A stretch of 63,834 nucleotides of DNA, the filler included, from Octopus bimaculoides (taxonomy: Eukaryota), in the NCBI RefSeq assembly GCF_001194135.2. It is 7 parts of 5 records of this genome, joined end to end, with 100 filler letters (N's around TTAATTAATTAA, not from the genome) between each part and the next. Parts side by side here need not be neighbours in the genome. Positions count along the whole stretch, not along the records: positions 1 to 17,539 come from NC_068982.1; 6 more parts are not named here. One strand, given 5' to 3'. Numbering within the stretch: the stretch's first letter is position 1; every line of letters starts with the position of its first letter. Positions 1 through 63,834 of this stretch are shown one piece after another. The position numbers and the translations under genes were made by a program. The notes beneath the pieces are model-generated. The model did not search any database, was not told the origin of the DNA, and saw nothing but the letters and a program-made list of their open reading frames with translations.

Positions 1-152
1 TGTGAGGTAAGAAGTTTGCCTCCCAACCAGATAGTTTCAGATTCAGTCCCACTGCGTGGCACTTTGGGCAAGTGTCTTCTACTATAGTTTCGGGCCGACC
101 AAAGCCTTGTGAGTGGATTCAGTAGATGGAAACTGAAAGAAGCCCGTCGTAT
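1..152 (+). mobile_element. tRNA-derived SINE, family A (5' end cut by window)
   Basis: Contains TTCAGTCCCACTGCGTGGCACTTTGGGCAAGTGTCTTCTACTATAG...AAGAAGCCCGTCG, which recurs at least 7 times in the window; B-box-like head followed by a CORE-like CTTGGGCAAGT motif. Confidence 0.85.
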
Positions 153-250
153 ATACATGTATATATATCCACATAGCCATTACTCTTATATATCCACACA
201 GCCACTATTCATTTATATATTGTATATACATATATACCAGTCTAGTCATA

Positions 251-328
<78 letters not shown>
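251..328. repeat. (TATC)n microsatellite
   Basis: Pure tetranucleotide array. Confidence 0.95.
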
Positions 329-329
<1 letters not shown>

Positions 330-755
330 ATTTGAAGTCTTACAGCCGTTTCTGGGATAACCCAAGTGGGAGGTTAACATGTCTACGCATAGAGTATTCC
401 GTCATCAGAGACAAGGTATGAATATTTTATACAGAGAAAATTTACAGTTTACAAGGAATTAAATAAAGAATAAAGAAGTAAATAGAAGAATAAAGAATAA
501 AGGTAGAGTATAGACGGGAAAAGAATGAGTAGTGAAGATTATTCTTCTGTCGTTATTCTCCCGTCTGTATTCTACCTTCACTCTTTATTCATCTATTTTA
601 TTCCTTATAAATGTGGATATATTTTATTCCTTGTGAACTGTAAATTTTTCCTGTCTAAAATATTCATACCTTGTTTATAATGATCCAATAACCAGTGCGT
701 AGACATGTTAACCGACAAACTTGGATTATCCCAGAAACGGCTGTAAGGCTTCAAA
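330..755. mobile_element. Foldback element with ~200-bp imperfect inverted arms, probably PLE terminal-repeat derived
   Basis: ATTTGAAGTCTTACAGCCGTTTCTGGGATAA at the left end is mirrored by TTATCCCAGAAACGGCTGTAAGGCTTCAAAT at the right; the arms stay alignable to about 530/550. Confidence 0.8.
337..412 (-). ncRNA. Degenerate type-I hammerhead ribozyme motif
   Basis: Minus strand: GTCT-CTGATGA-...-GAAA-CGGCTG-TA-AGAC. Stem I (GTCT/AGAC) pairs; the base of stem II is imperfect. Confidence 0.55.
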
Positions 756-983
756 TTCACCTTACCTTAATTAGATTATTCTAAATGACTCGAGATATTC
801 GTTCTGCCTTGGTTTTGCTTTTTCGTCTTAATAAAATATATACCTGCTATAACGGAACTCTAATACTGATCCCTAGATCCAGCCTCAGCTGTGAACTTGG
901 AACCTAACAAACGACCAACTATAGCACTTACTCAGCGTACCTCTTCGTTTAGATCACATGTGAACTAAACCCCACATATTCTT

Positions 984-1027
<44 letters not shown>

Positions 1028-1095
1028 ACCCCAATATATTTACATTACGGAGACGCAGGGGGAGCACTAAGTAGTGATAAGTGAAAATACAATGT

Positions 1096-1362
1096 TATCA
1101 GCTCGAATATGCTTGATACATGTTCGAACTGGGAAAGAAGCCACTCACTGTATTTTCTCATGAAGAATATATCTCACTTGTTGACAAATGATCAGCTCGC
1201 AGTGACACCGACCTAGACTCACAGTCTAGGTAGGTGGCGCTGCGAGCTGACCGACGTGTGTACACACCATTTGTCAACAAACAGGATATATTCTCCGTGA
1301 CAAAACGCAGTGAGTAGCTTGTTCCCCAGTTCAAACGTTCATCAAGTATATTCCGACTGGTA
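1096..1362. mobile_element. MITE-like foldback flanked by TA (Tc1/mariner-type)
   Basis: Long imperfect inverted arms around a central GACCTAGACT-CAC-AGTCTAGGT hairpin; TA at both ends. Confidence 0.65.
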
Positions 1363-1525
1363 ATAATATTCCAATATATTTAGACTATTCATCATCGGTT
1401 CCAGTATAACTTTCATTGACCACGGAGTATGCATGCATGAATGTAAACTGAAATTCACAAATTTTGTTTCATCCTAATTTTCTTTTTAACGCACTTCCTA
1501 ATATTTGGTTTTATATATTCTATAG

Positions 1526-1621
1526 GCCGTTAGATTTAATGATGCAGAAATAGTTTCATATCTTGAAATGAAAACTCTTTCCGGTTTTCCCGAGATACCA
1601 AGCAGTCAGAACAGCACACAG
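1526..1621 (+). CDS. Internal coding exon (phase 0-0, 32 aa) of an Unpaired/helical-cytokine-like gene
   Basis: Acceptor TTTTATATATTCTATAG| and donor CAG|GTAACT; 96 nt open frame AVRFNDAEIVSYLEMKTLSGFPEIPSSQNSTQ; joins in frame to the exon at 2682. Confidence 0.75.
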
Positions 1622-1902
1622 GTAACTCTCTTTTAACTGTTTTATTTCAATCAGAAACCTCGGTACTTTTTCTTTTTAGAATGCGCCTATGAAAAGTATA
1701 ACCATCAGTGTTTACAGTCGACTTAATTATAGCAGATAAATTCGATCACTGTTGTTTCTCAACATAGTGACTGCTTCGTTTACTAGCGCTGTGAATTTAA
1801 TTTGTCACTTTGAATGTTGTAATGAAAGAAAATAACCAGGTGCAAAAACAAAACTAAATTTGCTACAGCAATACGTGTTCGTCCCTGCTTCGCTTAAAAA
1901 AA

Positions 1903-2121
1903 GGCGGCGGTGAGCTGGTAGAAACGTTAGCACACCTGGCGAAATGCTTAGTGATATTTCGTCTGGCTTTACGTTCTGAGTTCAAATTCCGCCGAGGTCG
2001 ACTTTGCCTTTCATCTTTTCAGGGGTCGATAAATTAAGTACCAGTTGCGTACTGGGGTCGATCTAATCGACAGGCTCCCTTCCCCAAAATTTCGGGCCTT
2101 GTGCCTAGAGTAGAAAAGAAT
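1903..2121 (+). mobile_element. tRNA-derived SINE, family B (Meta/MESC-like central domain)
   Basis: GGCGGTGAGCTGGTAGAAACGTTAGC...GAGTTCAAATTCCGCCGAGGTCGACTTTGCCTTTCATC...GGGGTCGATAAATTAAGTACCAG; many copies in the window. Confidence 0.85.
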
Positions 2122-2131
2122 GGAATGGTCT

Positions 2132-2388
2132 GGTCGTGAAATTAACGTATAAGTGGCTGAGCACTCCGCAGACATGTGTGCCCTTAACGTAGTTCTCAGG
2201 GAGATCCAGCGTGACACAGAACGTGACGAAGCTTGACCTTTGAATTACAGATACAAATCATTTTTGCCAGCTGAGTGGACTGAAGCAACGTGAAATAAAG
2301 TGTCTTGCTCAAGGAGACAACGCACTGCCGGGAATCGAACCCACGGCCTGCGATCGTGCGCGAATACCCTAACCACTGCGCCACGCTC
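2132..2388 (-). mobile_element. tRNA-derived SINE, family D
   Basis: Minus strand shows A box TGGCGCAGTGG and B box GGTTCGATTCC, then CCTTGAGCAAGACACTTTATTTCACGTTGC; its 3' part matches 62870-63050. Confidence 0.85.
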
Positions 2389-2681
2389 CCTGACTGTTAT
2401 TAGTTTATAGTTCTTAGTTCAAATGTTTCCGTCCGTAAAGCATAGAGAAAGATAAAAATGAGGTTGACTTGGTTTAATAGTTACGTTAATTGGAGGTGAA
2501 GTGCACGAATGATACGTCAACTGCTAAATGGCTAATTAATTTCTTACCACTTAATAATGACTTTATTAAAAATTACAATATGTTAAATAGCTTTATTTTC
2601 ATCCATCTTAAATTACGAATTTATGTCAGTATAATCCTTTCTTTATGCATAATATATAACGTATAAATATTTCTTTTACAG

Positions 2682-3002
2682 AATAAAAGTGATTTGTATA
2701 GTGAGGTTTTTGTGGCACTGTCAAAGGTAGCAGTATTCCTGGAACAAATGCAAACAGATGAAGATAATTCAGAAATGAAATATGAATTAGAGGATTTACA
2801 ATCTGAGAATTTCTCACAACTCTGTGATCTACAAATGTGGCTTCGTTCTACTGGTGTAAACGAAACGTTTGAGACACTTCGTTCTGTCATGCCTCATAAA
2901 CTACGTCATGTTGGCAACACATTTAAAAGATATGAAAGAGATTTCGTAGTTGTTTCCAGATATGGAAAACTTCTTCGTCGCTATCAGGATTATTATAATT
3001 AA
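2682..3002 (+). CDS. Terminal coding exon (106 aa + stop) of an Unpaired/IL-6/leptin-like helical cytokine candidate
   Basis: Acceptor TTCTTTTACAG|. Translation NKSDLYSEVFVALSKVAVFLEQMQTD...FSQLCDLQMWL...LRSVMPHKLRHVGNTFKRYERDFVVVSRYGKLLRRYQDYYN*. Non-repetitive and amphipathic-helical; motif spacing LC(E/D)...R-x-(I/V)M-x4-R...RD(W/F)xV..(K/R)Y matches the Unpaired-family C-terminus as recalled. Confidence 0.8.
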   Translation, partial: NKSDLYSEVFVALSKVAVFLEQMQTDEDNSEMKYELEDLQSENFSQLCDLQMWLRSTGVNETFETLRSVMPHKLRHVGNTFKRYERDFVVVSRYGKLLRRYQDYYN

Positions 3003-3130
3003 TTGGAACAACCCTGTTATATTTTCTTTTCCACCAAACACAAATATCACCCTTATTCAAGAATGAATATCTAAATATTGGATTATATTAATCTGAAGTA
3101 TATTCATATATATTATTTTTCAAGAACATT

Positions 3131-3136
3131 AATAAA
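3131..3136 (+). terminator. Candidate polyadenylation signal of the cytokine-like gene
   Basis: AATAAA 128 nt after the stop codon. Confidence 0.5.
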
Positions 3137-3834
3137 AATAACAGAACATATCTCATTCAACATATCATATACAGTTCAAACTTAAAATAACTGGGCTGAC
3201 CTACAAAATCTACAAATTAGTAGATTATTTAGATAAAAATAATTTTTTTTTTTTTCACAATTTGCCTAGCAAAATATGCTAAATTTCCATATTTCATACC
3301 AAAAATTTAAATCGAGAGATACGTTTGTTCATTGTTAATATTTAGAATATATAAATTGTAAGGATTAAAATCGCACAACTTGCAGCATTCCACTCGAAAC
3401 ATTCCTGGCATTACTTGGTTGGTTTCCTTGAATAACGGTGCTCGTGTATCTCCCAAAATATACTGGTGCTTTTAAAGAAGAACAAGGGATTAGGGCAATA
3501 TATAAGTGATTTAAATTTCCTATTGAATATTTATAATTTATACTCTCTCGGAAAGGCGAGAATCTCACAAAAGCTTTTTAAACAGCATTCACATACCGGT
3601 GCTTTTATATGATTATTTATTATAATTTATGCTTTTAATTTATATTAAATTTTAACACGTCTATTTAATTGATTGTATAATGTCTCTCTTCCCCCCCACA
3701 TTCCATTTTTATATAACTTTGTTCATTCCAACCCCACGTTTTGTAACCCCTGTCTGTAACGGTTTTATTGTATATATGAAAAGGTCTGTTGGTTATAATA
3801 AAAAGTAACATTGTTATTGTTGTTGAATATTGGT

Positions 3835-3965
3835 TTCAAATTTTTGCACAAGGCCAGTAATTTCGGGCAAGGGGCTGAGTTGATTACATTGACTCCATTG
3901 TTCATTTAGAACTTATTTTATCGATCTCGAAAGAATGAAAGGCAATGTCGATTCCGGCGGAATCT
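3835..3965 (-). mobile_element. SINE family B, partial
   Basis: GCACAAGGCC...TTATTTTATCGATCTCGAAAGAATGAAAGGCAATGTCGA. Confidence 0.7.
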
Positions 3966-4655
3966 TCGTTCAATATTAACGAAGAAAACACGTTTGATTC
4001 CGAGGTCTGTAAAATCTCAGCAATTTTCGCACATTTTATCTAAATAGGGATACATTTTTGTTGAATTTATGTCATTTCTACACAGAAATTGTATCTCATC
4101 CGTTCTGTTAGCTTCCTGTCTTACCCAAATTTCCTCAATCGACGGAATTGTCTCTTTTTAACTTTTACATTTGAAAAATTTGCACGTTTTTGAAAAACAA
4201 ATATGGAATCGTGTAACGGAATCATAATGTTCATAATCGGAAAAAAATACGGGAACCATAGGACATGTATGTATGTATGTATGTATGTATGTATGTATGT
4301 ATGTATGTATGTATGTATGTATGTATGTATGTATTGCATTCCCGGCATATGCCTAGAAGCCGTAGCAGTCTTCCCAACGAGATAACATATAGGGAAGATA
4401 ACTAAAACTATAGATTCAGTAGTTACTTCCCTTGAAACAAATCCCATCACAAGATATAGAACATTAAATCCGCATTAATTCCCTTTAATTATGTCGCACA
4501 CATGTTCGCTCGCTCATTCGCTCGTTCACTCCCTCACTCACTCACTCACTCACTCACTCACTCACTCACTCTTTCACTCACTCGCTTACTCACACATTCA
4601 CTCACTCACACTCACTCACTCGCATACACATACGTACATATTCTTTTATTCATTT

Positions 4656-4844
4656 ATTCTTTTACTTGTTTCAGTCATTTGACTGCGGCCATGCTGGAGC
4701 ATCACCTTTAGTCGAACTTATCGACCCTAGGACTTATTCTTTGTAAGCCTAGTACTTATTCTATCGGTGTCTTTTGCCGAACCGCCAATTTTACGGGGAC
4801 GTTAAGCGACGGTGGGGGACAAACATAGACAAACAAACATATAG

Positions 4845-4916
<72 letters not shown>

Positions 4917-5099
4917 TCAATCATACATATATATATAAGCAGGCTTCTTTCAGTTTCCGTCTACTAAATCGACTCACAAGGCTTTGCTCGGCCCGTGGCT
5001 ATAGTAGAAGACACTTGCGCAAGGTACCATGCAGTGGGACTGAACCCGGGACCATGAGGTTGGGAAGCAAGCTTCTTACCACACAGCGACGCCTGCGTC
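4656..5099 (-). mobile_element. Composite SINE: family A head + (TG/TA)n + family C tail
   Basis: A module at 4925-5099; C module at 4656-4830 (CAGTCATTTGACTGCGGCCATGCTGGAGCA...CCGAACCG). Confidence 0.85.
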
Positions 5100-5254
5100 T
5101 ATGTTATATACAATGTATACACAATTCAAAGAAAGAAAGCGTGAAGAAATATTTGAATACTAAATTTATTCAGACATCACGGGGTTAAAACAAATTACTT
5201 TAAACGTTTTTCGTCTCCCTTTTCTGTGTGTGTGTATGGGGGGGGGGGAATTCA

Positions 5255-5400
5255 TCGTGGTCACTGAGATATGCGAGTTTACGTGGATGAGAATCAACAA
5301 AGGACCTGGACAGGTGGAAGAAGAGCAATTGAGCTCCTCTCACGTTATCTCGATTTAACACCTGATGACTTTTAATTACGGGTCACCTTATAGGATACAG
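5255..5400 (+). mobile_element. Tc1/mariner transposase C-terminal remnant (continues at 5866-5930)
   Basis: Degenerate translation resembles WPPRSPDLTP.DF.LWGHLKD; after the foldback insertion it resumes as DVLHRKKPATLTALWEEI. Confidence 0.55.
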
Positions 5401-5410
5401 TTCTATAGTT

Positions 5411-5646
5411 AAGAGATGAGGAATTATGTACATTATTTACATTAATTACATTTGACCGATATTTGTCCTCATCTTGTTTGTTATTAACACAACGTTTTGG
5501 CTGATATACCCTCCAGCCTTCATCAGGTATCTTGGGGAAATTTCGAACCTGGGTTCTTATTCCTAAAGTATTTTACGATGTTATTATTATTATGTTATTA
5601 TTCAGGTTACTGACCCCGAGATTCCGAGTTCGATTCCAAGCAGTGA

Positions 5647-5717
<71 letters not shown>

Positions 5718-5865
5718 TCGAAAAATACCTTAGGAATGAGAACCCGGGTTCGAAATTTCCCCAAGACACCTGAAGAAGGCTGGTGGGTATATTAGCCGAA
5801 ACGTTGTGTTAACAATAAACAAGATGAGGACTAATATCCGTCAATTGTAAATAATGTAAATAATG
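5411..5865. mobile_element. Foldback element with hammerhead motifs in both arms and an internal (AAT)n
   Basis: Arms 5425-5600 and 5650-5865 are reverse complements; central CAGGTTACTG...CAGTGACCTG stem. Confidence 0.85.
5766..5809 (+). ncRNA. Minimal type-I hammerhead ribozyme (PLE type)
   Basis: ACAC-CTGAAGA-A-GGCT(12 nt)AGCC-GAAA-CG-TT-GTGT; stem I ACAC/GTGT, palindromic AACGTT stem III, GUU cleavage triplet. Confidence 0.65.
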
Positions 5866-5940
5866 CACCCTATAGGATGTTTTGCATCGCAAAAAACCGG
5901 CTACACTGACGGCCCTTTGGGAAGAAATCGNNNNNNNNNN

Positions 5941-5987
<47 letters not shown>

Positions 5988-6529
5988 TGTCATTCGGTAG
6001 AAATTAAGAAGGGACTCAACGGTCGAAAGTTTCGAAAATGGCATTTGTCATTCTCAAGAAATTCTAGGACATGATTTACTTTGTAACTACATAGATAGAC
6101 CCATCTCTTAATGTCACTGCCCAAACGAATAACAAAACCAGAAAGGAGCGATGGAAAGACAACGACTGCAATGAAATGATTTACACACACTACAACGCAA
6201 CACTACAACGCAACACTTCTTAAAAATATACAGTAATAAACTCATACAGGGAATACCCAATAAATTGAATTAACCCAACAACATATGCCACACAGGCCCG
6301 ATATCCAGCAGAAGAACAGAACCTACACTGCACAAACAACACGCAATCCAAACACTAATACAACAGAATACCCCATAACAAAACATACTGATGAAATACA
6401 ATACTCTCCCCATCAAAAGAAAAAAAAAACAAAAACAAAAACAAGAAGGAAATGCTGCACACACCTCACCAACAGGAAAGTGAAGCAAGCGATGCAATAA
6501 AAAAGTTACTTGAAACTACCAGATGTTGA

Positions 6530-7255
6530 ATAATAATAGTGGTGATGACGTTGGTGACGAACATTACCTTACCTCAGTTTATGAGAGACAAGACAAACTC
6601 TGCTGGTAGCAGCGAAAATGATATTGGACCTTTAAGGGAAGGCCTCTCGTTCGGCAGAGGATCAGTAGAGATGAAGGCTGATCACAGCTGTTATCCTAAG
6701 ACAACATCAACAAATAAAGAGAATAAGGAGAAGGATGTGGATCAACGAAGAAAACAGGATAGCGATGCAGTACTACTTCGACAATGAACCTAAAAGAAGC
6801 GGGGTTATAGAAAACGGATGTTAACAGTTTGGGTAGAGAAGGTTATGTTTAAAGTGACTGAGCAGAGACTATGAGATTAAGTTAATGCTATTAGGAGAAG
6901 AAATTGGATGACAGAATTGGCGCTGGAAGAAATCACAAGAGAACTGGAAAAGAAAGACCAGGCAGTAGAAAAGCTAAACAAAAACATAAGAGATACAGTT
7001 CAAACCAAGGAAAAAACCTAAAGGAAGGGGAAAAAAATAAATAATAGCCCTACCAATCAGAAAGGGACAACTGGTACCAGCGACTTAAGCTGAGAAAGAT
7101 CAGAAGATTTTAGATGAGTTGCAGGAAGAAACCAGTTAAGAAGAATGGAAAAGATTATTAGTATCAAAGACTATTAGTATTAAAAAAGAAGATTATCTGA
7201 CAGGCAAGAGAAGGTTTTATATGGTAAATTCCCAAAGATAGTTGCAGGAAATAGT
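6530..7255 (+). mobile_element. Dong/R4-clade LINE, N-terminal remnant (subfamily 1)
   Basis: Frameshifted GYRKRMLTVWVEKVMFKVTEQRL..VNAIRRRNWMTELALEEI motif. Confidence 0.75.
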
Positions 7256-7259
7256 AATA

Positions 7260-7463
7260 GTCCTTTCTACAATAGGCACAAGGCCTGAAATTTTGGGGAT
7301 GGGACTAGTCGATCACATCAACCCCAGTGTTTCAATGGTACTTGATTTATCGACCCCGAAAGGATGAAAAGCAAAGTCGACCTCAGCGTAATTTGAACTC
7401 AGAATGAAACACCGCTATGTATTTCGTCCAGCGTGCTAACGGTTCTGCCAGGTCGCCGCCTTA
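7260..7463 (-). mobile_element. SINE family B
   Basis: Reverse-complement match to 1903-2121. Confidence 0.85.
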
Positions 7464-7836
7464 AGGAAATAGTAATAGTGAGACATGGTTAGGGTTGCAG
7501 AAAGGCTGACCTTTCCACAACCTGCTGAATCTATTTATAGACCTGCAGAATATGATCTATTCACCAATCTGCTGCCCAACTATTCCACTACAATGGTAGT
7601 GGTGGTGATGGTGATAATGAAAAAGAAAATAATAATAATATGCTACAGCTGCTGATACTAAATACTACTAATACTACAATAATACTACAACTACTACTAT
7701 TATGATAGCACAGGAATCTGAGGCCCAACTACCACCCTTACCACTACCCCTACCCGTGCTACTGTTGCTGTTGCTAAAACCACTGCTACTACTACACATA
7801 AAAACAATAATACCAGTGATATCAGTGATGATGATG

Positions 7837-7869
<33 letters not shown>

Positions 7870-7870
<1 letters not shown>

Positions 7871-9800
7871 AAGGAAACGGGTGGAATCTCCTTATGGGCT
7901 CATAATGATACATCTAGTGATGGTGTCACAATAAAAACACTGGTAATTGCGTAACCTGATAATCTCTACCTCATATGAGTGACAATGAAAAAACAAAATA
8001 TTGTGAATAACGGTGGTAACGAAACTGAAGCCAATGATGGTGACAGTGTTACACCCAGTGGGCTCAGAGATTCTGGTCTGCCTCCAGCCTGTCGATGTCC
8101 AGAAAGGGACCACCACACACGGCGTAGAGGGAGCAAGCAAATTAATGCTGTGGTCATGGAGTGTTACTACCTGAGCAGCCCAGTAGATGAAAATGGGGCT
8201 CAAATTAGGGGTTACCGACAACGTATGTATGATCATTGGAGAGAAAAGGGATTGTTTCAACACACGGAACAGAGACTATGTGATCAAACTAGAGCAATAA
8301 GAAAAATTGTTGGTTCACAGAAGTAGAGCTCGAAGTTATCAAAAGACGGGTCATGGAAAATAGCAGCGGAGGAAGCGATGAAAATACAGTTCTTACTAAT
8401 AAGAGTAATCTCATAGCTCAGGAAAGGAGCAGTGGTAGTTTACTTGAGAGACATATAGATGATCTAAAAGAAGACGATAAAACTAATAGCGACATGACAG
8501 ATGAACAAAAGGCAATCTACGACAGAATAAAGGTAAGACTACAGGAGAACGATAGCGACATTATTTGCAACCTTAAGAAGGTTGACCGGTGGAAATTGAA
8601 CCAAGAAACGAAAAATGTCAATGAAATTCTGAAATACATCAGAACAAACATCACAGAAACAAATAATTTGATCAAGGCAGCAAGCATTGTTGTAGCAGAA
8701 AACGTGGATGTTGTTGTCAAGACGAAGACATACAATGGGAGTGACAAAAGAAAAGACCCATGGTGGAAAAGAAGAATCCAGGCAGGGTTAGATCAGCTCT
8801 CGAAGGAAATGTCTGTGTTAGACCGAAAAGAGAAAGGGGAGCTTAAAAACGAACAAAAATACAGGGTGCTGGAAAGGAAGTATAATATTGAAAGAAAGGG
8901 CCTGAAATTAGTAATGGAGGAACTGAAACAGCGCCACGTTGCAAAGAAAGCAAAGATGGTAAGATACGACCTAAGAATGAAGGGATACCAGCAGGGTAGG
9001 TTATTCAGAGTAGATCAGAAGAGATTCTACAAAGAAATAAATGGAGAGTGTACAGATGAAAAGTTGATACCTGATAACATTGAAAGTTAAAGGTTTTGGA
9101 GCGACATCTGGAGCAAAGACAAGGAGCACAAGAAGGATGCCGAATGGTTGCAAGAACTGAAACAAACAGTAGTCTGTCTAAAACGGGAAGAACTAGTCAT
9201 TTCAGTTAGGGAAGTGAAGGAAATCAGCAGAAAAATGAGCAACTGGAAGGCCCCGGGACCAGATGGAGTTCAAGGCTACTGGATCAAAAGATTTGGTGAA
9301 TATCATGCACGAATAGCTGCGCAACTCAGCACCTTGTTAAATGACGACTAAGTAATACCAGAGTGGTTGACATTGGGTAGGACAGTGCTGTGCCTGAAAA
9401 ACATAGAAAAAGGCAATACGGTAGACAATTACAGGCCGATATCCTGTTTGCCACTTATGTGGAAGTTATTGACTGGAATAGTCACAGAGTCAATGTATGG
9501 ACATCTGGATAAAAATGGAGTCCTGCCACATGAGCAGAAGGGTTGCAAGCGTAAGTGCAGAGGTACCAAGGATGAACTCCTAATAGATAAAACTGTTCTT
9601 AGAGACTGCAAAAGGAGGAAAAGTAACTTAGCCATATTATGGATCGACTATCGTAAGGCGTACGATATGATCCTACATTCTTGGATTATGCAGTGTTTTA
9701 ACCTGTTTGGGAATGCATCGAATGTTGAGCGATTGCTTGGAAAAAGTATGGCGAATTGGAGGACGGACCTGACAGCATACAGAAGAAGTTTAGGGACGAA
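7870..9800 (+). mobile_element. Dong/R4-clade LINE, 5' end through RT domain, disrupted and 3'-truncated
   Basis: VMECYYLSSP...RGYRQRMYDHWREKGLFQHTEQRLCDQTRAIRK; NWKAPGPDGVQGYWIK; [17 protein letters not shown]; [20 protein letters not shown]; WIDYRKAYD; stops and frameshifts; begins right after (AAT)n. Confidence 0.9.
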
Positions 9801-11000
9801 AAGAATTTGAGTTGTTGTCGTTGTTGTTGTTGCTGGTTTAGGGATCAGGGAGTTTGGGAAGAGCTTGCTCTTCCGTGTGAGCAGGTAGCCCATTTTTTCC
9901 ATTGCGGAGGTTTTGCTGTAGGGGTTCTCAGCTGTCCATGGCATTCTTGTTGATACGATTTGGAATTGTCAAAGGGGTAGCTTCGATTTATCTAATTGAG
10001 GGTAGAAACCCTTTTGATGGGTGGCACTTTCACAAATGTAACACTTGGCCTTTCTGCCCTCAACTAGAACTTTTATGGGTTCCACACCCTCCATGTAAAT
10101 TATGTCAAGGATCCTGTCAAAGGGTTTTTCAGTCTCCAGCATTTCCACTTTCACCTGGACCACCGACCAATTTTCTTTCGAGGTGGATTTGAAACTTAGA
10201 CTATAACCGTATTCCTCCAGTATTTTCCCCAGATACTGAATGTTATATAGCTACAAGAGACCCAAAATCTCTTGCTGTTCTATGTGGCAAATCGAACTTT
10301 CAGACATTTTTCTGCCTGTGCTGGAGCCGGATTTTCGATCCTAGTCTTCTTCTTAAGACAACGATAGAGCACAGTTCTTTTTACGATTTGATCTTTTTCG
10401 CCTGGTGGTAGAGCGGGATTAGGTTTTACCAGGCATTTTCGGAAAAGTTTATCAACATAACTATCAAAAGTGTGCTGCACCTAACTCTCTTCTGTAATTT
10501 TGGTGAAAAAGGCTTGGGATTACTTGTTATTTCGTTGTTGTTGTTGTTGTTGTTGTTGTCGTCATTGTTGTTCGAAGTGGAGGACGTGACTTCATTTCCT
10601 TGTTAAAAATTTTCCTTTTCTATTTCTCTGGAAGCATGCTGTTATTGTTGTTGTTGTTGTTGTTGTTGTCGTCGTCATTGGTTTCGATATATCTCATTGT
10701 TTGTTCCACTTCAAACTGCGTGATGCTGTTACTGAAGTTGTCGTTGATCGATGTGGTTTGAAAGATTTCTTTGTTGAAATATTCCATTCTGTGAATTTTT
10801 TCAACGTCACTGTTGTTTACAACAGCCCTGTCGTCTGTTTCTTCCAATGTGGTGACGTAGCACATCACACTTACTCCCTCTTTCACTACGTTCTGATGAC
10901 GCCTCTCACTCTTTCTCCTTCTCTCGTGTACGAGTGTCACCCTGTCGATTTCTCCAAGATAATAAGGGAAAAACGAAAATATAAAATTAAATAAAAATGT
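9800..11000 (-). mobile_element. Probable Tx1/L1-clade ORF1 remnant
   Basis: IKVLVEGRKAKCYICESATH (CX2CX4H zinc-knuckle-like) plus upstream fragments; internal (AAC)n tracts. Confidence 0.55.
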
Positions 11001-11171
11001 ACTCCATGACTAGTGGGCAATACTCGAAAAAAAAACAAAAAAAGAAAACAAGGAACGTCACTAGTTGGTAGGAAACAACTGGCTTTTTACGGCGGCGTAA
11101 ATTCCCAAACTGGATAAATGATTATCCGTGGTTTTGTTGACAAAATTTCGGAATGAGGTCGTACGTGGCTT

Positions 11172-11182
11172 GCTTGACTGGC

Positions 11183-11245
<63 letters not shown>
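11172..11245. repeat. (AAT)n microsatellite
   Basis: Pure triplet array. Confidence 0.95.
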
Positions 11246-11340
11246 CACAGCAAACCACAGCACATACCCAAGGCACACAGAGCTGCGCTCGGTAGTGAAG
11301 TGAAAGCACATTATAAAAATAAAACTACTACTAATAATAA

Positions 11341-11560
11341 TAATCCTTTCTACTGGAAGCACAAGGCCTCAAATTTGGGGGAAGGGATTAAGTCGATTAC
11401 ATCGACTCCAGTACGTTACTGGTACTTAATTTATCGACCCCCGAAAGGGTGAAAGGCAAAGTCGACCTCGGCGAAATTTGAACTCAGAACGTAGCGGCAG
11501 ACGAAACACTGCTAAGCATTTCGTCCGACGTGCTAACGTTTCTGCTAGATCGACGCCTTA
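11341..11560 (-). mobile_element. SINE family B (partial + strand copy follows at 11575-11700)
   Basis: Full-length reverse-complement match to family B. Confidence 0.85.
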
Positions 11561-11734
11561 ACAACAATAAAATGGGGGTCAACATTGCTTTGTTTCCTTC
11601 GGGATCGATAAATTAAGTACCAGTGAAATGCTGGGATCTATTTAATCGACTAATCCCCCCTTCTCAAAATTTCAGGCCTTGTGCTTTTAGTAGAAAAGAC
11701 TATGTACATGTTTTGTCTTGCTGTAAAAAATGAG

Positions 11735-11982
11735 CCACAGCAAATATTCTGCTCAATACCAAAGATTTGCTTGTCAGTTGTTTGACCTTAACCAGTTGAG
11801 CATGTCCCTTAGTGACTGACGATAGGTGCATCTCTGACCACGAGCAGAAGTTGTGGGGGAGCATCGTAATCATGTGCTGAAATGAATTCTTTGGGGTTTG
11901 AATAATACATCTCTAGAAACATGGATGTTTTGTTCATCATCCTTAAACAACCCTTATTCAGGGACCTTTTGAGTGGGACGAG

Positions 11983-11985
<3 letters not shown>
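11735..11985 (+). repeat. Unclassified interspersed repeat (family G), partial
   Basis: Closely similar to 16955-17200. Confidence 0.75.
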
Positions 11986-12014
<29 letters not shown>

Positions 12015-12194
12015 GTCTATCTATCCATCCACGCGCACACACACACACACGCACGCACACACACACTCACACACGCACACACACAATATGCCTGTGTGTG
12101 TATATATACGCAAAAGTATATCCATTCTTAGATATATTTCTTACACGCATACACACACTCATACTCATACGCACACGCACACACACGCACACAC

Positions 12195-12229
<35 letters not shown>

Positions 12230-12749
12230 AACTACACACACATGCACACACACACATAATATGCCTGTGTGTATATATGTACAAAAATATATCCATTCTT
12301 ACCTATTTCTAACACACACACAATATATATATAGAGTAATGTAAAGTGGTAGCCAAGAAACCGGAAAAGTTCACTGGGAAGGCCATCACGAGGATATTAA
12401 GATAACTGAATGAAATAATTTAGGTCACGATGGAACAGAATGGGCGCAGTCAAGAAAGAATTAGAAGCGCATTGTGACAAGCGGTGTATAACAGCATCAT
12501 ATAGTCTGGTGGCTACAGGTGATAGGTACATTAACAAATTTCTCTCTTACTCTGTACACTACACTCACACACACACACACACACACACATACATATATGT
12601 CCGACGAACGGGAACGAGAAACTCGGAGTAACAGTTTTTGTCATGTCTTTGCAGCTTTGCTAATAAAGCATATTGCTCTACCTCCGGTATTCGAGCACTA
12701 TTTTCTCCAACCTTGTCTCTCATTTATGTGCTTACTCTGGTATATATAT

Positions 12750-12781
<32 letters not shown>

Positions 12782-13426
12782 NNNNNNNNNNNNNNNNNNN
12801 NNNNNNNNNNNNNNNNNNNNNNNNNNNNNNNNNNNNNNNNNNNNNNNNNNNNNNNNNNNNNNNNNNNNNNNNNNNNNNNNNNNNNNNNNNNNNNNNNNNN
12901 NNNNNNNNNNNNNNNNNNNNNNNNNNNNNNNNNNNNNNNNNNNNNNNNNNNNNNNNNNNNNNNNNNNNNNNNNNNNNNNNNNNNNNNNNNNNNNNNNNNN
13001 NNNNNNNNNNNNNNNNNNNNNNNNNNNNNNNNNNNNNNNNNNNNNNNNNNNNNNNNNNNNNNNNNNNNNNNNNNNNNNNNNNNNNNNNNNNNNNNNNNNN
13101 NNNNNNNNNNNNNNNNNNNNNNNNNNNNNNNNNNNNNNNNNNNNNNNNNNNNNNNNNNNNNNNNNNNNNNNNNNNNNNNNNNNNNNNNNNNNNNNNNNNN
13201 NNNNNNNNNNNNNNNNNNNNNNNNNNNNNNNNNNNNNNNNNNNNNNNNNNNNNNNNNNNNNNNNNNNNNNNNNNNNNNNNNNNNNNNNNNNNNNNNNNNN
13301 NNNNNNNNNNNNNNNNNNNNNNNNNNNNNNNNNNNNNNNNNNNNNNNNNNNNNNNNNNNNNNNNNNNNNNNNNNNNNNNNNNNNNNNNNNNNNNNNNNNN
13401 NNNNNNNNNNNNNNNNNNNNNNNNNN

Positions 13427-13469
<43 letters not shown>

Positions 13470-13806
13470 CGACGGGCTTCTTTCAGTTTCCGTCTACCAA
13501 ATCCACTCACAAGGCTTTTGTCGGCCTGAGGCTGTAGTAGAAGACACTTGCCCAAGGTGCCATGCAGTGGGACTGAACCCGGGACCATGTGGTTTGTAAA
13601 CAAGCTACATACCACACAACCACTCATATATATCTTTTATTTGTTTCAGTCATTAGACTGCGGCCGAGCTGGGGCACTGCCTTGAATTTTAGTCGAATGA
13701 ATCTATCCCACTACGTTTTATAAGCTTTATACTTATTCTATCGTTTTCTTTTGCCGAGTCGTGTTAAGTTACGGTTCTCAAGCGGTGGTGGGGAGACAGA
13801 CAGACA

Positions 13807-13840
<34 letters not shown>

Positions 13841-13973
13841 ACGGGCTTCTTTTAGTTTCCGTCTTCTAAATCTACTCACAAGGCTTTCGTCAGAGCGAGG
13901 CTAGAGTAGAAGACACTTGCCCGGAACCATGTGGCTGGCTAGCAAGCTTCTTACCACAAGGCCAAGCCTACGC

Positions 13974-13975
<2 letters not shown>
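13470..13975 (-). mobile_element. SINE cluster: family A (13470-13625) then composite C+A (13635-13975)
   Basis: Matches to the A and C modules. Confidence 0.8.
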
Positions 13976-14023
<48 letters not shown>

Positions 14024-14024
14024 G

Positions 14025-14690
14025 TCTCGGACCGACATGCCCAACTATTTCGGACCTGTGGGTTTATGCTGAACGGCTGCTGTCACGTGTGGGACGAGTC
14101 CCCCTGACGGCCGAGTCTCGTGACAATTGCTCCGCCACCGTCCCTCAACCGGGAAGGCAAGGCAGTCTTCATCGTACTGGTGGCCATGGTGAAAGAATGT
14201 GTGTGGTGGACTCGAGCGAAAGGATTAGAGACAAACACTTACTTCTCTGGCCAATCGCTCATCAACTTTCTCAACTACCACTTGAAAAGTGAAGGTGAGA
14301 ATGGAGAGACAGGGTTTGTCTTGTGAAAGTTTCAAAAAAAGGTGGGTGAATGTAGCAAAGATGGTGCGTACGAGTGACGAAACCACTTTGAGCATGATCT
14401 TTTATAACGAAAAAAGAGAGAGAGAGAGAGAGCTTTTTGCTCTCATGTGTTTATTCCCTCCCTACCTGAGGTTACCGTGGTCTTTTCCGTAGGCTTTTCT
14501 TTCCACGGATAAACCTAATCCTGCTTTTTACATTTTTAAAATTCTTTTGTGATACACGATCCCTTTCGATTATTTTTTTCTCCCGATCCCTTTTGATCGT
14601 CTTTTTTCTTTTTCATTTTCGAAAAGAAAGGCTCTACATTTATATTTGTCCCCTCTGTGTTCAGCCCTGCGTGACCAATAAAGAAACTTA
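14025..14690 (+). mobile_element. Tx1/L1-clade LINE 3' end (ORF2 C-terminus, 3' UTR, AATAAA, TATC tail)
   Basis: CPTISDLWVYAERLLSRVGRVPLTAES / LNREGKAVFIVLVAMVKECVWWTRAKG / FKKRWVNVAKM; ends CCAATAAAGAAA followed by (TATC)n. Confidence 0.75.
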
Positions 14691-14714
14691 TCTATCTATC
14701 TGTCTATCTATCTA

Positions 14715-14745
<31 letters not shown>

Positions 14746-14840
14746 GTAGACTGTCTCCGGTAAAACGGAAAATCTAGAAATGCGGACACTTCCGTTCCTA
14801 AGTTTGCCGGAAAATTGTTCCGGTACTGTGTATGCATATA

Positions 14841-14935
<95 letters not shown>

Positions 14936-14947
14936 ATGTATGTATGT

Positions 14948-15140
14948 ATGTGGGAAAGGAGAGACATTAGGCTGGCCATCAAGATGAAGGTGTAGCAAGC
15001 AGTTCTACTGCCTATACTACTATACGTTTGTGACACTTGGACGGTTTATGATCGCCACGCCAAAGGACTAAACTGCTTCAACATGAAGTGCTTAAGAAAG
15101 CTGTTGAAAATCACTTGGCGAGATTAGGTCCCGGAACGGG
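14948..15140 (+). mobile_element. RTE-clade (BovB-like) LINE fragment
   Basis: WERRDIRLAIKMKV*QAVLLPILLYVCDTWTVYDRHAKGLNCFNMKCLRKLLKITWRD*VP. Confidence 0.8.
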
Positions 15141-15359
15141 TGAGTGGACAAACGAAAGAGACATTCAACACGTTTTGTAAGCCTTACGTATATCATTAAT
15201 TAAAAATTGTTTGGTTCGGTCCCATGCAAATTGATGCACGTTAGGCTTCTCTCAGAAAACTTGGTCGTCAGGAACCCGCTGCCTCCGCCCGATCTGCTAG
15301 GTTTCTTGCAGAAACCTGCAAAACTTAAAGTTGTATGGGACGAATTCAAACTGTTGAAA

Positions 15360-15385
15360 ATAATAATAATGATGATGATGATAAT

Positions 15386-15427
<42 letters not shown>

Positions 15428-15464
15428 AATAATAATAATAATAATGATGATAATAATAATGATG

Positions 15465-15520
<56 letters not shown>
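15360..15520. repeat. Compound (AAT)/(GAT)/(AAC) microsatellite
   Basis: Direct inspection. Confidence 0.95.
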
Positions 15521-15521
<1 letters not shown>

Positions 15522-15680
15522 TGGAGAAACTTTCAAAATACAAAGACCTGGAAATAGAGGTAACTCGAATGTGGAATCTAAAAACAGAAACAATTCCTAT
15601 CATAGAAGGTGCCTTAGGTATAATAAAAAAATATTCAGACAAATACATAACAAAAACACCAGGACTTACAAATATATATG
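15520..15680 (+). mobile_element. Dong/R4 restriction-like endonuclease C-terminal fragment
   Basis: EKLSKYKDLEIEVTRMWNLKTETIPIIEGALG. Confidence 0.8.
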
Positions 15681-15689
15681 AACGCCAAG

Positions 15690-16470
15690 ACGGATACAAA
15701 GGACCGGTGGCTATGGATGAGGAAGAGTGACCTGAAGATAAAGACAGAAGCATTCATATGTAGGCGCAGCTCAGGAACAAGCATTAAGGACCAATTATAT
15801 GAAGTGCAGAATTGACAACACTATCGATAGCGACAAATGCAGAATGTGTGGTGAGAGGGATGAAACGGTATGGCACATCGTTAGCGAATGTTCGAAACTG
15901 GCACAACGCGAATACAAACGACGCCATGACAATGTGGTAAGAATGATCCATTGGGAACTCTGTGGAAATCACGGCCTACAAAGGACAAAGATGTGGTATG
16001 AACAAACCACAGAAGGAGTCGCTGAAAATGAGAATTGCAAAATCCTGTGGGATGCAATGATCCAAAGCGATCACCTGACCACACACAAGAATCGGACATT
16101 GTTGTGCGAGCATGCATGACTGTCGGCATAAGATGCCCCGCTGGCAACAGGACCAAAGAGAAAGAAGAAAAACTGAACAACCATGACGATTTGAAGTGGG
16201 AAATACGAAGGTTGTGGTCAATGAGGAGAGTAGACGTGATACCAGTAATTGGTGCAGTTGGAAGTATCAGCACTCAACTACCAACATGGCTGAAAAAGAT
16301 TGGTGCAAATGTGAAGGTAGAACATCTATAAAAATCAGCATTGCTTGTAACTGCAAGAATTCTTCGCAGGATTCTTGAAGCATGACCAGTAAACAAATGT
16401 CACCTTAGTCTGCTGGCTGGGGGCAGAAGACACTTTCCATCATACTCAGCAAAATAAGCTGAGAGATTTC
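15690..16470 (+). mobile_element. Dong/R4 LINE 3' end: CCHC knuckle, RLE endonuclease and 3' UTR ending in (AAT)n
   Basis: KCRMCGERDETVWHIVSECSKLAQREYKRRHD; ENENCKILWD; DDLKWEIRRLWSMRRVDVIPVIGAVG; ARILRRILEA*. Confidence 0.9.
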
Positions 16471-16543
<73 letters not shown>

Positions 16544-16544
16544 A

Positions 16545-16950
16545 AAAACCTTTCTATTAAAGGCACAAGATCTGAAATTTTTAGGGAGGAGTAAGTCGAT
16601 TACATCGACCCAGTGCGTAACTGGTACTTATTTCATCGACCCCGATAGGATGAAAAGCAAAGTCGACCTCAGTGGAATTTCATTCAGAACATAAAGACGG
16701 ACGAAATGCCGCTAAGCACTTTGACTGGCCTGCTAACGGTTCTGCCAGCTCGCCGCCTTTATAATGATAATCCTTTCTACTATCGGCACAAGGCCTGAAA
16801 TTTTAGGCGGCGGGGACTAATCGATTACATCGGCTCCAATATTCAACTGGTACTTAATTTATCGACCCCGGATGGAAGAAAGGCAAAGTCAACGTCAGCG
16901 GAATTTGAACTCACAACGTAAAAACAGACGAAATGCTGCTAAGTTATTCT
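16545..16950 (-). mobile_element. Two tandem SINE family B copies
   Basis: Copies at 16545-16760 and 16765-16950. Confidence 0.85.
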
Positions 16951-16954
16951 GCTT

Positions 16955-17400
16955 AATACCACAGATTTACTTGTCAGTTGTTTGAGCTTAACCATTTGAG
17001 CATGTCGCTTGGTGGCTGATGATATGTGCATCTCTGATCACGAACAGAAGTAGTGGGGGAGCATCATAGCCATGTGTTGAGAGGAATTCTTTGGGGTTTG
17101 AATAATTCACCTTTGGAAACATGGGTGTTTTGCTCAACATCCTTAAATACACCTTATTCAGGGACCTTTTGAGCGGGATGGGCTACTCGACCTGAAAAAA
17201 ATTCTAACTGAGCCCCACCTGCGAGGTCATGCGCTTTTTATCTTGATATAAGATCACCATGTCGTGCACATATGGTTGTGATGCATGTGCCTCGTGTACC
17301 CTTATCAGACGGGTAGTCATGATGGGTATATTGGGCTTTGTATATTTTACCCCAGTGTCACTTTGATGGCATGCACTGCTCTCTTACTCAATAATAATAA
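16955..17400 (+). repeat. Interspersed repeat family G ending in (AAT)n, possibly a LINE 3' UTR
   Basis: Shares ~240 bp with 11735-11985; ends CTCTCTTACTC(AAT)n. Confidence 0.65.
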
Positions 17401-18346
17401 TAGTTAGAACAACAACAACAAAAGCACTCAGAGAGTGCAAACCTCCGCCAAGGGAACACCAACGTCCTTTCAACGATTAGCCGGAGATGTTTTTTGAAAT
17501 GAGAATATCTGAAATAAACTCGACTGCTCTTACGAACGANNNNNNNNNNNNNNNNNNNNNNNNNNNNNNNNNNNNNNNNNNNNTTAATTAATTAANNNNN
17601 NNNNNNNNNNNNNNNNNNNNNNNNNNNNNNNNNNNNNNNACACCCATACACACATATATATATATACATACATACATGCATGCAAGAATGCTTTGCGTTA
17701 CGGAAGAAATCCCTGAAAACTTGCCGTAACGCGAAAACATTTTTCCCATTGATTTTCCTTGTAAGTGATAATACGTTCCTACGGATATTTCCCAAAAACA
17801 TGAAAATGATTTCTAAATATACACAGAACAATTTCTAGACATATTTCGAATAAGACTGCTAATATGGTTATGTATTGTGAGAGGAATGGTGACAGGAGGA
17901 GGGCTATTGGAATGATGAAAGACTCTTATAGTTCATCATCATCATCAACATTTATTTGAGGGGCGAACAACTTATTCATCTCTTTGTACAGCTCAATGTA
18001 GAAACTGAACTCATTGTAAACTATTGTTATTATTATGTTCCGTTCATGATTAGAGTTTTTATCAATGAAATCTTGCAAATTTTCCTCTATAAGCTCCAAC
18101 TCTTTAACAAATTTTTTTATTGTCCACTGAAGTGGAGTTGTTGCAATTTCCCAATCCTCAGCTTGCTTATTGCTCTAACCACATCAGTCTCTCGTTAGAT
18201 AAGCTTTCGTAACGAGACACTAGCAACACAACCACGTTTTTCACCGTGACTTCTTCGAACTTGTAAGCGTTTCTATATCTTTCCTAATTTGATGAAGATT
18301 TTCTGTTTATGGAAATTTACCTGATGAAAGCGGTGTGTGTGCATGC

Positions 18347-18387
<41 letters not shown>

Positions 18388-18535
18388 CGTGTATGTTATT
18401 TATATATATATATATATTAGAAATGATCTAATTATAAATCTCACAGAGAGACTTAAGCAGCAGTGTTACGATAAAGCAGTTGTCTACTGTCAACTTAATG
18501 TGACGACAGTCCCATGGAGGGAATCATACTGCGGC

Positions 18536-18730
18536 TATTTAGCCCTTACTTGTTTCAGTCGACTCCGGCCATGCTGGGGCACGTTGAACAATATTAGTCG
18601 GCTGAATGGACCCCAGTACTTTTTTTATTTTTTTAAGCCTGGTACTTATTCTATCCGTCCCTTTTGTCCAACCGTTAAGTGACGGGGATGTCAACATATC
18701 AACACTTGTTGTCAAGCAGTGGGGGGGGGG
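18536..18730 (-). mobile_element. SINE family C module
   Basis: TTACTTGTTTCAGTCGACTCCGGCCATGCTGGGGCA...; runs into an assembly gap. Confidence 0.8.
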
Positions 18731-19262
18731 NNNNNNNNNNNNNNNNNNNNNNNNNNNNNNNNNNNNNNNNNNNNNNNNNNNNNNNNNNNNNNNNNNNNNN
18801 NNNNNNNNNNNNNNNNNNNNNNNNNNNNNNNNNNNNNNNNNNNNNNNNNNNNNNNNNNNNNNNNNNNNNNNNNNNNNNNNNNNNNNNNNNNNNNNNNNNN
18901 NNNNNNNNNNNNNNNNNNNNNNNNNNNNNNNNNNNNNNNNNNNNNNNNNNNNNNNNNNNNNNNNNNNNNNNNNNNNNNNNNNNNNNNNNNNNNNNNNNNN
19001 NNNNNNNNNNNNNNNNNNNNNNNNNNNNNNNNNNNNNNNNNNNNNNNNNNNNNNNNNNNNNNNNNNNNNNNNNNNNNNNNNNNNNNNNNNNNNNNNNNNN
19101 NNNNNNNNNNNNNNNNNNNNNNNNNNNNNNNNNNNNNNNNNNNNNNNNNNNNNNNNNNNNNNNNNNNNNNNNNNNNNNNNNNNNNNNNNNNNNNNNNNNN
19201 NNNNNNNNNNNNNNNNNNNNNNNNNNNNNNNNNNNNNNNNNNNNNNNNNNNNNNNNNNNNNN

Positions 19263-19318
<56 letters not shown>

Positions 19319-19694
19319 TTTAGTGTTTGTTTTATACCTGCACACACACACACACACACGCATATATAAATACAAGTACACGTATACACATACGCGCACA
19401 CGCACATATAAACGCTGGAGGCGGAGTGAATGCTGAGTGAATTAGAAAAGAGGGAGAATTAGGGTGCGTTGTATAGGTAAGTCGGTAAATAGAAACGACC
19501 AGAGGCTGTAAATAAAAATGATTTGAATGAGAAAGAAAAAGCTGAAGGGGAAAATATGAAAAGAAAAAAGTTAGATAAAATCTGGAAATAACACACAAAA
19601 AAACAAACATACAAAAATTAAATGGCCCCAGGGGGAAGCCAAATCAGTGATTACTTACGAGTGAAATAAATAATGTGTGAGTTTTTGCATTCTG

Positions 19695-19728
<34 letters not shown>

Positions 19729-20144
19729 GTATTGAATAGATATATATTTCGTGAAAACTGCAATTTTCATGGAAATCTGCGTCAAACTTTGCTCCCGCCC
19801 CACGTACCCCCCCCCCACTTACACATTCATTATCACCACAAGCACCTTATAATACCATCGCTACCACTATCACCATTATTTATTATTGCAAACGCTGCCA
19901 CCACCACCACCACCAACAACAACTACAACAACAACAATAATGGCGATGACGACATTGCTACGATGACACGAGTTCGAGAAAGAATGTCCCGACGCAGTCG
20001 CCACTAAATTTTACTTTATATAGAAGTCCATCATTTTAAAAGCTGATAAATTCACAATATATCTATACTGTACACACACACACACACACACACACACACG
20101 TACACATACATATATATATATACATACACATACATATATATATT

Positions 20145-20285
20145 ACTCTTTTACTTGCTTCAGTCATTTGACTGTGGCCATGCTGGAGCACCGCTTTTAG
20201 TCGAGCAAATCGACCCCAGGACTTATTCTTTGTAAGCCTAGTACTTATTCCATCGGTCAGTTGTGCCGAACTGCTAAGTTACGGC
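20145..20285 (-). mobile_element. SINE family C module
   Basis: CAGTCATTTGACTGTGGCCATGCTGGAGCACCGC...GCCGAACTGCTAAGTTACGG. Confidence 0.85.
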
Positions 20286-20656
20286 NNNNNNNNNNNNNNN
20301 NNNNNNNNNNNNNNNNNNNNNNNNNNNNNNNNNNNNNNNNNNNNNNNNNNNNNNNNNNNNNNNNNNNNNNNNNNNNNNNNNNNNNNNNNNNNNNNNNNNN
20401 NNNNNNNNNNNNNNNNNNNNNNNNNNNNNNNNNNNNNNNNNNNNNNNNNNNNNNNNNNNNNNNNNNNNNNNNNNNNNNNNNNNNNNNNNNNNNNNNNNNN
20501 NNNNNNNNNNNNNNNNNNNNNNNNNNNNNNNNNNNNNNNNNNNNNNNNNNNNNNNNNNNNNNNNNNNNNNNNNNNNNNNNNNNNNNNNNNNNNNNNNNNN
20601 NNNNNNNNNNNNNNNNNNNNNNNNNNNNNNNNNNNNNNNNNNNNNNNNNNNNNNNN

Positions 20657-20698
<42 letters not shown>

Positions 20699-20929
20699 GG
20701 GTGGTGGTGATAATGAGACACATATATGTGTACATATGTGTATGTATATATATATCAAATATACTGTCAGTCAGTCTTAGCTACGTACTCATAAACCCAA
20801 CGACAAACCTGTCTATCCGTCCGCCTATCCACCCATCTCTGTCTGTCCGCCTATCCACCCATCTCTGTCTGTCCGCCTATCTATCTATCCATCTATCCTT
20901 ATTTATGTTTTAACTAACACCAACAAACG

Positions 20930-22590
20930 TATTATGTTCCCCCACTCAATATGGCGGCGGTGGCCACCACCACCACCACTGCTAGGCCAAGGATTTCTGG
21001 AAATTATCCATGAGGCCTGTCCCGAAAGTCCCTCAGAACTGACCAGCCATTTGATTTCCAGTCTCCTCGACATCCAACGTTTCCTCGAGAACGTCACTGC
21101 TCTTTCCGAAATCGAACTTCTACCGACCGCATTGCCTAAATAGCAGAGGACTGTCACTGTGTGGCCGCACTTAAGATGCCAGGAGCCTTACATAGGTCCA
21201 CACTGTATCCAGGGCTGCGGCTCAGTGAAAAAGGCGAGTCTTACAAACGGCGTCCATATCTATTCACCAGCAAGGAAACACTGGAGATATAGTATCATCA
21301 GCGCATGCGTGAACATCATCAATTACAGCATGCCTCATCCTCCACTTAACGGGAGCGCCGGAAAATGAAAAAAATAGACACTCCAGTCTGGCCAGATGTG
21401 AACTGGGACAAGGCCCGAAAGTTAGGTGGTAATATATAACGGAGGCGACGTATGCGTTCCTCACCTCTGCCCGACTTTTCAGGGATAAGCTTTATCGACC
21501 CATTTCTGGATGAGATTGGCCACCTCATCTCAGTTCCCCTCAACCTGGAGATCTGGACTAAACCAGACCGCCAGTAATTTAACTGGTCTCTCCATCTAGC
21601 GTCCCACGCCACTCCAGTTGCTCCGGTACAGGCCTGCTGACTTTTCTTGGTTAGTGTTTGCTCTTGTCATCTCTTCGTATTCTTTCGGAACAATGTCAAT
21701 CAGGTCTATATACCTAGTGTTCGACACTATGATGGTGACGTCGTCAACATATGCTAACACGGCACTCCCACGTCCAAGTTCGCCTCTCAACGTCAGTATA
21801 TACCGAAAGAATGGGAGCGGGGACACCCTTGGTGATACTGAATGAGTCCGATAGGTAACCAGTCACCCGAACTACCAAGCAGATGTCGCTGTATATTGCA
21901 GCAATCCAGCCACGGAAAACGGGACCGAAACCTGTCACCGTGAGATCGGCCGCCATATCTTGGTGATCGTCTGATCCACCCTATCGAAGGCTTTCGACTG
22001 ATCAAATTTGATTAGGGTCACATCAGTGCTTCTTACTTTCTCTGTGATGTATCGTATGAGGTGGATTTTGTTGTGGATAGACCTACTTGGAATGGTGCGT
22101 ATTTGCACATCACCAGTCGCCAACTTCTTTGCTTACACTTTGGCCAAAGGTTTGAAGTCTGCGTTGGGCAGAGTTATGAAACCTAAAGTTTTCTATACGG
22201 TCCCTCCTTGTTTGGGTCCTTTCTTAGCAGTGCCACCGCTCCTCAACTCACAGAACTAGGAATTCTCCCGTGCTGTTACCAGTTGCAGTAGATGTCTGCC
22301 AAGAGGCCACCAAACAAGTCGGGCATATTAATATACAGCTCGTAAGGAAGACCATTGAAGCTAGGTGATTTGCACCCGTACAGCCCGTCGTCGCTTCCTG
22401 TATCTCTGCGGTTGATATTGGCCTTTCACAGCGCTCCGCCTCCCTTGCCAAGAGTCATAGCAAATCATCGAGGTTGGTACTGAAGTGCATCCTGCATTTC
22501 AATCCGTTATTCTTCCTGAACAGTCGAGTGAAGTGCTGCTGAAATGCTGCACACATCTGCTTGGGTTCGAGTAGCATGCACCCATTTTGG
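20930..22590 (-). mobile_element. Tx1/L1-clade LINE ORF2 (RT region) remnant
   Basis: QMCAAFQQHFTRLF; IPSRSIHNKIHLIRYI...FDQSKAFDRVD; GFGPVFRGWIAAIY; LAYVDDVTIIV; many frameshifts. Confidence 0.85.
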
Positions 22591-22634
22591 ATTATAATAT
22601 AAAAAAAAGAAAGAAAAGAGAGAAAGATAGAGGA

Positions 22635-22666
<32 letters not shown>

Positions 22667-23502
22667 AGAAAAAAAGAAAAAAAAAGAAAGAAAACTTCAA
22701 ACAGATGCGAAAGATTAACGAAGGGAAAAGACGACGAAATCCGATTAGAGCGTGTTCAAAACGAGGATGAAAACGAGCTTATAGCTAACGGGCGAAACGA
22801 GACGAGACGAGACGAAGCGATGCGAGAAGAGAGGAGCGGAAAATAACGGAAACCGACGAGCATTTAAGCGAAAAACAGAAGGAAAAAAAGAATTTTAAGA
22901 AAGTAATTGAATAAAATGAAAATGGTATCGATATCAAAACTGGAAATAACAAATGATAGAAATAAAAAAAAATAAAAAATAGAAACGTCGATGGAGCTGT
23001 TGTTTCTTTACTTACACAGAAGATCAGTGATTTCGTAAAACAAACGCCATACCCAACCCCTACACGCTGAATCAAGGAGAGATCAATACATCTCAAAGGT
23101 GATCCACGGTTACTTTAAATTGGTTTTCTTTTATAGTTTTTATTCTTGTTGGTTTTCCTATCTTATATATACACACACGCGCAATATATATNNNNNNNNN
23201 NNNNNNNNNNNNNNNNNNNNNNNNNNNNNNNNNNNTTAATTAATTAANNNNNNNNNNNNNNNNNNNNNNNNNNNNNNNNNNNNNNNNNNNNTATGCTGAA
23301 ATATATATTGAAGAAAATAAATATGTTCTTTTGAATTTATACGTTTTTGCGTCGTAACTCCTTTATTATTATTTATATAACCAAAAGGATCGATTCTTGA
23401 AGAGTCTGCATACCTTCACTGTCGTTTTTTTCTGCTATTTTGATGATGATTTTTTAAGTTAGCTTACCAATTATTTTTGTTGGTAGTTAATTTATAATAT
23501 AT

Positions 23503-23542
<40 letters not shown>

Positions 23543-23799
23543 GTGCTAACACTCACACGCACACGCGCGCGCGCATACACACACACACATATGAAATATA
23601 TTTCTGTATGAATGTATTTTCGTTGGTATATGCAGCCGATATTTGCAATAATAATTAATAATAAATAATGCCCGCCAGTATACATACACATAGGTATATA
23701 TATGTAAATATAAATGAGCGATGAGAATTAACTGAGAGTGGTCAGTAGCATGTAGGTTTACAACACATATAAATAAAGATACTCTTCTGTCACGAATAA

Positions 23800-24010
23800 G
23801 CATGGGTCATCTAGAAAGTGCTCTTCCGAGGCACAGATCTAAGCAAGGTTGTTTATGGAAGACCAGGAGTCGTCCATAAATACCGGTCTCCCCTCTCCGC
23901 ACCACCGATGTTATCCAAGGGAAAGGCAAAGGCCGATAGAGCTTGGCACCAGTGACGTCGCGACTAATTTCTATAGTTGAGTGAACTGGAGCAACGTGAA
24001 ATAAAGTACA
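23800..24010 (-). mobile_element. SINE family E (shares the CACTTTATTTCACGTTGCTCCAG core with family D)
   Basis: Core shared with family D; distinct 3' body. Confidence 0.65.
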
Positions 24011-24444
24011 ACCGTTTCTCCATTTACTAAGGGATTTAAATTTATAGAAGAAGGAGCAGAACACATGACTGGAGTCGGTAATTTGCAAAATCTGAACAAA
24101 AATGAGCTAAGAAAAATAACTCAGAGTGACCATAGCCATGTATTTGAAGAACATAGGCAAATACAGGTATATCAAATACCATACAACATAAATTCTTGAC
24201 TCATTTAAAATATCTCCTCGCTAGAGAATGTGCCACAGTTATCAAATGGAAATTTAGACTAGCTCCACTCAAGAAGGAGAGATAATTTCAAGAATCAAGA
24301 GTTTTCCAAAGTTGATATGCCACTAAGGAAAAGGACAGGTTATTGCCTGGAGATAAGAGGACAGTTGTGGACACATGTTCCTGGCCGTCATCAGTAGTGG
24401 GATCGACCACTTGTCCCCGCATTTTGAAGCAATTCTCTTCACCA

Positions 24445-24600
24445 GTCGGCCATACTGTATTTCATGTTGCTCCAGTTCACTCAGCTGGCAAAAATGAGTA
24501 ACGCTGCGATGGACTGGCGTCCCGTCCAGCTGGGGAATACATACGCCATTGAAACCGAGAAACCGGGCCCATGACCCTGGCTAGGCTTTAAAAGGGCGCA
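24445..24600 (+). mobile_element. SINE family F, 3' part with V-domain-like motif
   Basis: TTGCTCCAGTTCACTCAGCTGGCAAAAATGAGT followed by GCGATGGACTGGCGTCCCGTCCAG. Confidence 0.6.
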
Positions 24601-25159
24601 TTTATTTATTTATATATATATAAGATAGAAGAAATACACATAATNNNNNNNNNNNNNNNNNNNNNNNNNNNNNNNNNNNNNNNNNNNNNNNNNNNNNNNN
24701 NNNNNNNNNNNNNNNNNNNNNNNNNNNNNNNNNNNNNNNNNNNNNNNNNNNNNNNNNNNNNNNNNNNNNNNNNNNNNNNNNNNNNNNNNNNNNNNNNNNN
24801 NNNNNNNNNNNNNNNNNNNNNNNNNNNNNNNNNNNNNNNNNNNNNNNNNNNNNNNNNNNNNNNNNNNNNNNNNNNNNNNNNNNNNNNNNNNNNNNNNNNN
24901 NNNNNNNNNNNNNNNNNNNNNNNNNNNNNNNNNNNNNNNNNNNNNNNNNNNNNNNNNNNNNNNNNNNNNNNNNNNNNNNNNNNNNNNNNNNNNNNNNNNN
25001 NNNNNNNNNNNNNNNNNNNNNNNNNNNNNNNNNNNNNNNNNNNNNNNNNNNNNNNNNNNNNNNNNNNNNNNNNNNNNNNNTATATATGCATATGTGTGTG
25101 TATGTGTGTGTGTGAATGTGTGTGAGTGTATGTTTATATATATATACATATATTTAAAC

Positions 25160-26382
25160 AATGCGGAAGTTTTATTCATCAAAGTAAGTACCATTACAAT
25201 CAACACATTTTTGCCAACGAGTTACAAGTTTGTTTGTTTCGTTATCATAAAAGTCTAGAGTTTTGGAGCTGATGAACTCTTTGAACAAACTTTCAGCATC
25301 GGTTTGATTGATTTTTGAACTCTTTCTCTCGCAGGAAACTATCAAGATGTTTGACAAAGTGGTAGTCGGTAGGAGAAAGGTCTGGGGAATAAGCTGGGTG
25401 GGGAAGAACTTCGTACTTAAGTTCCTTCAACTTCTGGAGCATCATTGGTGAAACGTCGGGTCGAGCATTGTCATGAAAAATGATTGGCCCTCTTCTGTTG
25501 ACCAGTCAGGGACGGAGGAGTAGCATTTTTTCATTCATTTTTGAAATTTCATGGCAATATGTTTTTGCAGTAATGGTTTTTCCGGGTTTTAAGAAGTTAC
25601 CGTGGATGAGTCCAACAGTACATCACCAAACAGTCAACATAACCTTCTCTTTGAAGAGCTCGAGTTTAGGGAAGGTTTTCGGTGCTTCATTTTGGTTCAA
25701 CCACTGTGAAGAACGTTTTTTTATTATTGTACAGAATCCACTTTTCATCGTAAGTTAAAGAAATGGATTGGTCTGGTTACGGAGAAGAAGCGACGAGCAA
25801 ATTTCATATCTGCGCATTTTTTGATTTTCATTCAAATCGTGTGGTACCCATTTGTCGAGCTCTTTTGATTTTCCAATCGCATGTAAATAGTCGCAGGCAG
25901 TTTTCTAGCTAACCTGATGTTCTTTTGCCAGTTCTCGAGTGGTTTTACGTGGATCTTTCTCAATGAAGGTCTTTAATTGACTGTCATCGACGACAGATGA
26001 GCGTCCATTATGCCCACAACCTTCAAGGTTCACGTCTCCACTGCGAAATCATTTAAACCATTTTCGAGCTGACCACTCACTGGCTATTTCCTCACCAAAC
26101 GTTTCGTTGATATCGCGCGCAGTTTCAGCCGCTTTACGTCCTTTTTTGAAGTTGAATAGCAAAATTGCTCGAAAATCGCGCTTTGACAGTTCCATTTCAG
26201 ATGATTGTTACAACAGTGAAAATAAAAAATCACTGTTAATTTATTGATGCATTTGGGCAAGTCTATGTCTATATTATCAGACAATTGCAAAAAAATGTTT
26301 TAAAAAAATTCGAAACTCTGTAAAAATCTGCTACAAATTCTTCAGGTTTCATAACGTTGCTTACTTTTTACTCAACCTGATA
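25160..26382 (-). mobile_element. mariner transposon, decayed
   Basis: VLPHPAYSPDLSPTDYHF...FYDNETNKLVTRWQKCVDCNGTYFDE*; mariner-type 5' TIR TATCAGGTTGAGTAAAAAGTAAGC at 26382; 3' TIR not seen. Confidence 0.9.
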
Positions 26383-26896
26383 GATTTCGTCGACAGAACT
26401 TGTTGGTATGAAGCCACTGACTACTACACCCCAGGGATCATTCTACCGACATGCTGTCTCTTGATTCTTACTTTTCTATTGGAGTTAATAAGTGCCTCAG
26501 TTCCACTTATCAGGCTGATTTTGTGTCACACCCAGAAAGTTTTGATTCATTGATCGCTTTTCTCCTCGGCCAAATTGTGTCCATCACTACACTACTACGA
26601 CTGCAAAAAGACCCCTATACCAAGTCCTTCAGCTATAGAATTCTCATCTTCTGGACACCCCTATTATTACTGAACGTGTTTTTACTACCTGTATCGATTC
26701 GTAAAAAAATTGAGGTGGAACGTTAATGGCGTTAAAACCGTTGATCTCGGAGATGAAACCACTGAAAATAACAAACAGTATAGACAGTGTGTACGCTGTA
26801 GATTGTACAGATCTTTTGCGTTTACAGTTCAAGCACTAGCTAGCATATACGAATTTGGAGTGATGTATAATTTGTGTTATAGCTTTTCTGAACAAT

Positions 26897-27053
26897 CGCA
26901 GGCGCGGCTGTGTGGCAAGAAGCTTATTTCTCAGCCATGTGGTTTCGGGTTCAGTCCCACTGCGTAGCACCTTGGGCAAATGTCTTCTATAGCCTCGGAC
27001 AGACTAAAGTCTTGTGAGTGGATTTGGTAGATGGAAACTAAAAGAAGACCGTG
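26897..27053 (+). mobile_element. SINE family A
   Basis: CGCAGGCGCGGCTGTGTGGCAAGAAGCTT...GGGTTCAGTCCCACTGCG. Confidence 0.85.
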
Positions 27054-27083
27054 ACATACATAATACATACATACATATATATA

Positions 27084-27139
27084 TATAAACATAATTAAGG
27101 GATCAGCAAATATTTGCTGATCCCTTAATTATGTTTATA
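27084..27139. repeat. 56-bp perfect palindrome
   Basis: TATAAACATAATTAAGGGATCAGCAAAT|ATTTGCTGATCCCTTAATTATGTTTATA. Confidence 0.9.
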
Positions 27140-27495
27140 AATGTATATGAACTTTTAAATAAGTTCTCCACCGATAATGGTGCTTACATACCGAAGGGCT
27201 TGGTAAAAATTATTAATTGTTGATTTATTAATAAATTAATAAATTAATAAACCTTTACCCTCTTAATTNNNNNNNNNNNNNNNNNNNNNNNNNNNNNNNN
27301 NTATACGTAGCAGTTTGCAACATTTCGCCAAAACAGAGAATTATAAATGTCACTAAATGTGACTAGGGTGTTAGGGAACACCAACATTGCTAGAAACAAG
27401 AGCTAATCCGCCCTAATGTTGTAATTAAAGCACATGAATGAAAGCATATACACTAACAAGGACCATAATCGCCTGAAAAGTGCTGGTAGAGAATT

Positions 27496-27546
27496 CTTAA
27501 TACTGATGCGTCAGTTTCGGCAATTTCCGTTACCTCATCAGTTAAG
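27496..27546 (-). ncRNA. Type-I hammerhead ribozyme, intact core
   Basis: CTTAA-CTGATGA-GGTAA(CGGAAA)TTGCC-GAAA-CTGA(CGCA)TCAG-TA-TTAAG. Confidence 0.8.
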
Positions 27547-27787
27547 ACAGTTCGACTGTTTGGATCTCTTTCCGGACTCGTTTCACCATTAGTATTTGTG
27601 CTTTCGTCATCCAAATAATTGGATGATTTAGCGATTCACTAATGGGTATATATACAATTAATATAAACAGCAGTTTGGAATGTTTTGCCAATAAGCAAAT
27701 CGCTAAATCATCCGATTATTTGGATGACGAAAACATAAATACTAATGGTGAAACAAGTCCGGAAAGAGAGCCAAACAGTCGAGCTGT

Positions 27788-27838
27788 CTTAACTGATGAG
27801 GTAACGGAAATTGCCGAAACTGACGCGTCAGTATTAAG
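27788..27838 (+). ncRNA. Type-I hammerhead ribozyme, intact core
   Basis: CTTAA-CTGATGA-GGTAA(CGGAAA)TTGCC-GAAA-CTGACGCGTCAG-TA-TTAAG; all three stems pair; predicted cleavage after GUA at 27833. Confidence 0.85.
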
Positions 27839-28009
27839 AATTCTCTACCAGCACTTTTCAGGCGATTATGGTCCCTTTAGTGTATATGCTTTCATTCATA
27901 CAACATTAGAGCGGCTTAGCTCTTATTTCTAGCAATGTAGGTGTTTCCTAACACCCTAGTCACATTTAGTGATATTTATATATGTGTGTGTATGTGTATG
28001 TGTTTGTGT

Positions 28010-28180
28010 TTCTCTCCCACCACAGCTTGACAACTTAGCGGTTCGGCAAAACGGACCAATAGAATAGGTACGAATCTTAAAGGTATATGTCCTGGGGTCA
28101 ACTTTGTTTGACTAAAACCCTCCAAGGTGGTGCCCCAGCATGGCCGCAGTCAAATGACTGAAACAAGTAAAAAGATAAAA
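28010..28180 (+). mobile_element. SINE family C module
   Basis: AACTTAGCGGTTCGGCAAAA...GCCCCAGCATGGCCGCAGTCAAATGACTGAAACAAGTAAAA. Confidence 0.85.
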
Positions 28181-28499
28181 GAATCAATTGACTTGAATTG
28201 CCATGGGTTGCGGAAGTAGTGGCGTTGCACAGTGTGTGGACATGTACCGTGGATTCGTAATTAGCCAGTGGTCAGATGATCTACAAAGGGGGGGGGGCAG
28301 TGATGGTGGATGTGGATGCAGCATTGCTACAATTTTAAGGCCTCAGAGTTACTTAATAGTTGGGGTTGGGTGAGGAAAGGAAGTAGTTTGGGGTGTCAAG
28401 TGGAAGATCAGGTTTTGAGATGCGTCATTGCGACGTCACGAGTCAATAACCATTAGGATACCTCCCCAGTGATAGTAAATTCTAGTATATGAAGCAGTC

Positions 28500-28710
28500 A
28501 TTAGGGTTCTAGTAGTGGCTGTTCCAGTTTAGGTGTGTACGGTGAACTGTGATGAAATTTTCTCGATATGTGCGGTAGTTGTATTGCATAACTGTTGAAA
28601 GAGTCAAAATTGGTATGACTCAACAGGGGGATATTTTCGAGTTTCTGCTCATGAACGCAGTGCACATTCAGTGTGAGATGTTTATGTTGCATATGAATCT
28701 CGCTTAAGTG
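28500..28710 (-). mobile_element. Possible LTR-retrotransposon integrase remnant
   Basis: ENIPLLSHTNFDSFNS...HHSSPYTPK weakly resembles the integrase core motif SDNG...SSPYHPQSNG. Confidence 0.3.
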
Positions 28711-29088
28711 CAAAAGGTTAGCGGGAAGGAATGAAGGATGGTTTTAAGCGCATGCGTTTGAGCGTTGTTGGAAGTGATGACAAATAAGCCGTCAACGTGT
28801 AGGTGGAAAAGTGCTTACGCAAAACCCAACTCTGGGGTACACTAGAGTTGATAGTATAACCCTGAGAAAACTCCACCAATATACATCACATCGGTGTGAG
28901 CTGAGAAGAAACCACGTATGGAAACGACGAGAAACGCATAAGAGGTCAGTTTCGACAGAAGATACACGTGATTGATTTAACAAAAATGATGAAAGCAGGT
29001 CTATAAGCTGCAGTCTTACAGCATTATAAACAGAAACGAGACAGTTGATGGTTTGTAGTTTTGTTTCTTGGGAATTAAAAGAATTCAC

Positions 29089-29162
29089 GTTCGAGTGATC
29101 TGTTCGAGTGATCTGTTCGAGTGATCTGTTCGAGTGATCTGTTCGAGTGATCTGTTCGAGTG
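29089..29162. repeat. 13-bp minisatellite (GTTCGAGTGATCT) x5.7
   Basis: Five perfect units plus 9 nt. Confidence 0.95.
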
Positions 29163-30118
29163 TCGTGTGCCTTTGAAATATACACTCATACCTCGGTACT
29201 AAGGATAACTCTTTCACGGATTTCGGAAGCAGCGGACAAAACCACAGCATATCAACAACATCTCTTCACTGTCCCTGGTAAGCCTGATTTAAAATTAGAA
29301 ATGTTGGATTTCCTGTATTTTAATGTATATTTACAGTGTACAGGTATTTTACATTGTCAGATTGGATAGTGTGCTTGATTAAAAGTACAGTACTGTATTT
29401 ATTTCCCTGTCTTTCGTAATGTAATTGTTGATATCAGCCACTCCTAATGTAACCTAACCTTAGTGTCGGTACCTATGGACAATCAGCTTCATCCGACCGA
29501 TGTTCTCCATCACTTTAATAGTACCGTGGTATGAGTATATTTTTATTCTGCCTCACGCTAGAAATATTTTATTTACATTTAGGCTGGGACGTAAGGACTT
29601 TCTGCAGCTAGAATATCATAATATTTAGTATATATCGAAGGAAAATACTACAATTACCTACAAAAATGACAAAACGAAAATTCCTGTTCTCAGTCTTCAA
29701 GGAAGCTAACAAATATAAAAGAACGGTTGAAATAATAATCAGTTGCGAATAGAATGGAGAAAAACTAACAAAATTAATAAATAAATACTAAAAACATAGC
29801 TGAAAGCAAGAATATAGAATGTCATTTTACGATAATGACAGGAAAAGCTTCTCCTTCGTGTCGAAAACACAACACGAAGAACGAACCTGGCGGGGGCGGT
29901 AAATATTGCACAAAATGTAACGGAGAAGCACAGAACTCTAAAGAGAAATCGAAGGAGATTCAAGAGCAGCAAAAAAAAGCAAATCCTTCATAATAGAAAT
30001 CCCGAAACGAATATAATGAAATCGAAAACAAAACGTTACTGCACAATATAAGATACGACGTGAATGTTGACAGAAAGCAATCAATGATATTGTGTGTGGC
30101 TGCCCAGTTTCAGCTAAC

Positions 30119-30161
<43 letters not shown>

Positions 30162-30311
30162 ATGAATGTATGTATGTATGAATGTATGTATGTATGAATG
30201 TATGTATGTATGTATGTATGTATGTATGTATGTATGTGCGCGTGCGTGTGTGTGTATGCATGTGAGTGTGTGATTGTGTGTGCACGTGTGGTATATATAC
30301 TTATATATATA

Positions 30312-31300
30312 AACGAGGTCTCATCAATAAGTATCCAGACTGTTGCCATAGTAACGAAGCCAAAGCATGCAGAGTGAAGCCGCTGGGCAAAGATGGACCT
30401 TGAACTCTGCTGTGCATGCGCAGTAGATTTAAACGTTCTAGCTCACTTCCGCTGTTTCCAGCAGTGCTTAGAAGGAAGGTGTGTAGCGTGTGATCGTCAC
30501 ATTGACCACAACAGAGAAAGTTGTCATGGTAATACCTGCTCAGAGGCCTACGCAAAGTTGCAGAAAGTGTATGAGCCGCACACAAATATACGAGTGGGTC
30601 ACTGGGTCACACGTTTCTAAGATGACGGAAAAAATGTCGATACTAACAAGTGTTCTGGGAGACTCGCAACCAACAGAACTGAGAAAAACATTGCAGATGT
30701 GTGTGCAGCTGCGCAAGTAGATCGTCGAATCACCATCCGTGAGTTATCAGAGGATGTGCAGATTAGTTACGGTTCTGTTCAATCCACCATCACTGAAGAT
30801 TTAGGTTTGAGACACGTGTCTGCCAAGTTTGTGCCAAAACTGCTTTCAGTTGACCAAAAAGACACTCAGGTTTCCGTTGCACAAGATCTCTTTGATCATG
30901 TCGAAAATGATAAGTTTTTGAAAACTTTGCGTAGGTNNNNNNNNNNCAGTTGACCAAAAAGACACTCAGGTTTCCGTTGCACAAGATCTCTTTGATCATG
31001 TCGAAAATGATAAGTTTTTGAAAACTTTGCGTAGGTCTCTGAGCAGGTATCGCCAAGCTTTTGGCAAAATTTGAAGCAGACACTGCTCAACTTTCTCTGT
31101 CATGTTCAATGCAACTATCACACGCTACGCACCTTCCTTCTAAGCACTGCTGTAAACAGCGGAAGTGAATTCATAACGTTAAGACTTAGTGCGCGTGCAC
31201 AACAGAGTTCAAGTTCAATCTGTACCAAGCGGTTTTGCGCTGCATGCTTTAGCTTCGTTACTGTGGCAACAGTCCGGATACTTATTGATCAGACCACGTA
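30312..31300. mobile_element. mariner-derived foldback made of two inverted 5' ends
   Basis: TIR ACGAGGTCT(C/G)ATCAATAAGTATCC at both ends with TA flanks; + strand transposase HTH (RRITIRELSEDVQISYGSVQSTITEDLGLRHVSAKFVPKLL); the right arm encodes the same N-terminus on the minus strand. Confidence 0.9.
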
Positions 31301-31549
31301 TATGTATATGAGTATGTTTAGGTGTGTGTATTATATATATGTGTGTGCGTACGTGTGTATACATACACGCGCGTGCAAGTCCTGAATTTAAATACTACAA
31401 ATGATCCAGATACCTGGAACTATAAAAATCTGCAAGACATTCTTAAGATTTGTAGGATGATGAACAAAACAAGATGCTTTCCTTCGCAACCTTGCTATCA
31501 AGCTGGTGGTCACTCAAAATGTATTCTAAATTAAAAAAAGAGAACGAGA

Positions 31550-31592
<43 letters not shown>

Positions 31593-31606
31593 CATACGTA
31601 CGTGTG

Positions 31607-31655
<49 letters not shown>

Positions 31656-32021
31656 GTGTGAGTAAAATAACACAAGTGCAACGAGGGGAATAAGAAACGG
31701 GCAGTAAGCTGGACAACGCGAGAGGTTAAAACAAGTAGACAAAAATTCAAAAGGTGGTGGTCAAAAAGTAATCCCGCACAAAATAAGCATAAGATGTAGA
31801 ATGCAGTGAACAGTTCGCCGGCGAAAGGAAAGGAGAGGAATTACACTGACGTTTCCGTGAAACCTTTACCAAAGTAGAGTACGAAATAAATAAGAAAGAA
31901 AAGAAACAGGAAAAGAAACGATGCCTGTTTAAAGCACGTGTATATATATATATGATAAGATAAGAAAATAGAGAGATAATTAATAAATTGCTATTTATTA
32001 ATTAAAAAAAATTGACAAACA

Positions 32022-32235
32022 TCTCTTACAGCTGTTTCAATTCAAGCTCTTCAGAAAATTAATTAATAAAATTAAAAATTATCTGAAAGTTGAATCTCGT
32101 CAGAGGTAGTTTAAGGTTGTTTAAGATATGCAAAATAAGTGTTCAATGCCTGCATGCTAAGTAAACACCTGCAAACCGTTAGCGGTTTCAAATAATTTTA
32201 AATTTTATTAATTAATTTTCTGAAGATCTTGAATT
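32022..32235. mobile_element. Short foldback with a degenerate hammerhead core on the minus strand (32022-32058)
   Basis: TTCAAGCTCTTCAGAAAATTAATTAATAAAATT is mirrored at 32200-32233; minus strand CTGAAGA...GAAA-CAGCTG-TA-AG. Confidence 0.55.
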
Positions 32236-33431
32236 TTCTTATTATAATAGATAGATATATATATANNNNNNNNNNNNNNNNNNNNNNNNNNNNNNNNNNN
32301 NNNNNNNNNNNNNNNNNNNNNNNNNNNNNNNNNNNNNNNNNNNNNNNNNNNNNNNNNNNNNNNNNNNNNNNNNNNNNNNNNNNNNNNNNNNNNNNNNNNN
32401 NNNNNNNNNNNNNNNNNNNNNNNNNNNNNNNNNNNNNNNNNNNNNNNNNNNNNNNNNNNNNNNNNNNNNNNNNNNNNNNNNNNNNNNNNNNNNNNNNNNN
32501 NNNNNNNNNNNNNNNNNNNNNNNNNNNNNNNNNNNNNNNNNNNNNNNNNNNNNNNNNNNNNNNNNNNNNNNNNNNNNNNNNNNNNNNNNNNNNNNNNNNN
32601 NNNNNNNNATATAATTACTGTTTGAGAAAATTACTATTTGGAAATCTCTCAACGGGAGACATTCAGTAGCAGTACTCTAGATTAAAGATTATTTGCCAAT
32701 ACAGCGTGGCAGTCCTGGTTTAGGACGATTGTTTCTATTATTTAGCCCAAGGAAAACTAGTCCTAAACCAGGACTGCCACATTATGTTGGTAAATTATCT
32801 TTGCTCTCTCTCTCTCTCGTGGGTTGGTTGCAGCTTCTAGGTGTTAGAGAATATATTCTCTATGTACTTGGTGTTATAGGCAAGCGAGACACCTCACATA
32901 GGTCCCTTCTCGGAGCGACAGACATCGATGTTTCGTCTCGCTTCTCTTTGACTTACTTTGAGGTGTTTTCTTTTACACCAGGCGCATAGAGAATATGTTC
33001 TCTTACTCCTAAAAGCTGCAGCCGACCCACGAACTAACAACGCGCAAACCTTGTGTATGTGTGTTCGATTTTGTTTATATACCTCGAGACACTTCTAGTT
33101 CATATTTGAATATATATATATATATAATATTTGCATAATTCGAGAGAACCGGGTATTTAAATAGTGAAAGCACCAAGGTAGCATCGGTTATAGCACTACT
33201 GTGTACAAACAATGTATAACAACAAATACGTACTCACTAAAGCAAATACGGATTTGTTCTCCAGTTATGCATACATTCACAATTGGCTGACGGAATATTC
33301 TACGAGTCATGAAGGTAATACATAGGTATACTCAATGTACCTATTGCACCGCTGTCTATAGACTCCAGATCCAAACGAATTGCAGATTCCAAGTTAGGTA
33401 AAGAATAAAAATAAAAACAAATGGACTGCTG

Positions 33432-33516
33432 TTCACTACAGCTGTTTCGGAGATGTTTTTTTCTTGATGAAGAAAGTGCTACATCATGCAAGAAAAACCC
33501 GTTTTCATCAGGTGAA
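33432..33516 (-). ncRNA. Hammerhead ribozyme core, degenerate at the base of stem II
   Basis: TTCAC-CTGATGA-...-GAAA-CAGCTG-TA-GTGAA; 5-bp stem I is perfect. Confidence 0.55.
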
Positions 33517-33618
33517 TACAGGTAGAATTAACACTTAGAACTTCTCAAGTACATACTGCCAAATGACTCAGCCACTCTTGACAAAATTAGCTCTGCGGCA
33601 TCCGTAATTATGGTAAAG

Positions 33619-33650
<32 letters not shown>

Positions 33651-34732
33651 CATAGTGGCTCGAACTTCCTGATCTCTGAGCTACACACCCTGTCGAGTAA
33701 AGTTACTTTAGAAGTTCCTCAGTGAAACCCCATTTCAGTCGCCTGTATTCGTGGTTGCGCGCTTTCAGTCATTCTTCGCCCTAGATAATAATAGGCACGA
33801 AAACGGAATTGAAGATAGAAAGTATGGTTTGTTTATGTATCTTTTCTCTTGTGAGTATCAAATGTAAGGTAGTTTCTGAATGATTACAAAATTCAGGATA
33901 GGTCAGATGAATCTCGCCACGAAAGTGAATCAAATCCAGAAATTAGCTGCAAAATTACTTTGTCTTTGTGCTTTGAGACAATCGTAACTTTTACAGTTAA
34001 AACTGTTTAAATAAAACATTATCATTATAAAATATCGTCATTGAAAGCTGGATTTTCAGAGTCGGTGTAGCCACATTTAAAAATATCGTTTTCTAACTTA
34101 CCTCCTTACGAGATTTAATTAGTTATGTAGTTCTTGAGGTCTTATATAACTTCCGATAATGCTGGGTAATCATGGAGAATTTGTTGGAATTAGATTCAGA
34201 AGTAAAATTATTATCAAAGTCGTGTTTCTTTAAAATGGACGACTAATTATATGAACCTGAATAGATATCAGCATGATTCCACAATATCAAAACAAAATTG
34301 CTTACGGCCTAAACTTGTGTGTTACCGAATACATCTAAAAACGATGACAAAACGGCAAGAAAATATATAGCCATTAGTTCTAAAACGAATTAAGATTTTT
34401 TCACCTCACTAGTCAATGCGGGTTTGTATATCGCGACGATCACAACTATGCAGGTGACAGCTACAGGCTCAGAAAGTGAAATCCTTTTACAGAATGTTAT
34501 ACATTTGTGATTTTTAGTTAATATATTTCAAATGGAAGACATTTCAATACAGAGTTCATTTCGAACTATTGTGTGAACCTGGCAGAATTGCTAATATATT
34601 CCATACACGTAGAAATAATTATAGTTCTTTACATATAATCATATAATTGATACTGAGAAAATACTTTAATATATTAATTTACATTCTGTCTGTCTGTCTG
34701 TCTGTTCGTCTGTCCGTCTGTCCGTCTGTCCG

Positions 34733-34818
<86 letters not shown>

Positions 34819-34984
34819 ACGTTCTCTCTCCTCTCTCTCCTTCTGTCTCATATACATTATGTGTGTGTGTATATATANNNNNNNNNNNNNNNNNNNNNNN
34901 NNNNNNNNNNNNNNNNNNNNNTTAATTAATTAANNNNNNNNNNNNNNNNNNNNNNNNNNNNNNNNNNNNNNNNNNNNATCTACC

Positions 34985-35200
34985 AACTCCAAATCCACTC
35001 ACAAGGCTTTGGTCAGCTCAAGGTTATAGTAGAAGAAACTTGCCCAAGGTGCCACGCAGTGGGACTGAATCTAGAACCAAAAGGTTGGGAAGGAAGCTTC
35101 TTTTTATTCTTATACTTGTTTCAGGCATTTGACTGCGGCCATATTGGAGCATCGCTTTGAAGGGTTTTAGTTGAACAAATCGACCCCAAGACCCCAGGAC
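34985..35200 (-). mobile_element. SINE family A (34985-35100) adjacent to a partial C module (35100-35200)
   Basis: Module matches. Confidence 0.75.
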
Positions 35201-35216
35201 TTCTATCGGAAGTGGA

Positions 35217-35248
<32 letters not shown>

Positions 35249-35975
35249 TGGATTCAATCCTAGATAGCCAAATTTAAATTAACACTCCAACAGCACTTTT
35301 CTCACGATGAAACAATAGCTTTTCTGTGACAGTAGTTACATTTGCCAGATGCGTTAGCTAAGCAAAATAATGTCTTCGCCACTTGACCCTTCTAACCTCT
35401 TCTATTTCACCAATACCTAGAATAGAGATATCACAGACCTCCAACGAAATCTATTGTTCTCAACGATATGTCTATCCTTCTAGATAGTTATAAAAACAAG
35501 AACCCCCAAGCAAAAGTGAGTTAGTGAATGGACAACTAATCATGGCCACAAGCAGGCAGCTACTAAAGACAAATGGTCAGGGGGAGAAAGAAAGTTATAA
35601 TCAACCAACTATGAGACACAACTTTCCTCGACTCTATAACTTTCACTAGCTCAGTTTCTTTTCTCTTACAACATCATTCTATCTCTGTCTGTGGATTACT
35701 ACTACGAGAACATGTACACACATACTGGCCAAAATTAACTTTTTTACCTCGCATGCTTTTTCATTTACTACTTATACATCCAACCCGTCGTGGTTTTGGA
35801 TGTACACAATGTAACGGTAAATAAATATTTTCTTTACTTCAATCACTGTTCTTTTATCTTTACATAATAGCAATCAACGAAGAACCAATCCTTACAAACT
35901 GGTGACGACTCCGACGATCCATATTATTGTTTCCAAATTAATCTCAACCGTTACAAAATAAACTTCTACCGTTAC

Positions 35976-36035
<60 letters not shown>

Positions 36036-36950
36036 AAAGAAAAAGCCCACAGAAAACGCCGGCTGTCAAAAACATATTTTGATTATTCTCACAAATTAAC
36101 TAACCTAACGTGTATACAATGAACTGTCATAATGAAAAGTTCGGTCAAACAAGTTACACTGGTTTACTTACTAAATCTATAATAAATAGTTTTATTTCAA
36201 ACATATTTATGCTAGCGGTACCCGTGAATATTTCACGGATTTAATGGTGAACCTATTGGGGTATTTCTGAAAACTTTATTCATAAAGCCTGAAAGCGTAG
36301 CCTGTGTTGTGTCTGTATGGAAAGATAGTCGCTCATCTGCTACTCATTGAAAAGTGAAAGAAATTGAAATATGTTGATTACTTAACGCACTTTATATACT
36401 TTATGCACAATTTTATAGAATTAATACATAGCACTTGTAAAATAAATATTCACTCTTATTTTTCCAATTTCCCCATGAAAAAGAAAATATTCCATACATA
36501 TGTTACAACCTTTAGTTAAATTGAATATATCTACCACGTAAATAAGCGCGAATATTTCACGGATTTAATGGTGAACCTATTGGGGTATTTCTGAAAACTT
36601 TATTCATAAAGCCTGAAAGCGNNNNNNNNNNNNNNNNNNNNNNNNNNNNNNNNNNNNNNNNNNNNNNNNNNNNNNNNNNNNNNNNNNNNNNNNNNNNNNN
36701 NNNNNNNNNNNNNNNNNNNNNNNNNNNNNNNNNNNNNNNNNNNNNNNNNNNNNNNNNNNNNNNNNNNNNNNNNNNNNNNNNNNNNNNNNNNNNNNNNNNN
36801 NNNNNNNNNNNNNNNNNNNNNNNNNNNNNNNNNNNNNNNNNNNNNNNNNNNNNNNNNNNNNNNNNNNNNNNNNNNNNNNNNNNNNNNNNNNNNNNNNNNN
36901 NNNNNNNNNNNNNNNNNNNNNNNNNNNNNNNNNNNNNNNNNNNNNNNNNN

Positions 36951-37012
<62 letters not shown>

Positions 37013-37079
37013 ACACACATCTTTAGTCTCGAGAACGCGGAAGGTATTCTACTGAATCTCTTTTCCAAATCTCTTTGCC

Positions 37080-37950
37080 AAAATATCAACCAAGTAGGCT
37101 TTTACTTTATTATGGTAGCATGATGGTGTTCCATCTAGCTACAAATAAAACTCCACCACTTCAAAGTCCTCTTGGAATGCTTGGCATGACAGATTGTTGC
37201 AGCAACTTCAAGTAAATGGGACCAGTCAAAATACCGTCGGAAAATAATGATCCAATTTATTCTTTTGATGATAAGCCGCAGCACGCTGTAATTCCTAGTA
37301 AATTAAAATGATATTCCTTCGTAAACGCAGTTTTCAGATTCTCATGTGAGTGCAACTGTGAAAGCTAATTGAACCATTTGCTTTAAATGTAGCTTTATCA
37401 CTCCAAGCAACTTTTGTAGGAAATTGTGCATCTTCTACGCATCTTGTCGAGTAACACTCGCAGTTCTTCAATCTTCGGTCCGGATCATCTTTATATTCAG
37501 AACATGGAGTATTTGGGGATGTAACTTTCCGATAACTGTGTTTCAAAATGCAGGTGGCACTTGATTTTGAAATTCGTATTTCACAATTTTGAAATTCCTA
37601 TTTCGTTTTGCATACAGATTTTCTTGAATTCTGGCAATACGTTTCTTGTACCCACTTTTGTTTTGTGTGGATCGTTGCTGTCCACAATCTTCCGGAGTCT
37701 TGTGGACATTTTGAACCCATCTATTCCAAACTGATCTCCAATTCGACTGATGGTAAGTCGCGAAGGTAGATCTGTTTAAAACTCCCGGCCTAAACTGCCT
37801 TTCCATTTAAACTGCATTTTCAAAACTCCAGTAGCACCAGAATAAACTTCCTTTGTTCAAAGTTTAGTCTGACTCCCTTCATTATGGAAATTGAGTTATC
37901 CGTTGTTAAAGCATGTATACGTTTATTTTATATTTTTGGGGCGGATACCA
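37080..37950 (-). mobile_element. IS630-Tc1-mariner transposase remnant (DUF4817-like HTH N-terminus)
   Basis: YWSFENAV..ERQF...PSRLTISRI; DDPDRRLKNCE...KVAWSDKATFKANGSI; IGSLFFDGILTGPIYLKLLQQ; LDGTPSCYH. Confidence 0.8.
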
Positions 37951-38086
37951 TATATATATATATATATATATATATATGGTAGAAAAATCATCACAGAAGA
38001 TATACGCCCAAAATAATATTGTATTGATAGATAGATGTATAAATATATAAAGTATGATTATTTAAAAAGTTTAAAAGTTTAAAATA

Positions 38087-38175
38087 TCTTGCGATCGTTT
38101 CGTGAATGTATTACCTTTAGAAATGGAATCTAAAATTGATAATCATTATTAGGTAATACATCCACTCGTCAGAGA
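38087..38175 (-). ncRNA. Hammerhead core, cleavage triplet mutated (GUA to GCA)
   Basis: TCT-CTGACGA-GTGGATGTATTACCT...GGTAATACATTCAC-GAAA-CGATCG-CA-AGA. Confidence 0.55.
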
Positions 38176-38964
38176 GAAAGAGGGTGAATTTCCGTGTAGT
38201 CAATCGAATGCTATTTAAAAATATATGAAAAATCTTGTCTGCCGTCTTTGTATAAAGGAATCGCTATACATATTATTATAAAAATAAAATAGTTTAATTA
38301 ATTGCCAATCGGAAGCATTATCCACTTGTAGACATGAGTTTTATAAAACCTTTAAACACTATAAGAGATCAGCGAGAAAAGATTCACATTAATATCGTAT
38401 GTTTCTTATTTTTCATATAGTGGTATCATAATAATAGGATGTTTACAAGTAAGAAAGAAGAAAATTAAATTTGAATTATTTTGAGTATACACATCTTCAC
38501 ATAACGTAAATTCTCTCTTGGATGAATGCTAGAAATGTCTTCTTGAAATTTGAACTTGTACGCCTCTAATGTACAACAAACTGATTTTAAATATAATAAT
38601 TTAAATATTACATTGGGTCTGTAAACGGCTATTTTCACATTTGCAAAAAATGTAACAATGACATCTTCCAGTTTTATATATATATACAACTATAAAAGGC
38701 AAAAATTTAACTACTTTTATTTTCTGCATTTATGGATCACACATTGAAGAGAGCAGAATTATAGGATTTATATCTACATACAGCCATTATGGATTACCGC
38801 AGAGGATTTTATCACGGTTGTATATTTTTCTTCAAAATTTTTAGCACATGATTGTACCAACACATATCTACGCCAGTAACTTTTAAACTATATCTTTAAA
38901 CAACATCTTTTTCATATATTTTTAAATAGCATTCGATTAACTACACGGAAATTCACCGTCTTTT

Positions 38965-39053
38965 TCTCTGACGAGTGGATGTATTACCTAATAATGATTA
39001 TCAATTTTGGATTCCATTTCTAAGGGTAATACATTCCCGAAACGGTTGTAAGA
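38965..39053 (+). ncRNA. Hammerhead core, stem III mutated
   Basis: TCT-CTGACGA-GTGGATGTATTACCT...GGGTAATACATTCCC-GAAA-CGGTTG-TA-AGA. Confidence 0.6.
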
Positions 39054-39678
39054 TATTTTAAACTTTTAAACAATCATTCTTTTATATTTATACATCTATC
39101 TATTAATACAATATTATTTTGGATGTATATCTTCTGTGGTGATTTTTTGATGTAATTTTCCTGCTCTTATTTCATAATATATATATATATATATAACGTG
39201 AGAGAGTTAGGGGTTGGGGGTACAACCCACTAAGGGATAGTATCTATCCGGTATACTGCTGGGAGGGTACCCAATTATTGCTACACTAGTGCTATACTAG
39301 GTGCAATNNNNNNNNNNNNNNNNNNNNNNNNNNNNNNNNNNNNNNNNNNNNNNNNNNNNNNNNNNNNNNNNNNNNNNNNNNNNNNNNNNNNNNNNNNNNN
39401 NNNNNNNNNNNNNNNNNNNNNNNNNNNNNNNNNNNNNNNNNNNNNNNNNNNNNNNNNNNNNNNNNNNNNNNNNNNNNNNNNNNNNNNNNNNNNNNNNNNN
39501 NNNNNNNNNNNNNNNNNNNNNNNNNNNNNNNNNNNNNNNNNNNNNNNNNNNNNNNNNNNNNNNNNNNNNNNNNNNNNNNNNNNNNNNNNNNNNNNNNNNN
39601 NNNNNNNNNNNNNNNNNNNNNNNNNNNNNNNNNNNNNNNNNNNNNNNNNNNNNNNNNNNNNNNNNNNNNNNNNNNNNN

Positions 39679-39717
<39 letters not shown>

Positions 39718-40409
39718 AAGAGAGAGAATTCTTTTATAAGAATAGTATTGACAATGATTAAGTCAACATACGCCCAATGATGGCTTATTTGGCCGAAACT
39801 TCAAAGTTACAGTCAATACTATTCTTGTTGAGGAATAATAGATTTGTACTCTACAAAAGTATCGAGTAATCCTTCAGTCTAATGTAAAATGGCTTTTATT
39901 ATAATTTAACATAAAAACAAACATGCGTGCATGTGTATACATACAAACATACATACATTCATACAGACAGACAGACAGACAACTTGCTAGTTAGCAAGAT
40001 TTATAGATAGATAAATTGACAGATAGATAGATAAATAGGTACATAGGTACTTAACTAACCAGCCAGCTGACAAGCCAAATGGATAGATATCCGTGCCTCG
40101 GTATAGATAAAAATTTGGACTTAACTGCACTTCATTGAACAATGAGTTTTTATTAGTCTCTTAACATCTACTTAGAGTGGAGAAGAGTATTTGGAATTTA
40201 GTAGGATTTACACACCTTGTTTTTATTGTGGATACAGTAAGCTATTTGTTATTGAAGTTATTTTTTAGGCCTTAGCACAACCAAGCGGAGTAGGAGTCTT
40301 TTATGCAGATAATATAGCGGAATCGTCTGTACACTTCAAACAAATTATTTACACTCCTACATACAGTCATGTGAGTATGTATGTGTATGCGTGTGCGCTA
40401 GTATGCGCG

Positions 40410-40838
40410 TATAACAATAAATGGGGCAAGGCACGACAGTCAGACGATAAATGATAACGGAGGCGATGTAGGCATTAGCCACCTCTGCCAGACCTTTCAA
40501 AGACAGCTTCCTCTCAGCCCATTTCTGGGTAAGACTGGCCACCCTGTTCGTCATTTCGTTCCAGTTTTTAACCATCTGGAGGTCGGGACCAAACCAGACC
40601 CTGAGCAGTTTAACTGATCCGTCAGTCCAGCGACCGATGATACCGCCTTACGGCATCGACCTGCCTCTCCAGGTGCCCAGTGGCAAGCCCACCGACTACT
40701 CAGCATTGATTTTAGCCCCTGCAGCCGACTCATATTCTTCTAGAATGGAGCCGACCGTCTCCGCTTCGGAGGCGTCCGACACCATGACGGTGACGTCGTC
40801 CGTGTATGCAGACACTGCTCTTCCGAGTCCCAGTTCGA
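40410..40838 (-). mobile_element. Tx1/L1-clade RT fragment
   Basis: VSAYTDDVTVMVSD...VKLLRVWFGPDLQMVKNWNEMTNRVASLTQKWAERKLSLKGLAEVANAYIASVI. Confidence 0.85.
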
Positions 40839-40963
40839 AAGAGATTCCCCTCAATTTATTTTTATTTTTATTTTTATTTTATTTTTGCTTTTGTTTTTGT
40901 TCTTGTTTCTATTTCACCTTTGTTTTTACCTCTTATTCTATATTTGTATAAAATTCTTTGTGA

Positions 40964-41090
40964 ATCTCTGAAGAGGCCTAACGGATCGTGCATGTACCTC
41001 CATTTCAACATTACATCCGATAATCACTCCCGCAGGAACTATTCAGATAGAATGGGGCATGCCAAATCTAGGCCGAAACAGCTGTAAGAT
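40964..41090 (+). ncRNA. Type-I hammerhead core with an 88-nt loop II
   Basis: ATCT-CTGAAGA-GGCCTA(88 nt)TAGGCC-GAAA-CAGCTG-TA-AGAT; stems I and II are perfect. Confidence 0.7.
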
Positions 41091-41519
41091 TAAACTTTTG
41101 TTCATTCTCAAATTCCTTATGTACTTTGTACTTTTATCTGTAAACCCGGTTGTCAAAATAACATGGTTTGTCATAAGCACCTGTACTTTGTGGGGTTTTT
41201 TTTGTCACTTTAGCTATGAATTAAATTAATGAATTCAACGGGATACACTGTCTGCAAGTCGTTGGGTTCAGCATATTATTCTCCTTTTTCTAATTGATGT
41301 ACAAATTTAGGGTAAACCCCCTCCTTTTACCCGCTCCCATTTATTNNNNNNNNNNNNNNNNNNNNNNNNNNNNNNNNNNNNNNNNNNNNNNNNNNNNNNN
41401 NNNNNNNNNNNNNNNNNNNNNNNNNNNNNNNNNNNNNNNNNNNNNNNNNNNNNNNNNNNNNNNNNNNNNNNNNNNNNNNNNNNNNNNNNNNNNNNNNNNN
41501 NNNNNNNNNNNNNNNNNNN

Positions 41520-41551
<32 letters not shown>

Positions 41552-41609
41552 CGATAAGTTTCTTTCAGTTTCCGTCTATCAAATCCACTCATGACGCCTC
41601 GTTTCATGC

Positions 41610-42230
41610 ACAAGCTACCATGTTGGCAATATGCAGGCGAAAGGCCGAATGGATTCTGACAACTTTTAGAACAAGGGACGGACTACAAAATTATGCTGGT
41701 CCTATGGAAAATATTTGACCTCAACCATCTGGATTACTGCTCACAACTATGGTCACCTCACAATGTCAGATTATTAGCGGAACTCGAGGCAGCTCAGCGG
41801 TACTACACTAGGAAGATTGCATCAGTGAAACAGTTGAGTTACTGGGAAAGACTGAAAGAATTATGACTCTATGGAGCGAAGACAGAAGAGATATGCAGTG
41901 ATATACATATGGAAGTTCCTAGAGGGGCTGGCATCAAACTTTGGCATTAAGAGTTATACGAGCCGCCTAACAGGACGTCACCGAACTGTTCCATAGGTAC
42001 CACTCATTCCACTTAGAGTGAGGTCCAGGTACTGTAATGCAAAGGGATTCAAAGGCCCACAGCTATTTAACATTTTTGCCAAAAAGCCTGAGAGATCTAC
42101 ATAGTGTGGGAATAGATATTTTCAAGAAGCAACTTGACCTAGTGGTGCCAAGATCCCAGATGAACCAACATTACGACAAGAAACTAAAAAAAAGAGCAGC
42201 AGTATCAAACTCCCTCCACCAAAAGCCAAT
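41610..42230 (+). mobile_element. CR1-group LINE, ORF2 C-terminal remnant
   Basis: HLDYCSQLWSPHNVRLLAELEAAQRYYTRKIASVKQLSYWERLKEL; YAVIYIWKFLEG; GPQLFNILPKSLRDL. Confidence 0.85.
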
Positions 42231-42404
42231 CACATATGGTCGTCATAGCCTTTACAATATATATATTCACTATAAGGATACTTAAACCTCTTATAGGGAT
42301 AGTTTTATCCAAGATATTCTGGTTTATTATATATATATATTAAGCAATGGAATTCCAACCTAGTCTGATTTTCAAGATTTATTATTTACAATTTTACAGT
42401 AATC

Positions 42405-42620
42405 ATTTCTACTGGAGGCACAAGTCCTCAGATTTGTGGGGAGGAAACTAGTCGATTGCATTGACCCCAGTGTTTTGTCTGGTACTTAATTTTTCGACTC
42501 CGAAAGGATGAAAGGCAAAGTCGAGCTCGGCGGAATTTGAACTCAGAACATAAAGACGGACGAAATACCGCTAAGCATTTCGCCCGGTGTGCTAACGATT
42601 CTGCCAGCTCGCCGCCTTTT
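42405..42620 (-). mobile_element. SINE family B
   Basis: Full-length match. Confidence 0.85.
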
Positions 42621-42690
42621 ACAATACGACTATTATAGCAATAGAATATTATATATTTATAATATATTTATAATATATCATCAGTTTTAT

Positions 42691-42723
<33 letters not shown>

Positions 42724-43789
42724 ACTTTCAAATTTTACGTGAAACACGACTGTCACGNNNNNNNNNNNNNNNNNNNNNNNNNNNNNNNNNNNNNNNNNNN
42801 NNNNNNNNNNNNNNNNNNNNNNNNNNNNNNNNNNNNNNNNNNNNNNNNNNNNNNNNNNNNNNNNNNNNNNNNNNNNNNNNNNNNNNNNNNNNNNNNNNNN
42901 NNNNNNNNNNNNNNNNNNNNNNNNNNNNNNNNNNNNNNNNNNNNNNNNNNNNNNNNNNNNNNNNNNNNNNNNNNNNNNNNNNNNNNNNNNNNNNNNNNNN
43001 NNNNNNNNNNNNNNNNNNNNNNNNNNNNNNNNNNNNNNNNNNNNNNNNNNNNNNNNNNNNNNNNNNNNNNNNNNNNNNNNNNNNNNNNNNNNNNNNNNNN
43101 NNNNNNNNNNNNNNNNNNNNNNNNNNNNNNNNNNNNNNNNNNNNNNNNNNNNNNNNNNNNNNNNNNNNNNNNNNATATATATGTATGTATGTATGTCTGT
43201 ATGTATGTGTGTGTGTGTGTGTGTGTATGTGTGTGTGTGTGTGTTTTTCAGGCGGGAAAGCCTCCGAGACTGGTAGAAACATATGCTTCCTTTAAGTTCG
43301 TCACATCACAGCGTTCCGTATACATATATATATTTTTCACGTCTGGCCTTTTAGCCCTTCCTGTTTATTCTCACTGTTTCGTTTTCTTGTCGTGTTTTCT
43401 GTTCGCTACTATATTCCTCCGCGTTACAAATTTAATTTGTTTCCGCGGGAAGAGCCATTCTAACAATGCGTCCTGCCCTAACTCTTCGAAACGCTTAGTT
43501 TTAGAATGGTGGCAGCTGATGAAGGAAATGTTCTCTATGTGGCCTGTGTGTTTTCTGTGCTCTGTTTATGTTCTGTTTCTCATTTTGCCCACGCTTTCTT
43601 TGACGTCATGTACCCAGATATGCATCTATATATACATGTAGATGTAGGTATGTACATTAGAGACATGTATATATATATATGTATATATATATNNNNNNNN
43701 NNNNNNNNNNNNNNNNNNNNNNNNNNNNNNNNNNNNTTAATTAATTAANNNNNNNNNNNNNNNNNNNNNNNNNNNNNNNNNNNNNNNNN

Positions 43790-44345
43790 NNNTGTGGGGG
43801 TTGGAGTGACGGGGGTGGGGTGAGGATGAGGGGAGCGTATCAGGGAGGGAGGGGGTTCGGGGAGGAATCGGGGTAGTGGCATCGGGTGTGATGGAATGGA
43901 GGAGTTTACGTTGTTTAGTGTGAGCGAGAAATTCATGAATGAGATATTTAAACAGATTATGTAACATAAAAGGAAGTATGCATGGGAAGGCCATTGAGAG
44001 GAGAAGATGGAAGAAGCAAGAGGGAGAAGGGCGATCGATGGTGTGTATTTTGGAGAGATTAGAACGAATGGTGGTGTGGATATGGCGGTAGGAAGTAGTA
44101 CGGAGTATGGGTAGGATGGTTGAAGAAGAGTGCAGAGTGGGGTTCAAATGGAGGTGGAAACCCTTGGGGAAGAGGCGGTGATGAAGGCAGCGACTGAGAA
44201 ATGAAACGTGGCTAGAGAAGGGTATTTTTTAAAAACTTATTATGGAAAGATTAATAGAAGGTTGAAAGCAGCGGAAAGGAAATGTGGAAAGGTGTGTCTT
44301 TAGGCGGTGGTGAAGGTGAAGGAGGAAAGATTTGTAATCGGACAT
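43790..44345 (-). mobile_element. Penelope-like element, ORF N-terminal remnant
   Basis: SHVSFLSRCLHHRLFPKGFHLHLNP resembles the PLE N-terminal motif H..FL..C......PKG. Confidence 0.55.
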
Positions 44346-44559
44346 GATTACAAGGAGAAAAAAGGGGGAGAGAAAGGCAAAATAATGACGTATGGAGTAT
44401 AGAGTTTCAAAAGAAATTCAAAAGGCGTGAGGAGAAAACTACAAGAGGTGAGAGGAGAAGAAAAATAAAAACCAGGAAAGAAAGTAGGAGAAAGAAGGAG
44501 GAAACAAAGAAAGGAGAAGAAAGGAAGAGAAGACGAAAAGGAAAAAGAAAAGGAGAGAA

Positions 44560-44643
<84 letters not shown>

Positions 44644-45009
44644 NNNNNNNNNNNNNNNNNNNNNNNNNNNNNNNNNNNNNNNNNNNNNNNNNNNNNNNNN
44701 NNNNNNNNNNNNNNNNNNNNNNNNNNNNNNNNNNNNNNNNNNNNNNNNNNNNNNNNNNNNNNNNNNNNNNNNNNNNNNNNNNNNNNNNNNNNNNNNNNNN
44801 NNNNNNNNNNNNNNNNNNNNNNNNNNNNNNNNNNNNNNNNNNNNNNNNNNNNNNNNNNNNNNNNNNNNNNNNNNNNNNNNNNNNNNNNNNNNNNNNNNNN
44901 NNNNNNNNNNNNNNNNNNNNNNNNNNNNNNNNNNNNNNNNNNNNNNNNNNNNNNNNNNNNNNNNNNNNNNNNNNNNNNNNNNNNNNNNNNNNNNNNNNNN
45001 NNNNNNNNN

Positions 45010-45067
<58 letters not shown>

Positions 45068-46069
45068 GGGGCAAAATAACAACGTACGGATTGAGAGAAA
45101 ACAGGGTAAGAAAAAACAGAGCAAGAAAAAACAAAAAAAACAAAAAAAAAACAATAGGAAAAACAGAAAGTTAAAAAAAGTTCAGAAATTTGCAAAAGGG
45201 TTCAAACGTCGTGGTGTATTGGAGCGATTTCTCATTAACGCAAGAGTCCAGTGAAATCCATGTGTAGATGAGGAGAGGTGCATAAAATCCAGGTAGAAGT
45301 CCGAAGTGTAGGAGGTAGAAACAGGATAAAACTGGTGCGACCACGTGAGCATGCAATATATAGTTGGAATTCTGATAAAACTTGTTTTTGATTATTATAG
45401 CAATTCCCATATTTACATGCCAATATTCTCGAATAGTGTTTTTGATTTAACCATATCATTGCAGGTGGAATAAGAACCATATTAGTTAATGATAACTTTA
45501 TGAAACGACCATCGAATATATTACGGTATAATAATATTGTAATTCAAAATTTTGATGTTAACAGCTTTTCTGTTAATGATATAAACGTTCTTATTGTTAT
45601 TCGTCCAGCGGAGAGTAGTTTCATCAGCATTAAATATTTATTTTAAAAATAGGAAAGGTTTCCACTATTGTAGCTAAATATCACACGTATTCATCAGCAT
45701 TTTATTTGTCCTGAAATATTACTTTTATATTATACACACTTGAATAAATTACAGATAATATATCTCAGACCAGAGTAAATCCGGAGATTCGGTAAAAGTT
45801 TTTTTTATTATAACAGCATATATTACACGTGTTTCACTAGCGAATATTTGTACATCATGCTGTTATCATGATATAGACGGTTGAATAATTACCACTTAAC
45901 GCTAGATCGTCAGAAGTAAAAGCTAATTTAATCTATTGTTTGTTACCTGCGTCTACAGATGGTGGTTACGCGATCCCGTTAACGATCTCGTATGCCTTCC
46001 TGGTTTATGCCAGCGAAGCAGTTGAAAAGATTACGTAATCTATGATACAGGTTCCCTGTTTCATTCTAT

Positions 46070-46105
<36 letters not shown>

Positions 46106-47687
46106 GTAAAAATATGTGACACTTATTTAGTAGCCATGTTAAAACTCCGAGTTTCCGATGCCCGGGCGGTGTTCCGCTCCAACCATCTCTTCAGTTATCC
46201 AGCCACCGGAGGTTCTATTTGAAAAACAACCGTTATGGAAACGAAAACAAAGGGAAATAAGCAACCATAAACATAAACAAAGGGAAATTACTGTGTGGTG
46301 TCAAAACCCATCGAAATTTGCGTATATCATACACGCACGCACATACCTCTATTTGCATAATATCGAGGTCTCTTTCTTTCTTTTGTTGCCATTCCTGCCA
46401 AATATATACATATAAACATACACTCATACATACGTAAGAGTTGGCATAATTTAACTAAGCATTATTCGCCTTAAATTTTATTACCCATTCACTTTCTTTA
46501 GGAATAACAGAAACTTTATATATATGCTTTAAAAAAAAATCGGTTAATAGAAAAACCTGTTATACGATGATGTCAGAGAATTCTGAAATTAAAAAAAAAA
46601 GTTAAAATACATTGTTATCAAGGAAAGGTAAGGAAAGATAACTGAAAATAATTAAAATGAAGACAAAAACTAAGGAAAAGACAAACAAATCGTGATGAAT
46701 ATATGGAATCTAAAAACATAACAGTAAACAAATGTAATGGCATTTCAAGCCATTAGTTAAAAAATCATTGAATGAATATCTCGGCTGTAAACATAAGAAG
46801 AGTTTACCTCAGCAAATTCTCGAATCACAAAATGTCTATCATAAATGACAACGTACAAAAGTAAATCCAATGATATTCATATTTTACAAACGTGTTGTTT
46901 ATCTGTCATCTTTATCATTCATAAAAAAATTATATTATGTTCGTATGACATGTGTAATATGATTACTTTAAGTCCAGATGTCGTAACTCATATACTGTGT
47001 CCTTCAGAAAATCAGGTAACAAAAAAGTATTTATTATTCATTGGTGGTAGGGACCATAATACAGCAATCCCTCAACTATCGCTTTTGTTACGTTCCTGAA
47101 AACCCCGTGATAAGTGAAAATCCGCAAAGTAGAAACAATACTGTATATTTCTTAATTATTTTTATAATTTGTACATATCTATTTTATAATAAATGCAAAA
47201 CAACACCATACACTCACCTCCCGAGTTGCGTTTTCCATATAGTTATTAGAATAGAAGAACTTATGACTAGCAGACGAGGAGGAAGCTCAACAGAGAAACT
47301 ATACGCCTGGGAAGAGAAGCGGGTGACACGTTTAAAATTTTGACTGAGAGCAATAGACTAGAAAATTCGTCAGATTAATGACCATAGAAATACCCATAGA
47401 AAAGATGCAATGTGGAATGGTGGCCTTATGGAGACAAGATAATCTCAAGCGTAATTAGTATTGTACTACTTACTTATGTTTCTTCTTCAGGGAAGTTATC
47501 CCAGAAATCTTGTATCGGCTCGAAACTATGACAGAAATGAATGCGTCTAGGGAATTGCGCAAAAGTATCAAACTCAGTATCTGGTGAGTGCGAACTTTTT
47601 AACCATTCGATCATACGGTATAAGTTTGCAAATAAACTTAGATGAATCTTGTGAAGTAATAACTTCGAAGTTATTCAAAACAAAATA

Positions 47688-47691
<4 letters not shown>

Positions 47692-47743
<52 letters not shown>
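47692..47743. repeat. Poly(A) tract of about 50 nt
   Basis: Direct inspection. Confidence 0.9.
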
Positions 47744-47745
<2 letters not shown>

Positions 47746-48865
47746 AAAAACGAAGTATAACAAAGTAATGAAATATTTATCTTGAGACTAAACCTTCCAG
47801 ATGCTACAAAAAGATAAATCACTTTACATACGAGTACACAGATATTCACACTTACAAAACAGAAACATATCCATTCATACACCCATACATACATACATCC
47901 ATACCTACACACACAAACACACACACACACACACACACCCACACACAGATGTCCATACGCCCACAGATTTCCATGCATACACAAAAAAAAAAATTGTAGT
48001 AGCACATTCTGAGATATTTTCACAGTCATAAACACCTTGCGCAAACTGACCAAGAAGAGAAAGTAAACAAGAGTAGAAAGAAGGGTGCAGATTTATAAGA
48101 CATGCAAAAACAAGTTCCATGGAGATTCTGTACGAGTAATAATAAATTGCATGTGAATCCAGCGTAGGTTGTAGGTATCCTCAGGGATGTTGGTTTACTC
48201 TATACATTGCAGAATCAATACACACACTCAGGCTTTCTTGGAGAAATACAAGAACGAAAACAAAAAGTGCAGCGATTGATAAAAGAGAAAATCTGTTTCG
48301 TTATCTTTCGTAATCAGAAATGTTTTTTATATACATAAACATACAAAAACAAGTGCATTAACACACACACACACTCACACACGTATGAGTACGCAGAGAG
48401 ACAGAAAAATACAGAGAAATACACACAGATATATATATATATNNNNNNNNNNNNNNNNNNNNNNNNNNNNNNNNNNNNNNNNNNNNNNNNNNNNNNNNNN
48501 NNNNNNNNNNNNNNNNNNNNNNNNNNNNNNNNNNNNNNNNNNNNNNNNNNNNNNNNNNNNNNNNNNNNNNNNNNNNNNNNNNNNNNNNNNNNNNNNNNNN
48601 NNNNNNNNNNNNNNNNNNNNNNNNNNNNNNNNNNNNNNNNNNNNTATACACAGGTATATGTATGTATATATAAGTATATATATATGTACACACGAGCGCG
48701 AACACATACACATATAAGTAATCTTGTTTTGTCTTGTTTTGATAAGATATATATTGGAGCCATTATGAAAGGACTTCTAGAAAGCCTATTCAATGCAGTT
48801 TGGAAACTTTTTTAATTTTTCGATATTGCCTAAAAAACAACAAAAAATACACACATACGCACACA

Positions 48866-48904
<39 letters not shown>

Positions 48905-49331
48905 GTACACACAAGCAGGAAACTGTATTTTAGAAAGGTTTATGAGGAAAATACAAGTATTTAAAGGTTGAAAAGTTCAGAAAATGAGAATCGAACTGAT
49001 TGTAAATAAACATAGCCGGGTCTGAATCATTGAAGTATATGGGCAACAGGTAGATATCTTTGCTCGGTCAAGTAACTTGTATAGATTTGTATAGATGGGT
49101 TAAAAAATCTCATATAATGCGTGACCTCAGTTTTATGATTCGATAACAAGAGCAATTGCGTAACAAGAGACCAATGGAATATTGTAATGTTAGGCGAATA
49201 ATCTTTTTCGCATCTTGAACTATAGAATTCTATGTCCCACCACCCTTACTCTCATCCATAAAAATATGTATAAGTTCCAAGGGACAAAGTTCGCAGTATT
49301 TTACGGCTGGATACCCTATCTAGTATCCTTG

Positions 49332-49379
<48 letters not shown>

Positions 49380-49618
49380 CGCACACACACTTGCACACAC
49401 ATATATACATATACCTACACACATACATACATACGCATATACATATATGTCTATTTATAAACACACACACAGATATATATATATGTATAACGAAGCAATG
49501 ATGCAAAGCGGTGTTTATGTATAATCACAATTTATGTTAGTTGAAATAAGTTTGTCGCATATTTCAACTGCTAAAGGCAAATACACTGCACTTATCGTAG
49601 AGAAGACAATCTCACTTC

Positions 49619-49906
49619 CAGATGTATATTATGGCATATCTTTCCCGCCTACGTTTTATGGAATAGAGTCTCAATCTCTCGAGTCTATCCCAGTAGCTTA
49701 TATGCTACATAGAGGCTATCTTCTTCGGGTAGCTTCGTTGGATTGCTCAAGTTCTGCAATTGATTTTACACTGTTTGGTGACCATAGCTGGGAGCAAGAA
49801 CAAGTGTACCCTAGAAGACCATCATGGTTTCCTGATCTCTCGTTCTAAAAGTTCTTATATATATATATTCCATAAAACGTAGGCGAGAAAGGTATGTGTG
49901 CATCTG
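49619..49906. mobile_element. Small foldback / MITE-like element
   Basis: CTTTCCCGCCTACGTTTTATGGAATA (49640-49665) is mirrored by TATTCCATAAAACGTAGGCGAGAAAG (49866-49891). Confidence 0.6.
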
Positions 49907-50084
49907 TGTGTGTGTTTGTTAAGTCTGAATTTATACATACATATACATGCAAATATAGTCAGGATGTAGCGTAACATAGAGATACGTTTGTGGCATTCTA
50001 CTTACCCACAATGAAGAAAGAAATAATGCCAATACATAAACACATAATTTACACCAAATACTAAGAGAATATACAGTTTGTCAT

Positions 50085-50810
50085 GGACACATTAAAGGTA
50101 GTTGAGAAACTTAAAGAAGGCTGAGAAATTAACTCCTTACTAAAGTTAGGCACCAAGAATACAAATGAAATCTCGTTTTTAGACAAACATACAATTTAAA
50201 ACAGATACATTATGATAATATACACCAAATGATCAAATAAATGTATATACTTTCACAGAAACAGTGAATATGGAATCACCAACAAGATGCCAGTGGTAAA
50301 AATCACTCGTCAGAAGAGCATTTATATCCTTGTCCATAAATGGTGCACCACAGAAAGAAATACATAGAATAAAATAAACGTTAATTAACAACAGATATTC
50401 TAACAGCCTAGTAGATCAAGCTATAAAAAAAACCCAGACACAAATATAACAAATACATCGCAAAATACACCAATATATACACATTCATAAAACTGCACAT
50501 AAAATCTCATATAAATCAAATGCATGAAGACTATCGAAAGGATGAACCCATAATCAAAATCCTCATAAAACGGAACACAAAATATATCACATCGACTGCA
50601 ATCTCAGACAAATAATATACGACAAAAATAACAAAGCCAAAAAATGAAAAAAAAAACAACCTCTTTATCAATAAATGACCACACGCATGTGAATATATGA
50701 ATCCAGGAATAAGCTACTAATGACCAATGTAATCTATAAAGTTTGACTGTAAAACTGAAAGCCGCAAACTTCAAGGAGCTATGGCAAAACATTATAGCAT
50801 GCCATACAAA
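50085..50810 (+). mobile_element. Penelope-like element, highly decayed RT thumb/linker to GIY-YIG
   Basis: NEISFLD; SLVRRAFI; NRYSNSLVDQAI; NQMHEDYRKDE; NVIYK motifs across several frames. Confidence 0.6.
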
Positions 50811-50844
50811 ACAAAATCAGGTAGAAAGACACTATTTAAAAAAA

Positions 50845-51060
50845 ATCTTTTACTTGTTTTAGTCATAAGACTGCGGCCATGCTGGGGCACCACCTTGAAA
50901 CATCTTAAGCGAATGAATCGATGCTAGGACTTAATATTAAAAAAAACAATCCTGGTGCTTATTCTATCAGTATCTGTTGCAAAACGCTACCTTACGGGAA
51001 CGTAAACACATCAACAGCGGTTGTCAAGCAGTAGCGAGGATAAACACAGATACTAAGATA
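50845..51060 (-). mobile_element. SINE family C module
   Basis: GACTGCGGCCATGCTGGGGCACCACC...GGTTGTCAAGC. Confidence 0.8.
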
Positions 51061-51139
51061 TACATACAGACACTCACGCACAGGGGCACACAGACACACA
51101 GACACACACACAACCATGTGAGACAATACCTATGATAAC

Positions 51140-52519
51140 ATCAATAATGAAGCAAAACGAATAGCCACCGACCCAGACATTTCCGACAGGATAGAAATAG
51201 TAGCTAAACGTAATGATTTTATAGCTATCAAGGATCACAAACCAAACTTTGCTTCCAACCCTAAATGCTGCCTGACTTACCCTGCCAAATCCGAAATCGG
51301 ACTGGTGAGCAAACAAATCTTAAGAAGGGTTGATACAACCCTAAGGAAGGCATCTAATTTCTGTTTATTGTGTAACAAAATCGAGGTGTTACATTGGTTA
51401 GAGACCAAACGAAGCACTTTTAGAGCTAAGTCAATACAATTCGATGTAGTAGACTTTCATCCATCGATATCGAAAATGTTACTTGGTAGGGCATTAGAAT
51501 ATGCTAGACGAATTAGCGAAATAAGTGATAGAGAAATATATATAATTATGTACGCTAGGAAAACGCTACTGCTCAACCAGGATTCAACTTGGGTCAGAAG
51601 AACTGACCCAGAAGGCTCCTTCGACGTCGCAATGGGGGCATGCGACAGCGCTGACATTTGTGACCTTATAGGGTCTTACATCCTGTACACCGTGGGTAAT
51701 AAATCCCACTCTCTCCACTTCGGCTTATGTAGAAATGATACCTTGGACATCTCCAGAGGCGCTAACGGCCATACTTTAGATAAGCTTAGAAAAAACATCA
51801 TACACACACTAAACAACCTGGCCTTAAAATCACCATAGAGACTAACTTTACTGTAATGAACTCCTTCGATGTCACGCTTGATTTAGACAGTGGCACCTAC
51901 AGATCATACCAGAAACAGACTGATAGGCTATCATACATTAGTACAGCGTGCTGCCACCCACCCATCATGTTCAAAAACCTAATAAAAGGTATCAGTAAAC
52001 GGATTTCAATCTTATCTTCAAATAAGGATATTTTTGACGCAGCGGCTCCCGCTTACAAAGAGACGCTAGCGTCCAGCACGTTCAAGGACCATATAGTATA
52101 TACACCAGGATCGAGTAACCATAAAAGGAAACGCCACTACAAGACTTTGTGGTTTGCTCCTTGCTTCTCCCTAAAAGTCCGGACATGCGTAGGTAAGATT
52201 TTTCTTAGATTGGTTGATAAACATTTTACGTGATTACACAAATATAGAACGATCTTTAACATACATAATTTAAGAATCTCTTTTATATCTGCACCCAATG
52301 TTAAGAAAAAAATTACTTTCACTCCTAAACCGCGGACAGAGGCTGGTTGTTCAAGCAGGATTAGAAATGAATGTCCAGTGGACGACCGATGTAACACCGA
52401 GGCTACATTTTACCAAGCAAAAGTAGCTTCAAACAGAAGCAGCACAAATATCAGTAACATCAATGCCAACACAGGGACACACACTAAACTTTATGTCGGA
52501 TCTTGTGAATCCAAATTTA
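51140..52519 (+). mobile_element. Penelope-like element, RT plus start of GIY-YIG endonuclease (pseudogenised)
   Basis: KDHKPNF..NPKCCL..PAKSEIG.VSKQIL; FDVVDFHPSI; FDVAMGACDSADICDLIG; FDVTLDL; CHPP; CPVDDRCNTEATFYQAKV...YVGSCESKF, then a gap. Confidence 0.9.
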
Positions 52520-52684
52520 NNNNNNNNNNNNNNNNNNNNNNNNNNNNNNNNNNNNNNNNNNNNNNNNNNNNNNNNNNNNNNNNNNNNNNNNNNNNNNNNN
52601 NNNNNNNNNNNNNNNNNNNNNNNNNNNNNNNNNNNNNNNNNNNTATATATATATATATGCGTGTTTGTGTATGTTTGTGTTCAT

Positions 52685-52910
52685 GTTTGTTTCTCAACGC
52701 CGGTGTTGGTGTGTTTACGCACCCGTAATGTTCGTTTTGGTTTGGATACCATTGCTAATACTTCCACGACTGGTCAAGCGCAATTCCTTGAACGTGGTGT
52801 GTACCGTTTCGCTTTTTCTGTCATCGTCTTGAAGAAGAGAATAATAGAATAAGTAGCTGGGTTTAAAAAATCAGTACTGAGGTTCATTCTATCTGCATGG
52901 TCGCAGACTA
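52685..52910 (+). mobile_element. SINE family C module, interrupted and diverged
   Basis: GGTGTTGGTGTGTTTACG...ATGGTCGCAGACTAATGACTGAAA. Confidence 0.55.
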
Positions 52911-53441
52911 ATGACTGAAATAATTAAAAGATAAGAAAACAAGCCAAAATATACATATAAGTTACATTAAGTATCTGTCTTCATTAGTTTCTCATTAAAT
53001 AAAATAAATCTATGGCGTACTTGCTTACATAATTACATTCATTTTAATTATTTGAAATATTATATTTTTTACTTAACTAATTTATGTGCTTTATTTATTC
53101 CACACAAGCAAAACATTATAAATGAGAGACTTTATTTTTCCTGAAATATCTTGTGGATTAGCTAATGAGATTAATCTTCAGTAAACAAGGTGTCTATTCG
53201 GTTTGTCATACGCATACTTTACACAGTAATCAGTGATATAACGAGGTGGATACAACGTACAACGGCCTCTATTATTTTTATTTGAATTTGGTTAAGGGAA
53301 ATATATGAGATTTTAAGTAACATTTTATAAATACTCATATCAAGATGACGTAAATGTTTACATAAGTTTTCAATAACAGAGGCTTCGAATTATTCGTATG
53401 CTAACTAGAATATACACAGAATTATATGGTATTTTGCTGTT

Positions 53442-53475
<34 letters not shown>

Positions 53476-54404
53476 NNNNNNNNNNNNNNNNNNNNNNNNN
53501 NNNNNNNNNNNNNNNNNNNNNNNNNNNNNNNNNNNNNNNNNNNNNNNNNNNNNNNNNNNNNNNNNNNNNNNNNNNNNNNNNNNNNNNNNNNNNNNNNNNN
53601 NNNNNNNNNNNNNNNNNNNNNNNNNNNNNNNNNNNNNNNNNNNNNNNNNNNNNNNNNNNNNNNNNNNNNNNNNNNNNNNNNNNNNNNNNNNNNNNNNNNN
53701 NNNNNNNNNNNNNNNNNNNNNNNNNNNNNNNNNNNNNNNNNNNNNNNNNNNNNNNNNNNNNNNNNNNNNNNNNNNNNNNNNNNNNNNNNNNNNNNNNNNN
53801 NNNNNNNNNNNNNNNNATATATATACTCGCTGATTTTGGAGAGCGACTGGTGTGAATTCGTGGTCATTTGCACAAGCCTGGAAACGGATCAGGTTTCAGT
53901 TCCAAAATAAACTCTTCTCCACATCTTAACCCCGAACGCTAACTAAAAAAAGAATTCAGTATTGGCTTCGAGACTGGTGAAATGGATAGACCTTTAAAGA
54001 AGCTGCACCGATAATAGTGTCAGGTTGTATACGCAACTGCCAATTGTCTGTGCAGTGTGCAGTGGAAACACGTGTAGGCAATAATGATATACTGTATAAA
54101 ATTGTTAAATGAGAGAAAATATATTTTGTGGTTGAACAAGTCTCTATACTCTACACACACACACAAACATACAAAAACGCACACACAAACATCCACACAC
54201 ATATATATTTACACACACACACAACATATATATATCTCTGAAAGAGGAAACAAGCGCCGAGGCATAACAATCATCTCAAGTGATATACATCATTTTATAT
54301 TATTCTTGAATAAGTTACAGCACTTACCCAGCGTACCTATTCGTTTACATCACCATATTCTGAACTAAACCCCCATATTCTGTAAATATATATATATACA
54401 CACG

Positions 54405-54515
54405 TCAGGCTTCGTTCAGTTTCCATCTGTCAAATCCACTCAAGAGGCTTTAATCAACCCGATGCTATACTAGCCACGCAGTGGGATTGAATCCGAAGCA
54501 TGTGGTTGGCCAGCG
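54405..54515 (-). mobile_element. SINE family A, partial
   Basis: CAGTTTCCATCTGTCAAATCCACTCAAG...GCCACGCAGTGGGA. Confidence 0.75.
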
Positions 54516-54995
54516 ATAATTACAAAAATTCAAGGTTCTCTAATAAAACTTACATGCAATAACCTTTATTAAGATCGGTCAACAGTTATGAAAAATCTAT
54601 AGAAATTTACACAACGCTTGCAAAAGGACTAAATGCGGCAGTTGGAAGGAATCTAGAGATGAGAGATAAGCATCTACTCTAGTCTAAATAACCGTGATGC
54701 TAACAAGACAATGTACGGCAAGAGAAATGGCTATATACATCATCCATTTCGTGGTAGAAGCCCTGGAAATCAAATATATAGTGAATATGAGTAAGAATTC
54801 AATGATTCAAAATATCGAATTAAATGCGGTCCGTGTTGCAGGAAATCCATTTCAGACTCAGTAGGAAATCGACAAAAAACAATAGACAAGGGATANNNNN
54901 NNNNNNNNNNNNNNNNNNNNNNNNNNNNNNNNNNNNNNNNNNNNNNNNNNNNNNNNNNNNNNNNNNNNNNNNNNNNNNNNNNNNNNNNNNNNNNN

Positions 54996-54996
<1 letters not shown>

Positions 54997-55026
<30 letters not shown>

Positions 55027-55088
55027 CACATATACATACATATATTTATGTATCTCTTCATATGTATATGTATATCTATCTATCTATT

Positions 55089-55119
<31 letters not shown>

Positions 55120-55143
55120 ACATATGTATGTACATGCATATTC

Positions 55144-55176
<33 letters not shown>

Positions 55177-55258
55177 CACTTACATACACATATATGTTTA
55201 CGTTACATATATGTATAAACACATATAAATATATATATATATACACACATATATATGC

Positions 55259-55342
<84 letters not shown>

Positions 55343-55359
55343 ATATACACACACATATA

Positions 55360-55393
<34 letters not shown>

Positions 55394-55430
55394 TGTATGT
55401 ATGCTGGTGCACATACACATACAAGTTTGT
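54997..55430. repeat. Compound (AT)/(AC)/(GT) low-complexity tract
   Basis: Direct inspection. Confidence 0.9.
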
Positions 55431-55689
55431 ATATGCTTGATGTGCGCACTTAGTTAAGCTCCCTTCAGTGAAGTAATGTTCTAATATATGAAGATACCTT
55501 GACAGCCGAGTGCAGTTGGTTCAAACAGACTGTGCCATCGCCTAGACATCAAGTGAAGGCTAAAATATAAGATCCTTACTAAATATATCGTTTTGTTTTT
55601 TTTTTTAATTTTCTTTTTACTTTGTAGTCTAAATTTAGAAAACACCTGAAAATATTAAGACTGGGGATTAGATGAAATTGTGAAACAAG

Positions 55690-55786
55690 TCGAATCATCG
55701 TCATCGCCATCATCAGCATCACCATCGCTTTCATCATCAAAATCATCATCATAATCATCGTCATCATCATTGTCATCGTCATTGTG

Positions 55787-55824
<38 letters not shown>

Positions 55825-55940
55825 TATTTTCATTATTTTTGCTATTATCATCATTTCTGTCATCATTGTTGTCATCAACATCATCACCATCATCACCATT
55901 ATCATCATCATCAACATCATCATCATCATCATCATCAACA
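55690..55940. repeat. Degenerate (ATC)n tract
   Basis: Direct inspection. Confidence 0.9.
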
Positions 55941-56149
55941 ATTCATGGATGTTAGTCTTCCGTCCTAGGACTCAAAGAGCTACTGACCAGGTTTCCATGG
56001 CGTGTAAGTTCCAGAAACCACCCCCTGCACCCTGAATAGGAACCCAGTCGGTTACAGGTTTACTTGTAACACAAAGAACACAAAAGACGTGGTGAGGACG
56101 CAAAACTCGGTCCGTAAATCGAAAACTCGTTCTTGCCATTGTGAGTTCA

Positions 56150-56627
56150 ATGAATAATGAAGATTTATAGATAATTTAAGGAAGAAGGGAGAAAAACGAA
56201 ACCATACCACAGTCAAAGTATCACACTAGACCAGTCAAGGGAAACATTAGCAATGTTGTTAAAAGAAAACAGAACATTACATATATCATAGACTTAGAAG
56301 GCGATTCTTAATCCTGTGCATCACAGTAGTGTTCGCAGCCATTAATTAATTTTTTTAAAATTTTGCAGTAATTTCTGCTTACATATATTTCTTACGCTTT
56401 TGATGGGTAACTATAATAATGTCTTAGCATGTTTTAGATATGCTCTGTTTTAGAGTGCTACATATGTGTCTGAATACAGTTACATGAATAATGAATATTT
56501 ATAGATAATTTAAGGAAGAAGAGAGAAAACCGAAGCTATACCACAGTCAGGGTATTACACTAGACCAATCGAGAGAAACATAAGCAATTTTCTTAAAAGA
56601 AAACATAACATTACATCTATCATGAAC
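56150..56627. repeat. Diverged local duplication: ~144-bp units at 56150-56293 and 56484-56627
   Basis: ATGAATAATGAA.ATTTATAGATAATTTAAGGAAGAAG...CACTAGACCA...AAAAGAAAACA.AACATTACAT occurs in both. Confidence 0.85.
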
Positions 56628-58264
56628 TATGCCAATACTTTTTGTATTCCAATTTTTTACGCAACTATCGTTAGTACAATGTACATAAAGCATCACTGTT
56701 AGCATCATAACAGGTTGTGCTTACGCAATGAAACAAGAATACCAAAACTGAAAATCTAAGGTGTAGATTTTGTTGTTGCAACAGTTTAGAGATATTCTCA
56801 CACTGCGGAAAGCTAATTTGAATTATTCACACACATATGCAGCACTCTGAAAAAAAGCATTACTTAAACAAGCTAAAATATTATTATAGTCAACCATCAC
56901 AAGCGGAAGGAACATGTATAAGTAGAAATAGCTGCTACATTAAAAGCTAGGTTAAAGGCCAGGAACACTACTACGATGCACAGCATTAAGAATAGCTTCT
57001 AATTGTGTACGTCCATTGAGACTATCTTTAGAATCTTTAGGGGTAGATTAGACACAGAAAGGAATATAAAGTGTCCATAGTGTCACGCTGCGCCACGTAC
57101 GAATCAAAGAAGCGTTTCGGAGAGTGCTCTTTGATTGGCTCTTCATCTGCATATAGACATTACGTATCTGGAAAGATGGATCTGTATGTCACGTCTCATC
57201 GTTCTTGAAAGTACTTGTTTACTACAAAAGCGTTCAATCACAGATGAATAGGGGTGATACAACAACTTGAAATCTTGTCGAGGTCGACTTTGCAGTTCAT
57301 CTTCAACAGGCGAATAAAATATATACCAATTAAAAACTGACGTCGATTTAATTGATTACACTTCTCTCCCAAAAGTGTGTAGAGTTGTGTAGGAATATAT
57401 AGCCTTTGTAAGAAACAGATCAAAAGTCTCCCTTTCTATTGAAATGCTGCTATGAAGTCAATAACGAAATTCTAAATCTTCTATAATTGACATTTCATGT
57501 CAGAGATGATTATTGGGAAGCTTTCTTTTAACTTCTATCATATCTCATTAATTGCCTAATAACCTTTGCTATTTTAATTACTTGACATTCAGGCTCCATC
57601 ATTTACTTACCAATACCCGTTGCTATTTCGTTCGTCTTCAGATTGTTGTTTGGTCAATAAGAATGCTTTGATGAATTTAAAGAGATTTATACAAAGCTAT
57701 TAGACACAGGAAAGACAGTCATTATCATCAGAACATCAGAAGAATAGAAGAATTAATAGTTTCTACATGCATTTGAAAATGTATCTCACCACTGGATTGT
57801 TCCGCAATAGTGAAGGTGAACATTTTTCGTGAAGTATATGGAAAATAACAATCATAAATACACATATATGAATACATACATACACACACACACAAGTATA
57901 TATGTATGTATATATATATATATNNNNNNNNNNNNNNNNNNNNNNNNNNNNNNNNNNNNNNNNNNNNNNNNNNNNNNNNNNNNNNNNNNNNNNNNNNNNN
58001 NNNNNNNNNNNNNNNNNNNNNNNNNNNNNNNNNNNNNNNNNNNNNNNNNNNNNNNNNNNNNNNNNNNNNNNNNNNNNNNNNNNNNNNNNNNNNNNNNNNN
58101 NNNNNNNNNNNNNNNNNNNNNNNNNNNNNNNNNNNNNNNNNNNNNNNNNNNNNNNNNNNNNNNNNNNNNNNNNNNNNNNNNNNNNNNNNNNNNNNNNNNN
58201 NNNNNNNNNNNNNNNNNNNNNNNNNNNNNNNNNNNNNNNNNNNNNNNNNNNNNNNNNNNNNNNN

Positions 58265-58319
<55 letters not shown>

Positions 58320-58789
58320 CCGTATACATGTCTGCGACATCTCGGAGTATGAAAATAATGTGTTGATGCTGCTGCAATTTGTCAATGATATCTTTCTTGA
58401 AATTCCCAATTTATCTACGCCAACAGCAGAAAATTCGTTCAGACTTCGAAAATGGCTAATCTACAAATCACTGAAGATATTTTTTTGTTTTAAATAGAAA
58501 ACAGAAGAAAATAATGCTAAAGAAACAAGAGCTAAAACATAAAAATAAAAATAAAAATAATATAAATAAAATCTTAATAATAAATGAAGGCCTACAATAA
58601 ACACAGTGTAGATGAATAAATATAATTTAAAATATAACAAATAGCAAGAAAACAATAAACGTATCTGACATTATTTTTATTCATTATTTTGAATATTGCT
58701 TTCTGGTAGATAAGGAAGCTATTACAAGCGAAATGATTGGAGCTGTAGTCATGTTGCATTAGATGATGCATTTTAATATTGCAATTATT

Positions 58790-59119
58790 ATTGTTGTTGT
58801 TGTTGCTGACATCATTATTTATATTATCGTTATTATTTATAGTGGCGATGACAATAGTTTTGTCGTCATCGTCACTACCACCACCACGACAATCATCGTC
58901 ATCAGCATCATCATCCTCATCGTCGTCCTCGTTGTCGTCTTCGTCGTGACCTTCGTCGTCGTCTTCATCATCATCATCGTCGTCATCGTCATCATCGTCA
59001 TCATCATCGTCATCATCATTATCATCATCATCATCGTCATCATCGTCATCAAATGTCATCATCATCATCATCATTATCATCATCATCATCATCACCATCA
59101 TCGCCACCACTATTATTGC

Positions 59120-59154
<35 letters not shown>

Positions 59155-59155
59155 N
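58790..59155. repeat. Compound (CAT)/(CGT)/(TAT) triplet tract
   Basis: Direct inspection. Confidence 0.9.
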
Positions 59156-59839
59156 NNNNNNNNNNNNNNNNNNNNNNNNNNNNNNNNNNNNNNNNNNNTT
59201 AATTAATTAANNNNNNNNNNNNNNNNNNNNNNNNNNNNNNNNNNNNNNNNNNNNGCCTTGTGCCTATAATAGAAAGGTTTATTAGCTACTGCCAATACGC
59301 TTCAGCCATTTTTTGACAAGGAAATAATAATTTTATCACCGCCAGAATCGTTTGAGAATCGTTTGTTTACGTAGTCAGCACTTAATGTATATCGGCTGAA
59401 TGGACGTCAGTCATTGGTTGAAATTACAGAAATACGACAACTTTAACATGAAATAACTTGCGATGTACGTTTTTTTGTTAAGAAGACTAAGAGAAAAAGA
59501 TGTTTTATATGACACATTCTACCAGTGTCCCAAGTTTCAAAGTGTTTCGTTAAGAAAATACTGGTGTCCCCGTTTTGAACAAAGATCCACTGTAAATGTG
59601 TGTCCGAAAGTGGATTTCTGTTTTTATATTCTTCTGTTTCTCCTGTTCTTCCTCGTTTATTTTTGCAATGGCCACAAAAATCAGAATCGGTAGTGATGTG
59701 GCGAGACCGTTCACTGAGGAAGGCAGCGTGGTGGTCTGGATAATGAAGGTGAGACTAGTGGTGCAGCTGCAGGGAATAGAAGATATCAATATTTATATGA
59801 ATATACATGAATACTCCACAACATAGCTGCATTCATATT

Positions 59840-60045
59840 GTTCCCCCTACCCCACCAACATCGCTTGACAACCGATGCTGGTGTGTTTACGTCCCCGTAA
59901 CTTAGCCGTTCGGCAAAAGAGACAGATAGAGTAAGTACTAGGCTTACAAAGAATAAGTCCTGGGGTCGATTTGCTCGACTAAAGGCGGTGCTCCAGCATG
60001 GCCGCAGTCAAATGACTGAAACAAGTAAAAGAGAAAAGAGTAAAA
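59840..60045 (+). mobile_element. SINE family C module, near consensus
   Basis: CATCGCTTGACAACCGATGCTGGTGTGTTTACGTCCCCGTAACTTAGC...GACTGAAACAAGTAAAAG. Confidence 0.9.
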
Positions 60046-60069
60046 GAGTAATAGTGCAGTTTTATATTC

Positions 60070-60195
60070 AAGAGATGAGGAATTATGTACATTATTTACC
60101 TTATTTACAATTGACAGATATTTGTCATCTCGTTTGGTGTTAACAACAAACAAAATGAGGACAAATATCCGTCAATTGTAAATAATGTAAATAAT
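60070..60195. mobile_element. Internally deleted derivative of the 5411-5865 foldback
   Basis: The same termini (AAGAGATGAGGAATTATGTACATTATTTAC...; ...GAGGACAAATATCCGTCAATTGTAAATAATGTAAATAAT) are joined without the hammerhead arms. Confidence 0.8.
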
Positions 60196-60726
60196 ATAGA
60201 TAGTAGTGTTTTAAGATGAATCCAAATACACAAAGGGTAATTATGTTAAAATCATATAGACTGATTCGACTAAAAAATCATTCTTCAAGGCGCTGCCCCA
60301 GCATGGTCTCAGTCAATTAAATGAAACAATTGAACGATAAAAGATCCCCAAAATAACTGCAAAAGTACATGAAACCTAGATTTTTCTAGAAAGAAAAATC
60401 AGATGAACACTTGAAAATCTTCAAGTGGTTGAAAGAATTTTTAACAAGACTCTTGGACTCTTCTCTTGTCCAAATTCCACTCGTCAATGCCTACTCACAC
60501 ATCCTGTTGTGCTCACAGACACAAACTTCAAAACCCTTGTCTTATCCATCTGCGTTGTCCAAGCCACGCTCTCTACTCTAGCACGCGTCGGTTTGGGTCA
60601 CTGCTTATCTTTTTATCTTTCAATTGTTTCAATCGTTAAGGATGCGACCATGCTGGAAAATAATCTTGAGTTTTTTTTTTGTATTTGTATTCGCATGTTA
60701 TTTGAACAAATCGACACCAACTCTTA

Positions 60727-60765
<39 letters not shown>

Positions 60766-61029
60766 GCCAAGATGAAGAGCGCGATTAGATTGTATAGATG
60801 TTTTATTCGTTGAACGATATTTCAACAGTACGTCTGTCTTTGTCAAGTACAAAACAAAAGGTGATTAAAAATTAAAAATTACAGAAATCTAAACGTAAAC
60901 TATGAACGAGAGTAACCAGCGTCCATTCGTTGATGAAATGACATCATCGGTTTTTAAGTTTTATAACAGGCAGAAAGAAAGAAAAAAAAATAGAAAAAGG
61001 AAGACGACAGAAAAAAAAGGAAAGAAAAA

Positions 61030-61410
61030 GAGAGAAAGAAGAATATTCAATCAAACAGTTTTGTATAAATTTCATGATATTTTCCTGTCATCTTATTCAT
61101 TCCTCCAGGGCCTGATGTTAATAACACGCAGAAATCATAATAGAAATGTTATGATTTATACAGAAGGGGGAACCTGCAAAGATCCCCATTTAGTGTACGG
61201 TGCAGAATGCACGAAACACAACTTNNNNNNNNNNAAGTGCATATTCTCAAAAAATATTCTGAATCTACCCCACTTTCACTTCTCAGAATGTATGAGGAGA
61301 AATATGTTTGCGGGTTATTAACATCACGCCCTGGAGGAATGAATAAGATGACAGGAGAATATCATTAAATTTATACAAAACTGTTTGATTGAATATTCTT
61401 TTTCTCTTTT
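61030..61410. mobile_element. Foldback with ~100-bp arms spanning a 10-N gap
   Basis: GAATATTCAATCAAACAGTTTTGTATAAAT...CCTCCAGGGC is mirrored at 61310-61410. Confidence 0.7.
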
Positions 61411-61899
61411 TCTTTGCTATTATGCAGAAATGTCAAAGTCCAGAGCGTTGCTTTTTTTCAGAAAACGAACTAATAGTTTCACCATTCTAATTCCTTTTAC
61501 ATTCGCAACAGTTTAAGCTGAACAATTATACTTTGTTGGGTGCATAAAATCCTGACTCCATTGCTTGTATAGATATTTTCAGTCAGAAATATTTTTTCAA
61601 AAGTGTCGTATGTGGGACTTACTACACTTTTGAAAAAATGCTAGACCGTTGTACTACACTTTGACAATTTTCATGCCTTGGCATCTGAAGCAACTGGAGA
61701 TACGATAGTTTGACCAAAAGAACCGGCTATTGCAAGCAAAGTTAGATATTGAAAAAACGCGTTTGGCCAAATTTGGAAATACGACAGTTTAACATAATAG
61801 CAACGATATGTCACCTGACAGTTAATCAAAACCATTTAATTCCAAGATTTATTTATTTTTTAACAACTGAATGAATTTAATAAAAGCATCTAAATATGA

Positions 61900-62165
61900 G
61901 ACGTCGTGAATATTGTTCAAACTGAAGTCCTTCTTGAGCGATGGAAGTGTGACAACGTTTTCCTCTTCTTACATCACCATGAAGTGGCTTCCACAAGACT
62001 AATTTGGATGCTTCCAGTTCAGGGTGGAGCATGCAGTGAACAAATAGACGCAACCGTCTTTGCCTGATCTTCTCCCTAACTTTCGGCAGATCTCCGTAAA
62101 GGCATTTATTTGCTGTATGTGACTGCCGTTTCATACTTAGGGCCATATTTTCATACAACATTTAG
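61900..62165 (-). mobile_element. RTE-clade LINE C-terminal fragment
   Basis: NKCLYGDLPKVREKIRQRRLRLFVHCMLHPELEASKLVLWKPLHG. Confidence 0.8.
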
Positions 62166-62617
62166 ATTTAAGGCAAAGTAACATCCTGTTTATTCTGCGC
62201 TAATTTTTTTTTTCTTTTAAGTCTTTTTGTAAACGAAAAAAATTAAGGAAGGTAAAAGCTGGAAGTGAAATTTGTAATTTTCGAATTCAAGTAATGTTTT
62301 GTAAAGAAATTTGTTGAAACTGTAAAACCTTACAATTGTGCAGTAATTTTTGAAGTAAATGCTTGAAACATTATAGTTGTAAATATGTTTGTGTGTGTGT
62401 GTGTGTGTACGAATATATATTTATGTATATATGCGTGTAAGCATGTATGTTTCTATGCTTGCATATATGTATGTCTGAATGTATGCATGCATGCATGTAT
62501 GTATATATACACACGTGTGTGTATGTATGTATACATGTATGTATACTATAGTATCTATGTGTATATCCATACATTCATGCATACATATATATACACATGT
62601 GTGCATGAGTGTATATA

Positions 62618-62667
<50 letters not shown>

Positions 62668-62769
62668 NNNNNNNNNNNNNNNNNNNNNNNNNNNNNNNNN
62701 NNNNNNNNNNNTTAATTAATTAANNNNNNNNNNNNNNNNNNNNNNNNNNNNNNNNNNNNNNNNNNNNAA

Positions 62770-63050
62770 AAACACCTAAAAGCTCCACGAGGCTCCGGCA
62801 GGGGATGGTGGTGAACCCTGCTGTAATCTTTCACCGCAACTTTCTCTCGCTCTTTCTTCCTGTTTCTGTTGTGCCTGTAATTCAAAGGGCCAGCCCTGTC
62901 ACTCTCTCTGTCACGCTGAATCCCCCCGAGAACTACGTGTCTGTGGAGTGCTGGGCCACTTGCACGTTAATTTCACGAGCAGGCTGTTCCGTTGATCGGA
63001 TCCACTGGAACCCTCGACGTCGTAAGCGACGGAGTGCCAACAGCATATAT
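62770..63050 (+). mobile_element. SINE family D, 3' body
   Basis: TGTAATTCAAAGGGCCAGCC...CACGTTAATTTCACGAGCAGGCTG matches the reverse complement of 2132-2260. Confidence 0.75.
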
Positions 63051-63479
63051 GTATATACAGACAAGTGTATGTGCATCTCTGTCTGTCTGTCTGTCTGTAT
63101 ATATATATATATATGTATTTAATTTTATAAATATGATTATAGAATTATAATAACAGCAATTACTGAGTAATACCACATGCTATGAGAAGATGTCAAATGG
63201 CTCTAAAACTACCTTATTTATGACGTAGACACAAAAAAAAACAACAACGTGAGGAGGTGGTACATGTAAAGTATTAGCAGACGCTCAGTGAAGGAAAGAA
63301 AGGTGGTTTTTACGTTTCGAGCAAAAACTCTTCTTCAGAAACAGGAGACAAAGGAAAGTCCAATAGAAAAGGAGGACGAGGAGAAAAATTGCCAACGATT
63401 TACATGTGGTTACATTTTGAAATATATATATGTATTTGTGTGTTTGTGCTTTCCCTTCCTAAGATCGCGTAGAAGTTGT

Positions 63480-63625
63480 AAATGAGCACCACCGACATAC
63501 AAACGGTGTCATTACCTTGTTTCGGACCAAGTGAGCGTTAACGACAGGAAGGGTATCCGGTTGCAGACGATCTGCCTCAAAGTATTCCATCTGAACCATG
63601 CAAGCATGGAAAAGTGGGCGCAAAA
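63480..63625 (+). mobile_element. SINE 3' fragment ending in (GAT)n-like sequence
   Basis: ACGACAGGAAGGGTATCCGG...CCATGCAAGCATGGAAAAGTGG, a recalled SINE-tail motif. Confidence 0.45.
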
Positions 63626-63702
63626 GCGATGATGATCATGGTGATGATAACGATGAAGATGACAGAGACACATGTACGTATGTATGTGTGTGTATCTATC
63701 TG

Positions 63703-63752
<50 letters not shown>

Positions 63753-63834
63753 ACAGCGGAGACGATATATCGTTACCGCTGTTGCCGCCTCCGCCAACAC
63801 CACAACTACCACCATTGTGAATCGCCATATTGCT

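Follow-up and report, generated by a model that had tools for sequence, protein, structure and literature searches.

Drosophila Unpaired (Upd1, Upd2 and Upd3) and the insect "upd-like" proteins of Aedes and Nasonia are helical cytokine-like proteins of protostomes, and they share these features with the protein family described here, whose secretion and glycosylation are predicted. Drosophila Upds are about 400 aa long, whereas members of the family have around 225-250 aa. Domeless is the receptor of Unpaired and would be the expected receptor for the family too. The Aedes Upd-like protein has been described (bioRxiv 10.1101/2025.09.21.677592). In insect reviews Upd is considered the sole unconserved component of the pathway, and it has been reported missing from several orders. 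In molluscs, homologues of JAK, STAT and Domeless/IL6R-like receptors have been reported, and according to a 2026 survey IL-6-like ligands have still not been found in most invertebrates (PMC13203501).

Among vertebrate cytokines, the CNTF/CLCF1/LIF group forms a long-chain up-up-down-down bundle, as is predicted for the family. The octopus gene resembles those of LIF, CLCF1 and CT-1 in that its last exon covers helices B-D. The genes for IL-11, IL-6 and G-CSF share with the octopus gene that all introns are in phase 0; IL-6 and G-CSF have five coding exons, versus three in the core of the octopus gene. The locus was studied within a 63,834-nt stretch of Octopus bimaculoides DNA (hereafter, the window). 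Positions 1526-3002 of the window probably contain the two final coding exons of a gene whose product would be a secreted long-chain four-helix cytokine of the Unpaired/IL-6 type, closest in sequence to CNTF and CLCF1.

Structure of the octopus gene

The following features were assigned:

1095-1363 (no strand): palindromic foldback (MITE-like) element in the upstream intron, outside the gene product
1526-1621 (+): penultimate coding exon, 32 codons, phase 0 at both ends; translation and splice sites common to three octopuses
1622-2681 (+): intron, 1,060 nt, GT...AG
2682-3002 (+): last coding exon, 106 codons and then TAA at 3000-3002
3003-3136 (+): 3' UTR from its start to the AATAAA hexamer (3131-3136), collinear in three octopuses; putative transcript end

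Translation of the penultimate exon gives AVRFNDAEIVSYLEMKTLSGFPEIPSSQNSTQ, and that of the last exon runs from NKSDLY to YQDYYN, followed by the stop. The splice contexts (tatag/GCC, CACAG/gtaact and ttttacag/AAT) are all in phase 0 and are the same in O. sinensis and O. vulgaris. A preliminary description of this DNA had proposed two exons with canonical AG/GT sites in phase 0, and the translation was found to be exactly as claimed. The 1621/2682 junction is used by three gene models: A0A0L8HS43 of O. bimaculoides, a partial model of 124 aa that is 100% identical and begins at the internal Met of MKTLSG; LOC118762197 of O. sinensis; and the O. vulgaris model, whose product is 88% identical to the window product. 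The gene had also been taken as possibly unannotated, which holds only in the sense that these models are of uncharacterised proteins and that the O. bimaculoides one is truncated, since models do exist. The four N-glycosylation sequons previously listed (NST, NKS, NFS and NET) are all present in the product; the first three positions are kept in the other two octopuses (NNT, NKS and NFS), and NET is lost (NEM). The downstream AATAAA is present at 3131-3136, but by itself it is weak evidence because this hexamer is common in AT-rich DNA (38 observed in the AT-rich window versus 26 expected) and because ATTAAA replaces it in O. sinensis and O. vulgaris.

Intron 1622-2681 contains a repeat-rich insertion at around 1683-2042 that is missing in O. 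sinensis, and the flanking sequence on both sides aligns collinearly with that species at 87-92% identity. The intron segment 1906-2344 has matches at many places. A tRNA-derived SINE in this intron was rejected after no match was obtained by ARAGORN or Rfam. The foldback element of the upstream intron has two arms (1095-1190 and 1268-1363) that are 78% complementary, and its right arm (1285-1371) corresponds to 25 additional residues that the RefSeq model of O. sinensis presents as an "exon". Compared with the window, these extra residues show a 69% protein match with an in-frame stop, and an inverted copy lies at 1173-1048. They were rejected as a missed exon, being a palindromic repeat arm with a stop in the window and skipped in O. 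vulgaris. A scan for bacterial promoters and terminators was set aside as irrelevant to a eukaryotic locus.

An uncharacterised protein family in molluscs, annelids and arthropods

Profile searches recovered around 45 uncharacterised relatives from bivalves, gastropods, an annelid, beetles, a caddisfly, a katydid, a copepod and mites, one profile search giving 22 relatives with E values from 7.6e-12 to 9e-4 and another search adding further arthropod members. All of them are named "uncharacterized" in the databases. Complete members begin with an N-terminal hydrophobic signal segment, followed by a W-x-x-PC motif and a DGFP/DWLP loop, and they also share AVFLEQ..DE, an invariant LC, R.VM....R and RDY(I/L)I. 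A single Cys is invariant in the family alignment, and most mature domains contain exactly two. The LxGFP loop, LC, RxVMxxxxR and RDF motifs on which the preliminary description had relied thus proved to be conserved motifs of a protostome-wide family. No dipteran proteins were recovered by the family profile searches. Word-indexed protein searches returned few members and nothing named "unpaired", and literature searches by accessions, family peptide motifs and molluscan Upd gave no description of the family.

An HMM built exclusively from non-cephalopod members was searched against 2,630 six-frame ORFs, in which it matched the ORF of the last coding exon (exon C; 2667-2999) with an E value of 7.2e-20 and 68 bits; with an arthropod-only HMM the same ORF was matched at E 1.5e-12. 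The exons are therefore more than chance. Within the window the family HMM matched only the two known exons, and neither a second gene copy nor the upstream exon A was found. Gene structure is also shared across phyla: two phase-0 introns occupy the same positions in a gastropod, a bivalve and a beetle, the last exon of the annelid member begins at the matching position, and an exon of 38-40 codons is found at the alignment position of exon 1526-1621 in Gigantopelta, Mytilus and the beetle Nicrophorus. On the gene models and this cross-phylum intron conservation, both exons and their junction belong to a real gene and, judged from sequence, this gene is the cephalopod member of an uncharacterised family present in molluscs, annelids and arthropods.

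Two observations would fit a decaying pseudogene or a chance ORF lying beside splice-like sites, namely that nucleotide identity to O. sinensis is barely higher in exons (93.5%) than in introns (87-92%) and that exon A is not visible in the window. We consider this explanation hardly credible: both exons are stop-free and their canonical splice sites are intact in three species, all family motifs are intact, relatives outside cephalopods give the high HMM score mentioned above, and comparison with O. sinensis gives a dN/dS of 0.42, from 17 non-synonymous and 10 synonymous differences (p 0.035 in a one-sided binomial test), a value that suggests moderate constraint only. The 3' UTR is about 94% identical among octopuses, which is no higher than the coding sequence, and its conservation therefore carries no argument.

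Predicted fold of the family

AlphaFold2 was run on the O. vulgaris orthologue (pLDDT 84.7, pTM 0.75) and on a family member from a beetle (pLDDT 92.7, pTM 0.89), and the layout of the two models is the same. Helices of the O. vulgaris model comprise residues 70-96, 129-153, 157-183 and 207-232; the AB and CD loops are long, and three residues make up the BC turn. In Foldseek searches of the PDB, the 50 top matches for each model were all long-chain class-I cytokines, including IL-11, CLCF1, G-CSF, IL-6, CNTF, LIF, OSM, IL-27 and prolactin; the best E values were 0.0016-0.014, none of them reaching 0.001 or lower. IL-11, IL-6 and G-CSF were the best structural neighbours. Target-normalised TM-scores were highest for IL-11 (0.78-0.84, with an rmsd of about 3 A), followed by IL-6 and G-CSF (0.7-0.78) and the CNTF, CLCF1 and LIF group (around 0.5-0.8). 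The generic four-helix bundles Rop and cytochrome b562 were not among the neighbours in either search. The two independent models agree with the four-helix bundle that had been anticipated, with long-chain cytokines as all of the top 50 PDB neighbours, and the predicted structures have the class-I long-chain layout (up-up-down-down, long AB and CD loops, short BC turn).

Secondary structure of the orthologue model was transferred to the window. Exon 1526-1621 would encode the last residue of helix A and a short AB-loop helix, AEIVSYLEM (1544-1570), and it contains the conserved L-x-GFP loop motif (SGFP at 1580-1591). In exon 2682-3002, helix B would span 2685-2759 and include AVFLEQ, and helix C would span 2769-2849, where codon 2823-2825 specifies the Cys that is invariant in the family. 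RSVMPHKLR falls in the CD loop, and helix D (2919-2996) would begin near RDFVVV. The earlier assignment of this DNA to helices B-D agrees with this, the window carrying an AB-loop exon followed by one that covers helices B-D. Upstream of the window, helix A and a signal-like segment had been expected, and in orthologues they are encoded by an exon around 4 kb upstream.

Sequence similarity to named cytokines

CNTF, CLCF1 and LIF gave the best hhalign scores with the family profile among all cytokines tried (the human CNTF and CLCF1 sequences were checked against PDB chains). The score with CNTF was 28.1 over 121 collinear columns, versus 12.6 +/- 2.3 for shuffled sequences (maximum 20.6; 0 of 120 reached the real score), and that with CLCF1 was 21.1, versus 11.9 +/- 2.1 (0 of 120); LIF scored 17.6. 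In these alignments D-G-(M/F)-P of the family AB loop aligns with DGMP of CNTF, and helices B and C are collinear (A-Y...LLEDQ in CNTF versus A-Y...AVFLEQ..DE in the family). There are also differences from this group: identity is about 13%, the hhalign probability is at most 18% (the value for CNTF), and there is no HMMER match. Moreover, the family does not conserve FxxK, the site-III motif found in the LIF group (F-K-R-Y in octopus, no Phe at this position in arthropods), and the single Cys pair of the family, which would link N-terminus and helix C, is unlike the disulfide patterns of LIF and IL-6. IL-11, IL-6 and G-CSF have no significant sequence similarity to the family, and in hhalign they gave background scores, as did cytochrome b562. 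A leptin-, GH-, EPO-, IL-2- or interferon-like identity was rejected for the same reason, their hhalign scores being at background; the leptin-like character previously suggested was accordingly abandoned, since nothing specific to leptin was found.

In Pfam, a beetle member (P0047) matched Unpaired (PF15972) with an E value of 8.8e-4 and 19.4 bits, below the gathering score of 27. The match extends from residues 8 to 154 of the protein and from positions 22 to 168 of the 273 of PF15972, it spans the W..PC motif and helices A-C of the family, and the family matched is the one, of 24,736, that had been hypothesised beforehand. Of the roughly 47 sequences scanned, three of them family consensus sequences and the rest members, this was the only one to match PF15972; the arthropod, lophotrochozoan and whole-family consensus sequences gave no match to it and only spurious helical matches, and matches of this spurious kind were also seen at E 0.002-0.008. 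Pfam IL11 gave weak matches (E 0.07-0.1) in 2 of 37 members, and no match at or above the gathering score was obtained for IL6, IL11, LIF_OSM or CNTF. Searches of Pfam and PDB sequences with the 138-aa product yielded nothing useful and no named cytokine family, and those of PDB sequences with the family profile yielded no cytokine, only chance helical matches to Rop and RepA. Of the Unpaired/IL-6-type assignment made from the window sequence, the fold and the sub-threshold beetle match to PF15972 are in favour, but neither the octopus product nor its O. vulgaris orthologue matched Pfam Unpaired. Taken as sequence evidence, the links to CNTF, CLCF1 and Unpaired are weak but specific.

Signal segment and predicted secretion

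In nearly all complete members, W..PC is preceded at a distance of 8-30 residues by a 10-mer of strongly hydrophobic character, and the hydrophobic segment is clear at the N-terminus of the lophotrochozoan relatives. In O. vulgaris this is VITMLAILFI (Kyte-Doolittle mean 3.1), 19 residues before W..PC. Exon A of O. sinensis and O. vulgaris, whose counterpart lies outside the window, codes for this segment in its DNA, and in both genomes the exon A frame runs upstream via GYPAG(K/R)VITMLAILFIRKTWT to an AG acceptor. From this orthologue DNA we infer that the octopus protein probably has a signal peptide and would be secreted.

An intracellular helical bundle, made without a signal peptide and cytokine-like only as a by-product of generic four-helix packing, could be argued from the O. 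sinensis RefSeq model (P0002), which starts at MALPSV, after the hydrophobic segment and 14 residues before W..PC, and so has no hydrophobic N-terminus; a signal peptide is also absent from CNTF, which gave the best sequence match. We regard this as very unlikely, given that the exon A frame extends upstream through the hydrophobic segment in both octopus genomes and that relatives have their signal peptides at the aligned position. The two conserved Cys and the N-glycosylation sequons also suit an extracellular protein, and the absence of Rop and cytochrome b562 from the structural neighbours, with cytochrome b562 at background in hhalign, argues against generic packing.

Proposed mode of action and significance

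For a secreted cytokine, the following mechanism can be proposed. The signal segment from the upstream exon would direct secretion, and the Cys of the N-terminal W-x-x-PC motif would be disulfide-bonded to the invariant Cys of helix C. Helices A and C of the glycosylated bundle, plus the tip that the AB loop forms with the start of helix D, would then contact the cytokine-binding module of an octopus Domeless/gp130-like receptor, and receptor dimerisation would lead to activation of JAK and STAT. The octopus protein is thus a candidate JAK/STAT ligand of molluscs, with a presumed receptor and signalling route.

Alternatively, the octopus product could be a secreted four-helix protein of this family that acts without a Domeless/gp130-type receptor and JAK/STAT, its likeness to IL-6-type cytokines being one of fold only; it could be a hormone or neurotrophic-like factor with another receptor, or a factor bound to the extracellular matrix. 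Consistent with this, the links to named cytokines are sub-threshold, and a C-type lectin and peroxiredoxin 4, which are unrelated ligands, reportedly activate shrimp Domeless (PMC13203501). We find it rather unlikely, however, since the long-chain cytokine fold is known only from ligands of class-I cytokine receptors, to which all top 50 PDB neighbours of both models belong, the collinear similarity to CNTF and CLCF1 exceeds that of all shuffles, and one member matches Pfam Unpaired.

As for its origin, the octopus gene might be the cephalopod orthologue of one ancient bilaterian cytokine gene, from which Unpaired and the upd-like proteins of insects, the present family of molluscs, annelids, crustaceans and mites, and the vertebrate CNTF/CLCF1/IL-6 group would all descend, a proposal to which we give somewhat less than an even chance. 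If true, the octopus gene would be the long-missing Domeless/gp130 ligand of Lophotrochozoa, and its sequence, intron positions and fold would together furnish the first link indicating that IL-6-type cytokines predate the protostome-deuterostome split. A family extending from octopus to beetle, with members of about 230 aa and a confidently predicted IL-6/CNTF-type fold, represents a concrete ligand candidate, and makes it directly testable whether Unpaired and the IL-6-family cytokines of vertebrates share an origin. For cephalopods, the gene would offer an entry point to the cytokine control of regeneration, immunity and neural biology.

Gene Structure and Constraint Among Octopuses

The last two coding exons of the gene lie in the window, separated by an intron at 1622-2681:
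1526-1621, plus strand: exon translating to AVRFNDAEIVSYLEMKTLSGFPEIPSSQNSTQ
2682-3002, plus strand: last exon (exon C), translating to NKSDLY...RRYQDYYN, followed by TAA

The flanking sites (tatag/GCC, CACAG/gtaact and ttttacag/AAT) make both junctions phase 0. The joined product was 100% identical to the O. bimaculoides protein A0A0L8HS43, and the same joining was found in three gene models:
O. bimaculoides A0A0L8HS43: 124 aa, beginning at the internal Met of MKTLSG
O. sinensis LOC118762197: 226 aa
O. vulgaris: 233 aa, 88% identical

Splice-site contexts at the O. sinensis and O. vulgaris loci were the same as in the window. The two exons with canonical sites and phase-0 junctions in the preliminary description were thus confirmed by translation, splice sites and gene models. 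Its four N-x-S/T sequons were also found in the product, three of these positions still being sequons in the other two octopuses. The downstream AATAAA it listed is present at 3131-3136, but this hexamer is frequent in the AT-rich, repeat-laden window (38 found against 26 expected), and the other two octopuses carry ATTAAA.

The O. sinensis locus was collinear with the window, with 87-92% nucleotide identity in introns and flanks and 93.5% in coding sequence. Together with a dN/dS of 0.42 (10 synonymous and 17 non-synonymous differences; p 0.035), these values indicate only moderate constraint in the octopus comparison; the decisive evidence is in deeper comparisons, beyond octopuses.

Upstream Exon and Putative Secretion

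An earlier exon, carrying a signal peptide and helix A, had been expected 5' of the window. In the orthologues an exon with a hydrophobic segment, W..PC and helix A (exon A), encoding ...VITMLAILFIRKTWTMALPSVTQEATSRPWNQPC...LEKAM, is present approximately 3.9-4.2 kb 5' of the exon matching 1526-1621, and it therefore falls outside the window, where a family HMM found the two known exons and no further family exon. The exon A frame extends upstream across the hydrophobic segment as far as an AG acceptor, in agreement with the further 5' exon of the O. vulgaris model; the O. sinensis model starts downstream of this segment. Since the frame includes the hydrophobic segment, we infer that the octopus protein is secreted. 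In the O. sinensis locus, the first coding exon occurs in two near-identical copies (7794-8057 and 9923-10189) about 2.1 kb apart, so that either the exon has been duplicated locally in tandem or the assembly has duplicated it.

Repeats and Other Features of the Window

Several repeats and assembly features were located:
330-756: foldback element of nested inverted repeats (330-367/719-756, 95%; 372-465/620-713, 84%; 470-528/550-608, 81%)
1095-1363: palindromic foldback (MITE-like) element, arms 1095-1190 and 1268-1363, inner hairpin 1192-1250
7979-10200 and 15799-16331: decayed remains of non-LTR retrotransposons
5931-5940 and 12782-13426: runs of N (assembly gaps), with (CA)n/(TA)n microsatellites next to them

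The O. sinensis model contains 25 extra residues (DIFCVTKRSEYLFPQFERASSIFRQ) that map to 1285-1371 with an in-frame stop. This segment and an inverted copy of it at 1173-1048 are both within the 1095-1363 foldback, whose right arm corresponds to the 25-residue exon of the O. sinensis RefSeq model, and the O. vulgaris model skips these residues. Because of the stop, the foldback location and the skipping, a missed exon was rejected; the probable explanation is an annotation artefact or an exonised repeat. The other foldback adjoins a (TATC)n microsatellite (about 250-330). Intron bases 1683-2042 are missing from the O. sinensis intron, and bases 1906-2344 are made up of SINE-like repeats whose families occur many times in the O. 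sinensis locus; neither ARAGORN nor Rfam identified a tRNA or other RNA family in 1683-2344. Within the retrotransposon remnants, a reverse-transcriptase domain (9367-9810; RVT_1, E 2.5e-8) lies beside broken ORFs, and 15799-16119 holds a zf-RVT fragment (E 3.6e-4). ORFs called across the two gaps are artefacts.

A Protostome Family

Searching 1.84 billion representative proteins with a profile built from the three octopus sequences recovered 22 relatives (E 7.6e-12 to 9e-4), and a second, arthropod-weighted profile recovered more. All named relatives are labelled "uncharacterized" or "hypothetical"; short members are last-exon ORFs from unannotated eukaryotic contigs. Members were found in the following groups:
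Bivalves: Ylistrum, Tegillarca, Mytilus, Saccostrea
Gastropods: Lottia V4AP96, Gigantopelta
Annelid: Owenia
Beetles: Leptinotarsa, Nicrophorus, Carabus, Pyrocoelia
Other insects: caddisfly, katydid, stick insect
Other arthropods: copepod Tigriopus, oribatid mites

From the N-terminus, the family alignment contains a hydrophobic segment, W-x-x-P-C, helix A, a loop with D-G-(F/M)-P or D-W-L-P, A-V-(F/G)-L-E-Q...D-(E/Q), an invariant L-C, R-x-(V/I)-M-x4-R and R-D-(Y/F/W)-(I/L)-I. The motif spacings picked out previously from the octopus sequence are among these. Nearly all complete members have a hydrophobic 10-residue stretch (mean Kyte-Doolittle 2.2-3.9) 8-30 residues before W..PC. In most mature domains there are exactly two Cys, which suggests a single disulfide joining the N-terminus to helix C. 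HMMs built without cephalopod sequences (E 7.2e-20) or from arthropods only (E 1.5e-12) matched the window ORF containing exon C, so that placing the window gene in the family does not depend on the octopus sequences.

Members have their gene structure in common as well. Gigantopelta, Mytilus and Nicrophorus have two phase-0 introns at the octopus alignment positions, one following helix A and the other following an AB-loop exon that is 32-40 codons long, with helices B-D encoded by the last exon. In Owenia, where the last exon was mapped, it starts at the matching position. Four beetle and katydid members (P0033, P0041, P0042 and P0046) are extended at the N-terminus by a long stretch in which G-(M/L)-L-D-R-D-(Q/E)-R-T is conserved, and their hydrophobic segment does not come until 35-160 residues in; these precursors may be signal-anchored (type II membrane) cytokines and not simply secreted ones, or over-prediction of the 5' ends may account for the extension. 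One 426-kb ENA contig carries two different last-exon ORFs of the family (P0006 and P0007), both cephalopod-like, which suggests tandem paralogues in another genome.

Predicted Fold

The O. vulgaris protein was modelled by AlphaFold2 using the family alignment as input (mean pLDDT 84.7, pTM 0.75). The model has long helices at residues 70-96, 129-153, 157-183 and 207-232, joined by a 32-residue AB loop with a short helix, a 3-residue BC turn and a 23-residue CD loop; this predicted connectivity matches an up-up-down-down long-chain cytokine. In window coordinates, three of the modelled helices are:
2685-2759, plus strand: helix B
2769-2849, plus strand: helix C
2919-2996, plus strand: helix D

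A beetle member modelled from a 37-sequence alignment had the same layout (pLDDT 92.7, pTM 0.89). Both models were compared by Foldseek with 350,542 PDB chains, and all 50 best neighbours listed in each search were long-chain class-I cytokines, with no generic four-helix bundle among them. They were IL-11 (target-normalised TM 0.78-0.84, rmsd about 3 A), CLCF1, G-CSF, IL-6, CNTF, LIF, OSM, IL-27 p28, prolactin, placental lactogen and growth hormone; E-values were modest (best 0.0016 and 0.014). The four-helix bundle anticipated in the preliminary description was therefore the fold predicted.

Sequence Links to Named Cytokines

HMMER comparison of the family profile with PDB sequences found no cytokine. 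The profile was also aligned by hhalign to single sequences, those of CNTF and CLCF1 being identical to PDB chains 1cnt and 8d7h_D.

hhalign scores of the 53-sequence family profile
Human CNTF: 28.1; 121 collinear columns, helix A to helix C; shuffles 12.6 +/- 2.3, maximum 20.6, 0/120 reaching the real score
CLCF1: 21.1; 119 columns, helices B-D; shuffles 11.9 +/- 2.1, maximum 18.2, 0/120 reaching the real score
LIF: 17.6; 49 columns, helices B-C; no shuffle control
IL-6, IL-11, G-CSF, GH, EPO, leptin, IL-2, IFN-alpha, cytochrome b562: <=15

In the CNTF alignment, DGMP falls on the DGFP/DWLP loop of the family. A permissive Pfam scan of 37 members gave one match to PF15972 (Unpaired), from the beetle protein P0047 (E 8.8e-4; 19.4 bits against a gathering score of 27), aligning residues 8-154 with profile positions 22-168, from W..PC through helix C; two members matched IL11 (E 0.07-0.1). 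Since PF15972 was not reached by the other scanned members, octopus proteins or family consensus sequences, and unrelated helical families gave E 0.002-0.008, the Unpaired match is not strong alone. It gains weight because Unpaired was the one family, of 24,736, hypothesised in advance, and because the alignment is long and collinear. Homology of the family to Unpaired is likely but not established. Of the named cytokines originally proposed, Unpaired is reached below threshold by one member and leptin stays at background level; CNTF and CLCF1 stand above all shuffles.

Proposed Function and Significance

The family motifs, introns and predicted fold support the original reading of an Unpaired/IL-6-type cytokine. 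On the reading with the most support, the product would be a four-helix cytokine, secreted, glycosylated and stapled by a disulfide, and it would engage a Domeless/gp130-type receptor and trigger JAK/STAT. From the alignment with CLCF1, one could speculate that the R-D-(Y/F/W) aromatic at the start of helix D occupies the position of the IL-6-family site-III aromatic residue. In our judgement the gene probably does encode a secreted cytokine of the IL-6/Unpaired type; that this cytokine is the JAK/STAT ligand is less probable, as likely as not or slightly more so.

Among known insect genes, an Aedes Upd-like protein activates Dome-dependent Socs expression (bioRxiv 10.1101/2025.09.21.677592), and Nasonia unpaired-like is a further "upd-like" gene. 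According to reviews, Upd is the pathway component that is not conserved: Hemiptera and fleas lack it, and none was found in Tribolium. In molluscs, a 2026 survey (PMC13203501) reported receptor, JAK and STAT and did not find an IL-6-like ligand. Literature searches for the family accessions and motifs found no mention of them, and no family protein carries a precomputed Pfam domain. On these grounds the gene is classed as an uncharacterised member of the Unpaired/IL-6-type helical cytokines. What may be new is the extension of these cytokines to Lophotrochozoa, and a sequence-level bridge to CNTF and CLCF1.
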